Shown: positions 1 to 64,000 of the stretch, one piece after another
How the letters are laid out: each line of letters opens with the position of its first letter
Position numbering within the stretch: the stretch's first letter is position 1
Origin: Microcoleus sp.
GTDB taxonomy: Bacteria; Cyanobacteriota; Cyanobacteriia; Cyanobacteriales; Microcoleaceae
Length of the DNA stretch: 64,000 bases
Assembly: GCA_042408215.1 (NCBI GenBank)
Contig: JAYFMW010000017.1
Span: 160,001-224,000, forward strand
Direction: 5' to 3'
Position numbers and translations under genes: made by a program
Notes under the pieces: generated by a model
Databases searched by the model: none
Told to the model about the DNA's origin: nothing
What the model saw: the letters and a program-made list of their open reading frames with translations, nothing else

Positions 1-33
1 GCAGAACCAAAGCATCTGCGTTCCCAGGCAGAG

Positions 34-215
34 CCCATTGGTCAAAACTTAACGTTAAATCGATCGTCTCTTGTTTGTATCGAAGTCTTGATCCCCCCTA
101 ACCCCCTTTAATAAGGGGAGTAGGGGAGTAGGGGGTGTGGGACAAGATTCTTCTCAAAGTCCCCCTTATTAAGGGGGATTTAGGGGGATCGAGACTCGAC
201 TAAAAGCGACTTTTA
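34..215. repeat. MITE-like dispersed repeat (CCCATTGGT..AACTTAA end plus GATCCCCC..TAAGGGGGATTTAGGGGGATC core), copy 1
   Basis: Core AAAGTCCCCCTTATTAAGGGGGATTTAGGGGGATC recurs at about 855-1066, 53095-53250 and, inverted, at 55748-55910. Right boundary approximate. Confidence 0.75.
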
Positions 216-319
216 TTATGCGTTTGGCAGGTCACCGGCAGAGCCGGAACGAGCTTTCCGTAAGGGCGGTGTCCGCGTACCTGCAACGAGCAATCAAAAA
301 TCAAAAATCAAAAATCCCT

Positions 320-763
320 ATGACTCGTCCCCGTTCATTTTTTGCCTTGATGATGTCATTTCTGATGGCATTTCTAGTCAGTTGCAGCAGTGTGGAAGCA
401 AAAGCTCCAACCACTTACACAGCAGCCCAGATTCAACAAATTCAGCGTTCTGTTCCTACTCTTACAGAATTGCGATCGCGCATGGATAAGCTGGGAACCC
501 TAATTCAAAAACGCAATTGGGTTGATACCAGAACTTACATTCACGGGCCTCTCGGCGACTTGCGGGGCGCAATGAAAAGCGTCTCTGCTAGCCTGTTACC
601 TCAAGCTCAAAAAGAAGCTGTTGATTTAACCAAGAGTTTGTTTGCCGATTTGGTGAACATTGATATTGCTGCTAAGGATCTTGACTATGCAAAAGTCACC
701 AGCAGCTATCAAAAAGCAGTGGATGATTTTGATGCTTTCTTGCAGCTAATTCCTAAAGCTTAA
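320..763 (+). CDS. psbQ: Photosystem II extrinsic lipoprotein CyanoQ
   Basis: Lipoprotein signal (FLVSC) and conserved NWVDTRTYIHGPLG motif. Start moved to ATG 320 because the upstream ORF extension runs through repeats. Confidence 0.92.
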   Translation: MTRPRSFFALMMSFLMAFLVSCSSVEAKAPTTYTAAQIQQIQRSVPTLTELRSRMDKLGTLIQKRNWVDTRTYIHGPLGDLRGAMKSVSASLLPQAQKEAVDLTKSLFADLVNIDIAAKDLDYAKVTSSYQKAVDDFDAFLQLIPKA

Positions 764-854
764 TAACTTTTGGGCTTGGGGTAGGGTGGGCAATAGACTG
801 GTGTCAATAACTGGGCTAAAACTCATCATAAATGTCGCTTGTAGTCGAGTCTAT

Positions 855-1066
855 ATCCCCCCTAACCCCCCTTAATAAGGGGAGTAGGGGAGTAGGGGGT
901 GTGGGACAAGACGAAGAGTATTCTCAAAGTCCCCATTCTTAAGGCGGGGGACAAGAGCATTCTCAAAGTCAACCCCTACTCCCCTTCTTAAGGGGGATTT
1001 AGGGGGATCGAGACTGCGAGACAAACGATAGAAACAGAGGGTTTGAGTCTTAAGTTGACACCAATG
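855..1066. repeat. MITE-like dispersed repeat, copy 2 (internal partial duplication)
   Basis: Same core as 34-215; ends in CTTAAGTTGACACCAATG. Confidence 0.75.
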
Positions 1067-1130
1067 CAAGCTCCACCTTGCTAAAAAATTCTATAAAATC
1101 TAAAATCCAAAATCCAAAATCTAAAATCGA

Positions 1131-2216
1131 ATGGTTCGTGTTGCAATTATTGGATGTGGTATTGTTGGGGCGTCGATCGCCTTTGAACTAAGTAAATTTC
1201 CCGAACTGAAAGTTACTGTTTTGGACAAACAGCCGCCGGCACAAGCTTCCACGGGCGCAGCCCTCGGCGTTTTGATGGGAGTGATCGGCCACAAAACTAA
1301 GGGCAGAAATTGGCAGTTGAGGGAAACCAGCCTTCAACGTTACGAAACTCTAATTCCTGAATTGGCAGAAATTACGGGGCGGAAAATTCCTTTTAACAAA
1401 CAGGGAATTTTGATGCTTTGTTCGGAGGGAGAGGATTTAAGTAAGTGGGAAAAGTTGAAAGCTACTCGCCAATCTCAAGGTTGGGAGTTGGAAATTTGGG
1501 ATTTGGATATTGTGCGCGATCGATGTCCTCATATCGCTCTAAATCCTAACATTATTGCTGCTATTTATTCGCCTCAAGATCGACAAGTCGATCCAACAGT
1601 CCTAACTTTAGCTTTGGTTGATGCTGCTAAGATAAATGGGGTTGATTTTGAGTTTGGGGTGGAAGTTGAAGGCCTTACTGAGTTGCATTCTCAGGTGTGT
1701 CAGATTCAAACAACTGTAGGAAACTTAGAATTCGATCGGCTAATTATCGCGGCGGGTTTGGGTGCTTCGGCTTTGACAGCTTCCTTAAATCAATTGGTTG
1801 ACATTCGCCCGGTGTTGGGACAAGCGCTACATTTGCGATCGCCAAATCCTTTAGAAAACCCGGATTTTGCGCCAGTAATTACTTGCGATGATGTCCATAT
1901 TGTACCTTTGGGCGATCGGGAATATTGGGTGGGGGCGACGGTGGAGTTTCCGGTAGATGGCGGAGAAATTCAGGCGAATGCTGATATGTTGGAGCAAGTG
2001 ATGGCTAGGGCGATCGCACTTTGTCCAGCCTTAGCAGCAGCTACAATTCTGAGGAAATGGTCGGGGTTGCGCCCGCGCCCGGAAGGACGACCAGCACCAA
2101 TTATCGATCGACTTTCCGGTGCTAGTAATATTCTCATAGCCAGCGGCCACTATCGTAACGGCGTGTTACTCGCCCCCGCCACAGCACGCACAATTCGAGA
2201 AATGATTTTGCAATAA
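1131..2216 (+). CDS. FAD-dependent oxidoreductase (DAO/glycine oxidase-like)
   Basis: N-terminal GCGIVG Rossmann motif; GLRPRP and GHYRNGVLLAP motifs. Confidence 0.88.
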   Translation: MVRVAIIGCGIVGASIAFELSKFPELKVTVLDKQPPAQASTGAALGVLMGVIGHKTKGRNWQLRETSLQRYETLIPELAEITGRKIPFNKQGILMLCSEGEDLSKWEKLKATRQSQGWELEIWDLDIVRDRCPHIALNPNIIAAIYSPQDRQVDPTVLTLALVDAAKINGVDFEFGVEVEGLTELHSQVCQIQTTVGNLEFDRLIIAAGLGASALTASLNQLVDIRPVLGQALHLRSPNPLENPDFAPVITCDDVHIVPLGDREYWVGATVEFPVDGGEIQANADMLEQVMARAIALCPALAAATILRKWSGLRPRPEGRPAPIIDRLSGASNILIASGHYRNGVLLAPATARTIREMILQ

Positions 2217-2270
2217 TTAACAAATCTTAATATTATAATCAAGATTGCCATCGAGATCTTACATTTCCAT

Positions 2271-2753
2271 ATGTCCGAAAAACCTTTAGGTAAACCACGC
2301 TCTTTGTGGAAAGTAATTTTGCTATCCGCAGTCTCCTTGCTGCTGTATTACGGATGGTACAAATGGATTATTCAAGAAGAATTGCGTCGCTATAACGGCA
2401 GCGGTTGGTCGGGAACCCTTTGCTTGCTTCCCTTTGTTTTAGGAGTAGCTATTCCCCAAGCTTTGCGGATATTCGATCCCGACGTTCCCGGATGGTTTGG
2501 TTGGTTTTCCTTCCTCGGTATTGCTTGGATTTACATCGTACAGTTCAAACTTTACAACACAGTCAACGAACTGTATCGCCAAGAAGGCATCAAAGAACCG
2601 CTAACAGTTTGGTGGATTTTTGTACCTGGTCTAAATTTAATTGTCGGTTTGCGGCAAATCCACTTTTTGAGCCAATTTTGGGCCATAAAACAGGGAATTT
2701 CAGTTAAGGATAACTTAGCAGAAAGCATTCCTTTTCTCTCAGCTAACGCTTAA
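2271..2753 (+). CDS. Membrane protein, DUF4234-like
   Basis: Several hydrophobic helices; KPRSLW...YYGWYKW pattern. Confidence 0.6.
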   Translation: MSEKPLGKPRSLWKVILLSAVSLLLYYGWYKWIIQEELRRYNGSGWSGTLCLLPFVLGVAIPQALRIFDPDVPGWFGWFSFLGIAWIYIVQFKLYNTVNELYRQEGIKEPLTVWWIFVPGLNLIVGLRQIHFLSQFWAIKQGISVKDNLAESIPFLSANA

Positions 2754-2812
2754 TCTACTACCTGTATTGTGGGTAAACCATTATCATCAAGAATCAGACT
2801 TAAATGGGCGCC

Positions 2813-2919
2813 CAGAACCGGGTTTTTTTTACGAAATAGTTCGTGGCCACCCTAGAAACCGGGTTTTTTTACGAAATAGTTCGTGGCCACCCTCAGATTT
2901 GGTAAAAAACCCGGTTTCT
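2813..2919. repeat. AGAAACCGGGTTTTT / AAAAACCCGGTTTCT inverted-pair repeat with internal ~42-bp duplication
   Basis: Same family at about 3510-3576, 21468-21532, 35143-35176 and 63755-63820. Confidence 0.8.
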
Positions 2920-2986
2920 TTGACTGGTTTCTTTGACCTGAGTGCATCCAAGACTGAAGAATCGCCGAATCATCAAGGGTGTATCT

Positions 2987-3403
2987 TCACCAAAATCTAT
3001 GCGGCAAATCCCCAAGAATCAGTTTCAAGTCTGGTTCATCAACCCGCTTAATTGCTTTAGGAATACTTACCCACTGCCGCTTTCTCTTATAAGCTTCAGG
3101 CCAATTTTCCACAACAGTTTCTACTTGCAGTAAAAATACCTCTACCTGACAAGTATATCCAGACTTATAGTATTCGTAAGTTCCCATCAAATCAGGAAAC
3201 ACTTGACCCAACAAACCTGCTTCTTCCCAAGCTTCCTTGGCGGCGGAATCTTCGGGAGTCATCTCAGGTTCAATTAAACCTTTGGGAATTACCCAACGCT
3301 TACCTCCCGACGAAGTAATTAGCATTACTTCAATTTTTCCGTTTTGAATGCGGTAGGGAATCACCCCCGATTGTTCCACCAATACAATGGTTCTGGTACT
3401 CAT
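2987..3403 (-). CDS. NUDIX hydrolase
   Basis: Nudix box PKG-x5-...SAAKEAWEEAG. Confidence 0.92.
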   Translation of the reverse strand: MSTRTIVLVEQSGVIPYRIQNGKIEVMLITSSGGKRWVIPKGLIEPEMTPEDSAAKEAWEEAGLLGQVFPDLMGTYEYYKSGYTCQVEVFLLQVETVVENWPEAYKRKRQWVSIPKAIKRVDEPDLKLILGDLPHRFW

Positions 3404-3624
3404 AATTTATGAAATATATTTTGGTGCAACAACTGCTTCAACTTGGTTAACAGTTGAAGACTCAAAACAAAAATTGCACCCTGATTTTACATAACTTACC
3501 CACGCGAGGTCAAAAACCCGGTTTCTGAGTCAATCTCTCGGAGAAATCCAGGATTTTTCAGAGAAACCGGGTTTTTAGCCTTAGTGCTACATAACTTACC
3601 CACGCGAGGTCAAAAACCCGGTTT

Positions 3625-3843
3625 CTGAGTAGCTGGTAAGGTGGGTCGCCCGAAACAATCCTCCATCGTAGCGACAATCGATGAGCGACGCACCTTACTG
3701 AGTAGCTGGTAAGGTGGGTCGCCCGAAACAATCCTCGATCGTAGCGACAATCGATGAGCGACGCACCTTACTGAGTAGCTGGTAGGGTGGGTCGCCCGAA
3801 ACAATCCTCGATCGTAGCGACAATCGATGAGCGACGCACCTTA
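3625..3843. repeat. Three tandem 73-bp REP-doublet-like units
   Basis: Units start at 3625, 3698 and 3771. Each has GTA(A/G)GGTGGGTCGC ... GCGACGCACCTTAC inverted arms. Confidence 0.9.
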
Positions 3844-3857
3844 CAAAATTTACTTAC

Positions 3858-6485
3858 CTAATCTTTTTTCGACTTAGCCTCCAAATTTTCCAAACGACTC
3901 TTCAAATCTTGATTATCCTTTTTCACCTGGTCTAATTCCTCGCGCAACTGCTTCACCGCTGCATCAGAACCAGCATTTTTCTGCACTCTTTGGACAGCTT
4001 CATCAGCCATGCGACGGACGCGGCCATCAGGAGTTTGGTCAGCTAAAGAACGCAAAATCCGAATAGCTTTGCTAGTTTCCATTTGTCCTAATGCTGTAAC
4101 TACAGATACTTGAGTCAAGAAAAAAGTCTCTCTAGACAATTCTGCCAATCGCTGCAAAATCCGTTCTAAATTGATATTAGTTTGACCAGTTGAAATTGTA
4201 CCCAAAGCACGAATTGCAGCCAAGCGCAAAGCTTGGGGAGTACCAGCGACTGTGTATTTCAAAATCAGATTCAGCGCATCTTCAGAAGTTTTCATTTGCG
4301 CTAAACCTGCGATCGCCCCCGATCGCACAACCTCATTCCACCCCTGACGCTCTTTCAGCACCAATTTTAACTCTTTCAGTACCTGTTCATCCGTCGGTTT
4401 TTCGTCGAGGTTAGCCGCTGCAATTGAGCCGATCGCAGTCGCAGCAGCAGCTTCTACATAATAGCTAGCGTCGCCTTTTTCGACGATCGACCTCAGCGCT
4501 TTATAGGTTTCGTGAGTTTTGATTTTACCCAACGCCCCCACCACAGCACGGCGAACGCGAGCATCTTTATCTTTCAAACCAGTTACTAAACCTTCAAAAG
4601 CTTGGTCGAGTTTAATTTCAACTAACTCGCTGGCGACTTCGGCGCGCACGCCCCAAAATGGATCTTTCTTGAGAACTTCTGACAGGGTTTTCACCGCTTC
4701 CAATCCTCCCTTTTTCGCCAAAGCGACCGCCGCATAAATCCGGGAAACCGGGTCAGGATCGAATTGCAACTGAGCTTTTAGTTCGGCAACTGGATACTCT
4801 AGAGAAACAGTTTTTAAGTATTTATTCCCCACATCAAAACTGATAAATGCCGGCTTCTCTTCTAGGGGAAAATAGAAACTTTGCTCGCGCTCGTAGACTC
4901 GCACAGTGAAAGTTTTGAGTAGCGGGACTGAAGATGTAGAATCATCACTGTCGTCTTTTTTCGGTTTGTAACCGAAGCCGATCGGGATTTTTAGATCGAA
5001 TACATCCTTATTGTTGCCATTGCCATTTTTGCTGTCTTTTACCTGAGTTTGAGTAACAGTCACTTTTGCTAACTTACTATCACCATCCCAAGCATAAGCA
5101 ACTTTGTAATCTGGATGACCGCCGCGATAAACGTACTGGTCAAACAAAAACATCAGATTGCGGCCCGTAGCTTTTTCTATGGCCCGGAGCAAGTCGATTG
5201 TTTCTACAGTTTTGTGAGCATTATCCTGGACAAAAGTCTGAATTGCTTGGTAAAATAATTCATCGCCTAACTCGGCGCGGATCATGTGGTAAACGCAAGC
5301 GCCTTTTTCGTACAAATGGCGATCGTACAATTCGATCGCTTCGCGGTAAACGTGAGTGACAATGGGGCGGCGGTAGCGAGAACTGTCTTCCGCTAAATAA
5401 TTGCGCGCCTCATTTAACATATAGTAAGCCGCATCTTCTTTGCCGTATTCTTGATCTGTCCACAGCACCTCGCAATAGGAAGCCATGCCTTCTTTGATCC
5501 AAGCATGAGACCAGTGTTTAATTACTACTAAATCACCAAACCACTGGTGAGCTAATTCGTGAGCAACTAAGCTTTCAGTACCTCGATTATCGAGGGTGGC
5601 GCGTTCGTCTAACAAGCACCTATCTGTCAGCAAAGTTGTGGAAGTATTTTCCATGCCGCCGAAGATGAAATCATCGACGCAGACTTGAGCGTATTTGGGA
5701 AACGGGTAAGGATAGCCAAATGCTTGAGAGAAGAATTCAATCATTTGAGGCGTTTTGCCCATGCTGCGTTTGGCGTCGGCTTCGCGGCTTTTTTCGACGT
5801 AATAATTAACAGGTTTACCGTTCCATTCGTCTTCAATTTCGGCAAAATCTCCCACAGCTAAAGTCATCAAATAGGTGGGGTGAACCTGTTTCTGCGACCA
5901 GTGATAAATTTTATCGTCGCCGTCGGTTTCTGTGTTGATTAATTCGCCGTTAGAAATAGCAAAAAGTTGTCTGGGAACTTGCACTCGGATTTCGGAAGTA
6001 GCGAGTTGTCCGGGATAGTCGAAACAGGGAAACCAGAAGCGAGAGTCTTCGTCTTCGCCCTGAGTCCAAACTTGAGTAGGTTTGTTGGGATAGTGTTTGT
6101 CTGGGCCGACGAAATAGAGGCCGCGTTGGGGTTTTTCGACTGAGTATTCGATCGCAATTGTAATCGGTTGGTTCGCTGCTGTTGGTTCGTGCAATTGAAC
6201 TTGTAGCACTTCGCCGTCGCTGTCGAAAGTTTGCTTGGTGTCGCCGACTTTTACGGATTTAATTTTTAGGTTGACAGCATCTAATGTTAATTTGTCAATA
6301 CCGCTGCGGACTGGATTGATGCGGATGCTGCAAGTGCCGCGAAAGCTTTGTTTGGGAATATCCAGCACTAAGTCGAGGAAAATATGCTCTACTTGACCGG
6401 GGCGATCGGGGTTATAATGTGGCCTAGCACCGGGCATCTCGAAGGATTTGTGACCGTTTTCAGAATCCAAGTAATTGTGTGACAT
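3858..6485 (-). CDS. pepN: M1 family aminopeptidase N with C-terminal HEAT repeats
   Basis: GGMEN, HELAH-x18-E and YEKG motifs. Start set at ATG 6485. Confidence 0.93.
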   Translation of the reverse strand: MSHNYLDSENGHKSFEMPGARPHYNPDRPGQVEHIFLDLVLDIPKQSFRGTCSIRINPVRSGIDKLTLDAVNLKIKSVKVGDTKQTFDSDGEVLQVQLHEPTAANQPITIAIEYSVEKPQRGLYFVGPDKHYPNKPTQVWTQGEDEDSRFWFPCFDYPGQLATSEIRVQVPRQLFAISNGELINTETDGDDKIYHWSQKQVHPTYLMTLAVGDFAEIEDEWNGKPVNYYVEKSREADAKRSMGKTPQMIEFFSQAFGYPYPFPKYAQVCVDDFIFGGMENTSTTLLTDRCLLDERATLDNRGTESLVAHELAHQWFGDLVVIKHWSHAWIKEGMASYCEVLWTDQEYGKEDAAYYMLNEARNYLAEDSSRYRRPIVTHVYREAIELYDRHLYEKGACVYHMIRAELGDELFYQAIQTFVQDNAHKTVETIDLLRAIEKATGRNLMFLFDQYVYRGGHPDYKVAYAWDGDSKLAKVTVTQTQVKDSKNGNGNNKDVFDLKIPIGFGYKPKKDDSDDSTSSVPLLKTFTVRVYEREQSFYFPLEEKPAFISFDVGNKYLKTVSLEYPVAELKAQLQFDPDPVSRIYAAVALAKKGGLEAVKTLSEVLKKDPFWGVRAEVASELVEIKLDQAFEGLVTGLKDKDARVRRAVVGALGKIKTHETYKALRSIVEKGDASYYVEAAAATAIGSIAAANLDEKPTDEQVLKELKLVLKERQGWNEVVRSGAIAGLAQMKTSEDALNLILKYTVAGTPQALRLAAIRALGTISTGQTNINLERILQRLAELSRETFFLTQVSVVTALGQMETSKAIRILRSLADQTPDGRVRRMADEAVQRVQKNAGSDAAVKQLREELDQVKKDNQDLKSRLENLEAKSKKD

Positions 6486-6711
6486 TTTGATGGTAAAGTT
6501 GTGAATCGATCGGCGATCGCTGGTACTTGAGCTGCTGCTGAGCTGCCAGCTTATTATAGAGTAGCGCGTCAAAGTTGCTGTTGTCTCTAATCTGATTAAA
6601 AACTCGGCTAATCATCGCCCGGAGCGAACCTCGGATTTTTTTGCTACAATACCAGCAAGGCTGATGTCTACAATTCATCAGCCTGCCATTGAAATTGAGA
6701 GGGAAATCTGT

Positions 6712-7794
6712 ATGACAGCTATACTATCAGTTTCCAATTCGATCGAGTCTTGGCTCGGCGATGAAGCAGAAGACTTGCTCGGCCATCAAGCGAAAGTTTC
6801 TAAAGATTTGTTGCACCTGCCCGGCCCGGATTGGGTAGACAGAATTTTTGCTCAGACAGATAGATCTCCTCAAGTCCTCCGCTCCCTTCAGCAACTCTAT
6901 TCTAGCGGACGCTTGGCGAATACTGGCTATTTATCTATCCTGCCAGTAGACCAAGGAATCGAACACTCCGCGGCCGCTTCTTTTGCACCGAATCCCATCT
7001 ATTTTGACAGCGAAAATATCGTTAAATTAGCAATTTCTGCTGGCTGCAATGCTGTCGCGACGACCCTGGGAGTTTTGGGAAGTGTATCTCGAAAATACGC
7101 GCACAAAATCCCTTTTATTGTCAAGCTAAATCACAACGAATTGCTGACTTATCCCAATCAATACGACCAAATAATGTTTGCTTCTATAGAACAAGCTTGG
7201 AATTTGGGAGCGGTTGCAGTGGGAGCAACAATCTATTTTGGTTCGCCGGAATCGACGCGACAAATCCAAGAAGTCAGTCAAGCTTTTGCTCACGCTCACG
7301 AATACGGAATGGCGACAATTCTGTGGTGCTACCTCCGCAACGATATTTTCAAACAAGACAAAGATTATCACCTTGCAGCGGATTTGACCGGGCAAGCAAA
7401 TCACTTGGGAGTAACAATTCAAGCTGACATTATTAAGCAGAAATTGCCAGAGTGCAACAACGGTTACGAAGCTGTTGCTAAAGCTAGTGGCCACAGTTAC
7501 GGCAAAACCGACAAGCGGGTTTATTCGGATTTGACGACGGATCACCCGATCGATCTCACTCGCTATCAAGTGCTCAACTGTTATGCGGGAAGGAGCGGTT
7601 TAATAAATTCCGGCGGTGCTTCGGGAAAAACCGATTTTGCGGAGGCAATTCGCACCGCAGTAATTAACAAACGCGCTGGAGGTTGCGGTTTAATTTCGGG
7701 TCGCAAAACTTTTCAGCGTCCCTTTGAGGAAGGGGTGAAATTGTTTAACGCAATTCAAGACGTTTATTTGTCGCCCGAAATCTCGATCGCCTAA
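6712..7794 (+). CDS. fbaB: Class I fructose-bisphosphate aldolase (DhnA/FbaB type)
   Basis: [17 protein letters not shown] and GLISGRK motifs; purine-rich RBS before ATG 6712. Confidence 0.93.
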
Positions 7795-7924
7795 AAATTC
7801 ACAGCATTAATGCTTTAGCAAGTGTTGCTTTTGACAGCGGATTTGCACGAAAAACGCCGATGACTATGGGAATGACGCGCCGATTGCAGGATTTGCGATC
7901 GACTCTGGGGGTTAGCCTGGAAGT

Positions 7925-8251
7925 TTATTCAGTTTTTGGCTGAATTTCACTGACAATTTCATAAACATCAGTGTCTGGTATTTTTGCAAACAAAGGCGTC
8001 ATCTGCTTCAAGATTTCCTGGTAAGCTTCGCTTTGATTGGCTGCCATATCTTCTACGCTTTCCCAAAAAATGATCGCAATACCTTTGTCTGTATTGGGTA
8101 ATTGCAGCAGGTATGCTCCCTTGAAACCTGTGGCATAAGTTGCAACTGCTTTTTCAAACAGTTGTTCTGCTGCTTCAAATTTTCCTGGTTTAAATTCGCC
8201 AATGGCAACGTAGGCAAACTGATGTCGGAGAAAGTCGAGAAATTCTGACAT
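7925..8251 (-). CDS. ABM (antibiotic biosynthesis monooxygenase)-like protein
   Basis: Size and FKPGKF...GFKGAYLL...IIFWES pattern of dimeric alpha/beta barrel proteins. Confidence 0.7.
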   Translation of the reverse strand: MSEFLDFLRHQFAYVAIGEFKPGKFEAAEQLFEKAVATYATGFKGAYLLQLPNTDKGIAIIFWESVEDMAANQSEAYQEILKQMTPLFAKIPDTDVYEIVSEIQPKTE

Positions 8252-8675
8252 AGGTCTTTCCTCAGCTAATAGGGATACACTGAATTGTATTTTACCCGAG
8301 CGGCGTAATTTTGTGAAGCTCGCTGTTTATAGTTTTCTAGTTGCGCTCGGACGCCGGCAGACATAATTTTAGAATCTCTGAAGTTGAGCGATTCAAATAA
8401 CTAAAGACTCAAGTCTTTACTACAAACTGACTCAAGTAGAATTGAGAAGTTTTGTATCGGCTGGCCATTTTAGGTTTGTATTAGGGCCTGCCTTGGGCCC
8501 GATCGGCACTATAAGCAGTCCAGCCCTTGATTTCTGAAAGATTTTTCGTCAGTGCGATCGCACTTCAGACGGAGAAAACTGGGTGGCTGCAATAGCCCAC
8601 TTGAATTTTTCACAAAAAATGTACTATAATTATCACATAAAACTGCAAATAAATCAAACAAAAAAAATCAAAAAC

Positions 8676-9116
8676 ATGACCAAAATTTTAGTAATTGAAG
8701 ACGAAAACTTAATCCGAGAAACCATATTAGAAATTCTGGAATCGCGCAACTTTGAAGCAGTCGGCGCCCCAAACGGACAAGTTGGTGTCCAAATAGCTTC
8801 CGCCCAAATTCCCGATTTGATTTTATCCGATGTAATGATGCCCCTACTCAACGGTTTTGAAGTTTTGACAGCTTTGCGATCGAACTCTGCAACCGCCAGC
8901 ATTCCGTTTATTTTTATGACTGGTACGGAAATGGAAAAAGCTCTCAAACTCCGAGCAGACGGCTATCTCAAAAAACCGTGCAGCGCCACCCAAATCCTAG
9001 CAGCGATCGCCACTCAACTACAAAAACCCAACAGTTACCAACTCAAAATATCAAAAAATACAGACCAATTCTGCCAAACCCAATCCCAGCTTGCAGGTCA
9101 AGAATCAAAAATCTAG
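8676..9116 (+). CDS. Single-domain response regulator
   Basis: KILVIEDE, DLILSDVMMP, FMTG and KP motifs. Confidence 0.9.
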   Translation: MTKILVIEDENLIRETILEILESRNFEAVGAPNGQVGVQIASAQIPDLILSDVMMPLLNGFEVLTALRSNSATASIPFIFMTGTEMEKALKLRADGYLKKPCSATQILAAIATQLQKPNSYQLKISKNTDQFCQTQSQLAGQESKI

Positions 9117-9241
9117 GTGGGAAATTCGATCGCTTTGCTCCCAATCACAGAGTAACCCGATCGATCGTAAGTCCAGGCAATTTAAAATTGCTTCTAGACA
9201 GGCGTGGCCTAGACTGGGTATGTTGAATTTGTTAAAAAATT

Positions 9242-9535
9242 ATGAACCCACAGTCAAAAGGCCGCCTAGTTTGGAATCACTCTACCCACCTTCCCGGTTT
9301 GATACCAATTTTAGAGCGCCTCACCCTAAAAATGGGCATTCAAACCGTTACTCCCGGAGTCATTAACAAAGTTAAAGGGCACATCCCCCGCATGACATTA
9401 AGAATCTCAGTACCAATCCGGGGGGGATTTAAAATCATCGCCAGACAGGGCAAAACCGTACAAGAAGTCTTTATATTAACCACTCTCTGTCAAGGGGACT
9501 TGGAAGAGACGATCGCCCAAACCCTAGCCAAGTGA
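9242..9535 (+). CDS. DUF2103 family protein
   Basis: GRLVWNHSTH...GGFKIIARQGKTVQEVF pattern. Confidence 0.75.
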   Translation: MNPQSKGRLVWNHSTHLPGLIPILERLTLKMGIQTVTPGVINKVKGHIPRMTLRISVPIRGGFKIIARQGKTVQEVFILTTLCQGDLEETIAQTLAK

Positions 9536-10153
9536 CAATTTTTGCTGAGCAAGCATAGCCCTGGCTCTAACAGCAGAAGTTTCATCGCGATCGGACATTT
9601 CGTCAAGCCTGACCCGCACTTCTGAAAGCCAAGGAGGCCCAACATTAGCCGCTGCATCTACCAAAGCTTGCAAACCCCCCACTGCTGCGTAGCGAACCAC
9701 CCATTCCGGGTCTTGGGACGCTTGCAGCAGCGTTTTAATGGTGCTTCTTTGAGCCTCCGCAATTTGTTCTGCCGGCATCAGTTGCCAGCAAATCGTACCC
9801 AAACCCCTAGCCGCCGCCCGCCGCACGCTCAAAGCAAAGTCATTCGCCGCCGCATCCAGCAAAATATCTAAACCCCTGGGGTCGCCAATTCCCGCCAAGG
9901 CCCGAACGGCCCAAGCCCTGGCTCCGTAATTGTAGCCGTCAAGCTGTTCTAGCAGCGGCAGCACCGCAGGTTCTCCGAGTAGAATTAGCCCGTCAACGGC
10001 GGCAACGGCGGCCCCTGGGTTGTTGTAGCCGAGCACTGTAATTAATGTGGGAATTGCTTCTTTTAAGTCAGCAGCCGCCAGTGCTTTGACTGCGTTTAAC
10101 AAGCCTTCAGAAGAATCTGCTTGTTCGACAGCTTGAATTAGTTCTAATGCCAT
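9524..10153 (-). CDS. cpcF: Phycocyanin alpha-subunit phycocyanobilin lyase CpcF
   Basis: GYNNPGAAVAAVDGL and GYNYGARAWA HEAT motifs; operon context. Confidence 0.93.
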   Translation of the reverse strand: MALELIQAVEQADSSEGLLNAVKALAAADLKEAIPTLITVLGYNNPGAAVAAVDGLILLGEPAVLPLLEQLDGYNYGARAWAVRALAGIGDPRGLDILLDAAANDFALSVRRAAARGLGTICWQLMPAEQIAEAQRSTIKTLLQASQDPEWVVRYAAVGGLQALVDAAANVGPPWLSEVRVRLDEMSDRDETSAVRARAMLAQQKLSLG

Positions 10154-10240
10154 TTACTTGTAAGTACGCTTCCAGCGAACAATTTTAGATTTTATAACAT
10201 ATATTGGAACACTTTGATTGCGGGCGATCGCCTAGCAATA

Positions 10241-10831
10241 TCAAGTTTGATTTGTTCCAGCCATCCAAGAGTTAATTCTGTTTTCCAGAACAACTATATC
10301 TTCAGGACAAAGTTGTCGAATTCGGCTGTATCGCTGTACTGCTTCCTCTGCCAGTGTCTTGCGCCCTTCACCGGGAGAGTTTAAAAGATTTCGCTCTTGG
10401 ACAAAAGGAAGGAAGTATGTTTCTTTGGGATTAACTTCTTGACGGATGTCCAGCCACTTCCAATCCGGCGGCAAATCGTGACCAGCCAAAACCCAAACTT
10501 CTATTTCCTGCCAAGCATTTTCGGCTAACAACAAGCGCCCCGAACCTAGAATATTTGCTGCTTGTTCTTCTATCTTTGCCAGTGCATTTTTTCTACCTTC
10601 CTTACCATCTCGGTCTACACACAGCACAAAAAGATCAACCATCGCATATTGATTGATAATGCTTTTAATATTTTCCCATTTTAGAGCTTCAGTAACACCT
10701 CCTAGCAGTGGATCTTGACAAATCATCACTTTAGCGCGAGGCTTTCCAAGCTGCGCCATAATTGCACCGATAATTGGTTTTAGCATATATTGGTCTTTGC
10801 GGAAATCTTCGGGAATCACTAGAACCCTCAT
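10241..10831 (-). CDS. TOPRIM-like protein (DUF4276/RloB-like), coupled to upstream ATPase
   Basis: N-terminal VLVIPED (catalytic E), VDRD (DxD) and EIEVWVL motifs; 4-nt overlap with the ATPase stop. Confidence 0.6.
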   Translation of the reverse strand: MRVLVIPEDFRKDQYMLKPIIGAIMAQLGKPRAKVMICQDPLLGGVTEALKWENIKSIINQYAMVDLFVLCVDRDGKEGRKNALAKIEEQAANILGSGRLLLAENAWQEIEVWVLAGHDLPPDWKWLDIRQEVNPKETYFLPFVQERNLLNSPGEGRKTLAEEAVQRYSRIRQLCPEDIVVLENRINSWMAGTNQT

Positions 10832-12096
10832 TCTATTTCCTCCTCATCTTCGAGAAATTCCATGACATTTTCCAACCACGCTGATTCGTGCAAATGTCCT
10901 AAATTCTGCTCTTTGATAACGCGGTTGGCATCAGGAATATCTAAAATTCGGATAATTCGGGCATCAGGTTGATTTTCCAGCCTATAGGTTAATGAAGCAT
11001 ATTCTAAAGATTCAGCACTGAGCAATCTGAGCAATTGAGAAGAGTGAGTAGTGGCTACCATCTGAATATTTTTACCAGAAACTTTGCGCTCAATCAGTTG
11101 CAGTAGCAAGTGCAATCTAGTTGGATGAATCCCATTTTCAAGTTCTTCAAAAAAATATAAGTCTGCGGGTTGCGGCCCTAGCAGTGCAGCAATCATTGCT
11201 AGAAAGCGCAGCGTACCGTCTGATGCACTGTAAGCAGATATCTTTTGTCCGTTTTCTTCCACTAATGTCAATAAAATTTTGCCTGTAATATCCGCAATAA
11301 ACTCAAAATCTTTGGCATCCATCGGTGTAAGTTCTTCTATCCACTGAAGCAGCGTCTGCTTGCTTTGAGAGTCTTTGCATATACTTTGAAGTACCGATGA
11401 AAGGTTCTCCCCGCGATCGCCCAGTATTGTTTGACCTGGTAACGACGGTAAACGCATCGCATCTGGACTTAAATCCAGGAAGCGCATCGAACTAAAAGCC
11501 AAAATTGCCAAACGAGCTATTTCTTGAATAGATGGTTGTACATTGCGATGTTCGATAACTTGTGAAATAATAGGGCGGGAATTCAGAAAAGAAACTGCTG
11601 GATTCCGACCCGGTTTTACTGTCCGAACCCGAACATTTAGATGTACGGGATCGTCTTGTCTAGGAGGATTACTTTTTGGGTGGGAATCAAAGATAAATTC
11701 ACCTTTTCCTGAAACAAACAATCGTTCAGCCACGACTTGCGGTTCTCGGTCAGTTGTACCAGCGTTAATCTCTATTCTGTATGCAGCATCGCGCAGTTTA
11801 TGCTTATCTTGGATAGTAAATTCTGCTTCAAGTGCAAAGGTAGATTCGCCCTCAAAGGTTACTTCCCTTGTCCCCCCGCGAATTCCGCGCCATTGGAGAA
11901 CACCGCCTTCAATCCATTTTTCGCCAATAATTTCGGCTAAACTATAACCTCTTGAAATTCCGTGAATAAAGCGAAAGGCATCTCTAATGTTGCTTTTTCC
12001 AGAAGCATTTTTTCCTACTAAAATAGTTAAGTTACCTACAATTAACTCGGCTTCTTTGAAGTTCTTAAACCGTTCAAGACGAAGTTTTTTGAGCAT
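10828..12096 (-). CDS. ABC/AAA_21-type ATPase
   Basis: Walker A GKNASGKSN, signature SDGTLR, Walker B FFEELENGIHP and H-loop TTHS. Confidence 0.9.
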   Translation of the reverse strand: MLKKLRLERFKNFKEAELIVGNLTILVGKNASGKSNIRDAFRFIHGISRGYSLAEIIGEKWIEGGVLQWRGIRGGTREVTFEGESTFALEAEFTIQDKHKLRDAAYRIEINAGTTDREPQVVAERLFVSGKGEFIFDSHPKSNPPRQDDPVHLNVRVRTVKPGRNPAVSFLNSRPIISQVIEHRNVQPSIQEIARLAILAFSSMRFLDLSPDAMRLPSLPGQTILGDRGENLSSVLQSICKDSQSKQTLLQWIEELTPMDAKDFEFIADITGKILLTLVEENGQKISAYSASDGTLRFLAMIAALLGPQPADLYFFEELENGIHPTRLHLLLQLIERKVSGKNIQMVATTHSSQLLRLLSAESLEYASLTYRLENQPDARIIRILDIPDANRVIKEQNLGHLHESAWLENVMEFLEDEEEIE

Positions 12097-12149
12097 AGTT
12101 GTCGTGACGGTAAAGGATATAGTAGGAATTGAGGAAATCTCAAACTATT

Positions 12150-12983
12150 TCAAAGCAGGCTATCCATTAAGTTCATAACGCGGATAGCATCATCTGACAA
12201 AGATCGAGATGCTTGTTGATTGAGATGATGTTCCAAAATTCCTTTGAGCGCAATCAATTTCATGCTATTTTCTGCTAAGGTTTCAGAAATAGCTTGAGCT
12301 CCGGGTAAATAGCCGATCGCCCCTAAGTCCATTAAAGCCGATCGTCTCAACTGCAAATTATCCCCGTTCAAAGCAGTTACCAACCGTTCTCCATAAACCG
12401 CTTCCCCTGTCAACTGATACATGGCCCGCGCCACAGCGTACTGCACCCTCGCGACAGAATGTTCTAAAAAAGGTACAATTAGCGGTAGGGCATCTACAGC
12501 TTGCAGCGTTCCCAAAGCTTCTATTACCGAGTCATAAGGTTGCACTAAGTGAGATTTTCCCGGCACTCGCACCGCCACAGCGACTCCCCCATCTAATAGT
12601 TTCATTAGCGGTGGAATAGAATCGCGATCGCCCAGCATTTCTAGAGCTTGAGCCGCCGCTTCCCGCACGTAATAATCCGCACATTCCAAACAGTGAATTA
12701 GGGCCGGCAATGCTTGTTTGTCGCCCAATTTTCCCAGAGCTCGCGCCGCATTTCGCAAGAGGGAATAATCGCCAATTTTTGTTTGTTCTGATTCTTCTTG
12801 CAAAGCAGCAATCAGAGCTTCAATAACTGCCGGTTCCTTGACTCGAAACCTGCCCACCCACCAAGCCGCGTAATAGCGGAGACTGTAATCTTGGGAGTGG
12901 AGATTTGCGATCGCCTGTTCTAATGTTAAAGACTCGCCGCTAGCTACACCCGCCGGCGGTGAGTCAGATTCGTAAAAATCCAT
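12150..12983 (-). CDS. cpcE: Phycocyanin alpha-subunit phycocyanobilin lyase CpcE
   Basis: RYYAAWW, LRNAARALGKLG and LRRSALMDLGAIGY motifs; ends MDSLL. Confidence 0.94.
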   Translation of the reverse strand: MDFYESDSPPAGVASGESLTLEQAIANLHSQDYSLRYYAAWWVGRFRVKEPAVIEALIAALQEESEQTKIGDYSLLRNAARALGKLGDKQALPALIHCLECADYYVREAAAQALEMLGDRDSIPPLMKLLDGGVAVAVRVPGKSHLVQPYDSVIEALGTLQAVDALPLIVPFLEHSVARVQYAVARAMYQLTGEAVYGERLVTALNGDNLQLRRSALMDLGAIGYLPGAQAISETLAENSMKLIALKGILEHHLNQQASRSLSDDAIRVMNLMDSLL

Positions 12984-13049
12984 AATTTTTTATTGCTAAT
13001 TTTATTGCTAATTTTATTGCTAATTTTTGGCTAATTTTTGGCGATTTTT

Positions 13050-13160
13050 GGGCGAATAGAATTCGCTGCTACACAGACAAAACCCGCCTGGGCGGGTTCG
13101 GTTAATTCTTAGTCTCGCGTTGCGCGGACTTTGTTTGACAAGAAGCGATTTAAATCGCCC
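13050..13160. repeat. REP-like repeat (GGCG..GAA..CGC.GCTACACA.AC.AA) in inverted pair
   Basis: Related copy at about 28233-28280; contains short hairpins. Confidence 0.55.
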
Positions 13161-13198
13161 CTTAAATCGCCCCTTAAATCGACACTTCAAGCCGACTA

Positions 13199-13468
13199 TT
13201 AGTTATTTTCCGCTGATTCAGGCGATGATTCTGCGATCGCACTCAAAGCCTGAATATTCACAATTTTGCCACCCATACGAGTAATCCGCTGCATTTCTTG
13301 ATTCATCCGGCTGTAAGGCACCGCGATCGACGTACTCGCGCTCTATCGAATCGAATAATCCATATTTTCTGTGTCATCGCTTTGGCGCAAGCCGACAACT
13401 TCATACCGAAAGCAGCGACCAGCGGAAGCTGTATTGCCACTTTTTCCTGCTACAATTTGACCAAAAAT
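13199..13468 (-). pseudogene. cpcD: Rod-capping linker CpcD, inactivated (ATT in place of ATG; in-frame TAG at codon 42)
   Basis: Manual translation gives IFGQIVAGKSGNTASAGRCFRYEVVGLRQSDDTENMDYSIR*SASTSIAVPYSRMNQEMQRITRMGGKIVNIQAL..., which matches CpcD. It lies at the expected position between cpcC and cpcE. Confidence 0.88.
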
Positions 13469-13475
13469 AAGCTAA

Positions 13476-14586
13476 TTGGTAATTGGTAATGGGGAATTGG
13501 TCAGTTGTCAGTTGTCAGTTGTCTGTTGTCAGTTGTCAGTTGTCAGTTGTTAGTTGTTATTTATTGGTTGTTGGTTCGTAGTTGTTAGGTGTTAGTCGTT
13601 GATTGTTACTAATAACCAATAACTAATCACCAATAACTAATCACCAATAACCAATGACTAATGACTAATGACTAATGACTAATGTCAGTTGTCAGTTGTC
13701 TGTTGTCAGTTGTCAGTTGTCAGTTGTTAGTTGTTATTTATTGGTTGTTGGTTCGTAGTTGTTAGGTGTTAGTCGTTGATTGTTACTAATAACCAATAAC
13801 TAATCACCAATAACTAATCACCAATAACCAATGACTAATGACTAATGACTAATGACTAATGTCAGTTGTCAGTTGTCAGTAGTCTGTTGTCAGTTGTTAG
13901 TTGTTATTTATTGGTTGTTGGTTCGTAGTTGTTAGGTGTTAGTCGTTGATTGTTACTAATAACCAATAACTAATCACCAATAACTAATCACCAATAACCA
14001 ATGACTAATGACTAATGACTAATGTCAGTTGTCAGTTGTCAGTTGTCAGTTGTCAGTTGTTAGTTGTTATTTATTGGTTGTTGGTTCGTAGTTGTTAGGT
14101 GTTAGTCGTTGATTGTTACTAATAACCAATAACTAATCACCAATAACTAATCACCAATAACCAATGACTAATGACTAATGACTAATGTCAGTTGTCAGTT
14201 GTCAGTTGTCAGTTGTCAGTTGTTAGTTGTTATTTATTGGTTGTTGGTTCGTAGTTGTTAGGTGTTAGTCGTTGATTGTTACTAATAACCAATAACTAAT
14301 CACCAATAACTAATCACCAATAACCAATGACTAATGTCAGTTGTCAGTTGTCAGTTGTCAGTTGTCTGTTGTCAGTTGTTAGTTGTTATTTATTGGTTGT
14401 TGGTTCGTAGTTGTTAGGTGTTAGTCGTTGATTGTTACTAATAACCAATAACTAATAACCAATAACTAATAACTAATCACCAATAACTAATAACCCATAA
14501 CCAATGACTAATGACTAATGACTACTGACTACTGACTACTGACTAATGACTAATGACTAATGACTAATGACTAATGACTAATGACT
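13476..14586. repeat. 1.1-kb higher-order satellite of heptamers (GTCAGTT, AACCAAT/AACTAAT, GACTAAT) with six copies of a conserved core
   Basis: Core TAGTTGTTATTTATTGGTTGTTGGTTCGTAG... starts at 13551, 13728, 13898, 14061, 14224 and 14380. Confidence 0.95.
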
Positions 14587-15454
14587 AAATTGGAGTAATG
14601 CTGGCGATTTTCGCGCCCATGCGCTGAAATTTCTGCATTTGCGAGGACAAATCCTCAACAGGTACGATAAAAGCTTTGCTGCTGCGGCGCACGCTAGGAT
14701 AGCCACCCGTGCGAATTCCCGACACTTCCACGCGGAACAGTCTTCCTTCCTTACCGTAAGCAGCCGCGCCGCCGAAACCGCTGCTGGGAGTTACGTTTTG
14801 CGCCGAAGGGCGATAGGCCCAACCTTCGCAGCCACCGGAGGGGCCGACTACTGCGGTGGCGCTGTTGGTGCCGAGTTCGACGGCTAGGCGAGAGTTATTG
14901 CCTTCTAATTGAGCTGTATCGCTATTTGCGTAGCCCCGATACAAGCGAAACATCCGGGTAAAACCAACGGTTTTTTGTCCCCGCTGAGTATCAAAACCCC
15001 GGTAATAAGGTACGATGTTTTCGCCAAAGCTTTCTTGATACTCCACTGAATCGATGTAGGAATCAACATCGGTGTCGTACCCTTTTGTTTGATACAAATC
15101 TAAGTGATAGACTACTTCAGATTCGTCGTAGGGAGCGCGACCGAGCAAGTGTTTGTAGTTTAGTTCGATCGTCCGAGTTTGGAAGCTGCTGTAGAAAAAC
15201 TTGGTTTTGTACAGTTCTGATTTCGCAACTGCGCGCACGAATTCTCGTACTGTTAAACTGCCGTCTCGCAGCAAAGATTCAGCACTTTTCAATCGCTCGG
15301 ATTTCATCAAATAATCGTTGCCCAACAACTGGCGGTAAGTGGCGCGAATTACTGTTTCGACATCTTCTTTGGTGTAATTCGGACGCAATTCTACCTTCGG
15401 CGCATCGCTCAATGCTGATGTTCCCAGTCTGGACGCTGCTGTTGTAATAGCCAC
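14585..15454 (-). CDS. cpcC: Phycocyanin-associated rod linker CpcC
   Basis: (M)[10 protein letters not shown] start at GTG with [22 protein letters not shown] motif; C-terminal CpcD-like domain. Confidence 0.93.
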
Positions 15455-15644
15455 CAGAATTTCTCCTAAATTTATGAGTGTGAATTGAAAGCTTTGTTGT
15501 ACTTGATAATTTTGCGACTGGCGCAAAAACTGTTATTTTATAATAAGTTGATTTGAGCAAATCAGCCTAACAATATTTAATTGTGGGGTTTCTGTAACGC
15601 TCACTCCAACTTACTATAATCCGACTCTTCCAGGCAAATCTATT

Positions 15645-16460
15645 TTAGGCTGTGGTCATACTGACCACTCTGCCACCCTTCTTGTTGATTTGCTGCAAGC
15701 GCGAAGAAAGTTGCTGGTAGGGTACAAGATATTCGGTAGTTGTCCGCCGCACCTGGGGCGAAAACTTAGCCGCTCCTTGCATTACAGTGACTCGGTAGAT
15801 TTCTCCGCGATCGCCACCCGATACGCCGGCAAGAGCTTGTCCGCCACCTGCGGTGTAGATGGGCTTCGCCATGTTTCTGCTTACTTCCCAGGTTAACCGC
15901 CCTTGTGTTTGGTTTTGTGCTCGATCGCTATTTGCATAGCCCCGGTACAATTGAAACATCCGGTTAAAACCGACGGTTTTTTGACCTCTTTGAGTAGTGA
16001 AACCACGATAGTAAGGCACTACACTTTCGCCAAAGTTTTCTTGATACTCAAAGGAATCAATGTACGAATTGATTTCTGCCTCGTAACCCTCTGCATTGTA
16101 CAGGTCTACGTGGAAAGAAATTTCCGATTCATCGTAAGGAGCGCGACCCAACAAATGCTTGTAATTAAGTTCGATTAGCCGCGTCTGGGCGTTCGGGTAA
16201 AAAAACTTTTTCCGATAGGTTTCCGACTGAGCAATTTCCCGCACGAAATCCTTAACTGAAATTTGTCCTTGCCAGAGTAAAGATTCGGCGCTAGTCACTC
16301 GTTCGCTCGACATTAAATACTCGTTGCCAAAAACCTGAGTGTAAGCTGCGCGAATTACGGCTTTCGCGTCATCTTCCGTCCAGTGTGGTCGCAATTCTAC
16401 CTTTCCGGCTTCTTCAAATGCTTTTATTCCCAAGCGTTCTGCGGCACCCAATCCAGCCAT
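15645..16460 (-). CDS. cpcC: Second phycocyanin rod linker (CpcC2/CpcH-type)
   Basis: [15 protein letters not shown] and [16 protein letters not shown] motifs. Confidence 0.88.
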
Positions 16461-16533
16461 TTTTGCTTCCCCCTTTTTGCTTTAAAAACTGAAAACTTTT
16501 TAAATGTATTTGGAAAACTTGGCTTCGATCGCA

Positions 16534-16597
16534 GATGCCCGGAATTGTAAACAACCGCTAACACTCTAGCTAACAGCAGCTTACATTTCCGGGCATC
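16534..16597 (-). terminator. Long stem-loop immediately 3' of cpcA (terminator or mRNA-stabilising structure)
   Basis: GATGCCCGGAATTGTAA ... TTACATTTCCGGGCATC near-perfect inverted repeat. Confidence 0.65.
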
Positions 16598-16605
16598 ACG
16601 CAAAT

Positions 16606-17094
16606 CTAGCTCAGGGCGTTGATTGCGTAGTCGAGGTAGGAGCTCGCTTCAGTAGCAGCATCGCCTGTCAAACCGTGGTTGGCTTTGATGTACTTGAGGG
16701 CTTCAACGTACCAGCTAGGGGACAATTCAAAAGTCCGGTTGATTTCATCGATACCTGCAATCAGGTATTCGTCCATTGGGCCTGTGCCACCTGCAACCAA
16801 GCAGTAGGTTACCATACGCAAGTAGTAGCCGATGTCGCGAGCGCACTTAGCTTTACCAGTTGCGGTAGAAGCATAGTTAGGGCCTTGCATTTGTTGGGTG
16901 TACGGGAATTTGTTGTACACCGCTTGGGCTGCACCGTCGATCAAGCGCTGAGAGTTAGCTGTCAGAGATTTTGCTGCTTCTAAGCCAGCAGTGGCTTGGC
17001 GGAAGCGGCCGAAGGCGACTTGAAGTTCGGTGCTGCTGAGGAAACGGCCTTGAGAATCGGCGGCTGTTACTGCTTCGGTCAGAGGGGTTTTCAT
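16606..17094 (-). CDS. cpcA: C-phycocyanin alpha subunit
   Basis: MKTPLTEAV...[11 protein letters not shown]. Confidence 0.98.
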
Positions 17095-17197
17095 TGTTCA
17101 GTTTTCTCCCTAATGTTGTGTTGTTTTGGTACTGAAGGATTGTAAAAATGCGTCCGATCGCTTTTTTTACACTCAATTAATCGTCGCTTAGCTGTTT

Positions 17198-17716
17198 TTA
17201 GCCGACTGCACTGGCTGCGCGGTCGAAGTAGCCACCGATTTCAGACATCAGCGAGCTGCAATCTCCACGAGTGACGCCGTTGGGGTCGTTAGCAATCGCG
17301 ATCGCTGCTTCCTTCATTTTTTGGACACCTGCTGCTACCGAAGCACCGGGAGTTCCCAAAGCCAAGTAGGTTTCGCGCAAGCCGTTCAAGCAACGGTCGT
17401 CGAGAACGCTGGCATCACCTGCGAAAGTTGCATAAGTGACATAGCGCAAAATGATTTCCATGTCGCGCAAACAAGCGGCCATGCGACGGCTGGTGTAAGC
17501 GTTGCCGCCGGGGGCTATCAGTTGGGGCTGCTCAGCAAACAAAGAGCGAGCTGCGTTGGCAACGATTGTGGAAGCGTTGCTGGTGATCCGGTTAACTGCG
17601 TCAATCCGCTTGTTGCCTTCTGCAACCATGCTGCTGAGGGCATCCAATTGGCCGGTGGCCAAAAATTCGCCGCGAGCATCTGCTTGGGAAACCACTTTTG
17701 TAAATGCGTCAAACAT
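17198..17716 (-). CDS. cpcB: C-phycocyanin beta subunit
   Basis: [13 protein letters not shown]...[12 protein letters not shown]...GDCS. Confidence 0.98.
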
Positions 17717-18021
17717 GAAAGAACTCTCCTACTTGAGTTAATTGAGTTTGGTGGCGGTATAAAACCGTTAAGTTAAATTTGTTCAGGCTTTTGGGCCTGT
17801 AAGGGTTGAGGGTTGACGCCAGCTACTGGGCTGGTCGGCTCGTTCTCTCCCTTTCCGCTACCTGCACCATTGTGACATTGCAACGGACGTTTAAGAAACA
17901 TGAGAAAATTTTACACTTTTTATGAGATGCGACAAACCTTGTCAATCAGTGTTTTTGTTAACTTTCGCCTGTCGTTTCAACCCTCATGTACCACTTATAC
18001 AATGCTCGTGAGTCTTTGTTT

Positions 18022-18039
18022 ATTACAAATTATTACAGC
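18022..18039. promoter_or_regulatory. Possible HLR1 (RpaB) direct repeat upstream of cpcB
   Basis: ATTACAAA-tt-ATTACAGC resembles the (G/T)TTACA(T/A)(T/A)-N2 repeat; a second 8-N2-8 repeat GTTAAGAA-ta-GTTAAGAA lies at about 18218. Confidence 0.35.
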
Positions 18040-18634
18040 AGTCTCCCCTTACCAACAGACCACAGGAGCTAGGCTAGGAGCGACCAAATCTCCTCCCTGC
18101 GGTAGATGTGGCTATACTTCCTTAAGCACAAGTTTCGATCGCACTCCCTAGTTCGTGGGCCCGCCGTTGCTATTACAGCCGAGTCCGATACCCTGGTTTT
18201 CCGAGAGCTGAGGAATTGTTAAGAATAGTTAAGAAAATGAAAGTGGTGCTAAAAGGTAGAGCCGATCGCGCAAATTACTCCATCGGGTTCCCATCTAAAT
18301 TTTTAGCATCAGCCCCTGCCGGAAAGATCAGCTCTTAGGCACGGGCTGATGCCTTTGGCAGTTGGGTAAAAGCAGCATAAATTGCTAATTTTTAGTAGTA
18401 AGGTGGATGAGTGCGATCGGCGGTAGGTCTACAAAGGCAGCGCTCGATCCAAAGATCGAGAAGTTGAAAGCTTCCTGCTTCTTTCCTCGAACCGATGCCG
18501 AATAGGAGTGGCGAGTTAAACAGTTTTTGATACAAAACTCCTTTCCTCCAACTCACGCACTGCCGCATCGCCACATCCATCGGCTGTGGCAATCCGGCCT
18601 CAGCCACCTTTAGCCCCATGCTCGATCGTAATTT

Positions 18635-21457
18635 ATGTCTTCAAATTCTCCCTCTTCTTGGCACACCGTAGCAATTGACCAAACCCTCCAGCAGCTAAGC
18701 AGCAACAAAGATACTGGCTTGAGCGGGCAACAGGTGTCAGAACGCTTGCAGCAATACGGCCCCAACGAACTAGAAGAAACAGGAGGCCGCAGTGCTTGGT
18801 CGATTTTTATCGATCAGTTCACCAACATCATGTTGGTGATGCTGATGTTTGTGGCTGTGGTTTCGGCTTTTTTGGATATCAAATCGAACACTTTTCCCAA
18901 AGACGCGATCGCCATTTTTGCGATCGTGGTACTCAACGGCATTCTCGGCTATTTCCAAGAAAGCAAAGCTGAACAAGCCCTCGCAGCTCTCAAAAACCTC
19001 TCTTCCCCCCTAGTCAGAGTCGTGCGAGATCGCAAAACTTCGGAAATCGCAGCTAAGGATGTCGTACCTGGAGACATAATGCTGCTGGAAGCAGGGGTAA
19101 AAATATCAGCAGATGGCAGACTAATCGAAGCCTCCAACCTGCAAGTTAGAGAATCTGCTTTGACAGGGGAAGCTCTACCAGTCACCAAGCAAGCTGATAT
19201 AGAACTGGAAGCAGATGCTTCCTTGGGCGATCGGCTCAATTTAATTTTTCAAGGAACTGAAGTTGTTCAGGGGCGGGCCAAGGCAATTGTCACCAACACC
19301 GGGATGCAAACTGAATTGGGCAAAATTGCCACCATGCTTCAGTCTGTAGAAACCGAACCGACTCCCCTGCAACAGCGGATGACTCAGCTAGGAAACGTCC
19401 TGGTGACAGGTGCCCTAGCCTTAGTTGCTATCGTGGTTGTCGGCGGCATGATCCGCTTTACCAATGGTGGCATCGGGTTCGATACCAGCAGGTTTGAAGA
19501 TCTGTTGGAAGTTTCTCTGAGCATGGCTGTAGCTGTTGTCCCCGAAGGACTCGCAGCAGTCGTGACAGTGACTCTGGCCTTGGGAACTAGGCGGATGGTG
19601 AAGCGCAATGCCTTGATTCGCAAACTACCAGCCGTAGAAACTTTAGGTTCAGTTACTACTATTTGTTCCGACAAAACTGGTACCTTGACTCAAAATAAGA
19701 TGGTGGTTCAGCTAGTGTCTACTGGCGACTGCAATATCGGCATCGGCGGTGAAGGCTATGCCCCGATCGGAGATTTTACCGATCGCCATACATCTACCCA
19801 AATTAACAATTTAGAAGAATATCCAGAACTTGAATCTTTATTAATTGCCTGTGCAACTTGCAATGACGCAATTTTGCAGCACGAACAGCAAGAATGGAAG
19901 ATTTTGGGCGATCCCACCGAGGGAGCCCTGCTGTCTTTGGCAGGAAAAGCAGGCATTTATAAAGAACAGCAGTCTCGACTGCTACCACGGATCTCGGAAT
20001 TTCCGTTTTCTTCCGAACGCAAGCGGATGAGCGTGATTTGCCAATTGCCACCGAACTCGTCCAATTCGGCATTTCCCTCAGAAAAAGGACAGCAGCCGAG
20101 TTATTTGATGCTGACCAAAGGTTCTCCCGAATTGACATTGGAGCGCTGCGGTGGCATTATTATCGGCTCTGAGGTGGCATCTTTAACCCCAGAAATACGC
20201 GATCGCATCCTCGTGGAAAACAACCGCATGGCTAGCGTTGGTTTGCGAGTCCTCGGCTTTGCCTACAAAAATTGGGAAACCTTGCCAGCAGAAGGTTCTG
20301 AGGAAACCAGCGAACAAGACATGATTTGGCTGGGATTGGTAAGTATGCTAGATGCCCCGCGGCCGGAAGTGCGGGAAGCCGTAGTGAAATGCCGAGAGGG
20401 TGGCATTCGCGTCGTGATGATTACAGGGGATCACCAGTTGACAGCACAGGCGATCGCCTGCGATTTGGGTATTGCCGATCGGGGCGATCGGGTACTCACC
20501 GGTCAAGAGTTAGAAAAACTCACCCAAGAAGAACTCAAACAGCAAGTCGAACACGTTAGCGTTTACGCCCGCGTCTCCCCGGAACACAAATTGCGAATAG
20601 TCCAAGCTTTGCAAAGTTTAGGCAAATTTGTCGCGATGACGGGTGACGGCGTTAACGACGCGCCTGCTTTGAAACAAGCCGATATCGGCATCGCAATGGG
20701 CATTACCGGCACCGATGTCAGCAAAGAAGCTAGCGATATGGTGCTGCTAGACGACAACTTCGCAACTATTGTCGCCGCTGCTGAAGAAGGCAGAGTAGTT
20801 TATACAAATATTCGCCGCTTTATTAAGTACATTTTGGGCAGCAACATCGGCGAAGTTTTGACAATTGCGGCCGCACCTTTAATCGGTTTAGGAGGAGTGC
20901 CGCTGACACCGCTGCAAATTTTGTGGATGAACTTAGTCACTGACGGGGTTCCTGCTTTGGCTTTGGCGGTGGAACCTGCGGAACCGAACGTGATGAGGAA
21001 GCCTCCTTTTAGTCCGCGAGAAAGTATTTTTGCGCGGGGTATGGGTTCTTACATGATTCGGATCGGGATTGTTTTCGCAATTTTGACGATCGCGATGATG
21101 TCCTGGGCCTATGGGTATACTCATGCTCCCGGACACGAAGGAAATCCAGATGCTTGGAAAACAATGGTGTTTACAACTCTTTGTTTAGCGCAAATGGGTC
21201 ACGCGATCGCCATTCGCTCTAACACTCAGCTAACTATAGAGTTAGATCCCCGCACTAATCTTTTTGTGTGGGGGGCTGTAATTGTGACTACAATTCTGCA
21301 ACTAATGCTAATTTACGTTGAGCCGCTGAGAGCATTTTTTGGCACTCAGTATTTGACACCAGTTGAGTTGCTGGTTTGCATAGGTTTTAGTGCGCTGATG
21401 TTTGTCTGGATTGAAATGGAAAAACTGTTTGTGCGCTTTTACAAATCAAGAAGGTAA
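18635..21457 (+). CDS. Cation-transporting P-type ATPase (Ca2+/PacL-like)
   Basis: ESALTGE, VPEGL, DKTGTLT, MITGD and [10 protein letters not shown] motifs. Confidence 0.95.
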
Positions 21458-21610
21458 TCAAAACCAAAGAAACCGGGTTTTTTGCCGCTTTTGCGGGCTG
21501 TAACGAGTATTTCGCAAAAAAACCCGGTTTCTGACCATCCGTGCGTCCACCATAGGTTAACTGTTTCTATACACCAGGAAGGTAATCATTCCCTCAGCTT
21601 ACCAGTTATC

Positions 21611-22864
21611 ATGTATCTCAAAAATCTTCACCTCCGACAATTTCGCAATTACCTAGACCAAAAGGTATTATTTGACGCTCCCAAAACTATTTTGGTGGGA
21701 AATAATGCTCAAGGAAAGTCGAATTTGTTAGAAGCGGTAGAATTGCTTTCGACATTAAAAAGTCACAGAGCAGCGCGCGATCGCGATTTAATTCTCGACT
21801 CAAAACCGATCGGGCAAATAGATGCAACACTCTTAAGCCAAACCGGCTCTATTGACTTAGCTTTAACTCTGCGCTCTCAGGGGCGTCGCACCCTAAATCT
21901 CAACGGCGAACCTCTGCGCCGTCATTTAGACTTTTTGAGCGTCTTAAATGTCGTGCAATTTTCTTGTTTGGATTTGGACTTAGTGCGCGGAGGTCCAGAA
22001 GGAAGGCGCAATTGGATCGATCGCCTGGTCATCCAATTAGAACCAATTTACGCTCATATTTTGCAGCAGTATAACCAAATTTTGCGCCAGCGAAATGCCC
22101 TTTTGAAACATTCTAAAGAAATCAGGAAAGGGGAATTTTCCGAAAATCTTGACAAAATGCGGTCTATGGAATACGAAAATCCCGAACCAGAAAATAGAGC
22201 AGAATTCCCCATGCCCCATGCCCCATGCCCCATGCCCCATTCCCCATTCCCCATGCCCCATTCAGAATTAGCTTTGTGGGATGCACAGTTAGCCACAGCG
22301 GGTGCTCGCGTGATTCGGAGGCGCGATCGAATTTTGGAGCGATTGATGCCTTTAGCTCGAAATTGGCATTCTTCAATTAGCAGTTCTACAGAAGTTTTGG
22401 ACGTGAAATACGCTGCTAATATTGAAGTAGGGGATAAATTAATCGCTAAAGACAATCTCGAAGGAGTGCGGCAAGCATTTTTAGAGAAAATTCAACAAAG
22501 GGCGATCGCCGAACAGTTTCAAGGCACCACTTTAGTCGGCCCTCACCGCGACGATATTATTTTTACAATTAACAGTACACCAGCCCGCCAATACGCCTCT
22601 CAAGGCCAGCAGCGAACATTAGTATTAGCATTAAAATTAGCCGAATTACAGCTCATTGAAGAAGTCGTCGGCGAACCGCCCTTGCTGTTGCTCGACGATG
22701 TACTAGCAGAACTCGATCTCAACCGCCAAAATCAACTTTTAGAAACCATTAAAGAACGATTTCAAACTCTGATTACTACTACCCACTTAGGCGCTTTTGA
22801 TCCTCAGTGGCTGCGAGAAACCCAAATTATCTCCGTCGTGGCCGGCCAAATCAATCAATTTTAG
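21611..22864 (+). CDS. recF: DNA replication/repair protein RecF, with in-frame heptamer insertion
   Basis: MYLKNLHLRQFRNY, GNNAQGKSN, GPHRDD, SQGQQR and LLLDDVLAELD motifs. Confidence 0.95.
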   Translation: MYLKNLHLRQFRNYLDQKVLFDAPKTILVGNNAQGKSNLLEAVELLSTLKSHRAARDRDLILDSKPIGQIDATLLSQTGSIDLALTLRSQGRRTLNLNGEPLRRHLDFLSVLNVVQFSCLDLDLVRGGPEGRRNWIDRLVIQLEPIYAHILQQYNQILRQRNALLKHSKEIRKGEFSENLDKMRSMEYENPEPENRAEFPMPHAPCPMPHSPFPMPHSELALWDAQLATAGARVIRRRDRILERLMPLARNWHSSISSSTEVLDVKYAANIEVGDKLIAKDNLEGVRQAFLEKIQQRAIAEQFQGTTLVGPHRDDIIFTINSTPARQYASQGQQRTLVLALKLAELQLIEEVVGEPPLLLLDDVLAELDLNRQNQLLETIKERFQTLITTTHLGAFDPQWLRETQIISVVAGQINQF

Positions 22865-22997
22865 ATTTTAAATTTGAGATTTGAGATTGACAAATCATAG
22901 GTTTCATCAAAGGAACACGGGATGCGGGAAACTCAGACACGAAGAGTGCTGAGAGGGAAGCGGCGCGAGGGACTTCAGTCCCCTTGTCTTTTCTTTC

Positions 22998-23405
22998 TTA
23001 ATTGGCCGAATGATGCGGGTCTTCTATATATTTTTTCACCACTTCACTACTAATATTACCCGCCGCGATCACAAAATAGCTGCTTGTCCACAAAGAGGGA
23101 AGCTTTTTTAGTTGTGGAAATTCAGATCTTAAATGATGACTGGAGCGACCCTTGAACAACTTAATCACTAGCGCTGGGGTATCTGTTGGCTTAACGGCTA
23201 CAAACAAATGTACATGGTCTGGGGCTACTTCTCAAGCCTGGATGTCCCAACCTTTTTCAATTGATAGTTCTAAAAATATTTGGCGAGTTCTAGTCGCCAC
23301 GTCACCCACTAAAACTTTCTTGCGACGCTTGGGGATAAAGACAAAGTGGTAGTTAAGCAAGAATTTGACGTGGTTATGCGTTTTATATTCGGCTAATGGC
23401 AACAT
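22998..23405 (-). pseudogene. tnpA: IS200/IS605 Y1 transposase TnpA with in-frame TGA at 23232-23234
   Basis: NYHFVFIPKRRK...WDIQA*EVAPDHVHLF...LWTSSYF...KKYIE. The HUH motif and catalytic Tyr lie downstream of the stop; both ORF pieces are in one frame. Confidence 0.9.
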
Positions 23406-23486
23406 AAATATTCTGTTGATATAGGTTGACTTATCCACTCTAGTCGCCTAGACTTGACAAATCAACCAGTCTTTAGGAAAATAGAG

Positions 23487-24815
23487 GTGACTAAAACCCA
23501 AAAAGCCATGGGAGTTCAGCAAGTATTGCTGTCGCCCAATCAGGAGCTTCAAGCATTGTTAGAGTATCTCTGTCAGCAATCTGGCAAGCTTTACAATAGT
23601 GGCGTTTACTTGGCTCGTCAAACTTTTTTCAATACAGGAAAACTGTTGGCTGGAAAGTTTGACTTATCTTTTGAATCGTCAGTTGCGAAGTCAATGGTTG
23701 CTAAGTCGTTGCCATCAACACCAATGCAACAAACATTGATGTCAGTCACGGAAGCCTTCAAATCTTTTAAAGAATTAAGAGATTTGCACATCAAAGGTCA
23801 ATTGCACTTTAAGCCCAAGCCACCAGGATATCTTACGGGCGCTAAGTTGTTCAAAGTAGCTTATCCTAATTCTGGAGGTTTACAGCCTAAACTTGTTGGC
23901 AATCAGTTAAGGTTTTCCTTGGGGTTAACGGTGAAGCGATGGTTTGGAGTCTCTGAATTCTTTCTACCTATGCCATCAAATCTGAATTTTTCAAAAGTTA
24001 AAGAGTTTACAATCCTCCCTAAGAATGGCGCTTTTTATCTGGAAACGTCCTATGAGGTTGAAAAAGAACAACATAATTTGGACATCAATCAAGCATTGTC
24101 AATCGACCTGGGGACTGCTGACAATTTAGCAGCTTGTGTCGATACACTGGGAAATTCCTTCCTGATTGATGCTCGCGCCATGAAAGCGATGAATCAACTG
24201 TGGAACAAAAAAGTAGCAACTAGAAAAGAAGGAAAGCCCGAAGGCTATTGGGACAATTGGTTAGACCGCGTAACTCGCAAACGTAATCACCAAATGCGTG
24301 ATGGTATCAATAAGGCTGCGAAGTTGATTGTCAGTCATTGCTTGAAATACAGCGTTGGGAACATTGTTTGCGGTTGGAATCAAGGTTTTAAATCTCATGT
24401 CAATATGGGCAAAAAGAACAATCAAAAGTTTGTTCAGATGCCTTTAGGAAAGCTTAGAGACAGATTAAACCAACTGTGCGATTTACACGGTATTAAATTT
24501 ACAGAAACTGAAGAAGCGTATACGTCTAAAGCCAGTTTTCTTGATGGAGACTCCCTGCCCAAGTATGGTGAAAAACCGGAAGGGTGGAAAGCATCTGGAA
24601 AACGGATTAAGCGTGGATTGTATCAGTCCGCTGATGGAGTTGTGGTGAATGCAGACTTAAATGGTTCTGCCAACATTCTCAGAAAAGTAGTCAGTAAGTT
24701 AGGTGCAAACCTTGACCGACTGAATAGACGGGTTTTGACGACCGTAGCGAGAGTTAGACTTTGGGTATTACCTAAATCTACTCTGTCTGCAGAATCTCAG
24801 TGGCTTCAGCCCTGA
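23487..24815 (+). CDS. tnpB: RNA-guided endonuclease TnpB (rearranged-RuvC type)
   Basis: SIDLG, IVCGWN, TEEAYTSK and NADLNG motifs. Start uncertain (GTG 23487 or ATG 23508). Confidence 0.9.
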   Translation: MTKTQKAMGVQQVLLSPNQELQALLEYLCQQSGKLYNSGVYLARQTFFNTGKLLAGKFDLSFESSVAKSMVAKSLPSTPMQQTLMSVTEAFKSFKELRDLHIKGQLHFKPKPPGYLTGAKLFKVAYPNSGGLQPKLVGNQLRFSLGLTVKRWFGVSEFFLPMPSNLNFSKVKEFTILPKNGAFYLETSYEVEKEQHNLDINQALSIDLGTADNLAACVDTLGNSFLIDARAMKAMNQLWNKKVATRKEGKPEGYWDNWLDRVTRKRNHQMRDGINKAAKLIVSHCLKYSVGNIVCGWNQGFKSHVNMGKKNNQKFVQMPLGKLRDRLNQLCDLHGIKFTETEEAYTSKASFLDGDSLPKYGEKPEGWKASGKRIKRGLYQSADGVVVNADLNGSANILRKVVSKLGANLDRLNRRVLTTVARVRLWVLPKSTLSAESQWLQP

Positions 24816-24855
24816 GAGTGTCAAGGTAAAAGAACATTTTTTTTGAGAAATTGAC

Positions 24856-24910
24856 CGAAAGCATCCAGGGTACAAAGCCCCGGATCTATCTGTGGGGTCG
24901 CTTTCTTCAA
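24856..24910 (+). mobile_element. About 55-bp IS200/605-derived single-hairpin mini-element (PATE-like)
   Basis: Preceded by TTGAC, contains CCCC(G)GATCTATCTGTGGGG hairpin and ends TTCAA. Confidence 0.4.
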
Positions 24911-24941
24911 TTCTTCAATCTCAAATCTCCAATCAATTGAC

Positions 24942-25144
24942 CAAAAAACTGGGATACAAGCCCCGTCCTAGAAGGACGGCTTTTTGCTAGAATACAGATA
25001 GTCGCCTCGCGGGCATTGGGAGACTCTAAACGGACGTGGAGCGACGGTAAGACGTACGGACACGGCACTGCCGTGTCCCTGCGGAGCGCGTTGCTATGAA
25101 GCGTCAAGGAATCCTCGGACTTGATAGACGGGGAGGTATGTCAA
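24942..25144 (+). mobile_element. Non-autonomous IS605 mini-element with TnpB-omegaRNA-like scaffold (family A, copy 1)
   Basis: TTGAC|CAAAAAACTGGG left end resembles the left ends of the TnpB elements ending at 30125 and 39037; ends GGGGAGGTATGTCAA; near-identical copy at 44142-44325. Confidence 0.85.
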
Positions 25145-25217
25145 ATTGTTAGCCCAATTCGAGATAGGATAAAGGTCAATTTTGATTGCGGATTTCCATT
25201 CCATTTCTCAAAACATT

Positions 25218-25470
25218 GTCAGTAACTCAGCCCTAAAGGGACTAAGCTTGTAAGAGCAATCAAGCAAGCTGTATTGACCAGCCTAAAGTCTTAACTGACT
25301 ACGTTATTCGAGTCACGACACCCCGGAATGCGAAGCTAGTTCCTTGCTCTGTCATCTGCAATTAAACAGTCTTAAAGTCACGCTCGACAGTGTTGCAGGT
25401 CTAAAAAGCTCAAATAACATTGTCCTGAACCTTGTGAAGGATCGCATTACCCAGCAATGGGTTTGGAGAC
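25218..25470 (+). ncRNA. HEARO / IscB omegaRNA-like scaffold with no IscB ORF
   Basis: Blocks GTCAGTAAC..CCCTAAAGGG..GCTTG, TTGACCAGCCT, CTACGTTAT..GACACC, GCTAGTTCC..GCTCTG, ATTAAACAG..CAGTG and AACATTGTC..ATTACC match the HEARO layout as I recall it. 3' boundary approximate. Confidence 0.8.
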
Positions 25471-25601
25471 AACCATATCTCCCTAGAGGGGCAACCATAC
25501 CCCTCTACCCCGCAAGGGGATTCACTCTTGACTGAAGTCCCCGAACCGCTTCCCTCTCAGGTCTAAAGACGCTGAGTTTCCCGCATCCCGAACTTTTTTT
25601 T
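25218..25601 (-). mobile_element. Non-autonomous IscB-type IS200/605 element (omegaRNA plus end shared with the 22908 element)
   Basis: 25530-25590 is the reverse complement of 22918-22981 except in the hairpin loops; the element abuts ATGAA of psb27. Confidence 0.75.
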
Positions 25602-26000
25602 ATGAAGCATTACCTTTCCCGTCTGCTAGCCCTGGTATTAGTTGTGGTCATCGGCGTAGCGGGCTGTACCAATGTTCCAAGCACTCTGAGTGGAGATTAT
25701 CGCCAAGACACATTAGGATTAGTGAACAGCTTGAGAACTGCGATCGCCCTACCAGATGGCGCACCGGAAAAAGCAGCCGCTCAAGCAGATGCACGCAAAC
25801 AAATTAATGATTTTGCCGCTGCTTACCGTCGCGATCCCGCCCTGACAAAGCTTTCATCTTTCACAACAATGCGAACGGCATTAAACTCTTTGGCAGGACA
25901 TTACAGTTCCTATCCAAATCGTCCCGTTCCTGAGAAGTTGAAAAAGCGTCTTGAGTCAGAATTTCAGCAAGTAGAATCTGCTCTGAACCGAGGCTCTTGA
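25602..26000 (+). CDS. psb27: Photosystem II assembly lipoprotein Psb27
   Basis: Lipobox VAGC; SFTTMRTALNSLAGHYSSYPNRP motif. Confidence 0.95.
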   Translation: MKHYLSRLLALVLVVVIGVAGCTNVPSTLSGDYRQDTLGLVNSLRTAIALPDGAPEKAAAQADARKQINDFAAAYRRDPALTKLSSFTTMRTALNSLAGHYSSYPNRPVPEKLKKRLESEFQQVESALNRGS

Positions 26001-26199
26001 GTTAAAAGTTTTGAGGTGTAGGGCCATCCTCCCGTGGTTGGCAGTTTTGAGTTTTAAGTTATGATTCCCATACTTAAAAGCATCAAAAATTCCAACTCAC
26101 AAAGTCAATATTTAAAGACGAAGGATAAATTTTATGAATTTATCCTTCATCCTTTAAATTTGAGTCAAAACAATTTTAATCTGAAATATCAACTGCTTT

Positions 26200-26228
26200 G
26201 AGCGCCCACTGTAGCAGGGCGTTTTTTC
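26200..26228 (+). terminator. Putative intrinsic terminator downstream of psb27
   Basis: GAGCGCCC-loop-GGGCGTT followed by a T run. Confidence 0.5.
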
Positions 26229-26537
26229 TGTTATAGCGGTTTTATGAATGAAGTGAGGTACAGGAGGCAATTGGCAATTCACTTCTATGAAAAGGAAACA
26301 TCTATGCCCTATGCCCTATGCCCTATGCCCTATGCCCATGAGCACCTCCAGAAACCTGAGAAAGGCTATAGATTTTTCTCAGCTCGTGGCAATTCATAAA
26401 TTGTCACGCTCCAGAATTTGCATTCTGCGATCGACTTGTGCCATAAATAGATAAACAAAAAAACAAGCAAGTTTGTAGCTGTGCAAAACTGCGCGATCGA
26501 TCCCAAATTTTTCCTAGCAAACCACATTAAATTACCC

Positions 26538-28193
26538 ATGAAAATTGCACAAACTCGCATCGCGATTTCTCAAAACCAGCGACGCTTTTTAAGTGCGGTA
26601 AGTGCTGTTTTAACCAGTAGCTTTGTCAGCCAGCTTATCTGGCCATTTATCGAAAATCAACCTGCTTTTGCCCAAAGATCAGCCTATTGTCAATTAGCCA
26701 AAGAGCAAGTAAATCAAAAAGAAGACTTGCGCCGCGCCGCACTCTCAGGAAAACCCGAATCTCAGCAAGCATATTTTGCTGTTTTGAACAAACACGCCCG
26801 GGAAATAGCAGAATGCCGCCAAAAAACTTGGCCGCAAACTCAAGCAGTCTGGCTGCGTCTGTATCCCTGCGATGTCAGAGCCGGAGAACTCGATCGAGTA
26901 TTAGACAAAGTTGTGAATAAAGGCTACAACCAAGTCTATATAGAAACATTTTATGACGGTCAAGTGCTGCTACCAGTCGCAGACAATCCTACGCCTTGGC
27001 CTTCTGTAGTGAGAAATCCCGGCTACGAGAAATACGATTTGCTAGAAAAGGCGATCGCCAAGGGAAAGCAACGAGGTTTAAAAGTTTACGCCTGGTTATT
27101 TACCATGAACTTTGGCTATACCTATTCTCAGCGTGAAGACAGACAGCAAGCCCTCGCAAAAAACGGTCAAAATCAGACAAGTTTAACAGTAGTTGAAGAC
27201 GGAGTAATCAACGATGAATTCGGAGAAGTTCCGGGAAATCAAGCCTTTATCGATCCCTACAGTACCCAAGGGCGGCAAGACTATTCCTTGTTGGTAAATC
27301 AAGTGCTAAAACGCCGGCCACAAGGAATGTTATTTGACTACATTCGCTATCTGCGAGGCGTCGGCGCAGCTTCAGTTTCTACCAAAGTTCAAGACTTGTG
27401 GATTTACGGTTCAGCATCGCAGCAAGCTCTTTTGCAGCGGGCTAGCAATCAACAAGGGCGAGATTTAATCCAGCGATATTTGACGAAAGGATTTGTTAAT
27501 ACTAACGACGTTCAAGCCGTAGTAAAACAGTATCCGACTGAGCAAGAACCTCTTTGGCAAGGGCGAACTCCGCGGCCGATACTGGTAGCAACTCCCGTTT
27601 TAATAAGGCAGAATTCTACAGCAACTACAGCTTCAAAAAAACCCGCTACTGGCCGGCCAAATGTTCCGACACCAACACCCACACCAACACCCACACCAAC
27701 ACCGAAGCTTCCTGACACTGGTACTCTGCAAAAAGACCTTTGGCAACTGAGTGTTGCTCACGCAGTTCAAGGAATTTTGGAATTTTTTGGAATGGCAATT
27801 CAACCCGCTCAAAGAATGGGAATGCCTGTAGGAGCGGTATTTTTTCCGAATGGGAATCAAACCATAAATCAAGGGGGATTTGATTCGAGATTGCAGCCTT
27901 GGGACAGATTTCCGGCTGCTGTGGAATTTCACGCCATGTCTTACGGAAATTGCGGGGATGTAAGCTGTATTGTGCCGCAAGTGCAGCGGACGCTGAGTTT
28001 AGCACCTCCGGGAGCAAAAATCATTCCGGCGATCGCGGGTGATTGGGGAAAACCGCTAAAAAATCGGCCATCTTTGGAAGTTCAAATGCGGGCAATTCGC
28101 TCTGCTACGCCACAAATTAATGCAGTGAGTCATTTTTCTTTCGGGTGGCAAGAACCCGAGGATGAAAGGGCGCGACAAAGTTGTCGGTGGTAG
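26538..28193 (+). CDS. Family-10 glycosyl hydrolase-like (GHL10/DUF187) exported protein
   Basis: QAVWLRLYPCD, GLKVYAW and LFDYIRY motifs; Pro/Thr linker; signal-like N-terminus. Confidence 0.75.
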   Translation: MKIAQTRIAISQNQRRFLSAVSAVLTSSFVSQLIWPFIENQPAFAQRSAYCQLAKEQVNQKEDLRRAALSGKPESQQAYFAVLNKHAREIAECRQKTWPQTQAVWLRLYPCDVRAGELDRVLDKVVNKGYNQVYIETFYDGQVLLPVADNPTPWPSVVRNPGYEKYDLLEKAIAKGKQRGLKVYAWLFTMNFGYTYSQREDRQQALAKNGQNQTSLTVVEDGVINDEFGEVPGNQAFIDPYSTQGRQDYSLLVNQVLKRRPQGMLFDYIRYLRGVGAASVSTKVQDLWIYGSASQQALLQRASNQQGRDLIQRYLTKGFVNTNDVQAVVKQYPTEQEPLWQGRTPRPILVATPVLIRQNSTATTASKKPATGRPNVPTPTPTPTPTPTPKLPDTGTLQKDLWQLSVAHAVQGILEFFGMAIQPAQRMGMPVGAVFFPNGNQTINQGGFDSRLQPWDRFPAAVEFHAMSYGNCGDVSCIVPQVQRTLSLAPPGAKIIPAIAGDWGKPLKNRPSLEVQMRAIRSATPQINAVSHFSFGWQEPEDERARQSCRW

Positions 28194-28835
28194 GGGGAAT
28201 GATCTCAAATCCGGGTTCATTATCGGCTCGATCGGCGGTTGAAACCGCGACTACACAAACGAAGTCTGCCTCCGCAGACTAAGAGATCAAGGGGTATCTA
28301 ACTGTTGGATAAACTCTTGATGTGCATCACTATTTAATCCGGTTTGAAGGGTGGCGATCGCACTTGACATATCCCCCTCCAACAGTGCCGAAACAGCCAG
28401 CCACAGCCCCGGAAAAACTCGGCTGCGGATAATTCCTGCTGCATCGGGGACAAGAGAAATATATTCTTCTTCCTGCAAGGAAAACCAATCGAGCCGGCGA
28501 TCCATGACTTGCCAAACCAGATATTCTTTCAGCTTGCTGCGACGGTAAACACGCTTTTTGTCCCGTAGGTCGATCGTAGCCGTACTAGCAGCAATTTCGG
28601 CAACAAATTCCGGTGCACCTTCGATGTAGCCATCATCACTAAGGTGAGTTTGGCCACCATATCGGGAATCAATCAGCAATACAGCATCCGGTTGAGGTTC
28701 GTTATCCACATCGAGACGCACGGTGGGATTATCGCCTATGCGAGTATGCGGGGTAAAAGCAGCATAAAAGCCAAGACAAGTCATCAGGCGAGCATGGGGT
28801 TCAGCGTGGGGTTCAAAGCGTAAGGGTGAAGCCAT

Positions 28836-30125
28836 TTGACACTCCCCGCCCTAAAGGGCTAGGATTCTTCGCTCACAGGGAGAAGCCTTGTAAAAGCAGT
28901 GCCTTTACTTGGTCTTACTCTCCCTCCCGAAGCAGTAGCGGTATGCCCTACCGCCAAAATTCGTAAACCTTCATCTCGAATATTCTTGGCGGCATTGATG
29001 TCTCTGTCGTGGCTTTCTCCACACTTAGCACATTGCCAGTTACGAATATCTAAACTCAAACTATTTACACGATTTAAGCAGTTATTACAAGTCTTAGAAC
29101 TGGGATAGAATCTATCTACTTCGATGTAGGTTTTTCCTTCCCACTCAGACTTATATTTTAACATGGTACAAAATTGACCCCATCCAGCATCACTAATTGA
29201 TTTTGCTAATTTGTGGCTTTTAACCATGTTTCTAACTGCTAAATTCTCTACAACGATGACTTGGTTTGCGTCAACTAATTTACGACTTAGTTTGTGTAGA
29301 AAATCTTCGCGACATCGGACGATCTTAGCGTGAACCTTAGCAACCTTAACCCTAGCCTTATTGAGGTTATTAGACCCTTTCAGCTTACGGCTTAATTGCT
29401 TTTGTCTTCTGGCTAATTTCTTCTCATATTTTCTGTAATATTTAGGATTCCCATGTTTAGTACCATCTGAGGTAATAGCGTAATGGGTTAAACCAACGTC
29501 TATGCCAATCGCTTTTCCTTTTGATGATTTTTCAGGTAAATCTTTACCGTCATCATAGAGACAAGCCGCAAAATATTCTCCCGATGGATTAACAGAAACC
29601 GTAACAGATTTTAAAGTTCCTTCTGGTTGTCTTGAGACTTTACAATACACCTCACCAATTTTAGGTATGATCAAGGTATTGTCTTTAAATTTAAAACCTT
29701 GGGGAAATCTAATAGACTGCCGATTCTGTTTCTTCTTAAAGTTAGGATACTTAGCCCTACCTTCAAAGAAATTAAGGAAAGCACTAGAAAGATTTAAAGC
29801 CGCTTGCTGTAACACTTGTGACGGTGCTTCTGTCAGCCACTCATATTCTTTCTTCAGGGAAGGTAGCAGATTGATTATTTCATTTCTACTCAAACCTTTT
29901 CCCGTTTGCTCATAGGTTTCAGACGTTAGATTGAGAGCGTAATTGTAAAACCATCTGGCACAGCCAAACGACTTGGCGAGCAAAATTGCTTGCTCACTTG
30001 TCGGATAGATTCTGTACTTGAACGCTTTCAACATCTTACTTGCCAATCTATTGACACTATGGTAACACAGAAAAACCTAAATGCAAAGCCGTCGTGAACG
30101 ACGGGGTTTTAAACCCAGTTTTCTG
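28836..30125 (-). mobile_element. IS1341-like element (tnpB only), preceded by TTGAT
   Basis: Left end TTGAT|CAGAAAACTGGG..CCGTCG-TTCA-CGACGG; right end AGAATCC...GGGGAGTGTCAA; no TSD. Confidence 0.92.
28859..30034 (-). CDS. tnpB: RNA-guided endonuclease TnpB
   Basis: KAFKYRIYP, GIDVG, VVENL, CxxC/CxxC and DRDINAA; full D-E-D triad. Confidence 0.95.
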   Translation of the reverse strand: MLKAFKYRIYPTSEQAILLAKSFGCARWFYNYALNLTSETYEQTGKGLSRNEIINLLPSLKKEYEWLTEAPSQVLQQAALNLSSAFLNFFEGRAKYPNFKKKQNRQSIRFPQGFKFKDNTLIIPKIGEVYCKVSRQPEGTLKSVTVSVNPSGEYFAACLYDDGKDLPEKSSKGKAIGIDVGLTHYAITSDGTKHGNPKYYRKYEKKLARRQKQLSRKLKGSNNLNKARVKVAKVHAKIVRCREDFLHKLSRKLVDANQVIVVENLAVRNMVKSHKLAKSISDAGWGQFCTMLKYKSEWEGKTYIEVDRFYPSSKTCNNCLNRVNSLSLDIRNWQCAKCGESHDRDINAAKNIRDEGLRILAVGHTATASGGRVRPSKGTAFTRLLPVSEES

Positions 30126-30422
30126 ATCAACAATTCCTTCAATCAATTCTGCTTTTTTGAGTTTTGGCATGGCTGTATAGCGCCGCTCGAATTCGCCACG
30201 GCTGAGCAAGTCGCCATTTTCTAAAGGGGGGATACTGATGTTGCTGAGATTGGTTGGAGCGATCGTGGCTTTTCTCCTGTTGTGATGCGTCGGTATCTTG
30301 GATTTTAGCTAATTTTAGGCAAATTTGTACGATCGTCTTTTAAAATGTTCTTATTTGCTACAATAGTCATATCAAGTTTATTTAAAAATACTGGATAAAA
30401 GTTAACACAAAGGAGTATTTAT

Positions 30423-31586
30423 ATGGTAACTCAGCCAAAAATAGATCGGCAAATATCCAATCAAGATTCGATTTATGACTTAAATTTGAGTCAAGAAGAT
30501 AACGATGATGAACCTTATGAAAAAGACAGATTGATATATGACCCTGAGAAAATTAATATTTTCACCAAAGAACCAACCATCGAGCAACTCCTAAGAAGAA
30601 TCGATGAGGCAGCTCTTGACTTAGCACCAGACTTTCAGCGCCATGCAAACATCTGGAAAGATGACGCTAAAAGCAGACTGATTGAGTCGATCCTGATTCG
30701 GATTCCATTACCAGCTTTTTATATAGATGCAACTAATGAAGATAAATGGTTAGTTGTGGATGGATTGCAGCGGCTATCTGCTCTCAAGCAATTTATGAGC
30801 GATAAAAAACTGAAGTTACGTGGACTAGAATACTTGATCAATTTAGAAGGCAAAAATTATGATGAAATCGGGCGCAGATACCAGCGTCGAATAGAGGAGA
30901 CTCAGGTGACAGTTTATTTGATTGGAAAAGGTACGCCTCCTGAAGTTAAATATAATATTTTTAAACGGATTAATACAGGTGGATTGCCGATGTCTCCTCA
31001 AGAACTCCGCCATGCTCTCAACCCCGGTAAAGCAACAAAATTTTTAGCTAGGTTGGCTCTTTTACCAGAATTTCAGCAAGTTACTAATATTAGCAAATTG
31101 CGTAAAATGCGGATGGATGACAGAGAGTTTATACTGGGGTTTCTAGCTTTTACACTTACATCTTATCAAGATTATAAAAATGACACAAATGACAACAGGA
31201 ATGTGTTTTTAAGTCGCGCTTTATTTAAGGTAAATAATTTGAATGAAGAACAATTAAATATGACTGAAAAAAAATTCAAAAAATCTATGATTGCAGCGTT
31301 TGAAATTTTCGGTAAAAGTGCTTTTCGTAAAATCTCTCACAATCAAAAGAAGCTGTATCCAATTAACAAAGCATTGTTTGAATGTTGGTCAGTTACTCTC
31401 AGTCAACTTACGGAAGAACAAATTACTGTATTGAAAAAGCAAAAGCAAAAGCAAAATTTAATTGAAAAATTCATCTATTATGTAGATAACGATCCAGATT
31501 TTCTGGCATCTATATCTCAGGCCGCTGACAAAATAGAGTACAGATTTAGAAAAATTGAACAAATAATTAACGAGGTGCTGGCATGA
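30423..31586 (+). CDS. DUF262 (ParB-like) protein, Menshen NsnA-like
   Basis: PDFQR, SRLIESIL, VVDGLQRL and IFKRINTGG motifs. Confidence 0.85.
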   Translation: MVTQPKIDRQISNQDSIYDLNLSQEDNDDEPYEKDRLIYDPEKINIFTKEPTIEQLLRRIDEAALDLAPDFQRHANIWKDDAKSRLIESILIRIPLPAFYIDATNEDKWLVVDGLQRLSALKQFMSDKKLKLRGLEYLINLEGKNYDEIGRRYQRRIEETQVTVYLIGKGTPPEVKYNIFKRINTGGLPMSPQELRHALNPGKATKFLARLALLPEFQQVTNISKLRKMRMDDREFILGFLAFTLTSYQDYKNDTNDNRNVFLSRALFKVNNLNEEQLNMTEKKFKKSMIAAFEIFGKSAFRKISHNQKKLYPINKALFECWSVTLSQLTEEQITVLKKQKQKQNLIEKFIYYVDNDPDFLASISQAADKIEYRFRKIEQIINEVLA

Positions 31587-32731
31587 TTACTTCACTAAAT
31601 TTGCTTAACTTCAAACCTTTTGCAAATCAATTGTTAGAATTCCGAAAGTTGACTTTATTTTCTGGTCTAAATAGCACTGGTAAATCTTCGGTATTGCAAT
31701 CGTTCCTGCTACTGCGACAATCTTATCAACAGGGTTTATTGCCACAAAAAGGGTTGGCGCTTAATGGGGACTTAGTGAAGATTGGTACTGCTCAAGACGC
31801 ACTGTTTGAAGGAGCTAAAGAGGAATTAATTGGTTTTGACATTGTTTGGGAAAACAACAGCAAGGGGGTATGGACTTTTAAATATGACAAAGAGGTAGAT
31901 GTGTTGAACATTGATTCGGAACAAGTTAGTTCAGAAGTGTATCAATCGAATCTTTTTGGTAAGAACTTTCACTACCTTCAGGCAGAACGGATCGGGCCGC
32001 GTCCATTTAATGAAATGTCAGACTACCAAGTACGACAGCTTGACCAACTCGGTATTAAAGGTGAATATACTGCACATTTTCTTTCTGTGAAAGGGGGTCA
32101 AGTTATTCCTAATAGTAGTCTCAGCCATCCTGATGTAAAATCAAAGATTGAACCAGGAGAAGTTCAAGTAAAATCAATGGAGTTGATAGACCAAGTTGAG
32201 GCGTGGATGGGAGAAATTAGTCCGGGTACGCGCCTCAAAATTGACGCCAAATCAGATGTCGATTTGATGATTTTTCAATATTCCTATGGAGATAGCAATC
32301 CTTACCGTGCAACTAATGTGGGATTTGGAATTAGCTACACTTTACCGATTATTGTAGCGGCACTTGCATCAACACCTGGTACAATAATTTTAATTGAAAA
32401 TCCTGAAGCGCATCTCCATCCCAAAGGACAAGTTAAAATGGGTGAATTGTTAGCTTTGGCGGCTAGCGGTGGTGTTCAAGTTGTGATAGAAACTCATAGC
32501 GATCATGTTTTAAATGGGATTCGCCTTGCGGTTCACGGGGGGAAACTTGACCCGAAAGATGTTCAGTTGCATTACTTCCAGCGTCAAAATAAAGAAGGAC
32601 AAGCCGTGACTGAAGTAATATCGCCAAAAATCGATCGCAACGGACGAATCGATCGCTGGCCCGATGGTTTTTTTGATGAGTGGGATAACAGCTTGGAGAT
32701 TTTGTTGGAACCTGCGGTGGAAGGAGAATAA
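31583..32731 (+). CDS. AAA/ABC ATPase with DUF3696 C-terminus, Menshen NsnB-like
   Basis: GLNSTGKS, NVGFGISY, IENPEAHLHP, ETHSDH and WPDGFFD motifs. Confidence 0.85.
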   Translation: MITSLNLLNFKPFANQLLEFRKLTLFSGLNSTGKSSVLQSFLLLRQSYQQGLLPQKGLALNGDLVKIGTAQDALFEGAKEELIGFDIVWENNSKGVWTFKYDKEVDVLNIDSEQVSSEVYQSNLFGKNFHYLQAERIGPRPFNEMSDYQVRQLDQLGIKGEYTAHFLSVKGGQVIPNSSLSHPDVKSKIEPGEVQVKSMELIDQVEAWMGEISPGTRLKIDAKSDVDLMIFQYSYGDSNPYRATNVGFGISYTLPIIVAALASTPGTIILIENPEAHLHPKGQVKMGELLALAASGGVQVVIETHSDHVLNGIRLAVHGGKLDPKDVQLHYFQRQNKEGQAVTEVISPKIDRNGRIDRWPDGFFDEWDNSLEILLEPAVEGE

Positions 32732-32734
32732 GCG

Positions 32735-33676
32735 ATGGATTTGGAGATGGTGTTTAATGAAATGTCCGCGCGAAATCTTGCTCCTGATATTTCTACAGCA
32801 CAACAATGGATGTCAGAATTGATTATGACGATGCGTGAAGCTAAAAGCTCTGGGCTGAAGGGCATTCGCATTCAAAAAGATTTTCATGCTATGATACTTG
32901 CAGAAAACTATCCTCTTTCTCGTTGGCGTAATGATAATGATGTTAATAGAGATGAGCGGAGATTTCTGCTAGCGCTGGCAACTAAGACTCCTTTATCCGT
33001 TGACATTTCTGATGTAAAAATTCACATAAAAGTTGAAAATCCAGATTGTGAATTGAGCTTACAGGGTAGCCAAGCACAAGGCTTTAAGGTTGCTTATTAC
33101 CTTGAAACATTGGCAATTAGTCTGCATTCAGAATCTCTGTGGAATAGCAGTTGCATCAAATTAGAACTGATACAAATTGATGAGAATGGGGAGCTGATAG
33201 AAGAAAGTGTAGAGGTTCTTCATGCTAGTCAGAAAAACCATGTTCTCGAACACGCTAATTGGATTCAGAAACGTCAGCAAACAGGGGTGGCTGACGGTTT
33301 AGAGCTTTGGAACCGTCGAGGTGAGTTATTTTCCAGCCTGGAATTTTGCGATCGCGTTAGCGAACAAATACAAAGCCTTATCGATCCCAAAATGTTACGA
33401 CAAGTTGTCAGAAAGTTATTTGAGCTAGATGAATTATCCAAAAATTGGACAGATGGATCGCTGAATTTAGATAATCTTCCTAGTAAGGTCTCTCCAGAGA
33501 GTGAGTCAAGACTTAAGCAGTTTAGAGAGCAACTAAATACTCAGTGTCTGGACGGAAAAAAACGTATTTTTAGTTTGCACATCCGCATGACACCGGGAGC
33601 TTGGCGACTCCATTTCTGCACGGAATTAGGGCCGGGAAAGATAATCATTGGGTATATCGGCCCCAAAATAGAATAA
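32735..33676 (+). CDS. Hypothetical protein with RelE-like C-terminal domain, Menshen NsnC-like
   Basis: Third gene of a tight operon; C-terminal FSLHIR...WRLHF...IIIGYIG pattern. Confidence 0.6.
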   Translation: MDLEMVFNEMSARNLAPDISTAQQWMSELIMTMREAKSSGLKGIRIQKDFHAMILAENYPLSRWRNDNDVNRDERRFLLALATKTPLSVDISDVKIHIKVENPDCELSLQGSQAQGFKVAYYLETLAISLHSESLWNSSCIKLELIQIDENGELIEESVEVLHASQKNHVLEHANWIQKRQQTGVADGLELWNRRGELFSSLEFCDRVSEQIQSLIDPKMLRQVVRKLFELDELSKNWTDGSLNLDNLPSKVSPESESRLKQFREQLNTQCLDGKKRIFSLHIRMTPGAWRLHFCTELGPGKIIIGYIGPKIE

Positions 33677-33859
33677 TTTACAGAAAATTTCCCATCGCAA
33701 ATCCCACTAAACAGACATCTCATAAAAATCAACTCACCCTGCATTTCATCTGCGTCAATCTGCGTCGATCAGAATTTATCTGCGGTGAAAAATCCAAATT
33801 ATGCTAAACTATTAACAACCCTAGAATACAAGATCTAAATATTTCAAACTGGTGCGAGT

Positions 33860-35137
33860 ATGATAAATTACTGGATAGTCGGCGCTTTGGCAATAGCTTC
33901 TGTCTTCTGGGCAGAAATAATCCGAGACTTTTATCACGTCGCCTCCCATTATTGGCCACCGCTGTACAAGCTACACTCTTGGCACCACCGCGTTTTCCGC
34001 CCGAATTTGACCCCCGTTAGCGAGACAATTTACAAGCAAGCACACTGGCGTAACGACGTGCCCGAAGCTGTGGTAATGATGGTTTTTGGCTTGTTGCTGT
34101 GGGTTGTAGCCTATTTCTGGATGCCGGAATATCACTGGGGTGCAGCAGCGGGTTGTGTTTATACTTTAGGCTTTTTGTTAAGTGCGATCGCCCGTGGTTG
34201 CGGCATCAAAGGTGCAGACGAACTAACCGACATCACCCACCAGCCGGGAGACTTCCTCACTCCGCCTTCCCAATGGTTTGTGAATAAACCTTACCACTGG
34301 CGGCATCACTTCGACAATCAAAATGCTTACTATTGCGGTACTTTCACCTTAATAGACAAACTCATGGGCACTGCACTTTCTCTTAAAGGCAAAACTGTAG
34401 CCGTCACCGGTGCATCGGGAACTTTAGGACATTTGCTGTTAAAACACCTCCACCAAGCGGGTGCAAAAGCGATCGCCCTCACCTCGGGAAATCAAACAAT
34501 TACTTTGAATCTTGACGGGGAAATTTTGCCGATAAAAACCATAAATTGGCAAATAAGTCAAGAGGCAGACTTAGCAGAATTGTTAGAAAAAGTCGATATT
34601 CTCGTCATTAATCACGGGATTAATGTGCAGGGTTCAAGAACCGGAGAGGCGATCGCCAACTCCTACGAAATCAACACTTTTTCCGCGTTGCGGCTGATGG
34701 AACTCTTTTTCCTAACCGTCCGTACTAACGAAAACATAGCCAACAAAGAAGTTTGGGTCAACACCTCAGAAGCCGAAGTAATTCCCGCTCTCAGTCCCCT
34801 CTACGAACTTAGCAAACGCGCCTTGGGAGACTTAGTAACCCTGCGGCGACTGGATGCACCTTGCATAGTCCGCAAACTAATTTTAGGGCCGTTTAAAAGC
34901 AACTTAAATCCGATCGGCATCATGTCTCCAGATTGGGTAGCCCAGCAAATTGTCAAACAAGCTAAAGCCGATGCCCGCAATATCATCGTGACAATCAATC
35001 CTTTGACATTTATACTGTTTCCTGTCAAAGAATTTTTTGTTTCTCTCTATTTTCAAATTTTCAGCCGCCAAGCTGCTTCAGAAATCAAGAAAGCTGCGAC
35101 ATCTGAAAAATCCAGTGTTGGTGCAAAGATTAATTGA
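33860..35137 (+). CDS. Bifunctional sterol desaturase / short-chain dehydrogenase
   Basis: His boxes (HSWHH, HWRHH) plus TGASGTLG and YELSK motifs. Confidence 0.88.
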   Translation: MINYWIVGALAIASVFWAEIIRDFYHVASHYWPPLYKLHSWHHRVFRPNLTPVSETIYKQAHWRNDVPEAVVMMVFGLLLWVVAYFWMPEYHWGAAAGCVYTLGFLLSAIARGCGIKGADELTDITHQPGDFLTPPSQWFVNKPYHWRHHFDNQNAYYCGTFTLIDKLMGTALSLKGKTVAVTGASGTLGHLLLKHLHQAGAKAIALTSGNQTITLNLDGEILPIKTINWQISQEADLAELLEKVDILVINHGINVQGSRTGEAIANSYEINTFSALRLMELFFLTVRTNENIANKEVWVNTSEAEVIPALSPLYELSKRALGDLVTLRRLDAPCIVRKLILGPFKSNLNPIGIMSPDWVAQQIVKQAKADARNIIVTINPLTFILFPVKEFFVSLYFQIFSRQAASEIKKAATSEKSSVGAKIN

Positions 35138-35190
35138 CAAACAAGAAACCCGGTTTCTGGAAAAAACCGGGTTTCTTAAAGTGAATTAAA

Positions 35191-35790
35191 CTAATTACTT
35201 ACTTCAGACATTTCAATGACGCGACCATCATAATCCTTGATCAAAAAATTCAGCGGTTTTTCCCGACGAATTTTATATTTAATGCCGCGAGTTTGTACGC
35301 GCATCAATAGCTGATCCAAACAATCGCGATCGAAACAAACGTGACGCTGGCGATTTTTTTCCCCCGAAAGAGCCCCGCTAATTACGTGCAGTTGGGTATT
35401 TTTCATTAACTGATACCACAAACCCTCCGAAGTGCCCATAGTTTGAGAGCTAGTCGCCCTCCCGACATTCGGCGACAAATATAGCGGATCAATGCCAGTT
35501 GTCCCCAAGGTTTGCTCGTAGTTGTAGTAGTAGTGCAGCGGCACCTCTGCTACTGGTAAGTCTAACATCCCCTCGTAGAACTGCCGAGCTTGCCCCAGAT
35601 CCGATACCATAATTGTGTGTACCTTCGGAGCACTGGTCAGGAACATCCACATCGCCCCCGCATAGGCGGCCAGCAGCATCACCATAATGCCTTGAGTCGA
35701 AAACAAGCTGTCCAGCGGCAGCCCGGGCAAAAAAGAACTTAAGTGCAAAGGTACAAGTGCAAAAGCATTAACACTAACTTCTAGGGTCAT
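35191..35790 (-). CDS. Glyoxalase/VOC-like domain protein
   Basis: HTIMVSDL..ARQFYE, HVCF and DYDGRVIE motifs. Confidence 0.8.
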   Translation of the reverse strand: MTLEVSVNAFALVPLHLSSFLPGLPLDSLFSTQGIMVMLLAAYAGAMWMFLTSAPKVHTIMVSDLGQARQFYEGMLDLPVAEVPLHYYYNYEQTLGTTGIDPLYLSPNVGRATSSQTMGTSEGLWYQLMKNTQLHVISGALSGEKNRQRHVCFDRDCLDQLLMRVQTRGIKYKIRREKPLNFLIKDYDGRVIEMSEVSN

Positions 35791-36012
35791 GAATTATAAG
35801 AAAGGGTAAACAACGAAATTTATGAAGATTGTAGTCGCAGTCGCGATCGAGACTTAAACTATTAGACTAGCCATATATAGCAACCTTCTGGGTAATTAGG
35901 AGGTTTTCATTACTGAAACCATTGATTTTATTGCATTTTCCTTCTTCCGACTTCCATCGGACTTCTTCCTTCTGGTATATGTTAGCAAAAACTAGCCCTT
36001 AGACCCCGCCCC

Positions 36013-36414
36013 ATGAAAGTCTTTGTCTACGGCACCCTCAAACCCGGTGAGTGCAACTACCTGCGCTATTGCGAAGGAAAGGTTGTGGATGCTTGCCCTG
36101 CGATCGCCCGTGGTCAGCTTTTTGCCTTGCCCGCAGGCTATCCTGCTATGATTTCTGGGGAAGGAAGAGTCTACGGTTTTCTCCTGTGTTTTGCCGACTC
36201 GGCTATTTTGGATGATTTAGACCGACTTGAAGATTATCATCCTGGGCGATCGCCCGCACAAAACGAATATCAGCGACAGGAAATCGAAATCTTCGATCTC
36301 AACTTCCAACCTTTAGGCACGGCTTGGGCTTACTTCATGTTACCCGATCGCGTTCGTTCTCTGGGAGGCATCTCCCTGCCCTACGGGACGTGGGTAAATT
36401 TATTTTTTACCTGA
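36013..36414 (+). CDS. Gamma-glutamylcyclotransferase family protein
   Basis: VFVYGTLK and LDRLE motifs. Confidence 0.88.
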   Translation: MKVFVYGTLKPGECNYLRYCEGKVVDACPAIARGQLFALPAGYPAMISGEGRVYGFLLCFADSAILDDLDRLEDYHPGRSPAQNEYQRQEIEIFDLNFQPLGTAWAYFMLPDRVRSLGGISLPYGTWVNLFFT

Positions 36415-37009
36415 TTTGGCATTTCGAGGCTATGGGGGCGCTGACAGCGAATCAACGGGAATGAGGACAAATCTCTTTAACCCGTCGGGGGTTAAAACCC
36501 CCGTCTAACAGCGAAAGTCGGTTTTAACCGACTGAAAAGTTGAGATCAAAAGGTTTTGAGTGGTACATTTACGCGATAGATATCAGACATTGGGGACAAT
36601 CCCGACATCTAAAAACACCTCGATAGCATCATCTGTGAGGATGAAGGGCGTACCCTTCATGAGCTTTCAACATTATGTTAAAAGCGCTGAAAGTTTGATA
36701 GCTACAGATATCGTTTTAAGAGTTTATTGGCTCAACCCAACTATGCTTCGATATTTGCTTTACGGGAGTTTTTCCAGGGGTCTTCAGTTTACCGAGCCTC
36801 GCCTGATACCTGGTATATAGGTAACGGTAGCCATCCATACTTCTACTAAACCCGCGCTGTACTGATTCTACCTGAACATCCTAATTAATTGTCAAGTTTC
36901 CCTACCGTCGGTTTGTCTTAAATGTCTCAATTGTCTCCAAAAGTTAACTAAACCCTGTACTAGCAAAATGTCCTCCTAGGGAGGAGTAATTCTCATTGAT
37001 ATTTTGCAA

Positions 37010-37585
37010 TTACTTGCGAGGAATTTCTACACCAGACTTGGGAATCTCCACCACCGATGCATTCACCCCAAGCATCAAATCATTAGGATTAATAATCTCA
37101 ACGACAGGTTCGTTCAACGCCACCATCAAATCATCAGAACCAGATTGAGCAAACTGGGGAGCAAACAATTGGCGGCCACCAGCGACACCTGACACAACCG
37201 CAACCAACAAAGCTGCGATCGCACATCCACCCCAAACCATCACCCGTTTCGGCTTACGTTCAACCCGCTGCAAAACCTTCGCCACCAACTCCTGCGCTGA
37301 TTGTTCGCTCTTCGGCACCGGCATAGACTGAAAACTCTGCTGCATACTTAGAAGTCGCGAGTACAAACGCTTCGTCACAGGGTCATTGGCCAGCCATTCA
37401 TCCACTTGTCGGCGTTCGGCCGCCGTCACTTCACCGTCGAGATAGGCACTAAGCAGTTCAAAACGATCGCGCATCATAGTAGTTACGTTCCCCTGGGGAC
37501 GATTGTTGTTAGCTAAATTTTCAGCGAGTGCATCCCCGATACCTTGCTGATTCTGATTTTTATCTGATTCAAAGTTAAAATTCAT
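37010..37585 (-). CDS. Anti-sigma factor (zf-HC2-like N-domain, single TM)
   Basis: RFELLSAYLDGE motif, one TM helix, downstream of the ECF sigma gene. Confidence 0.85.
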   Translation of the reverse strand: MNFNFESDKNQNQQGIGDALAENLANNNRPQGNVTTMMRDRFELLSAYLDGEVTAAERRQVDEWLANDPVTKRLYSRLLSMQQSFQSMPVPKSEQSAQELVAKVLQRVERKPKRVMVWGGCAIAALLVAVVSGVAGGRQLFAPQFAQSGSDDLMVALNEPVVEIINPNDLMLGVNASVVEIPKSGVEIPRK

Positions 37586-37676
37586 ATTTCACACCATCTG
37601 CTCAAATTACCGAAAGCACGCGATCGCCAGCAGCCTGATTTACTGCCGATCTATATTTTAAAATAGAAGTTTTGAT

Positions 37677-39037
37677 TTGACACTCCTCGGCTATCAGGCA
37701 CTCTTGATTCTTGGTTCAATCAGTCGGCTTGCCCGCTGATGCTACCACCAACGAGTAGAGGTCGTTCTGTCCCCAAGCGTTAATTCCGGTGTGCCCCACC
37801 GTATTTAAACTTAAATTAATTCCTGATTGCTTCAATCCTTTTGCCAGAATATTCAGAGCTGCATTGTGGTCACGGTCTAGAACAGTGCCACAACTGCAAA
37901 CATGAGTCCTGGTTGACAGCGTTTTTTTGACAGTATTGCCACAGGCTGAACAATCCTGGGAAGTGTACTGAGGAGCAACAGCAACTACTGTTTTACCGTA
38001 CACTTTTCCAAAATATTGCAACCATTGAGCAAACTGTGACCAAGCTGCATCGCTAATTGATTTAGCAAGCTTATGATTTTTTACCATATTCCGCACATGA
38101 AGGTCTTCGTAGGCTACGAAATCACTAGATTTCACTACGCACAACGCCGTCTTGATGGCGAAGTCTTTACGCTGCCGACTGACTTTTAGGTGTTTCTTTC
38201 CTAACTTGTTAATTGCCTTCTTACGATTACTAGAACCTTTCTTTTTCCGAGAAACTCGTTTCTGTGTTCGTTTTAAAGCTTTTTCGTTTTTACGGAGATG
38301 TCGAGGGTTGGGAACCGTGTTACCGTCACTATCGGTGTAGAAATGGTTTAAGCCCACGTCCAGTCCTACGGCTTTGCCAGTAGAAACAAATTCCTCTGTC
38401 CGTTCCACGTTGATACAAAATTGGGCGAAATAACCATCGGCACGACGAACTATCCTGATTCGCTTAATCTTGTCAGGTGCATAAAAGTGCAAATCTCGAC
38501 TACCGATTAACTTGAACTTTCCAGCAGCGAAGCCGTCTTTAAACGTCAAGCATCTTTTGTCGTTAGAAAGCGACCAACCGGACTGTTTGTACTCTACGGA
38601 ACGGGTGTGTTTCTTAAACTGCGGGTATCCTTTTTTTCCTGGTTTTTGGGCTTGGCAATTTGAGAAAAAACGTTGGATAGCAAAAATGGTACGTTCCGCC
38701 GAAGCTTGACGTGCCGTTGAGTTAAGCTTACCCGCCCATTCAAACTCTTTCGCCATGATGGCGCATTGTTTGTATAGATCGACTAACTTAACTACTTGAT
38801 TATCGATCCAGTGTCTAAGAGTTTTGTTTCGGACAAATTGCGCTGTGCGGATCATTTCGTCGATAATCCGATATTGCTGCGATTTGCCTTTTAATTTCAA
38901 CTCTAGTACAATCATGCTATTATTCTCTCGTTTTTGCAGAGCATTGTATTCACAAAGTGCATATATTTAAGAATTGTTTACACTTTGTAGAAATTAAAGC
39001 CGTCCTAGAAGAACGGGGCTTTAGACCCATGTTTTTG
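37677..39037 (-). mobile_element. IS1341-like element (tnpB only), preceded by TTTAC
   Basis: Left end TTTAC|CAAAAACATGGG..CCGTTCT-TCT-AGGACGG; right end ...GAGGAGTGTCAA. Confidence 0.88.
37716..38915 (-). CDS. tnpB: RNA-guided endonuclease TnpB
   Basis: GLDVG, AYEDL, CSAC/CSC and DRDHNAA; D-E-D triad intact. Confidence 0.95.
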   Translation of the reverse strand: MIVLELKLKGKSQQYRIIDEMIRTAQFVRNKTLRHWIDNQVVKLVDLYKQCAIMAKEFEWAGKLNSTARQASAERTIFAIQRFFSNCQAQKPGKKGYPQFKKHTRSVEYKQSGWSLSNDKRCLTFKDGFAAGKFKLIGSRDLHFYAPDKIKRIRIVRRADGYFAQFCINVERTEEFVSTGKAVGLDVGLNHFYTDSDGNTVPNPRHLRKNEKALKRTQKRVSRKKKGSSNRKKAINKLGKKHLKVSRQRKDFAIKTALCVVKSSDFVAYEDLHVRNMVKNHKLAKSISDAAWSQFAQWLQYFGKVYGKTVVAVAPQYTSQDCSACGNTVKKTLSTRTHVCSCGTVLDRDHNAALNILAKGLKQSGINLSLNTVGHTGINAWGQNDLYSLVVASAGKPTD

Positions 39038-39089
39038 GTAAAAGCAAACTTCACCAAATCCTCTGTCCCGACGCCTCAAATAAAGGAGA

Positions 39090-39749
39090 CTAATTACCGT
39101 CCAGATAATTTTGCAATTGCAACTGCAATCTTTGGCGAGCTCTAGCAATTCTCGATTTGACCGTTCCCAGAGAAACTCCCGTGATTTCTGCTATTTCCTC
39201 ATAGGCTAAACCTTCAATTTCTCTCAACACGATTGTCGTGCGGAAGACTTCCGGCAAATCCGCGATCGCCACCCGCAACTGGTCGTAAAATTCTCTAGTC
39301 GTCAAATCTTCATCAGGCCCCGGACTATCTGCCGGAATTTCCCAATCCACCTCCCCATCTTCCAGACAACGGGGTACATCCAGCGACAACGGAGTTCGCA
39401 CCCGCTTGCGCTTCCGCAACTCATCATAAAATAAATTTGTGGCAATGCGACTCAGCCAGCCCCTAAATTTAACAGGCTCTTGCAAGCGATTCACATTGCG
39501 ATAAACTCGAATCCAGACTTCCTGAGCCAAATCCGCCCTGTCTTGCCAATCTGGAGCCAAGTGATAGAGAACCCGATCGACATGGGACTGATACCGCTTC
39601 AACAGTTCAGAAAAAGCGCTGCTTTCAGGTCGATTGCCTTCCTGACACCGCAACACCAAGTCATAATTAGAGAGTTTTTCCGCTGGCAATTGCACTCTTT
39701 GAACGGTCGCCACAACCGCAGACCAGGATACTAAAATAAAGTCGCTCAT
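39090..39749 (-). CDS. sigG: ECF RNA polymerase sigma factor (SigG-like)
   Basis: DLAQEVWIRVY, FRGWLSRIATN and GTVKSRIARAR motifs. Start uncertain (39749 or 39773). Confidence 0.85.
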   Translation of the reverse strand: MSDFILVSWSAVVATVQRVQLPAEKLSNYDLVLRCQEGNRPESSAFSELLKRYQSHVDRVLYHLAPDWQDRADLAQEVWIRVYRNVNRLQEPVKFRGWLSRIATNLFYDELRKRKRVRTPLSLDVPRCLEDGEVDWEIPADSPGPDEDLTTREFYDQLRVAIADLPEVFRTTIVLREIEGLAYEEIAEITGVSLGTVKSRIARARQRLQLQLQNYLDGN

Positions 39750-39942
39750 GGGTGGAATTGGCTCATCGAACATTCCACCATTGTTGACGCTGCGCGATCG
39801 TTAAAAGTTCCCAAACAGGTTAAAAGAAGCGAAGAGTGCCAGAGTCGGGCATCGGCCTCATAGGGCATCAGCCTCATAGGGCATTGGAAGCAACCAATAA
39901 CTAATGACTACTGACTACTGACTAATGACTACTGACTACTGA

Positions 39943-40455
39943 CTAATGACTAATTACTTCGCACGCTCCAATACTCACCCAACTGCTAGAACCGTCAGCC
40001 CAATGTTCTTTTTTCCAAATCGGTGCATTGTGTTTCAGTGTGTCTATCCCGTACTGACAAGCTGCAAACGCCTCTCCCCGGTGGGGACAGCCAACAGCCA
40101 CCAATACGCTGATTTCCCCCACCTGCAAGCGTCCGACGCGGTGGTGAATGACAACCCGATTGACATCTGGCCACTGGCGGCGGATTTCAGTGGCGATTTC
40201 CTGGAATACTCGCACCGCCATCGGTTCGTAGGCTTGGTACTCTAGAGAAACTACAGCTTGACCATCTGTTTGGTTGCGGACTGTACCGCTCATTAATACC
40301 ACGGCTCCGTTAGCCGCGTCATCTGCCAAAGTGTAGATTTCCTCTACACATAAAGGAGCTATAGTAATTGCCAAACTGTCTTCACCCAGGCGTTGAGGCA
40401 TCCTGTCGTTAGCGAAGCCCTCGTAGAGGAGCGAAATTGCAGCGCCAGAGTTCAT
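39943..40455 (-). CDS. moaE: Molybdopterin synthase catalytic subunit
   Basis: GTVR, LEYQAY, HRVG, HRGEAF and PIWKKE motifs. Start uncertain. Confidence 0.92.
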   Translation of the reverse strand: MNSGAAISLLYEGFANDRMPQRLGEDSLAITIAPLCVEEIYTLADDAANGAVVLMSGTVRNQTDGQAVVSLEYQAYEPMAVRVFQEIATEIRRQWPDVNRVVIHHRVGRLQVGEISVLVAVGCPHRGEAFAACQYGIDTLKHNAPIWKKEHWADGSSSWVSIGACEVISH

Positions 40456-41219
40456 GATCTCGAAATAGTGCTGGGGAACTAAGTTGATATTGACACAAAG
40501 CCAGTCGAATTCGATTTAGGATGGTTGCTCGATCGCCTGATTGCCGATCTAACTGTAACACATCAATCAGTAACTGGACACAAACAATTAAGATCATTCC
40601 GAGGGACCGCCAGCAATAACACACCCCAAGCGATTGATTTATTTCCTTTGTGATGACACAGTTACCTTTAATAGTGGCTTCCGATTTATCCGCCTCGCCC
40701 AAGACTTTGAGCCGTAAATGTAAACTTTCTTGGTTTTTTTAGTCCGAAAAGCTGATTCAATGACATGATGTATCAGTGCAGGATTCAGAAAAACTGGCGA
40801 ATCTTCGCCACAAGCAAGACCCTAACGTTGTCTTCTGCTTTCTGGGGTACATCAAGTTAATGGTTTTGGCTGTTGACCTATAGTAAACGAATTTTTGTAA
40901 ATTCCGATCGCTTCGACTTCGCGATCGTGACCAGCGGTAGAAATTGGTATGTCATAGGACGGGCTACCGTTTAAAATGACCGCGTTGAAGCATCGGACTT
41001 TTAAGAAAGTTTCTTCGTCAAGCGCAACGGCTCAGCCTCCAACACTTCGACACTTCGACTTCGCTCTGTTACCGTTTTTATATAGCGCTTTCAATATTTT
41101 GTTGAAAGCTTTGAGAGATACCTTCCTATCCGTCAGGCTAAAAGATTGATAGATCTGCCATACACAGTAGATTTAGGCGCAATCCTCGATTTACCGGGTT
41201 AAATGTATCTGTTAATTAT

Positions 41220-41537
41220 CCAGAATAGCCTGAAAACCCGATCGACTTTAGTCAAGGGATGACAGGTAGTTGCAGGATTTATCCAGCCTTGATTTACCGA
41301 TCGTGCCGAATCATGTTAACACAGTGTTTTGGCGTAGTAAAATAGCACTTGTCAGTACAAGACATTAAAACCTACCCCCGGACAGGGGGAAAGTTACGAC
41401 CGAGGAGCTAGTTGCAAGACTAGGATAGCAGACCGCCATTTTTGGCAACAGGATTGCGCCCGGAAACCCTAGCAATAGGGATATTAAGACCGCAAAGTCT
41501 TAAGAATCCCCGCCTATGACAGACCGGGGAGTGTCAA
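41220..41537 (+). mobile_element. Non-autonomous IS200/605 mini-element (family C, copy 1)
   Basis: TTAT|CCAGAATAGCC left end; AAGAATCCCC..GGGGAGTGTCAA right end; homologous copy at 44343-44661. Confidence 0.85.
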
Positions 41538-41593
41538 TCAGGTTTTGCTCTGACTCTGCACAGAAAAAAGTTAACCACAATAACGAGGAAACT

Positions 41594-41989
41594 ATGGAAT
41601 CACTAGCATTGACCCACTCTTTTGTTGCTTATGAATCTCCAGAGCCTGAACTCAAGCTCAAGTCGTTAGACGAACTGGGCTTGAAAATTCCTAATGCTGC
41701 ATGGGTAGGCGTTGTAGGTATGGCAGTAGCCCTATCTGTTGTGAGCGTCCCAGGCGAAGCTCAGGCCCGAGGTTGCTACCGTAGCTGCGGTGGTCATCAC
41801 AGACATCACAGCTACGGCCAAGTTGCCACCAACGGTAGCCGGCTGAATATCCGCCACCATGCGAGTCGGTGTTCTCATGTCATCGGCAAGTTATATAACG
41901 GAGACCATGTGCCATTGACAGGTCGTTACAGACACGGCTGGGCTCAACTCAAAGGCGGCGGCTGGGTATCCACTGCATGGCTCAACTAA
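41594..41989 (+). CDS. Exported protein with bacterial SH3 domain
   Basis: MESLA..YE leader, TM/signal AQA, and LNIR...GWAQL..GGWVS; GAGG RBS. Confidence 0.8.
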   Translation: MESLALTHSFVAYESPEPELKLKSLDELGLKIPNAAWVGVVGMAVALSVVSVPGEAQARGCYRSCGGHHRHHSYGQVATNGSRLNIRHHASRCSHVIGKLYNGDHVPLTGRYRHGWAQLKGGGWVSTAWLN

Positions 41990-42027
41990 ATCTTAACTAG
42001 AACACTGTAACTTTCTAGCAAGATTGT

Positions 42028-42060
42028 TAATCGTTACCAAGCCCTGCCTGGTAACGATTA
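42028..42060. terminator. Likely bidirectional terminator between convergent genes
   Basis: Perfect 12-bp inverted repeat TAATCGTTACCA/TGGTAACGATTA. Confidence 0.65.
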
Positions 42061-42081
42061 TTTTGAATCTTGCCATGAGCT

Positions 42082-43062
42082 CTAAAGTTTACCACCACCG
42101 ATCAGGTAAAGTAAGGCCATCCGCACCGCCACCCCGCTCGTAACCTGTTGAGAAATTAAACTAAACTGGGGATCGTCCATCAAATCGGAACTAATTTCCA
42201 CCCCACGGTTGACCGGGCCTGGGTGCAAAACCTTGACATCGGGTTTGCAGAGTTTGAGCCGATCGCGCGTAATCCCGTACAAAGAATGATACTCTCGTAA
42301 ACTCGGCAGCAAATGCTGACTCATCCGTTCCTTTTGCAGCCGCAAAGTCATCACAAAATCAGCATCTTGCAAAGCAGGTGCAAGCTGCCAGTGCAAAAAT
42401 AACTTGCCTTCTCTACCGTTGCCGCACTCAGCAAACAACAGTGGCAGCAAAGTCGGCGGCCCGGCCAGGTGAACTTGGGCCCCGGAAGCCGTTAAACTCC
42501 AGATATTAGACCTCGCCACCCGCGAATGCAAAATATCCCCAACAACAGCAATTTTTTTGCCCGCTAAAAGTTTCAGTCGCGGAAGATCGGCATCTAACAA
42601 GGAACAGATGGTAAATAAGTCTAGCAAACCTTGCGACGGGTGTTCGTGCTGACCATCTCCAGCATTGAGAACGCTGACTCTCGAACCCAAGCGATCCATT
42701 TCCGACGCAATCGTGCTAGGAACTCCAGCCTGTTCGTGCCGGATTACCATCAAATCCGTTCCCATCGCCAGATAAGTCTTAGCCGTATCCAGAATAGTTT
42801 CTCCCTTCGTCAGAGAAGAACTGCCGGGGGTAAAATTCAGCGTATCCGCCGACAGCCGCTTCGCCGCCAACTCAAAACTATTCCGAGTCCGGGTAGAAGG
42901 TTCAAAAAACAAATTCGCCACCACTTGACCCTGCAAAGCTGGCACTTTCTTCGTGCGGCGACCGAGCACATCCCGAAAACTAGCCGCAGTTTGCAGCACT
43001 GTATCGTATTCGTCGGAGGTAAAATCAGCCAGAGTGAGAATGTGGCGCCTTGTCCAAGTCAT
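42082..43062 (-). CDS. pyrB: Aspartate carbamoyltransferase catalytic subunit
   Basis: [16 protein letters not shown] and HPGP motifs. Confidence 0.96.
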
Positions 43063-44141
43063 AGAGTTACTTCTTGAGTTGCAAGTTGGAATTTATTGAC
43101 TCCTGAATGCGGATTTGCGTGCAGCCGCCCAGAATGTTCGATCGAGATTTAGTGGCGATCGTCAACAGTATCCAACAAATTTTGACCAAAAAACGATCGC
43201 GCCCACTTGCGGGGCTACGGGCATCAGGATAAGTCGGCAGGGACTTTCAAATTCCGTGAAAGATTGTGCAAAATTTCTTCGCCTCTGTGATACAATAGAA
43301 TTTGTAGGTGCGATTCGTTTAACCCAATAAAGTTAAACCCATTGCAGAGTCTCACCATGTCGCCCTTAGTCTCGCCCATTGTGGAGCCAATAACAGCAGC
43401 AAGCCAACAGCCTTCGCTTCTGCCTGCTGCTCAAGGGATCCAGATATCAGACACAGCAAATACCCCAGTCCTGAGCTAGATGATTCTGAATACACAATAA
43501 ATATTGGTACTTGTTGCCTGAATTTACCGGGTTAAAATCATAAAAATCCCACGGGAGAGCAGTTACTAGGACGACTATTTCCACGACTTTCCCGTAATAA
43601 GCCCAACAATGTAAGTAATTGTGTTGAACAAATACTTTCCCAAAAAATCGCGCTGCTCTGATAAACTTAGATAAGTCAGAAACCAATGGTTCGGCTTAAA
43701 GGACCTAAGCAACTTGGGACTACGAAAGTCACTAACCGCGAAAGCTTGTTCAGCTACCAGCAAATACAGGCGTACCTATTTATAGGCGTAGTCCTGAATG
43801 TTTGCAGGTGTCTTTGACATTAAAAAGCGCTATTGTCTCACGGCAATAGCTTTGTGGGATACCACCAATCCTTGCAATAGAAAGGCGATCTTTGGATGGT
43901 CTCAGATTGTCGGAGATTGTCCCAATTAAAAGTATCAGGAATATCGACAAGGGCTGTTTTATTAGCCGTCAGAAATGCTACAATGTACATAGACACATCG
44001 ATCTTTAAAGTTGGGTGAAACTCTCGCTCTTTGGGACGCTGTGGTTAAAAGACGTTTAACCGAAATGGTTAGATTGGTATCATCAGACAGCATATAGCGG
44101 GGGATTTGAAAGATGATTAATTCTTTGCAGTCAGTCTTGAC

Positions 44142-44325
44142 CAAAAAACTGGGATACAAGCCCCGTCCTTCTAGGACGGCTTTTTGCTAGAATACAGATA
44201 GTCGCCGAGCGGGCATTGGGAGACTCTAAACGGACGTGGAGCGACGGTAAGACTACCGCTGGCGGAGCGCGTTGCTATGAAGCGTCAAGGAATCCTCGGA
44301 CTTGATAGACGGGGAGGTATGTCAA
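44142..44325 (+). mobile_element. Non-autonomous IS605 mini-element (family A, copy 2)
   Basis: Near-identical to 24942-25144; also preceded by TTGAC. Confidence 0.85.
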
Positions 44326-44342
44326 TCTTCAGTCTTGCTTAT

Positions 44343-44661
44343 CAAGAATAGCCTGAAAACCCGATCGACTTTAGTCCAGGGATAAAAGGTAGTTGCAGGA
44401 TAATCCAGCCTTGATTTACTGAGCGTGCCGAATCATTTTAATACAGTGTTTTAGTGTAGTAAAATAGCACTTGTCAGTACAAGACATTAAAACCTACCCC
44501 CGGACTGGGGGAAAGTTACGACCGAGGAGCTAGTTGCAAGACGCTTGATAGCAGACCGCCATTTTGGTAACAGGATTGCGCCCGGAAACCCACGCTGGCG
44601 CGGGATATTAAGGCCACAAAGTCTTAAGAATCCCCGCGTGTGCCAGACCGGGGAGCGTCAA
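44343..44661 (+). mobile_element. Non-autonomous IS200/605 mini-element (family C, copy 2)
   Basis: Homologous to 41220-41537; preceded by TTAT. Confidence 0.85.
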
Positions 44662-45022
44662 AGCCCCTTGTCAAAACCAACGGTGTTAAGATATAAGTTG
44701 AAGATGTAGCTTCCCGAAAAAAATCTACAGGTATCTTGGGTAGCACCAATTTTGAGTAAATCGGAGCTAGACTAAATAGCCAAATACTTGTCTAAAGTTG
44801 CTCATAGTTCTTCACGGTGATGATATTGACAGCGTTGTAATTTTCTGCTAATTTGACGCTCATGCCGAAACGATGAGGCAAAATATCTGGTTTGTAAACC
44901 ACAGTCGATTCAAAACTGACCAGCCTGTAAAAAGGTCGAACGGGAGACCACGATTCGTTAAATAGGTTGAAAATACAGGTTGAACAATGGCTAAAAGCTT
45001 CAACAGTTATACAACGTGATGC

Positions 45023-45118
45023 ATAGGGTGGGCTACACCCGAATTTACGCCTGTGGACAAGTAGGAGCCGACTCCCTTGGCAGAAGCAGGAAGCAGACCC
45101 TCTAGAAACCACTTCTAG
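45023..45118 (+). ncRNA. TnpB omegaRNA-like scaffold without recognisable IS ends
   Basis: TAGGGTGGGCTACACCCGAATTTACGCCTGTGGACA matches 29/36 nt of the 3' region of tnpB 37716-38915. Boundaries approximate. Confidence 0.5.
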
Positions 45119-45288
45119 TTGAATGGTGAAGCTTGAATAAGTTTAGCCAAGTTTTGTATAGCAGCTCTGTAAGTTCGCTGTTAAACATCCGATAGTAATA
45201 TGGCGAGACTGTTCTTGGCGAAACTGCGACAAAAAGTGAGAGCCGGGAAGTTGTAATTACACAAGATTTAAACAATTCAAGAGGTATT

Positions 45289-45507
45289 ATGAGCCAACAG
45301 GTTATACAGCCGATGGTTAAGTTCCAGCGTCAGGTGCATTCTCTCGTCACGTCTAATATCATCCAGCCATCAGACAGCATTTGGAAGATTGCTCTGCTGT
45401 ACGGTGACGAATGGTCGTACTGGAAACAGCAACTCCTAGAGTTTGACTTTTCCTTGCAAGACCCCGTGAGCGAGTTACTAGCTGTGGAAGCTTGGGACGA
45501 GGAATAG
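45289..45507 (+). CDS. DUF4327 family protein
   Basis: QRQVHSLV..IQPSDSIW..W..W..L..FDFSLQDP pattern; GAGG RBS. Confidence 0.8.
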   Translation: MSQQVIQPMVKFQRQVHSLVTSNIIQPSDSIWKIALLYGDEWSYWKQQLLEFDFSLQDPVSELLAVEAWDEE

Positions 45508-45545
45508 GGGAATAGTTTCTCGTAATGAGTTTTGATCTGAGGAAT

Positions 45546-45625
45546 TGGGCATGGGGCATGGGGCATGGGGCATGGGGCATGGGGCATGGGGCATGGGGCA
45601 TGGGGCATTGGGCATTGGGCATTGG
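45546..45625. repeat. STRR heptamer array (GGGGCAT/TGGGCAT)n
   Basis: About 11 tandem units. Similar heptamer runs at 26304-26340, 39897-39945, 45950-46052, 47369-47403 and 58472-58535. Confidence 0.92.
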
Positions 45626-45646
45626 AGGCAGAGCCTGGAAGGTTAT

Positions 45647-45945
45647 AAAGAATACCCTGAAAACCCTGTGACTTTAGTCCAGGGATGAAAGGGCGTTGCA
45701 GGATTTATCCAGCCAGCCCTCTTTATGCAAGACACAAACCACATTCTGTTACCAGAAAAATGTGGGATGGATACACAGACGCAGGTCTATACCAGCAAAT
45801 GCCTACCACAAGTAGCCATAGACTCAGCAATGGGCGAGTGGGTAGTGGGTTATTGACAAACCCTTTAAGAATCAAGATTTGGGTGGATTCATCCCCCAAA
45901 GTTTGTCCTTAAGAATCCCCGTGTCTTTAGACCGGGGAGTGTCAA
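45647..45945 (+). mobile_element. Non-autonomous IS200/605 mini-element with family-C ends and unrelated structured interior
   Basis: TTAT|AAAGAATACCCTGAAAACCC..GACTTTAGTCCAGGGAT left end; TTAAGAATCCCC..AGACCGGGGAGTGTCAA right end. Confidence 0.8.
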
Positions 45946-46062
45946 TGGTAACAACTAACAAATAACCAATAACCAATAACTAATAACCAATAACCAATAA
46001 CCAATAACAACGGTCAACGGTCAATGGTCAACGGTCAACGGTCAACGGTCAACTGACGTCCC

Positions 46063-47304
46063 TTAAAGGCAAGCTGCTAAAGCTTGAGCTAATTGTTGAG
46101 CTGTTTGAAAGCGCTCCCCAGGGTTAGCTGCTGTGGTTCGCAAAATGGTTTCTCGCAATTTCGGGGCGATGGTGGGAATATTGTCGAGCTTAAACCCATA
46201 ACCACGAGCTAGTTTGCCGTAAAACTTTTGAGGGCCCTCGCCCGTCAGCAAAAATATTAAAGTAGGCCCGATCGCATATAAATCCGACTGAGGGAGGGGC
46301 TGTCCCCGGTCTTGTTCCGGCGCTGTGTAGCCCTCAACGCCGATGCGAGTCCCTGGAGGAGTTCCGATTTCTTTAACTGCGCCAAAATCGATCACCGAAA
46401 TGCCATTGTCCCGGTGCCGTACCAGCAAATTAGCAGGTTTAATATCCCGGTGGACGAGGGGGGGTTGTTGAGAGTGAATGTAGCCCAAAACCTCACAGGT
46501 TTGAATCATCCACTCTAGGGCCTGTTGGGGAGGAACTGGGCCGCATTTATAGATGCGTTTTTCTAAATCCTCGCCGTGGAGCATTTCCATCACTAAGTAT
46601 TTTTTGCCCCCTTCGACAAAAAAGTCGAAAAACTGAGGAATTCCCGGATGGTTGAGCGCTTTGAGTGTCTTAGCTTCTCGTTCAAACAGTTCTTGAGCTT
46701 TGACTATTTGAGCCATGTCAGCATTCATTTCCTTGAGGACTACCAAAGAAGCTGCGGGCGAACTTCCGGGTTTTTGAGCTTTAGCCTTCTCTCGATCCCA
46801 GGCTAAAGTCGTTGTCCCCATACCGCCTTGACCCAAAGTTCGCAGCACTTGGTAGTGGCGGACTGTGCGATCGACTTTAATCGGTTCGCCACAGTGGATA
46901 CAGAATAAATTACTCTGGGGGTTGCCCGCGTGGGTACACCGCGCAGTGGCGAGATTGACGGCTGGGTGAGTCTGAATTTTGCTGCCGAGTTCAATCGTAG
47001 TAACTTGGAAATGCAGAAGTGGGCCGCCCCGCGCCAATTGGATCAGGGCACCGTCGGAGATCCACCCCTGCTCGATCGGCATACCGTTAACAAAAGTGCC
47101 ATTGGTCCCGGAATTGACTAAATACCACTGACTAGAGGTGCCGCTCTTAACTTTTTGCAATTCCAGGTGCTGCCGCGACACTAAAGGATTGGGGAGCACA
47201 ACGTGATTTTCAGGAGAGCGGCCGATGCGAACAATGGATTCGCTCTCAAAACTCCACTGTTGCAGGGGGATCTGTTGTTCTGGATCTAAAAGGGTCAGCA
47301 GCAT
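46063..47304 (-). CDS. FHA-domain Ser/Thr protein kinase
   Basis: FHA (IGRS..VSRQH..GTNGT), zinc ribbon, and GQGGMG, VVLKE, HRDIKPAN and DFG motifs. Confidence 0.93.
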   Translation of the reverse strand: MLLTLLDPEQQIPLQQWSFESESIVRIGRSPENHVVLPNPLVSRQHLELQKVKSGTSSQWYLVNSGTNGTFVNGMPIEQGWISDGALIQLARGGPLLHFQVTTIELGSKIQTHPAVNLATARCTHAGNPQSNLFCIHCGEPIKVDRTVRHYQVLRTLGQGGMGTTTLAWDREKAKAQKPGSSPAASLVVLKEMNADMAQIVKAQELFEREAKTLKALNHPGIPQFFDFFVEGGKKYLVMEMLHGEDLEKRIYKCGPVPPQQALEWMIQTCEVLGYIHSQQPPLVHRDIKPANLLVRHRDNGISVIDFGAVKEIGTPPGTRIGVEGYTAPEQDRGQPLPQSDLYAIGPTLIFLLTGEGPQKFYGKLARGYGFKLDNIPTIAPKLRETILRTTAANPGERFQTAQQLAQALAACL

Positions 47305-47416
47305 TTTCAAGGGATGTGGTTGAGTTCCGTTATTTGGCCGTGGCGGGCGATCGATAATTTACAGGTTTGAAGAAGGAAGAAGGAAGAAGGAAGAAGGAAG
47401 AAGCAAGAGAACTTAT

Positions 47417-47875
47417 CAGAAAGTTGGGTTTAAAACCCCGTCCTTTTAGGACGGCTTTAATTTCTTAAATCCATCTTAAAGATTCCGGTAATTGTTTTGC
47501 GAACGATCTATACTAGGGTAGTCCAGGTTAAACTCCTTTGCCATCGTGAAACAGTTGAGACACACTTTTAGGCATGAATTGTTGGACACAGAGCCGCGAA
47601 AACTCTTAAAACAGCGAGAGAATCAACGCATTCTCAGTACCAGAAAATAAATAATTTGGTTTAAATCAATTAAGTAGGGTGGGACACACCCAAACTCTAG
47701 GCTTGTATCAAGCGTACGCTTTTGGAGATAGACCCAAAGAAGGTGACAATGAGTTAGGCTCGGTGCTTAGTTCAATCGAACGGGTATTTGGTTTAAGTAA
47801 TGCCGCAAGGACATGGCACTTAAAGGTCAGTCGCTGAATTAAGAATCCCCACGCCTTCTTGTGGGGGAGTGTCAA
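47417..47875 (+). mobile_element. Non-autonomous IS605 mini-element with omegaRNA-like 3' half and ~200-bp non-coding cargo
   Basis: TTAT|CAGAAAGTTGGG..CCGTCCT-TTT-AGGACGG left end; TAGGGTGGGACACACCC scaffold start; AAGAATCCCC..GGGGAGTGTCAA right end. Confidence 0.82.
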
Positions 47876-47914
47876 TTAGTTTCATCAAAAAACTCGGTAA
47901 AAGTTTGCACAACT

Positions 47915-50134
47915 CTAAAATCGAGATGCCCCTACCTGGGCCCGAATCACAATGGCTGTGATATTGTCGTGACCGTTGTGTTTGTTGCCTAGCTCTATTA
48001 ACTTAGCAACTCCTTGCTCCAAATCAGCTTGTGGTTGCAAGAGGGGTTCGAGACAGGTCTGCCAGTACGTTTCCAACAAATCATGATCTGTCAGACCGTC
48101 AGAAGCCAAAATCAACAAAGTATCTTCGCACAAGTCAAAAAACTGCAAGTCGGGCTTGAGAAAATTACTGTCTCGCGGGCCGAGGGCTTGAGTCAGTTGA
48201 TAGGCGTCGGGACGGGAATAGGCAGTTTCCGGGTCAACCCCGCGCTGAATCTCCCGTTGTCCTACTTCGTGGTCTGTGGTGATTTGTTCCAGGGTTTGTC
48301 CCTTTCTGAGTCGGTAGAGACGGCTGTCGCCGACGTGGGCTACGGCGAATTTTGTGTCTTGAACTAAGACTGCGACGAGAGTTGTACCCATGCGGCCGCT
48401 GCCGGAACGGCAGTCTTTTTGGTTGATTTCAAAGATGGCTTTGTTGGCTAATAAGACTCCCTGGCGGATGGTTTCTGCGGTCGGTAGTTGATTTTCCCAA
48501 CTGGTGAGAAAGAATTCTCTGAGGGTTTCAGCGGCTAATTGACTGGCTATTTCGCCACCATCGTGTCCGCCCATACCGTCGCAGAGAATGTATAGCCCTT
48601 TGCTGTGGCAGATGGGACCGAAGGATGTTTCGAGCTTGTTGATTTGAGTCCAGATGCTGAAAAAGTCCTCGTTGTGGTCGCGCTGGAGTCCGACATCGGT
48701 GTGGCCTGCGTCTTCCAAGCGGTACATCTGCACCGGCATGGGCTGGGTTAAGACTTCGCCAGAGTCGGGGGTCAGCTCGTCGGGGCTGCCAAATTGGAAG
48801 CGTGTCGGGGTGGATGTTGCTACTGGTGAGGGTTGGAGTTTGAGGGGGATGGTCTCTAGGCGCGATCGCAATTCTTGTATTGTGTGGATCTCGCCTCTGT
48901 ACAATTCTTGCAGCAGTTCGAGCAATGGGCCAAACTGAGTGCGATCGGACTGGTTAAATATCACCCGCCACAATTGCCCCAAATCTACCAGTTGCAGGTT
49001 TGAGTCGGCGGGTTCTGGATACAGACGTTGCAGCCGCAAAGATGCCAAAGATAAGGAAGAGTCGGGGTTGACCCGCAAATTTGTCAGTTCCAGCAAACTT
49101 TGGCGACAGCGCCAGGGTTCTAGGGCTGCCCACAGTTCTGTCATTTCGTGCAGCCAGTATAAAATTTGCTGGGTGGAAGTTTCGGGTTGACTCCAGCGTT
49201 CTATGAGCAGTGGCCAGTGGGAGCAGTCTTCCAGCAGCAGCACTGCTTGTTCGTTTTCTAACCAGCTATCGTGAATGACTGGCAGGTTTTGGGAGAATTC
49301 CCAGCGGAGAGCTAGATAAGGTTCGGCTTTGCCTTGGCCAAGCTTTTCTAGGGCGGAATCGGTCAAGTTTTCTCCTGGTTCTATGGCCGCTCTGTAGGGG
49401 GAGGCTCCTTTGGCGAAGCTGGCTGAATTTGCTGCTAGGAGGGCTTTGAGGGGTGACATTTGCAGCGGCTGACAGTCCAATACTGCTACGGCTACTGTGT
49501 CTGAAGGTTTTCTCGGTGGCAGGGTTTCTAGCAGTTGGTAGCGCTGCTGGCTGTCTAGATAGGTTCCGGCTGGCTGGGAAGGGATTAAATCTTCGGAGTT
49601 GGGGATGGGGAATTCTTTCTGCTTTGCTTGAGGCTCTGTGGCGGTTGTGAAATTGCTTTGGGATAGGGTTATTTGGCTGTCTGGTGCTGTAGTATTGCTT
49701 TTTTGGTCTGTTTGAAAGGATGCGGGGTCGATCGCGCTGACGGCTGCCACAGCGTCGATTTCTGGGCTGAATGCGTCGTCGATTGGTGGTTGAGCTGGTG
49801 GTGGGACTGCTGTTGGGGGTTCGGCTGGGGTGGTTATTTCTGTTTGAATTGCGTCTGTTATGGCTTGGGCGGAGTTGGCTATGGGGGCGCTTTCTGGAAC
49901 AATGTCTGGTTTTTGTGGAAATTCGTCGGCCCCGACTGTTGGCAAATTCGATCCGCAAATAATTGCTTGCCACACTTGACCTGTTGCGGTGCCACAATTC
50001 TGACATAATGCGGCGCTAACGGCGACTTGGGTGCCGCATTGGTGACAAGATTTGTAAGTTAGGGAGTTTCCGCATTGTTGACAAAACTTGTGTTGATTGG
50101 GATTTTCAAATTGGCAGCGGGGACAGAGGAGCAT
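47915..50134 (-). CDS. PP2C-family Ser/Thr phosphatase with N-terminal double zinc ribbon
   Basis: CxxC repeats; RDHNED, CDGMGG, VGDSR, SDGL and GHDNIT motifs. Confidence 0.92.
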   Translation of the reverse strand: MLLCPRCQFENPNQHKFCQQCGNSLTYKSCHQCGTQVAVSAALCQNCGTATGQVWQAIICGSNLPTVGADEFPQKPDIVPESAPIANSAQAITDAIQTEITTPAEPPTAVPPPAQPPIDDAFSPEIDAVAAVSAIDPASFQTDQKSNTTAPDSQITLSQSNFTTATEPQAKQKEFPIPNSEDLIPSQPAGTYLDSQQRYQLLETLPPRKPSDTVAVAVLDCQPLQMSPLKALLAANSASFAKGASPYRAAIEPGENLTDSALEKLGQGKAEPYLALRWEFSQNLPVIHDSWLENEQAVLLLEDCSHWPLLIERWSQPETSTQQILYWLHEMTELWAALEPWRCRQSLLELTNLRVNPDSSLSLASLRLQRLYPEPADSNLQLVDLGQLWRVIFNQSDRTQFGPLLELLQELYRGEIHTIQELRSRLETIPLKLQPSPVATSTPTRFQFGSPDELTPDSGEVLTQPMPVQMYRLEDAGHTDVGLQRDHNEDFFSIWTQINKLETSFGPICHSKGLYILCDGMGGHDGGEIASQLAAETLREFFLTSWENQLPTAETIRQGVLLANKAIFEINQKDCRSGSGRMGTTLVAVLVQDTKFAVAHVGDSRLYRLRKGQTLEQITTDHEVGQREIQRGVDPETAYSRPDAYQLTQALGPRDSNFLKPDLQFFDLCEDTLLILASDGLTDHDLLETYWQTCLEPLLQPQADLEQGVAKLIELGNKHNGHDNITAIVIRAQVGASRF

Positions 50135-50497
50135 AGGGGTTAAGGAATTGGATATTGGCGATCGAATTTGAGAGTGGAGGAGTTTTGGGTTCTGAGTTTT
50201 GAGTTTTGGGCAAGACTTGCAACGGATGACTCCCGTCCTATGACTATTTTATCGGGATGAATTCAGAACGCAGATATTTTTTGGAACAGAGATGTTGGAC
50301 TTTTGTTCTGGGCTGGCGCACCCCACAAGAAAGTTGATGTGTTGTGGAACGGGCATATTGCCTGTTAAGGGAGGATATTGCAACCTATGAGTTATATCAA
50401 TTCCGGTTGTATTGGAATGATTAAACCACAGAGGACGCAGAGAGCACAGAGTTGGAGAAGAGAGAGATGAATAATTCCGATGCCAATAGATTTGATC

Positions 50498-53065
50498 TTA
50501 AAAGGGAGTTGCTGTAGAATCTTCTGGGACAAAAGTCTCTCTGGCGATGGATTGAATGGTGGACAGGGGTACTTGACAGAAATATTTGCGCCGGAATTGT
50601 TCTTCTGAGACTGCTGCTAGGAATTTTGCTGCGGAGTGGGCGAGTTGCGGGGAATTTGAAGTTAAAAATTGGGTGGACTGGTTGTCTAATAAGGGTTTGG
50701 AGATTTTCTTTCCGCTGTTTTGGGTTTCGGGTTGTCTGGTGATGTGGAAAGCTCGATCGCGATAATTGACTTTGAAACCAAGATGGGTTAAGGTTTTTAA
50801 TCCCAGTTGTAGGGATGTGTCGCTGATTCCGAGTTTTTGGCCCAGTTGCTGTCTGGTGACGGGTTTGCTGGTGCGGCTGAGGTATTTGGCGATGCCGATT
50901 AGCTGTTCCCAAATTTGCAGTGGGGGTACGGGTGGGGGTAATGTGTAGGCGATCGCCAGTTGTTGTTGATTTTGCTGTGCTTGTCTAAACCAGATCCGCA
51001 GTTCATCCCAGCTTGTGGGGCATTCTTGGAGGACGAGGGAGTTTTCGCGATCGCATATTTCTGAATTGTCAATTAGATTTTCAACTGGCATTTGAGATAC
51101 TAAGTTTTTGCTGGCTGCTAATAACTCTTCATCGTTATTTCTATTGCGCCAGTCTACAATCCAATCTATTTGATGGGTCTGGTTGATTGGGTTTTCGACC
51201 TTGCGGGAACGCACTGCTATCAGCCGCACTTCATATTTTTTTTCGTAAGTATTGAAATCGAGTTCCACTACAGCGTCACACGGACCTTGAGGAACCTCAT
51301 CTTGATAATGTCCCCACCAAATCCCGCGAAATCCCCGATCGCTAGATTCATCCCAAATTGTAAATTGTGTTTTGATATATTCTATTTTTTGTCCTTTCAA
51401 ATCTTTGATTTTTTGATTCCAAACATTCTCAAACCAGCAGTTTTCAATTAGTAATTTTGGTGCGGGATTGCCCATACCGCAGGGTTCGAGTAATTTTAAT
51501 TCTTGAAATAACTCTTTTCCTAATTCAGAGACTCTAATTGTGAGGTCTGCTTGAACGGGGGGGGCTGTTAAAGTGTCAGTGCTGTATTTCTGTCGCAGTT
51601 GCTGATTTACGGCATCGGTAAATAGGGGGATATTTTCAATTGGGAGACTCAAGCCGGCTGCGAAGGGATGACCGCCGAATCTGTCTAATAAATGTGCTTG
51701 GTCTTTGACTAATTGGTAAAGGTCGATTTGATTGGCTGAACGGGCAGAACCACGGGCGATTTTAGATTTTGGATTTTGGATTTTCGATTGGGTATCTGTT
51801 GGTAATTCTGGGTTTAAGGAGGATAAAAATTGCGTTTCCGGGGGATTTTCGTTAATTTCTGCTGTTCCTTCTGTGCTGAATAAAATTACGGGGCGGCCGT
51901 ATTCTTGGGCGATTTGTCCTGCTACTAATCCTAATACTCCTACGGCCCATTGGGGGTCAGCTAGGACGATCGCACTGGTGGTGGATAGGTCGAGTTTGGC
52001 TAATTTTTCGGCGGCATCTTTGGCAACATCTTTTTGTAAAGATTTGCGACGAGTGTTGGCAATTTCGGTTAAAAGTGCTAGTTCTTCGCAGCGTTTTTTG
52101 TCGCGGCTGGTGAGGAGTTCTACGCAGAAGCTGGCGTCGCCTTGAATACGGCTGACGGCGTTGATTCTGGGGCCGAGTCCGAAGGAAATGTCCGTGGGGC
52201 GATCGCCATTTTTATTGCACAGTTCGAGCAATTTTGCAACTCCCGGACGAGTGGGATTTTTTATTTGTTTTTGTAGTTGTTCTATTCCCAGTTGTGCTAG
52301 GTAGCGACAGTCTCCTGTGAGTTGGACTAAATCGGCGATTAATCCGATCGCCACTAATTCCAATAAGTCTTGTAAAGGACGCTGGGGAATATCTGGCAAA
52401 GTCTGATATAATGCTTCGATTAATTTGTAGGCTACGGCGACACCGGATAGGTGAAAGAGTTGATGATTTGAGGGAAAGTATCGGGGATTGATGATGGCTG
52501 TTGCCGGAGGGCGATCGTCCGGCAGGGTATGATGGTCAGTGATAATTATATCTATGTTTAAACTGGTAGCATATTTGATTTCGGCGATGTTTGTACTGCC
52601 GGTATCGCAGGTGATAATTAGGCTAATTCCAGATTTTGCTAACTTATCTATTCCTGGGATATTGAGTCCATGAGATTCAGTTAAACGGTTGGGAATATAA
52701 TAAGTTAGTCGGTCATTTTGAGGAAAAAACTCTCCCAATCCATCCCACAAAACTGAGGTTGAGGTGATACCGTCAGCATCGAAGTCTCCCCAAATTACGA
52801 CTTGTTCGCTATTGTTTCGTGCTTGCTGAATTCGGTCTATTGCCCAGTTCATTTCTTGCCCAAATTCCCAGGGAGTTGCTGGTTGGTAAAGTTTGGGATT
52901 TAAGAATCCGGGTATTTGTTCTGGGTTTTGAATTCCTCTATCCCAAAGGAGTGCGGCGGCATAATTTCCAGGGAGTTCTGGTGCGTGTTTGTTGACAGCT
53001 TGGATTAGCCAAGCTGGAGGTTGGGGTAAGGGTTGAGTTTGCCAGTTTTGAGATTGTTCTGTCAT
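50498..53065 (-). CDS. recJ: ssDNA-specific exonuclease RecJ
   Basis: GDFDADG, TCDTG, TDHH, RGSARS and FGGHPFAAG motifs. Confidence 0.95.
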   Translation of the reverse strand: MTEQSQNWQTQPLPQPPAWLIQAVNKHAPELPGNYAAALLWDRGIQNPEQIPGFLNPKLYQPATPWEFGQEMNWAIDRIQQARNNSEQVVIWGDFDADGITSTSVLWDGLGEFFPQNDRLTYYIPNRLTESHGLNIPGIDKLAKSGISLIITCDTGSTNIAEIKYATSLNIDIIITDHHTLPDDRPPATAIINPRYFPSNHQLFHLSGVAVAYKLIEALYQTLPDIPQRPLQDLLELVAIGLIADLVQLTGDCRYLAQLGIEQLQKQIKNPTRPGVAKLLELCNKNGDRPTDISFGLGPRINAVSRIQGDASFCVELLTSRDKKRCEELALLTEIANTRRKSLQKDVAKDAAEKLAKLDLSTTSAIVLADPQWAVGVLGLVAGQIAQEYGRPVILFSTEGTAEINENPPETQFLSSLNPELPTDTQSKIQNPKSKIARGSARSANQIDLYQLVKDQAHLLDRFGGHPFAAGLSLPIENIPLFTDAVNQQLRQKYSTDTLTAPPVQADLTIRVSELGKELFQELKLLEPCGMGNPAPKLLIENCWFENVWNQKIKDLKGQKIEYIKTQFTIWDESSDRGFRGIWWGHYQDEVPQGPCDAVVELDFNTYEKKYEVRLIAVRSRKVENPINQTHQIDWIVDWRNRNNDEELLAASKNLVSQMPVENLIDNSEICDRENSLVLQECPTSWDELRIWFRQAQQNQQQLAIAYTLPPPVPPLQIWEQLIGIAKYLSRTSKPVTRQQLGQKLGISDTSLQLGLKTLTHLGFKVNYRDRAFHITRQPETQNSGKKISKPLLDNQSTQFLTSNSPQLAHSAAKFLAAVSEEQFRRKYFCQVPLSTIQSIARETFVPEDSTATPF

Positions 53066-53094
53066 CGTACCAGTCTGCTGTCTAACGATTAAGG

Positions 53095-53250
53095 ATCGAT
53101 CCCCCCTTAGCTTGCCCCCTACTCCCCCTTAATAAGGGGGGGACAAGATTCCGATCAAAGTCCCCCTTCTTAAGGGGGATTTAGGGGGATCTAGACTATG
53201 GTAAAAGCGATATTTGTCAAGGGTTTTAGGCTTAAGTTGTCACCAATGGG
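53095..53250. repeat. MITE-like dispersed repeat, copy 3
   Basis: Same core as 34-215; ends CTTAAGTTGTCACCAATGGG. Confidence 0.75.
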
Positions 53251-53292
53251 CAGAGCCTAGTAACGAGTAAAATTTGGGGACTTATTTATATG

Positions 53293-54108
53293 TTAAATAA
53301 ATATTTCATCAATTATAGCAATATTTGGCAGCCAATCTGTGGGATTTTCTACAGCAATATTTGCTGAGGAAGCTTTGGTATCTTGGGTGCGGTTGCAACG
53401 AGTGGCGAATTGACAGGTGTCGCAAAGATTGGAACTAATGTCTACTTGGGGTAATAATTCGCCTTTGTCGCCGTAGCCCTGTCGCCAGTCGGTTAGCTGG
53501 TGCAAGAGGTTGGTTAAATCTTGTTTTGTGCGATCGTGCTCTATTTGATTATAAGTAAATGTGAGGCTTTGTGGCGGTTCTTCTCCTTGCAATTGGACAA
53601 ACCAATATGTCATAGAAACTTGTTCCGGCGAATAGTCGCTGGTTTCTACTAACACATATAAATAGAGGCGTGTTTGCCAACTTTGGGCGATAGGTTTTGA
53701 TTTTTGAGGGCGGGGATAGGTTTTCCAGTCGAGAATTTGAGCTTGGTTGGGTTCTGCTATTAGCAAATCGTAGATGACGGTGAATAGGTAGTCTTGAAAA
53801 GTTAGGGTGCGGGGATGTTCCGCTTGGCGGAAGGTTTTGTCGTCCTTTTCTGACGGGGCAAAAAGTTCGGGGGCGCTGTTGACAAATGCGACGAGACAGC
53901 GTTGGATTTCGGTGTCGGGTTCGGTGATGAATGCGATCGGCAATCCGAGTTCTCGCTGCTGCATTAATAGGTGAAATCGGCTACCCCATTCGAGTTTTTC
54001 TTTGTGTTCTGGAGAGGTGTGGGAGGCGAGGAGTTCTAGGTAGCTGTACTGGAATTTGCGGGGGCATTCTTCGAGGATTTTGAGTTGGGTTTGGGAGAGT
54101 CGGAACAT
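53293..54108 (-). CDS. PD-(D/E)XK nuclease family protein (Cas4/RecB-like)
   Basis: LSQTQL..ECPRKF, GSRFH, YDLL..ILDWKT, QTRLY and C-terminal CDTCQF..C motifs. Confidence 0.85.
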   Translation of the reverse strand: MFRLSQTQLKILEECPRKFQYSYLELLASHTSPEHKEKLEWGSRFHLLMQQRELGLPIAFITEPDTEIQRCLVAFVNSAPELFAPSEKDDKTFRQAEHPRTLTFQDYLFTVIYDLLIAEPNQAQILDWKTYPRPQKSKPIAQSWQTRLYLYVLVETSDYSPEQVSMTYWFVQLQGEEPPQSLTFTYNQIEHDRTKQDLTNLLHQLTDWRQGYGDKGELLPQVDISSNLCDTCQFATRCNRTQDTKASSANIAVENPTDWLPNIAIIDEIFI

Positions 54109-54219
54109 TGTTTTTGTGTTAGGTTGTTGATGTTTTGGTAAGGTTTTGTTATACCAAATATGAAAAATTTATAATAGTTTCTGTCTCCAAACTATCTCTT
54201 GTTCTGAGATGGATTGAAT

Positions 54220-54528
54220 TCAATTATCAACATCGGTGAACAGGGCTGACAAATCTCGATAACCACTGACAACTCGAAATATTTCTACATCCTGTCCGAT
54301 CGGCATATAGAGTATAAGATAGTTATCCATCGGGAGACTGCGTAGACATGGCAAAATCTCGTCTCGTTGTCGTCCAAGGTTGGGAAACTGAGCAATTTTA
54401 GCCAATTTTGCTTCGAGCTTGCTTAAAAAGCGATCGGCTTTATCGAGTCCAGATTGACTAGCGATGTAATCTGCAATTTGCTCAATGTCTTGAATTGCGG
54501 GTTCAGTGAGGCGAAATTGTGGAGTCAT
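54220..54528 (-). CDS. ParE/RelE family toxin
   Basis: AIQDIEQIADYIA...FPNLGR...YLILY...IFRVV..RDL. Confidence 0.9.
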   Translation of the reverse strand: MTPQFRLTEPAIQDIEQIADYIASQSGLDKADRFLSKLEAKLAKIAQFPNLGRQRDEILPCLRSLPMDNYLILYMPIGQDVEIFRVVSGYRDLSALFTDVDN

Positions 54529-54794
54529 GGTTCTAATGAAGTGTAGCGCGATCGCAGGTTGGCTCGAATTTCTGCCATTGCAGTTACACCGTCTACGACT
54601 TCGCCGCGTTGGGATGCTTGCTCACCAATTAGTGCATCTCGTTGGAGTTCTTGCAGTCGTCCTTGATAAATGTCTTCCTGTTGTTCGAGTAGTTGAATGG
54701 CTGCGAGGATGACTTCGATCGCACTTTTGTATTTGCCAGTCGTGAGTTGACGCTGCACGAGGGCTTCGACTTCAGGTGACAAAACAATTTGCAT
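54525..54794 (-). CDS. ParD-like (RHH) antitoxin
   Basis: MQIVL..GKYKSAIEVI; overlaps the toxin start. Confidence 0.85.
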   Translation of the reverse strand: MQIVLSPEVEALVQRQLTTGKYKSAIEVILAAIQLLEQQEDIYQGRLQELQRDALIGEQASQRGEVVDGVTAMAEIRANLRSRYTSLEP

Positions 54795-54947
54795 GGCGTT
54801 TGAGAGGAAAAGTGTTAATTCTATTGTAGGCGATTCACGCTCGGCATAGCTCCGCTCGCGCGTACTTCAGTTAGATTTTTTGGATGAACGAATCGCACCC
54901 CTACACTGACTATTATATAATTATCAATACCATTAACGGCGAAGCCA

Positions 54948-55010
54948 ATGCGTTTTGATACCTACATCCAGTCAATTCAGAACAATCTCCAGCGGGGAAG
55001 CGAGCGCACC
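54948..55010 (+). pseudogene. Possible N-terminal remnant of a type IIG/ISP-like restriction-modification enzyme
   Basis: MRFDTYIQSIQNNLQRGSER resembles N-termini I recall from cyanobacterial N6-methylase-fused enzymes; the similarity ends abruptly. Confidence 0.3.
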
Positions 55011-55032
55011 GATCTATTCAAATCAACGCTAA

Positions 55033-55338
55033 TTAATCTTCCCCTAACTCTGAAAACAATAACTCCAAGTCTCGATCGCCCCGCAGCACGCGAGCAATAT
55101 CAATCCCGTCCGATCTGGGGTAGTAAAAAATTAAATAATCCCTAACAATAAATCCGCGCAAGTTGGGGGATAACCTCTCATAGCGTTTGCCCATATTGGG
55201 AAATTCGGCGACAAGTTTACATTTTTGACGAATTGCATCAAAAAGCTCGCTGGCCGCCCTGGAACTATTGCCAGCAATGTACTCGCAAATATCATTCAAA
55301 TCTCGGACAGCTTGATCTGAAAATGTATAACTGTTCAT
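55033..55338 (-). CDS. ParE/RelE family toxin
   Basis: AVRDLNDICEYIA...FPNMG...YLIFY...IARVLRGDRDL. Confidence 0.9.
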   Translation of the reverse strand: MNSYTFSDQAVRDLNDICEYIAGNSSRAASELFDAIRQKCKLVAEFPNMGKRYERLSPNLRGFIVRDYLIFYYPRSDGIDIARVLRGDRDLELLFSELGED

Positions 55339-55589
55339 GCCCCTGACTTTTCTATGCGATCGATCTTTTCTTGAATTTTGGCAAACACAAGTTCTCCATC
55401 TGTCACTTGTCCCTGAGCAATTTGTGCAGTTCCAACGGCTATTTTCTGGCGGAGTTCTTCGATGCGTTGTTTCCGTTCTCTTAAAAGTGCGATCGCTTCT
55501 CCAATTATTTCTTCAGCGCTGCCATATTTTCCGCTTTGAATTTGCGATCGAATAAACTCTTCGTATTCCGGCTTTAAGACAATATTCAT
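55335..55589 (-). CDS. ParD-like antitoxin
   Basis: MNIVL..SGKYGSAEEII; overlaps the toxin start. Confidence 0.85.
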   Translation of the reverse strand: MNIVLKPEYEEFIRSQIQSGKYGSAEEIIGEAIALLRERKQRIEELRQKIAVGTAQIAQGQVTDGELVFAKIQEKIDRIEKSGA

Positions 55590-55747
55590 TGACTTGCTCC
55601 TTTAAATCACAGAAACGTTACTGCACGATCGTGACATCTTTTTTAAATTAGCTTAGACCTTGTAGGGTGCCACGGGTCGTAGGCGTAAGCCGGGGCGAAG
55701 CCATCGCCCCAAAGGCTAAGGTAAACCCTGTGGGCCGTGGCACCCTA

Positions 55748-55910
55748 CCCATTGGTGTCAACTTAAGCCTGAAACCCTTGGTATCTCTCGCTTTTACCTA
55801 AGTCTAGATCCCCCTAAATCCCCCTTAAGAAGGGGGACTTTGATCGAACTCTTATCCCCCCCGAATGTAGGGGCGGTGCCCCCGTGCCCGCCCTCGGTTA
55901 GGGGGGATCG
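55748..55910. repeat. MITE-like dispersed repeat, copy 4 (inverted), abutting REP pair 55662-55748
   Basis: Begins CCCATTGGTGTCAACTTAAGC and has the inverted core. Confidence 0.75.
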
Positions 55911-56212
55911 AATTCTATGCAGCTTCATAAAAAATTGGTATAACAATAAATTGGATTTTAGGTTATTTCCCAACCTATGCTAAGCTGTTCGGCATTTAAA
56001 CTCCTCCGCGTAGGGTGCGTCAGTATTATGAGGTTTTCCGTTTCAACTTTGCTAATTGTTACAACCCGCAAATAGCGGGGCAGATACTACAAAAAACTAC
56101 GAAGAACGAGCCGGAAACCGATGATAGCGAGTGCCAGGTATCGGAAACGTAGAACAGGCATGGCTTCGTGATTTTATTGCCTGTAATAAATCTTTATGAA
56201 ATCCTGAAACGC

Positions 56213-57574
56213 TTAGATGTTACACTTTACAAGTCTCGACGCGAGAGAAGAAGAAACACCAAACCCCTTCCCCATCATCAATAGACACATCTCCAACCCA
56301 AACTGATAATAAAAAACCCCACACGGGAGGTGAGCTTCTGGTGCTTTCTCTGAAAAAGTGATCTCTTTGTAGTACAGCCCTGAGTTATTTTTTCTCCAAC
56401 CTACCTTGTCGCTAAACGCTTCCCATACTTTTTCATCATATTCCCTAGTTCCCCCCAAACTTTGATAGATGCGCTTCTGCACGCTAAAGCCGAAGCGCCC
56501 ATTGCTGTATTGTACCCAAAGTTGGTCAATGGTACGCAAGTCCTCGCAGGGAAAATTATCAATACTTTCTAATTCTGAATTCAGCCATCCTTCTTCTTCC
56601 CTACCCGCCACCTTCAACATCACTCTCGCCGTTTCCTCATCGGCTTCTTTCCATTTTTTAGCCGCCAATAAATTCCGCAAGTTTGTATAATCCATTCCCA
56701 CGGCTGAAATCAATTGTATCTCAGGAGGCGCTGGTTTTGGCTCAGGGGACGGTGCTAATGCTGTCAATACTTGTTCTGCTGTCCATCTTTTTGATCGCTC
56801 TTTTTCCAAGCATCCTCTGACTATCGCCGTGAAGGGTTCTGGTATTTTTGACCAGTCTATTTCTGGCTGTTCTTCCATAATCTTTTTCATTAATTCTTGG
56901 TCTGTGTTTCCTGTGAATGGTAGAGTTCCTGTCAGGATTTCTGCTGTCATGATTCCCAGTGACCACATATCCCATCCTGTTCCTACTACTCCCTGATAGG
57001 ATTCTGGGGGAACATAGGATGGTGTACCTTTTATATCTTGGGTTCTCAGCGAGTTGGTGCCGATTTCTCGCAGCAGTCCCAAGTCGGATACTTTCCATTT
57101 ATCCGCTGCGTATAGCAGGTTGGCTGGTTTGATGTCTCTGTGGACTTTTCGCGGATCTGAATTGTGTAGGTAATTTAATACTGCTGCTGTGTCTCGGACT
57201 ATTTTTTGTACTTCTGTTATGGAGAGTTTTCCGGTTTTTAGTTTTTTTTCTAGGGTGATTGTGGCGATTTCCATGACTATGAATAAATATTCGTCTTCTT
57301 TGACTTCGCAGCAGCCTACTGTGTAGCTACGGATGATGTTTTCGTGTAACAGGTTGGCTGCTGCTCTTATTTCGTTTAGTTGTTTTTTGGCTTTGGTTTC
57401 ATCTTCTTCTAAGGCGATTAGTTTGATTGCTACTTCCCTGATGAAATCGTCTTTGATTACTTCATCTGCTTTGTATACGGCTCCATATCCTCCACATCCT
57501 AGGTATTCTTCCAGGTAGTATTGTTTGTTGACTGTTTCGCCTTGTAGTCTTCTCCAGTGTCTTTCTGGGTACAT
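56213..57574 (-). CDS. Ser/Thr protein kinase fused to a C-terminal GUN4-like domain
   Basis: Kinase motifs GCGGYG, VAIK, HRDIKPAN, SDLG and PPE; GUN4 motifs LRNLLAAKKWKEADEET, FPCEDLRTIDQLW..YSNGRFGFSVQK and HLP. Confidence 0.92.
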   Translation of the reverse strand: MYPERHWRRLQGETVNKQYYLEEYLGCGGYGAVYKADEVIKDDFIREVAIKLIALEEDETKAKKQLNEIRAAANLLHENIIRSYTVGCCEVKEDEYLFIVMEIATITLEKKLKTGKLSITEVQKIVRDTAAVLNYLHNSDPRKVHRDIKPANLLYAADKWKVSDLGLLREIGTNSLRTQDIKGTPSYVPPESYQGVVGTGWDMWSLGIMTAEILTGTLPFTGNTDQELMKKIMEEQPEIDWSKIPEPFTAIVRGCLEKERSKRWTAEQVLTALAPSPEPKPAPPEIQLISAVGMDYTNLRNLLAAKKWKEADEETARVMLKVAGREEEGWLNSELESIDNFPCEDLRTIDQLWVQYSNGRFGFSVQKRIYQSLGGTREYDEKVWEAFSDKVGWRKNNSGLYYKEITFSEKAPEAHLPCGVFYYQFGLEMCLLMMGKGFGVSSSLASRLVKCNI

Positions 57575-57701
57575 GATTTTTAGTTGGTGGTTGGTGGTTG
57601 GTGATTATTGTATTATACGCCAGATTGATTGTAGGGATAGGGCAGTTTCCGTTGGTGTTTAGACTAAGCTTTTAGTCCGCCGTTCCGCGAGGGAATGAAT
57701 T

Positions 57702-57832
57702 ATATAGCAATCCTAAATCATTTGTGTAATTTTTGTAGGGGCAATCCCCTCGTGAAGAGCCCCGCTTATGCTGGGGTAGGCACGGGGGCACTACCCCTAC
57801 AAATCCTCATGAATGATTTAGGATTGCTATAT
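57702..57832. mobile_element. MITE with about 21-bp terminal inverted repeats and nested REP-like hairpin
   Basis: ATATAGCAATCCTAAATCATT ... AATGATTTAGGATTGCTATAT; TA ends suggest IS630/Tc1-type origin. Confidence 0.75.
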
Positions 57833-57854
57833 GTCTAAATCAAGTATCATTAAC

Positions 57855-58439
57855 TCACTCTTTTGTCAAGACAAAAACACTCCCTTCATTCCCGCGTCCA
57901 ATCCGCAAATCGCTATCCAAATAAGTAATATCCAGCCATCCCTGCTGTTCCCGCGCATCCAGCCCGAAATCGACAGCAGTGAACTTTTTCCCTGACTCAA
58001 TCTCATTAATAAACTTAACCGGAGATTCATAGCCAATCAAACTGCGTAAACCTAAAATTGACCGCTCAAATTTTACCTGCACTCGACGTTCTGAAGTTGC
58101 TTCAAATTTTGCCGCTACGCTAACTATTCCTTCCAAATAAGGCAAGCCATAAAGCTCGGCAATGTTATAAATTTTAGATTCTTCAACTCGGATACATTGA
58201 TAAATTTGACCCAGTTTTAACAGTGGAAAACCGTCTAGATTCAGTAGTGCGCGGCTGGTGGTGTATAATAACCGCCAATCACCATTTAAAAGCTCTGGGG
58301 CTTCGACAGGGCGAGGCGTGGGGTTGTAATCTTCCAATTGGGCGATCGCACTTAAAATCGCTTGTTTGTCGCTAGCCGTCGCCAGCAAACCGCGATTTTT
58401 ACCGGCAATTATCTCTAAGAGTCCAGATTTTCCAATCAT
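57855..58439 (-). CDS. PAP/fibrillin family protein
   Basis: LNGDWRLLYTTS and WLDITYLDSDLRIGRGNEGSVFVL motifs. Confidence 0.92.
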   Translation of the reverse strand: MIGKSGLLEIIAGKNRGLLATASDKQAILSAIAQLEDYNPTPRPVEAPELLNGDWRLLYTTSRALLNLDGFPLLKLGQIYQCIRVEESKIYNIAELYGLPYLEGIVSVAAKFEATSERRVQVKFERSILGLRSLIGYESPVKFINEIESGKKFTAVDFGLDAREQQGWLDITYLDSDLRIGRGNEGSVFVLTKE

Positions 58440-58531
58440 AGTTTTGTTGACTGTTGACTGCGTACAATACTATGACTAATGACTAATGACTAATGACTAA
58501 TGACTAATGACTAATGACTAATGACTAATGA

Positions 58532-60208
58532 CTAAGAACTAATAACTAAGATATCAAACTTCACCAAATAGAGCAGAGTTCGATACAGGTATGCTAATTC
58601 TCGATCGTTTTTGGCATAGAGTCTGATAACTTCCCCGACGCTGACAGCACCTTCTTGCTTAATTGTATCCAATATCTCCATCTGAATGCTAACAGACATT
58701 CTCCTGTCTTGACCAAAATTGGTAAACCAAATGGTTTGTAACTGCTTCAAAAGTTCCGGTGTGGCTATTACCCCCAGACTCAACATCATATCATTGCTTA
58801 AAGTTCTAGTCGAATAATGGCTTAATACCCGAAACGGATCGTCACCCAGGGGATAAGGTGGCATTCCCGCTTTCACAGGTGCTGATTCCGGTGCAGCAAG
58901 GCGAATTTCTGCTAATTCCCGCCACAACTTTTCGTAAGCCGCAATTACCACTTTCCAATCATAAATCTCTCTCACTCTTAGTCTGGCATTTTCGCCCATC
59001 CGCTTTCTCAATTCACTGTCTGTAATTAATTGGCACAAAGCGCGAGTGCAAGCATCAATATCAACTGCTGTGGCTAGGGAAGTGTGGCCCATGTAAGTCG
59101 GCCAATTCAAACTACCGTCGAGATAATTTATGGCTAAATCTAAACAAGATTCCGGCGGCGGGATGAGTGTGGGAATTCTGAAACCATCTATTTCGTGGCG
59201 GACTGATTCTTTGTATCCATTCCAATCGGAGACAATGGCCGGCAATCCATTCGCCATCGCTTCAATTGGCGTGAGTCCAAAGGTTTCTTGAATGTTGTCT
59301 GAAAGCGAAATGAAAATATCGGCAGCAGACCAAATATTTACTCTAATTTCTGGCTTTCTCCCGTCTAAAAAAATAGTATTTACTGAGGGACAAAATACTT
59401 TGGCGCTGTTTTTAAAGTCTGGTTCTTCTCTCGGATCTTCGATCCAACCGGCTTGGATTAAGTGAATTTTAGTCTTGGTTTGTTGGGCTGCGCGTTCCAG
59501 GGCGATGTACATTGGTAGGGGATGAGCTTTGGCGGAAAAAGTCAATCTCCCGACAAATAACACGACTATATCGTCGGGAGAAATGTCGAGTTCTTGCCGC
59601 TGTTGGCGGCGACTATTAAGTGCATCCAAACCCTGCGGAAACGCGCTGCAATCCACTCCTAGCGGAATAATTGGCAATTTGACCAAAATTTCAGATTGAC
59701 CGCCTGTACGCTCAGCTAGATACTCAGACCACGCAGTCATAACTCGTTCTACTGTTGTTTTCACGGCGGCAGATGTGCAAATCAGGGCGTCCCAAGGCTG
59801 CACCGGTGCGGTTACTAAGTTACCGATCGATTCCATGACATACTTGGTAGCGATCGTGTGGGTAACGCCACAAATGCTGTAGGCCCGCTGATTGACAAAT
59901 CTACGCCCCCAAACCAGATCTGCAAGGGCGGGATCGGGTCGATAAATTGTACCAGGTTGAGATAGCAAATCGGGTCGATCTTTCTTAATCCACCGGACTT
60001 TCCGAGGTTGAGAAAGCCAGGGTTGGATGCGGGAACAAAACTCTTGAAATGTTGCTTCGCTGTCGGCGCAACAGTAGAGGTAGTCAGCACTTCCGTGTTG
60101 GACTAAGCTTTTGAGAAATCCTTCTCCGGCTGAATGACGCCCCAGAAGCCTTTGGCCGCCAGTGTCGTAGCCGTCTTTGCTGTATAAAACCGCCGCTGTT
60201 GTGTCCAT
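58532..60208 (-). CDS. Glycosyltransferase family 4
   Basis: LFVGRL and ETFGLTPIEAMANGLP motifs. Confidence 0.9.
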   Translation of the reverse strand: MDTTAAVLYSKDGYDTGGQRLLGRHSAGEGFLKSLVQHGSADYLYCCADSEATFQEFCSRIQPWLSQPRKVRWIKKDRPDLLSQPGTIYRPDPALADLVWGRRFVNQRAYSICGVTHTIATKYVMESIGNLVTAPVQPWDALICTSAAVKTTVERVMTAWSEYLAERTGGQSEILVKLPIIPLGVDCSAFPQGLDALNSRRQQRQELDISPDDIVVLFVGRLTFSAKAHPLPMYIALERAAQQTKTKIHLIQAGWIEDPREEPDFKNSAKVFCPSVNTIFLDGRKPEIRVNIWSAADIFISLSDNIQETFGLTPIEAMANGLPAIVSDWNGYKESVRHEIDGFRIPTLIPPPESCLDLAINYLDGSLNWPTYMGHTSLATAVDIDACTRALCQLITDSELRKRMGENARLRVREIYDWKVVIAAYEKLWRELAEIRLAAPESAPVKAGMPPYPLGDDPFRVLSHYSTRTLSNDMMLSLGVIATPELLKQLQTIWFTNFGQDRRMSVSIQMEILDTIKQEGAVSVGEVIRLYAKNDRELAYLYRTLLYLVKFDILVISS

Positions 60209-60649
60209 CGTGAGATTTCTTGTCCTTGATGCAAGTTGCAGAGATTTTAACTGGGAAATTTTTGATGTTCCAGAACCGAGCAAAGCTCTACTCTCAAAGA
60301 GTTTGAGCTTTTGAGACTGGATGTGTAGAGTAGGTTGGCTTGACGAAGATGGTCGATCGCCATGTATCCGAGTGTATCCGATGATCTTTTCACAACTCTT
60401 GTTTCAAATTAAAATATTACTGCAAAAAGAGAATGACTAAGAGCGGATTTTGTGCTAGTCTAGCGCCCAAGGAAGCGTTCGATCGCCTTAACCATAAGCC
60501 ATCGTACCTCGATCCGGAACCAAAGGCAGCCTGTGGTATAATGCCTTAGCCCTGCTAAATACCGGATTTTGCGAGGCTAAATCGAAGGAGTAGTCAGCTA
60601 ATAAAGTAGCTCAAGTCGATCGCATCTTTGTACTCACAAACCGAGAATT

Positions 60650-60892
60650 ATGTACAATCCCTCTCTGCGCCAAATACCTCGCCACTTACCTGCGGACGTA
60701 ATTCCATTAAAGCAGCAATCTTCTCTTTTAGACTGGTTGGAATCTAACAATCGCCTATTAGCAAGAGATGTTCAAGAACCAGACTATCTGCACGAAGAAG
60801 AAATCTCCGAACTGATGGCCGTTGACGACAATCCTTACGATGACCTTGAAGATGAAGACTCTGGAGATGATGTCGCAGCAGGCGACGAATAG
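60650..60892 (+). CDS. DUF3134 family protein
   Basis: MYNPSLR..PR..PA.VIP..SLLDWLE; acidic tail; position upstream of mraY. Confidence 0.78.
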   Translation: MYNPSLRQIPRHLPADVIPLKQQSSLLDWLESNNRLLARDVQEPDYLHEEEISELMAVDDNPYDDLEDEDSGDDVAAGDE

Positions 60893-61028
60893 CTAATAGA
60901 AGGGTGCAGGGATTAACCAGAACAACAGCAGAAAAAAAACTAACAACTTTCTCAAAAGTCTGTGCCGCGCCCTGATACCCTAATTGTCAATTGCTGATTT
61001 TCCAATGGTGTGTGTGGTGAGGAGTTTT

Positions 61029-62144
61029 ATGGATAACTTTTTGGATGAGAAAGTTTCTTTGAGTAGGCCCTTTAAACTTACAGGCAGGAATTTATTCCTA
61101 CTGCTGGGTTTGGGGCTGGGGATTGCAGCTATCGGTTTAGATTTGGCATCTGGTAGATTTTGGAATTCACCTGCATCGCTATTGATGCCGCTAGTTGTTT
61201 GTGCTGTAGTTGCATCCGGTTTGGGCTATGTAGTGGTGCCTTTACTTCAAAAACTCAAAGCAGGACAAATAATTCGCGAAGACGGCCCCCAAGCCCACTT
61301 TAAAAAAGCGGGAACACCGACAATGGGAGGCATATTTTTTGTACCGGCCGGGGTTGTAGTAGCTATACTTTGGTCTAGGTTTAACTCGGATGTTGTGGCA
61401 GTTTCAGCTTTAACTTTAGCTTACGGTTTTATCGGCTGGCTGGATGACTGGCAAATTCTGCGCCGCAAGTCGAACAAAGGTATTTCTCCTCGGATGAAAT
61501 TGGCTTTGCAAATAGGTTTTGGATCTCTATTTTGTCTGTGGCTAATGTTTCATCAACCAACGGTTTCTACGAATATTGCTTTGCCTTTTGGCATTGTATT
61601 GCCTTTAGGTTTGCTGTTTTGGCCACTGGCTGGTTTTGTGCTGGTTGCCGAAAGCAATGCTACTAATCTTACCGATGGTGTTGACGGGTTGATGGGAGGT
61701 TTAGGGGCGATCGCACTTTTGGGATTAGGTGCATCTGTAGCTTCAACTTCACCAGAATTAATGATATTTTGCGTCTGCATGAGCGGCAGTTGTTTGGGTT
61801 TCTTGACTCACAACCGCAATCCAGCCCGCGTGTTTATGGGAGATACAGGTGCCTTAGCCTTGGGAGGTGCCTTGGGTGCGGTAGCTTTATTAACTAATAG
61901 CCTTTGGGTATTATTAATCATCAGCGGGATTTTCTTGGTAGAAACGCTGTCAGTAATTGCTCAAGTAGGTTATTACAAAGCTACAAAAGGCCCGGATGGC
62001 ATCGGGAAGCGCCTGTTAAAAATGGCTCCGTTGCATCATCATTTAGAACTGTCTGGCTGGTTAGAAACTCAGGTTGTGGGCACCTTTTATTTGACTAATG
62101 GGTTTTTGGTTTTAATGATTCTTGTGTTGACGGGAAACAGTTGA
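61029..62144 (+). CDS. mraY: Phospho-N-acetylmuramoyl-pentapeptide transferase
   Basis: KAGTPTMGG, DD, NATNLTDGVDGL, FMGDTG and APLHHHLE motifs; GAGGAG RBS. Confidence 0.96.
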   Translation: MDNFLDEKVSLSRPFKLTGRNLFLLLGLGLGIAAIGLDLASGRFWNSPASLLMPLVVCAVVASGLGYVVVPLLQKLKAGQIIREDGPQAHFKKAGTPTMGGIFFVPAGVVVAILWSRFNSDVVAVSALTLAYGFIGWLDDWQILRRKSNKGISPRMKLALQIGFGSLFCLWLMFHQPTVSTNIALPFGIVLPLGLLFWPLAGFVLVAESNATNLTDGVDGLMGGLGAIALLGLGASVASTSPELMIFCVCMSGSCLGFLTHNRNPARVFMGDTGALALGGALGAVALLTNSLWVLLIISGIFLVETLSVIAQVGYYKATKGPDGIGKRLLKMAPLHHHLELSGWLETQVVGTFYLTNGFLVLMILVLTGNS

Positions 62145-62401
62145 AATCGGATTAGGTAATGGATTGTGCAGGGGATGTAAGAGATATTTTATACTGTCAA
62201 TAACAGGCAAGATGCCTGTTCCACAAGAATTCAAAGGTAGTTGTGGAATGGGCATCTTGCCGGTTTAATGCTCCGAAGTTATAATTTTGAGAATTGATAT
62301 CCCCAGTTAATACAATGGAAATTAATAACGCTTTTAAATTATTTGAACGAACCGCGAAGACGCGAAGAGCGCGAAGGAAGAGTTGTTTTTGAAGGATTAA
62401 A

Positions 62402-63355
62402 ATGTTTTTACCGGAAGTTTCGGTGGTAGTGCCAATTTACAACGGAGAGGCGGATTTGCCGGATTTAATCGAGTGTTTACGATCGCAAAGTTATGCACCA
62501 AACAAAGTAGAATATCTCTTAGTAGACAACAACAGTCACGATCGCACTTCAGCAATCCTCGAAACAGCAGCTAAGTTCGATCGCATAACCATTCGCCACC
62601 TCACCGAAAACCAGATTCAAAGTTCCTACGCAGCTAGAAATAAAGGAATTCACGGCTCAAAAGGTGAAATAATTGCATTTACCGATGCAGACTGCCGCCC
62701 GCAATCTGACTGGTTGGAAAATTTAGTTAAACCATTTGTTGACTTAGAAGTAGGAATTAGCGCTGGGGAAATAGTCGCATTACCTGGTAAAACTATTTTA
62801 GAAAAACACAGCGCCCGCCAAAATACTTTATCTCAAAAACATACTCTCGCTCACCCTTTTTGTGCTTACGGTCAAACCGCCAATTTAGCTGTACGCAAGC
62901 AAGTGTTAGAAACAGTAGGTTTATTTCGCCCCTACCTCACCAGCGGCGGCGACGCTGACTTATGCTGGCGGATTTTGCGGCAAACATCCTATAAATTGGA
63001 TTTTGTGGAAAGTGCGATCGTCCGACACCGCCACCGTTGTACCATAAAACAGTTACAAAGTCAATGGTATCGGTACGGCGAATCTAATAAATATTTGCAC
63101 GAACTCCACGGTGTCGATTTGATGCGAGAATTGACAACAGGAGAATATTGTTATCGGCTGGCTAGGTGGCTATTTAAGGAATTGCCGATCGCTCTGGTCA
63201 AAAGCGCGTTAGCGAAGCCCTCGAAGAGGATCGCCCAAGCCGATCTGGTAGACTTGTTGAATACGCCGATCGGTCTAGTGAATGTTCGGGCAAGGGCGAT
63301 CGGACAGCGCCAAGGCAAACTTCCCGAATCAGCTTGGGAAATCGAGCGGTTTTAA
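62402..63355 (+). CDS. Glycosyltransferase family 2
   Basis: SVVVPIYN, VDNNSHD, ARNKG, FTDAD and GDADL motifs. Confidence 0.9.
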   Translation: MFLPEVSVVVPIYNGEADLPDLIECLRSQSYAPNKVEYLLVDNNSHDRTSAILETAAKFDRITIRHLTENQIQSSYAARNKGIHGSKGEIIAFTDADCRPQSDWLENLVKPFVDLEVGISAGEIVALPGKTILEKHSARQNTLSQKHTLAHPFCAYGQTANLAVRKQVLETVGLFRPYLTSGGDADLCWRILRQTSYKLDFVESAIVRHRHRCTIKQLQSQWYRYGESNKYLHELHGVDLMRELTTGEYCYRLARWLFKELPIALVKSALAKPSKRIAQADLVDLLNTPIGLVNVRARAIGQRQGKLPESAWEIERF

Positions 63356-63470
63356 TATTTTAGAGCAATCATGGATTCGATCGAAAGTGCGATCGACCGT
63401 TCTCGCTTTGTATACAACCTTGTTTATAAATAAGTAAAAACACTGATACTTCGAGTCCGCTGGCGATCTC

Positions 63471-63576
63471 ATATCAAATCCGTTGGTATCGTCCTGTATT
63501 CATCTCTCCCTTCTCCTCCTCTGTGCCCTCTGCGCTCTCTGTGGTTAAATCATTCCGATGCAACCGTAAACGATAT
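63471..63576. repeat. Dispersed repeat (CTCTGTG..CTCTGCG..CTCTGTGGTT.AATCATTCC)
   Basis: Inverted related copy at about 50394-50450. Confidence 0.6.
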
Positions 63577-63934
63577 TATAAGTAGAGTTTATCGGTACAG
63601 ATAAATATGCTGAATCAGAAATATGAAAATTTAACGCAATACTTAATATAAAATTAATAAGTCTATGCTGAAGCACCGGAGCCAACGGCAGCAAGGAACT
63701 CCCAGGCACAAGCAGAAATTCTCTCTAATTCAGTCCGGGACCCACAAATCACAAAGAAACCGGGTTTTTATGCGTTTCTGGGTGCTGTGACGAAGTTTTA
63801 TCGTAAAAACCCGGTTTCTGACTACCCGTGCGTAAGTCCGATAATTCTGCCTTCTGGCTTTCCACTGCTGTAGTCAGCGCGATCGAGATTATTCTCAGAT
63901 TCTTAAATTTTTGTAACCTTCACAGGTAATGCCA

Positions 63935-64000
63935 ATGGCTCAAATCTTACTCCAGACAGTTTGGTTGATACCTTGCTATCCGCTCATCGGCGGAGTTCTG
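63935..64000 (+). CDS. ndhF3: 5' start of NAD(P)H-quinone oxidoreductase subunit F (NdhF3-like, CO2 uptake); runs off the window
   Basis: Manual translation MAQILLQTVWLIPCYPLIGGVL resembles NdhF3/F4 N-termini; only 22 codons are visible. Confidence 0.6.
   Translation, partial: MAQILLQTVWLIPCYPLIGGVL

Follow-up and report, generated by a model that had tools for sequence, protein, structure and literature searches.

A 384-nt protein-less omega-RNA transposon was identified at positions 25218-25601 of the window, the 64-kb stretch of DNA analysed here (C17:160001-224000 of the source genome, G000), where it adjoins the start codon of psb27; we regard this identification as near certain. The element is PATE-like: it descends from an ISC (IscB) transposon, IscB being the nuclease ancestral to Cas9, lacks iscB and has N|ATGA as its target. 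It is one of dozens of such protein-less copies in the genome. The features at the psb27 side of the locus, in plus-strand order, are as follows.

24942..25144, plus strand: 203-nt non-coding repeat, TTGAC|...GTCAA|, whose site is empty in the closest relative, G005

25165..25170, plus strand: TAGGAT box, conserved, candidate -10 of the psb27 promoter

25198..25217, plus strand: predicted omega-RNA guide, from the native psb27 leader, flanking HEARO model position 1

25218..25450, plus strand: IscB-type omega-RNA scaffold (HEARO, RF02033), its RE assigned by comparison with the tnpB RE

25451..25522, plus strand: post-scaffold module of the class-A orphans, common to 10-12 of the 12 class-A copies, with compensatory changes

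25523..25601, plus strand: transposon LE (reverse complement), recognised by 19-, 15- and 12-nt blocks and by 50 such ends in the genome

25602..25605, plus strand: ATGA, at once transposition target, predicted 3' TAM, and psb27 start codon plus base 1 of codon 2

25602..26000, plus strand: psb27, 132 aa (PF13326, E 1e-22)

An Rfam covariance scan returned RF02033 (HEARO) at 25218-25450 (+) with 120 bits at a cut-off of 83 (E 3e-24). The match spans model positions 1-211 of 211 and is of full length, which substantiates the HEARO-like scaffold that the initial annotation had read from the letters alone. It was the sole Rfam match above cut-off within the 64-kb window; its alignment contains about a dozen non-standard pairs, and its score ranks 44th among the 70 HEARO matches of the genome. 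When 22850-25700 was scanned by E-value, HEARO was accompanied by just two matches below threshold (E 0.12 and 0.97), which are taken to be chance, and neither the tnpB RE nor the 203-nt insert was assigned a family. As the initial annotation had also stated, no IscB ORF follows the scaffold inside 25218-25601, the longest plus-strand ORF being 63 aa in length (25344-25535) and free of any Pfam family. The encoded Psb27, a photosystem II assembly lipoprotein, carries a lipoprotein-type signal peptide with Cys, as judged by eye.

The scaffold opens at 25218 with GTCAG, at the element boundary on the RE side, and its first ~30 nt double as the transposon RE hairpin (reverse complement). The guide was placed outside the element by a rule taken from Meers et al. 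2023, and the 16-mer 25202-25217 within it is unique in the genome. With regard to ISC-type elements, a 5'-GTCA scaffold at the RE boundary and insertion 5' of ATGA, free of target-site duplication and with an empty orthologous site, were both found, and an IscB (RRXRR/PLMP, split RuvC and HNH) encoded downstream of the omega-RNA was absent; with regard to PATE-like elements, the subterminal hairpins found in tnpA-bearing elements, the lack of a coding gene and the occurrence at multiple genomic sites were all found.

Downstream of the scaffold, the module at 25451-25522 consists, in this order, of a hairpin ACCCA-GCAA-TGGGT, two CAACCATA-loop hairpins (25465-25482 and 25486-25507) and a CCCC-GCAA-GGGG hairpin, after which the LE at 25523-25601 holds the hairpin CTCAG-GTCTAAAGAC-G-CTGAG plus a T-run. 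The segment 25465-25480 had previously been interpreted as a relic RBS/start. The segment is better read as a conserved, covarying hairpin of the orphan family: 25465-25482 forms the first of the two CAACCATA-loop hairpins, with 5 bp, and its stem recurs in sister copies and covaries between them (GAGG/CCTC versus GGAGA/TCTCC). The hairpin is similar to the GGAG...ATGTCT stretch found in full-length elements, and the old RBS/ATG region may be its origin.

It had further been proposed that the element shares its ends with a neighbouring tnpA/tnpB element, which comprises the following features.

22903..22907, plus strand: TTCAT target/TAM of the tnpA/tnpB element, with the empty site present in G005 and most relatives

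22908..24824, plus strand: IS200/IS605 tnpA/tnpB element, identified by Pfam and delimited by comparison with G005

about 22908-22990: LE of the tnpA/tnpB element

22998-23438, minus strand: tnpA pseudogene, with Pfam Y1_Tnp in two pieces and one in-frame TGA

23454-24815: tnpB, 453 aa, with OrfB_IS605 and Cas12f1-like_TNB (Pfam)

24795-24824: RE hairpin of the tnpA/tnpB element

Comparison of the reverse complement of 25500-25610 with 22900-23000 revealed exact blocks of 19 nt (22918-22936 / 25572-25590), 15 nt (22949-22963 / 25546-25560) and 12 nt (22969-22980 / 25530-25541) common to both LEs, in the same order and with differing hairpin loops between them, just as had been described. CTYAG-stem-CTGAG hairpins were present at all four ends, again as described, and the two REs are alike in that CTYAG, an 11-nt hairpin, CTGAG and 8 nt precede the boundary. 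The claim that both elements abut the same motif, TTCAT/ATGAA, also held: TTCAT lies at 22903-22907 before the tnpA/tnpB element and ATGAA at 25602-25606 after the omega-RNA element, where it forms, as stated, the opening five bases of psb27. More generally, a single TnpA end-type can indeed serve either nuclease system, the two running in opposite orientation, as had been stated; this is already in print for cyanobacterial ISC/IS605B pairs with N|ATGA targets (Kapitonov et al. 2016) and for Geobacillus (Meers et al. 2023).

Of 41 genomes searched, with G000 among them, 39 contained a psb27 homologue, and the alignments begin at residue 1 or 2. From 30 fetched loci that were examined, 22 same-genus loci and 7 from other genera were counted for insertion. 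The closest relative, G005 (locus L032), has a Psb27 that is 98% identical in protein, with flanking DNA 96-98% identical, and it shows the empty site that had been predicted: its leader runs directly into ATGAAGCAT, with a single base changed relative to the window, in the guide, among the final 8 leader bases. The psb27 ATG is free of insertions in 20/22 same-genus loci and in 7/7 other-genus loci, that is, in 27/29 loci of other genomes. Empty sites in relatives retain ATGAAG, and since the element lies directly 5' of ATGA, no base of psb27 was changed by it.

In the window, the spacer between recF and psb27 carries three separate insertions when compared with G005. These are the tnpA/tnpB element at 22908-24824, for which the empty site reads TTCAT|GGTAAAAG in G005, with ...tttcat|ggtaaaag seen in G005 and most relatives; the 203-nt non-coding repeat at 24942-25144, which has at least 10 further full-length copies in the genome at 83-96% identity and includes a terminator-like hairpin at 24963-24979; and the omega-RNA element at 25218-25601.

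A HEARO element of 437-438 nt (133 and 150 bits) occupies the identical position before psb27 in G017 and G003, the genomes of two other species. The two copies are 98.9% identical to each other, and that of G017 is 89% identical to a different own-genome copy, on C29. A common origin with the insertion in the window was rejected, since only 51 + 29 nt align and the C29 copy is 89% identical; as judged from these alignments, the G017/G003 insertion is a separate event by another orphan subfamily. Little weight was given to psb27 as an insertion hotspot. With ~2,000 ATGA gene starts, ~30 docked copies per genome and ~20 genomes, recurrence at this gene is unsurprising.

The genome contains 70 HEARO matches, 64 of them over cut-off. 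An ORF of at least 380 aa follows within 120 nt in 19/70 cases, and a search with the RRXRR domain gave 31 matches, among them 18 open full-length frames. Protein-less omega-RNA copies outnumber iscB-bearing ones, ~45 versus ~19. A core-motif search yielded 50 genomic ends of the type seen in the window, with ATGA 9-11 nt beyond the core motif; ATGA formed part of the selection of these 50, and four motif-good ends without ATGA were also obtained. Given these ends, the ATGA beside the psb27 element is no chance occurrence. More than half of the ends (29/50) sit downstream of a HEARO. Of these 29, 25 belong to complete protein-less elements 349-580 nt long, each at its own site and with its own 5' flank, and the other four lie at 1.4 kb, two with an open and two with a broken iscB. 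The psb27 copy is the sole HEARO-linked end (1/29) with the tnpB-type foot CCCGCATCCCG, the remaining 28 having variants of CCCACTTACCG as foot; on this comparison, the LE of the psb27 element looks chimeric.

Twelve copies, the psb27 element included, were assigned to class A, in which the scaffold is followed by a common series of a GNRA-type hairpin, two CAACCATA-loop hairpins, the CCCC-GCAA-GGGG hairpin and the LE. Since the class-A copies share this layout, they multiplied as orphans and not by repeated deletion of iscB. HEARO matches were present in 18/18 same-genus genomes searched and in 8/12 other genera of the order.

Candidate partners encoded in trans were found in the same genome. 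Open 423-aa IscB ORFs occur in elements of the same end-type on two contigs (C8:37798-38316 and C3:407314-407832), so that iscB genes with the same ends, the existence of which had been anticipated, are present. In the full-length sister elements, the 423-aa IscB begins 19-22 nt past the scaffold. Among IscB-linked scaffolds, that on C8 is the nearest to the psb27 copy, being 81% identical over 210 nt; at only 81% identity, compatibility of the two is assumed. Intact sisters of the broken tnpA copy of the window (Y1_Tnp) lie at C13:77171-77515 and C30:360795-361139, and both adjoin LEs with the foot motif of the psb27 element. With open iscB genes in same-end elements and intact tnpA genes at hand, use of the RNA and mobilisation of the element in trans are possible, and a trans-encoded IscB may use the psb27-element RNA. 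For IscB nucleases, no experimentally reported ATGA TAM was found (PMC9755519, PMC11666462), the published ATGA being the transposition target.

Transcription of the element would depend on a promoter upstream of it. In 24/27 insertion-free loci, a TAGGAT box precedes the psb27 ATG by 34-76 nt (mostly 53); where an insertion is present (3 loci), the box is shifted by the exact length of the element. In the window, the box is now 437 nt from the psb27 ATG, and 47 nt separate it from the scaffold. Scanning 24800-25700 with a sigma-70 consensus gave 0 promoter-like sites (0.8 expected in shuffles), which speaks neither for nor against the TAGGAT box, and one terminator-like hairpin, inside the 203-nt insert. 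Contigs from RNA libraries, which carry no information on strand, ends or level and may include DNA carry-over, run error-free over the left junction (X1, 25115-25274, and X6, 25116-25286) and over the right junction between element and psb27 (X2, 25553-26000). Their depth is uninformative, being reported for whole contigs of a multi-copy family. A joint skipping 25218-25601, as expected of the empty allele, was not seen among the joints of X1, X2, X6 and X15, contigs being unable to prove absence. The upstream position of the TAGGAT box and the contigs bridging both junctions lend indirect support to the view that the element now forms the 5' UTR of psb27.

Taken together, we favour the following account, which as a whole is probably correct. 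An ISC element of the IS200/IS605 superfamily has lost iscB and retained two TnpA-recognised subterminal hairpins together with the omega-RNA scaffold. Single-strand 'peel-and-paste' transposition put the element directly 5' of the psb27 ATGA, with a Y1 TnpA presumably moving it in trans. The upstream psb27 promoter would then drive one RNA composed of the leader (guide), the scaffold and psb27, and an IscB supplied in trans would take up this RNA and cleave the site that lacks the element, where ATGA comes after the guide match. After such a cut, the excised element would be restored by recombination with the sister chromosome; for TnpB, such restoration is a retention mechanism shown experimentally, according to Meers et al. 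2023 (10.1101/2023.03.14.532601). Use of the RNA by an IscB in trans is the uncertain part of this account.

We consider it unlikely that the element is an inert relic, meaning a dead miniature transposon with an omega-RNA unused by IscB, which excises rarely and is tolerated before the ATG. The absence of iscB in cis, the TGA in the adjacent tnpA, and a scaffold score under the family median with several non-standard pairs would fit such a relic, but open IscB and TnpA genes are present in trans and the post-scaffold hairpins are conserved. The scaffold consensus of 24 orphans points the same way, with 96.8% canonical cells in 46 pairs and 21/46 pairs altered on both sides, a covariation that may have arisen partly in iscB-bearing ancestors before the loss of iscB. 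The mutual identity of orphan copies (77-87%) indicates no recent burst and is compatible with a relic.

The position of the copies relative to genes bears on what has shaped their distribution. The flanking ATGA opens an ORF of at least 100 aa at 28/50 ends and of at least 60 aa at 32/50, as compared with 15.5% and 20.3%, respectively, of sampled genomic ATGA sites (n=5053). In a Pfam run on 30 of the 32 ORFs of at least 60 aa, from which the two shortest (65 and 61 aa) were left out, 26/30 showed a family at E <= 1e-5, the alignments mostly beginning at profile position 1-3 and within the opening residues of the ORF. The families at docked starts include EF-G, ChlB, S16, L19, HisG, CbiC, signal peptidase I, RsmH and Psb27, and the genes behind docked elements are functionally unrelated. 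Considering the HEARO-linked ends, 20/29 are at a Pfam-supported gene start versus about 12% expected, with binomial tails of about 1e-11, where the expectation derives from a crude ORF-based annotation and element copies are not fully independent. In that annotation, 12.4% of the intergenic-plus-start ATGA sites, and 4.2% of ATGA sites overall, are at start codons, and 2112/5006 crude gene calls start with ATGA. Deleting the element in silico left only 0-46 open codons in frame ahead of the ATG in 28/29 cases. Among the 21 HEARO-unlinked ends, 13 have the tnpB-type foot CCCGCATCCCG, and these adjoin an ORF of at least 100 aa in 2/13 cases (3/14 with a one-base foot variant), a subgroup that was defined and counted by eye and that differs from the omega-RNA-linked ends in orientation and size. 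No published account of start-codon docking by such elements was found in Kapitonov et al. 2016 or in a literature search.

Several explanations of this docking were weighed. In the favoured account, the 5' guide comes from flanking DNA, which means that a copy would give a usable guide RNA only if a host promoter lies upstream of it, and this need for a host promoter, combined with the need of the host for gene expression, would lead to a pile-up in sense orientation at ATGA starts. Start-codon bias can also be explained by host selection alone, other insertions killing genes, with no role for the guide RNA. It is possible, and is suggested here only tentatively, that omega-RNA elements have been selected to dock between host promoter and start codon, so that the leader of the host gene would become the guide, its promoter would drive the guide RNA, and the protein-less copies would make up a genomic library of ~45 trans guides serving ~19 IscB genes.

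Targeting in place of retention is quite improbable as the cause of the pile-up: TnpA would merely gain access to single-stranded ATGA in open complexes, R-loops or AT-rich initiation regions, and selection for guide RNA or gene expression would be dispensable. That all ends abut ATGA is in line with such targeting, as is the commonness of A at the fourth CDS position, evident from the 2112 ATGA starts among the crude gene calls; yet ends with the tnpB-type foot have the same ATGA target and adjoin an ORF in 2/13 cases as against 20/29 for omega-RNA-linked ends, in a comparison that is not clean. Very improbable is domestication by the host, in which orphans, that at psb27 included, would be co-opted as structured 5' UTRs tuning transcription, stability or translation, as the strong gene-start excess (20/29 omega-RNA-linked ends), the two strikes on psb27 by different subfamilies and the CAACCATA-loop hairpins and T-run adjoining the ATG might suggest, but the docked genes share no function and the insertion is absent in G005 and in 20/22 same-genus loci, being lineage-specific as for a selfish element.

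The favoured account of an iscB-less ISC element mobilised in trans has close precedents, and the biology of the psb27 element is mostly explained by published models. In Kapitonov, Makarova and Koonin 2016 (PMC4810608), cyanobacterial ISC transposons are described with 5'-GTCA termini and N|ATGA targets, and they share terminus and target with IS605B tnpB elements of opposite gene orientation; the term start codon does not occur there. ISC1-1_MA and IS605B-1_MA of Microcystis aeruginosa, as presented there, resemble the psb27 element and its neighbour in the 5'-GTCA terminus, insertion 5' of ATGA, the lack of target duplication, the terminus and target held in common with opposite-running tnpB elements, and empty sites found by genome comparison. 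The psb27 element differs from these ISC transposons in having no iscB and in its size, 384 nt instead of 1.3-1.7 kb.

In the preprint by Meers et al. 2023 (10.1101/2023.03.14.532601), HEARO is identified as the omega-RNA of IscB, which is delimited by the RE and takes its guide from the flanking DNA; transcription has to be initiated externally, with an orientation bias to transcribed sites; a single TnpA serves TnpB and IscB elements; and protein-less PATE-like copies exist. The likeness to ISGst1-5 and its PATE-like derivatives in Geobacillus stearothermophilus, as given there, comprises the RE-bounded HEARO, the external guide and the protein-less copies. In contrast to what that text describes for Geobacillus, the protein-less copies in the genome of the psb27 element keep the full omega-RNA and stand at ~45 to ~19 iscB-bearing ones, and the TAM doubles as start codon, so that the bias takes the form of exact docking at gene starts. 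The retention experiment in the same text concerned TnpB. Between them, these two sources already report common ends, genes in opposite orientation and the ATGA target.

The psb27 scaffold agrees with the HEARO family RF02033 in giving a full-length covariance match and differs from it in that the HNH-endonuclease ORF is missing. The family name denotes an RNA that has an HNH-endonuclease ORF behind it. The HEARO paper of Weinberg et al. 2009 reportedly noted integration next to ATGA/GTGA. Novelty of the present findings is modest and on the level of the family, where orphans outnumber nuclease genes and dock at start codons.

For the published IS200/IS605 guide-RNA model, the psb27 locus is a clean natural case, in which filled and empty alleles differ by the exact element, and a photosystem gene provides its native leader as guide and its start codon as TAM. 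For genome annotation, such insertions part genes from their leaders and leave the ORF intact. On the scale of the genome, and beyond the literature found, the omega-RNA survives and multiplies nuclease-free, with most copies at gene starts. If the trans-guide reading is true, these cyanobacteria would contain dozens of guide RNAs driven by host promoters and would offer a natural test bed for the maintenance of IscB and for its effect on host gene expression. If selection for docking is true, expression of psb27, chlB, rpsP, rplS and fusA would pass through an omega-RNA, retention of the element would be coupled to host expression, and binding of IscB or processing of the omega-RNA could modulate these genes.

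The left end (LE) of the protein-less IscB-type (HEARO) element preceding psb27 differs in its foot from every other HEARO-linked end in the source genome. The foot of this LE (LE at 25523-25601) is of the tnpB-element type, CCCGCATCCCG, and is the sole such case among 29 HEARO-linked ends; variants of CCCACTTACCG are found at the remaining 28. The tnpB-type variant is also present in the inverted LE located 2.6 kb upstream, and neighbour-to-neighbour gene conversion, or a chimeric origin, could therefore account for the tnpB-type foot of the psb27 orphan. In the neighbouring tnpA/tnpB element, tnpA (22998-23438, minus strand) was found to be a pseudogene with one in-frame TGA, of which intact sisters are located on two other contigs of the genome (C13:77171-77515 and C30:360795-361139).

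In class-A orphans, to which the window copy belongs, iscB is replaced by two tandem hairpins (25465-25507 and sister copies) with an invariant loop, CAACCATA, and covarying stems; the pair may extend the omega-RNA at its 3' side or serve as a site for protein binding. Two other species (loci L037 in genome G017 and L038 in G003) were found to have a class-B orphan at the identical psb27 ATG, as an insert of 437-438 nt preceding the gene. The class-B orphan has an additional structured module of about 100 nt located 3' of the scaffold, and the copy at psb27 is 89% identical to C29:75579-76096 of the genome from which the window derives.

Upstream of the omega-RNA element, the following features were located:

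24942-25144, non-coding repeat of 203 nt, inserted behind TTGAC and with GTCAA at its end
24963-24979, terminator-like hairpin within the repeat
about 25053-25080, nested palindrome of ~25 nt within the repeat

Comparison with the closest relative, G005, revealed the repeat to be missing from the corresponding site. At least 10 further full-length copies (83-96% identity) are present in the genome, along with many more short copies of the palindrome. No Rfam family matching the repeat was found; it may be a tnpB-type IS200/IS605 derivative without protein.

The spacer downstream of psb27 (26298-26338) contains about five tandem copies of the heptamer CCCTATG. About 53 nt upstream of psb27, a block conserved order-wide, (C)AATTCGAGATAGGATAAAGG (25165-25170 and the psb27 loci of relatives), is probably a -10 region or a regulator site. 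The psb27 leader contains no Shine-Dalgarno-like motif, and before the ATG the orphans' own end supplies a T-run only. In many orphans, such a motif (AAGGAG, GGAGAGG or AAGG) lies within 20 nt 5' of the scaffold, as exemplified by the flanks of sister copies C14:58763, C6:209965 and C17:257533. In these copies the insertion therefore separated the host ribosome-binding site from the ATG.

Follow-up and report, generated by a model that had tools for sequence, protein, structure and literature searches.

To our knowledge, the known prokaryotic systems for targeted diversification all rely on either template copying or the shuffling of stored cassettes. V(D)J recombination adds N nucleotides through RAG, a transposase-derived nuclease, together with TdT. 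Diversity-generating retroelements (DGRs) have a misincorporation bias that leaves C low. Cyanobacterial DGRs act through a reverse transcriptase (RT) on a C-type lectin fold, and vary the 3′ end of a ligand-binding domain that follows kinase, caspase or TIR N-termini in dispersed paralogous targets (PMC7517822). Another group of relevant enzymes is formed by the REPtron/RAYT (TnpA-REP) proteins and the TnpA-Y1 subclasses, which are described as having an HUH/Tyr core, host-gene-like conservation and a long C-terminal extension (bioRxiv 10.1101/279083). HUH enzymes are known for cleavage and rejoining and are not known to polymerise. Hypervariable cyanobactin cores are likewise held between fixed flanks, and the sections on these clusters in PMC4663559 and PMC6162287 mention, without assigning it a role, a transposase that separates the precursor from the F gene.

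The locus described here shares features with each of these systems. It lies in a window of 64,000 nucleotides from Microcoleus sp. (contig JAYFMW010000017.1, positions 160,001 to 224,000), in which the following features were delimited:

57574 to 56213, minus strand: Ser/Thr kinase gene with a C-terminal GUN4-like domain, 453 aa, the target (from Pfam and a GUN4 structure match).
56325 to 56332, minus strand: 5′ anchor CACCTCCC, His-Leu-Pro codons (from a position table of homologues and its sharp edge).
56254 to 56324, minus strand: variable insert with a G/T-rich coding strand and thus an A/C-rich transposase strand (from composition and homologues).
56213 to 56253, minus strand: 3′ anchor with the three-frame tail, whose stop codons lie at 56227-56229, 56220-56222 and 56213-56215.
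56193 to 56226, plus strand: predicted sigma-70-like site, directed towards the insert and antisense to the target gene (best offset over 58 loci; degenerate here).
56131 to 56251, plus strand: cis element of fixed length, 121 nt, between the transposase end and the insert, beginning GTGCCAGGTATCGG (from homologous loci).
56048 to 56152, plus strand: 3′ remnant of a convergent RAYT-like Y1 transposase gene, the last ~34 codons and the stop (from relatives; the intact gene at L255 ends in the same peptide).

We regard this arrangement as a probable example of a widespread, transposase-coupled hypervariable module, which sorts with neither DGRs nor insertion sequences and works like untemplated junction diversification. 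It differs from DGRs in having no RT, no template repeat and no adenine specificity, in a length that is not kept, and in pairing a GUN4 fold with an HUH transposase. The original prediction had already set it apart from classical DGRs on the grounds of length and template, and both grounds held. In contrast to integron or shufflon cassette systems, no conserved neighbouring recombinase and no stored cassettes or donor were found. If the module operates as proposed below, it would resemble N-nucleotide addition in its transposase-derived nuclease, untemplated fill, frame lottery and placement in a binding loop; the enzymes are unrelated, a single locus is involved and no segments are joined, so the likeness is one of analogy.

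In the 453-aa product, Pfam places the kinase at residues 21-271 and GUN4 at 291-418. The original prediction of a G/T-biased segment directly after the HLP codons was reproduced to the letter: the 69 nt at 56255-56323 on the minus strand, starting right after CACCTCCC(G), contain 10 A, 2 C, 27 G and 30 T, as against 16-37 A per 69 nt in the remaining gene. Equal or higher G+T richness occurs in only 67 of 213,366 tiles of 69 nt in the genome. The boundary is sharp on the 5′ side, where the third base of the Pro codon (56324) already varies, and is blurred by 0-3 nt on the 3′ side. The tail terminates in each frame with the peptides that had been claimed (SLASRLVKCNI, FSRVETCKV and LLSRRDL), and Ser-Arg is encoded by the 3′ anchor and tail in all of them. 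Three-frame stops alone are weak evidence, because 5.5% of random genomic 39-mers stop in three frames within 39 nt. The evidence for a frame-proof tail is instead that homologues use all three frames (10, 15 and 21 times, n=46). Within the same genome, four of the six GUN4 loci carry a G/T-rich stretch after HLP, three of these four have a near-exact 3′ anchor, and the four jointly use all three tail frames; the two loci without the stretch are the canonical GUN4 and one fixed paralogue.

GUN4 matches were present in all 31 genomes searched. From the fetched loci 108 tails were parsed, after 14 further GUN4 matches without a parsable HLP had been dropped; 51 tails have the anchor at no more than three mismatches, and their inserts, 46 of them distinct, form the set considered here. 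The claim of variable-length, G/T-biased sequence between two fixed anchors is borne out by these 46 inserts, which cannot be aligned, span 24-149 nt (a separate count of inserts gave 18-120 nt) and consist of 44.6% G, 32.0% T, 14.0% A and 9.4% C, compared with 31% A in the upstream domain. Composition is equal at all codon positions, and dinucleotide ratios for G and T are near 1 with no codon-position structure. Stop codons occur in frame in one of the 46 inserts and in the other two frames in 29 and 22. The inserts are thus near-random sequence from which selection has purged in-frame stops. Two patterns of growth were considered and rejected, namely a telomerase-like repeat (k-mers are not strongly enriched, the highest being TGG at z 3.6 and GTGG at z 3.8) and polar, CRISPR-like addition (both halves of 42 inserts are equal in composition). 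Anchor duplications were seen once for each anchor in 42 inserts, against 0.24 and 0.10 expected. Partial anchor copies lie inside the inserts of L318, L319, L239, L261, L150 and L151, and in L318 and L319 the copy starts close to the predicted RNA start. At L104, L116 and L292/L309, GUN4 domains follow one another in a single frame and every domain has a separate insert; arrays of GUN4 genes that end in one transposase were found there as well.

These properties bear on the view that the segment is an unconstrained loop shaped by slippage and mutational bias, with the transposase a mere passenger. Tandem duplications within the inserts of L196 and L213 and the low complexity of the sequence are what slippage would leave. 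We nevertheless hold this explanation to be very improbable, as k-mer periodicity is absent, the boundary is sharp, inserts are replaced wholesale with zero change in the flanks, and 71 of the best 80 of 535 transposase loci face a GUN4 gene.

Wholesale replacement is seen between closely related units. Two genomes contain four units that share 98-99.5% identity along 880 nt but have unrelated inserts of 41-85 nt. The closest counterpart of the window gene is 97% identical in the kinase and 94% beyond the anchor, with an unrelated insert, and in three further pairs (L006/L041, L025/L103 and L100/L110) domains 85-97% identical and shared flanks surround unrelated inserts. The expectation that homologues would be unalignable inside the anchors is therefore correct for such pairs but not for several frozen paralogue groups, in which the same 68-, 89- or 60-nt insert persists throughout a genus; in the 68-nt group the anchor is worn and the downstream element lost. 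Replacement was also followed in contigs from four sequencing runs of two studies (X3-X6), with L181, an intact unit, as the reference. In X5, L181 1069-1767 is spanned by a single contig that departs from it at 24 letters and has 7 gaps, and the listed differences (23 substitutions and the listed gaps) all fall within L181 1495-1558. Contigs of X6 branch at L181 1494 and 1560; depth is 6.5 over the reference insert and 14-18 over the flanks. X4 carries the reference insert, equal to L181, and X3 yields no contig spanning the insert at a depth of 5-6, which proves nothing by itself. Because the data are contigs from two studies and the mats may mix strains, they demonstrate replacement at the level of strains rather than clonal activity. 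At the end of L015 and the start of L044, an assembly break falls exactly at the insert, as mixed inserts in a sample would give.

Such differences could also arise from an existing pool of cassettes that recombine at the anchors, with Y1 nicks as an aid, and so pass from one paralogue or strain to another, with no present writing of new sequence. Identical inserts do occur in different genomes or samples (L012/L016, L019/L097, L027/L099 and L321/L324/L330), and 15 metagenome matches show the same mixture of novel and shared inserts. Cassette exchange is nonetheless quite improbable, given that 46 of 51 inserts are distinct, that a pool would still need a source of codon-blind G/T sequence, and that neither donor nor store was found: the own inserts match their own genome no better than shuffles do, and 55 of 57 anchor matches in the 31 genomes come after a GUN4 domain. 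The two exceptions are a match at a contig start and an orphan with a 6-nt non-adenine spacer. The orphan, at L060 1487-1532, has both anchors ~6 nt apart after murF with no GUN4 domain; its spacer is the shortest seen, as in a remnant or an empty site, and the orphan is closely preceded on the same strand by an A/C-rich run.

The position of the insert within the GUN4 fold was read from solved structures. The GUN4-like domain aligns with them as far as HLP, query residue 133 corresponding to residue 209 of 1y6i, and the insert takes the place of residues equivalent to SynGUN4 209 onward. Among GUN4 residues, Pro208 and Leu210 point into the pocket, and porphyrin is bound by Arg214 and Arg217 (PMC1084334). 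The alignment thus indicates that the insert replaces the porphyrin-binding determinants. Because the canonical GUN4 of L034 matches the anchor in one frame, this anchor is probably a descendant of the former terminal helix.

The original prediction saw no responsible enzyme in the window. No complete gene for one is present, but the conserved DNA beyond the target stop proved to belong, on the other strand, to the final part of a gene for a Y1 HUH transposase. L035 has this gene intact, and its remnant at 56048-56152 points to a candidate. The genome itself holds two transposase remnants and one distant Y1 gene, and an intact copy was not found in it. As only remnants were found, the window copy is probably dormant, an orphan of its transposase. 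Across the genome collection the family comprises 535 loci. In the best 80 of these, ranked by likeness to a GUN4-linked query and drawn from many cyanobacterial genera, 71 transposases face a GUN4 gene and 73 are intact; several of the nine without GUN4 are contig ends or truncated targets. No third recurring neighbour gene appeared at these 80 loci, the next cluster reaching 10 of 80. A query from another clade gave 35 matches in 401 genomes, and the 30 that were fetched comprised 22 facing GUN4, four facing cyanobactin precursors and four facing neither. The suggested search for a co-occurring RT, polymerase or recombinase ended with a coupled Y1 transposase and no RT at the 80 loci.

The transposase resembles RAYT proteins in several respects. 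His60, His62 and Tyr122 are invariant in 109 sequences and the C-terminal extension is conserved; profiles match PF01797, and NF047646 at 73.6 bits, below its cut-off of 80. The PDB gave no sequence match. For the predicted structure (pLDDT 74.7; an earlier model at pLDDT 51 was too poor), the top Foldseek match is 4er8, E. coli TnpA-REP, while Thg1 matches were disregarded at an rmsd of 12-14 Å. The median dN/dS is 0.046 and the maximum 0.43 (64 pairs from 73 genes), which indicates purifying selection as on a host gene. Carriage by phages was rejected, as viral contigs gave zero relatives. REPtrons have multi-copy REP hairpins with GT[AG]G feet on their flanks, and their enzyme cleaves and rejoins the hairpin in single-stranded DNA; neither the upstream regions of the 80 loci nor the own genome's two matches to the element motif pointed to a dispersed multi-copy REP family. 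Unlike REPtrons, the module has a single fixed element, confined to the 3′ side, which overlaps the end of the target gene and is linked to a hypervariable coding segment. It shares with IS200/IS605 elements the Y1 fold, a presumed single-strand chemistry and an element where the right end would lie, but it has no left end and no TnpB, and its targets are not varied, lying at GUN4 ends in 71 of the best 80 of 535 loci and at GUN4 or cyanobactin ends in 26 of 30.

The fixed element is recognised by GTGCCAGGTATCGG, which occurs in 55 of 58 loci and at -121 in 46; the own genome has two matches at one mismatch. The anchor was absent within eight mismatches from 13 of the best 80 of 535 loci. Upstream of the transposase gene nothing is conserved: no 9-mer is common to more than four of the 80 loci and no upstream motif is shared. 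The putative antisense promoter in the GUN4 clade has its best offset at a position analogous to that in the cyanobactin clade but is weaker, with 17 of 58 loci reaching 8/12 against 16 of 58 for a coding-strand offset, and its signal does not stand out without the A2/T6 rule. A promoter scan of the window lists no site at 56193-56226, so the site is weak in this copy. Two other interpretations of the anchors were rejected or set aside: a conserved hairpin (pairing is complete in only 32 of 58 loci, and compensatory changes are absent) and a Shine-Dalgarno sequence on the other strand in the 5′ anchor (which varies between genera). Rfam gave a single match, by chance.

The gene ends might simply be the home site of a selfish Y1 element, and the inserts tolerated repair scars with no adaptive role. 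Remnants do greatly outnumber intact genes, frozen groups exist, and scar-like anchor duplications were noted by eye in L104, L150, L151, L318 and L319. We consider this unlikely, since the element would have no left end (at most four of 80 loci share an upstream 9-mer), the transposase appears to be under strong purifying selection, the scar would sit exactly on a ligand pocket and on cyanobactin cores, and the tail accommodates all three frames while in-frame stops are purged.

A writer enzyme was sought more widely. The own genome has three anchor copies, all within GUN4 genes, and none serves as a template repeat. RT-like matches were absent from the 80 loci (13 of 16 RT ORFs used as queries), and the four RT matches of the own genome resemble group II intron RTs. 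No RT class, as defined by size and motifs, is common to all of five complete genomes. Five genomes with intact units yielded no X-family, Y-family or AEP polymerase, in a search whose AEP control missed bacterial LigD. The described terminal transferase preference of a group II-like RT (T=A>G>>C) matches the coding strand in its scarcity of C and in nothing else. A DGR variant, in which an RT slips on an adenine-rich template to give G/T-rich cDNA of variable length, is largely refuted and has very little probability left. The 3′-terminal variable region on kinase, TIR and caspase proteins recalls cyanobacterial DGRs (PMC7517822), the low C recalls their bias, and DGR-like RTs were found in one of the five genomes; other genomes with fresh inserts lack them, however, no template-like copy exists among the 57 anchor matches, and the RT results given above argue the same way. 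One genome with a transposase-GUN4 array has two DGR-like RTs as well (L279, L283).

Cyanobactin precursors provide a second target. A piece of the transposase lies within 250 nt of 32 of 55 precursor-tail matches, a set that includes one false precursor and two entries interrupted by gaps, and accompanies 23 of 45 tails picked by the tail motif alone. In 42 of the 55, a predicted sigma-70-like site faces into the core at -16 to -11, mostly at -14; by a scan of the window, such sites arise by chance about once per 500 nt, both strands counted. The cores (n=43) encode 7-24 aa with a mild G/T bias only, G+T being 58% against 48% in leaders. The transposases that face cyanobactin genes form a separate clade (SH-aLRT 100) in a quick tree from which L343 was left out and in which L349 is 34% filled. 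Judging from position and genus-level names, the transposase noted in PMC4663559 and PMC6162287 would belong to the same family. Cyanobactin-clade transposases at L248 and L269 had no adjoining precursor that was found, and GC-rich repeats follow L269. At L149 and L226, the facing gene downstream of the transposase encodes a peptide that has a double-glycine leader and a repetitive core, and may represent a third target class.

The explanation we favour, and judge likely on balance, is a two-part diversifying module made of a domesticated RAYT-like Y1 HUH transposase and a fixed cis element, placed tail-to-tail with its target gene. Transcription from the antisense promoter-like site would open the DNA, the Y1 enzyme would nick the single strand at the anchors so that the old insert is dropped, a free 3′-OH would be extended without a template, and the gap would be closed by the Y1 enzyme or by microhomology repair; any resulting length would be rescued by the three-frame tail. 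As to the writer, addition by the Y1 protein and tailing of an antisense RNA with copying back are equally tentative proposals, and a housekeeping polymerase at the nick is slightly less favoured than either. As part of the same likely reading, the module would rewrite the ligand pocket of GUN4 and, in the sister clade, the cores of cyanobactins. A bolder version, to which we give an even chance, is a retroelement-free diversity generator in which an antisense promoter steers an HUH transposase to rewrite a coding segment untemplated, possibly adding the nucleotides itself, and which builds GUN4 pockets and is the source of anacyclamide- and piricyclamide-type cores. Several points count against the model: HUH enzymes are not known to polymerise, polymerase and RT candidates are lacking, the GUN4-clade promoter is weak, many inserts are frozen and X4 equals the reference. 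The unconserved anchor hairpin, the few anchor duplications, the mild cyanobactin bias and the ranking of the 80 loci by a GUN4-linked query count against it too.

Literature searches, in a collection with few subscription papers, found no paper describing this GUN4/Y1 system, which may be an undescribed bacterial route to new binding pockets and peptide products. If the model is true, bacteria have a counterpart of N-nucleotide addition that writes random sequence of variable length into a binding loop, a RAYT-like class of open role gains a function, and the origin of hypervariable cyanobactin cores becomes directly testable. The module is compact, with one 250-aa gene and ~150 nt, and might be used to generate libraries in vivo. 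Immediately beyond the transposase remnant, the window has two ParD-ParE toxin-antitoxin pairs in tandem (54220-55589), adjoining a PD-(D/E)XK nuclease gene.
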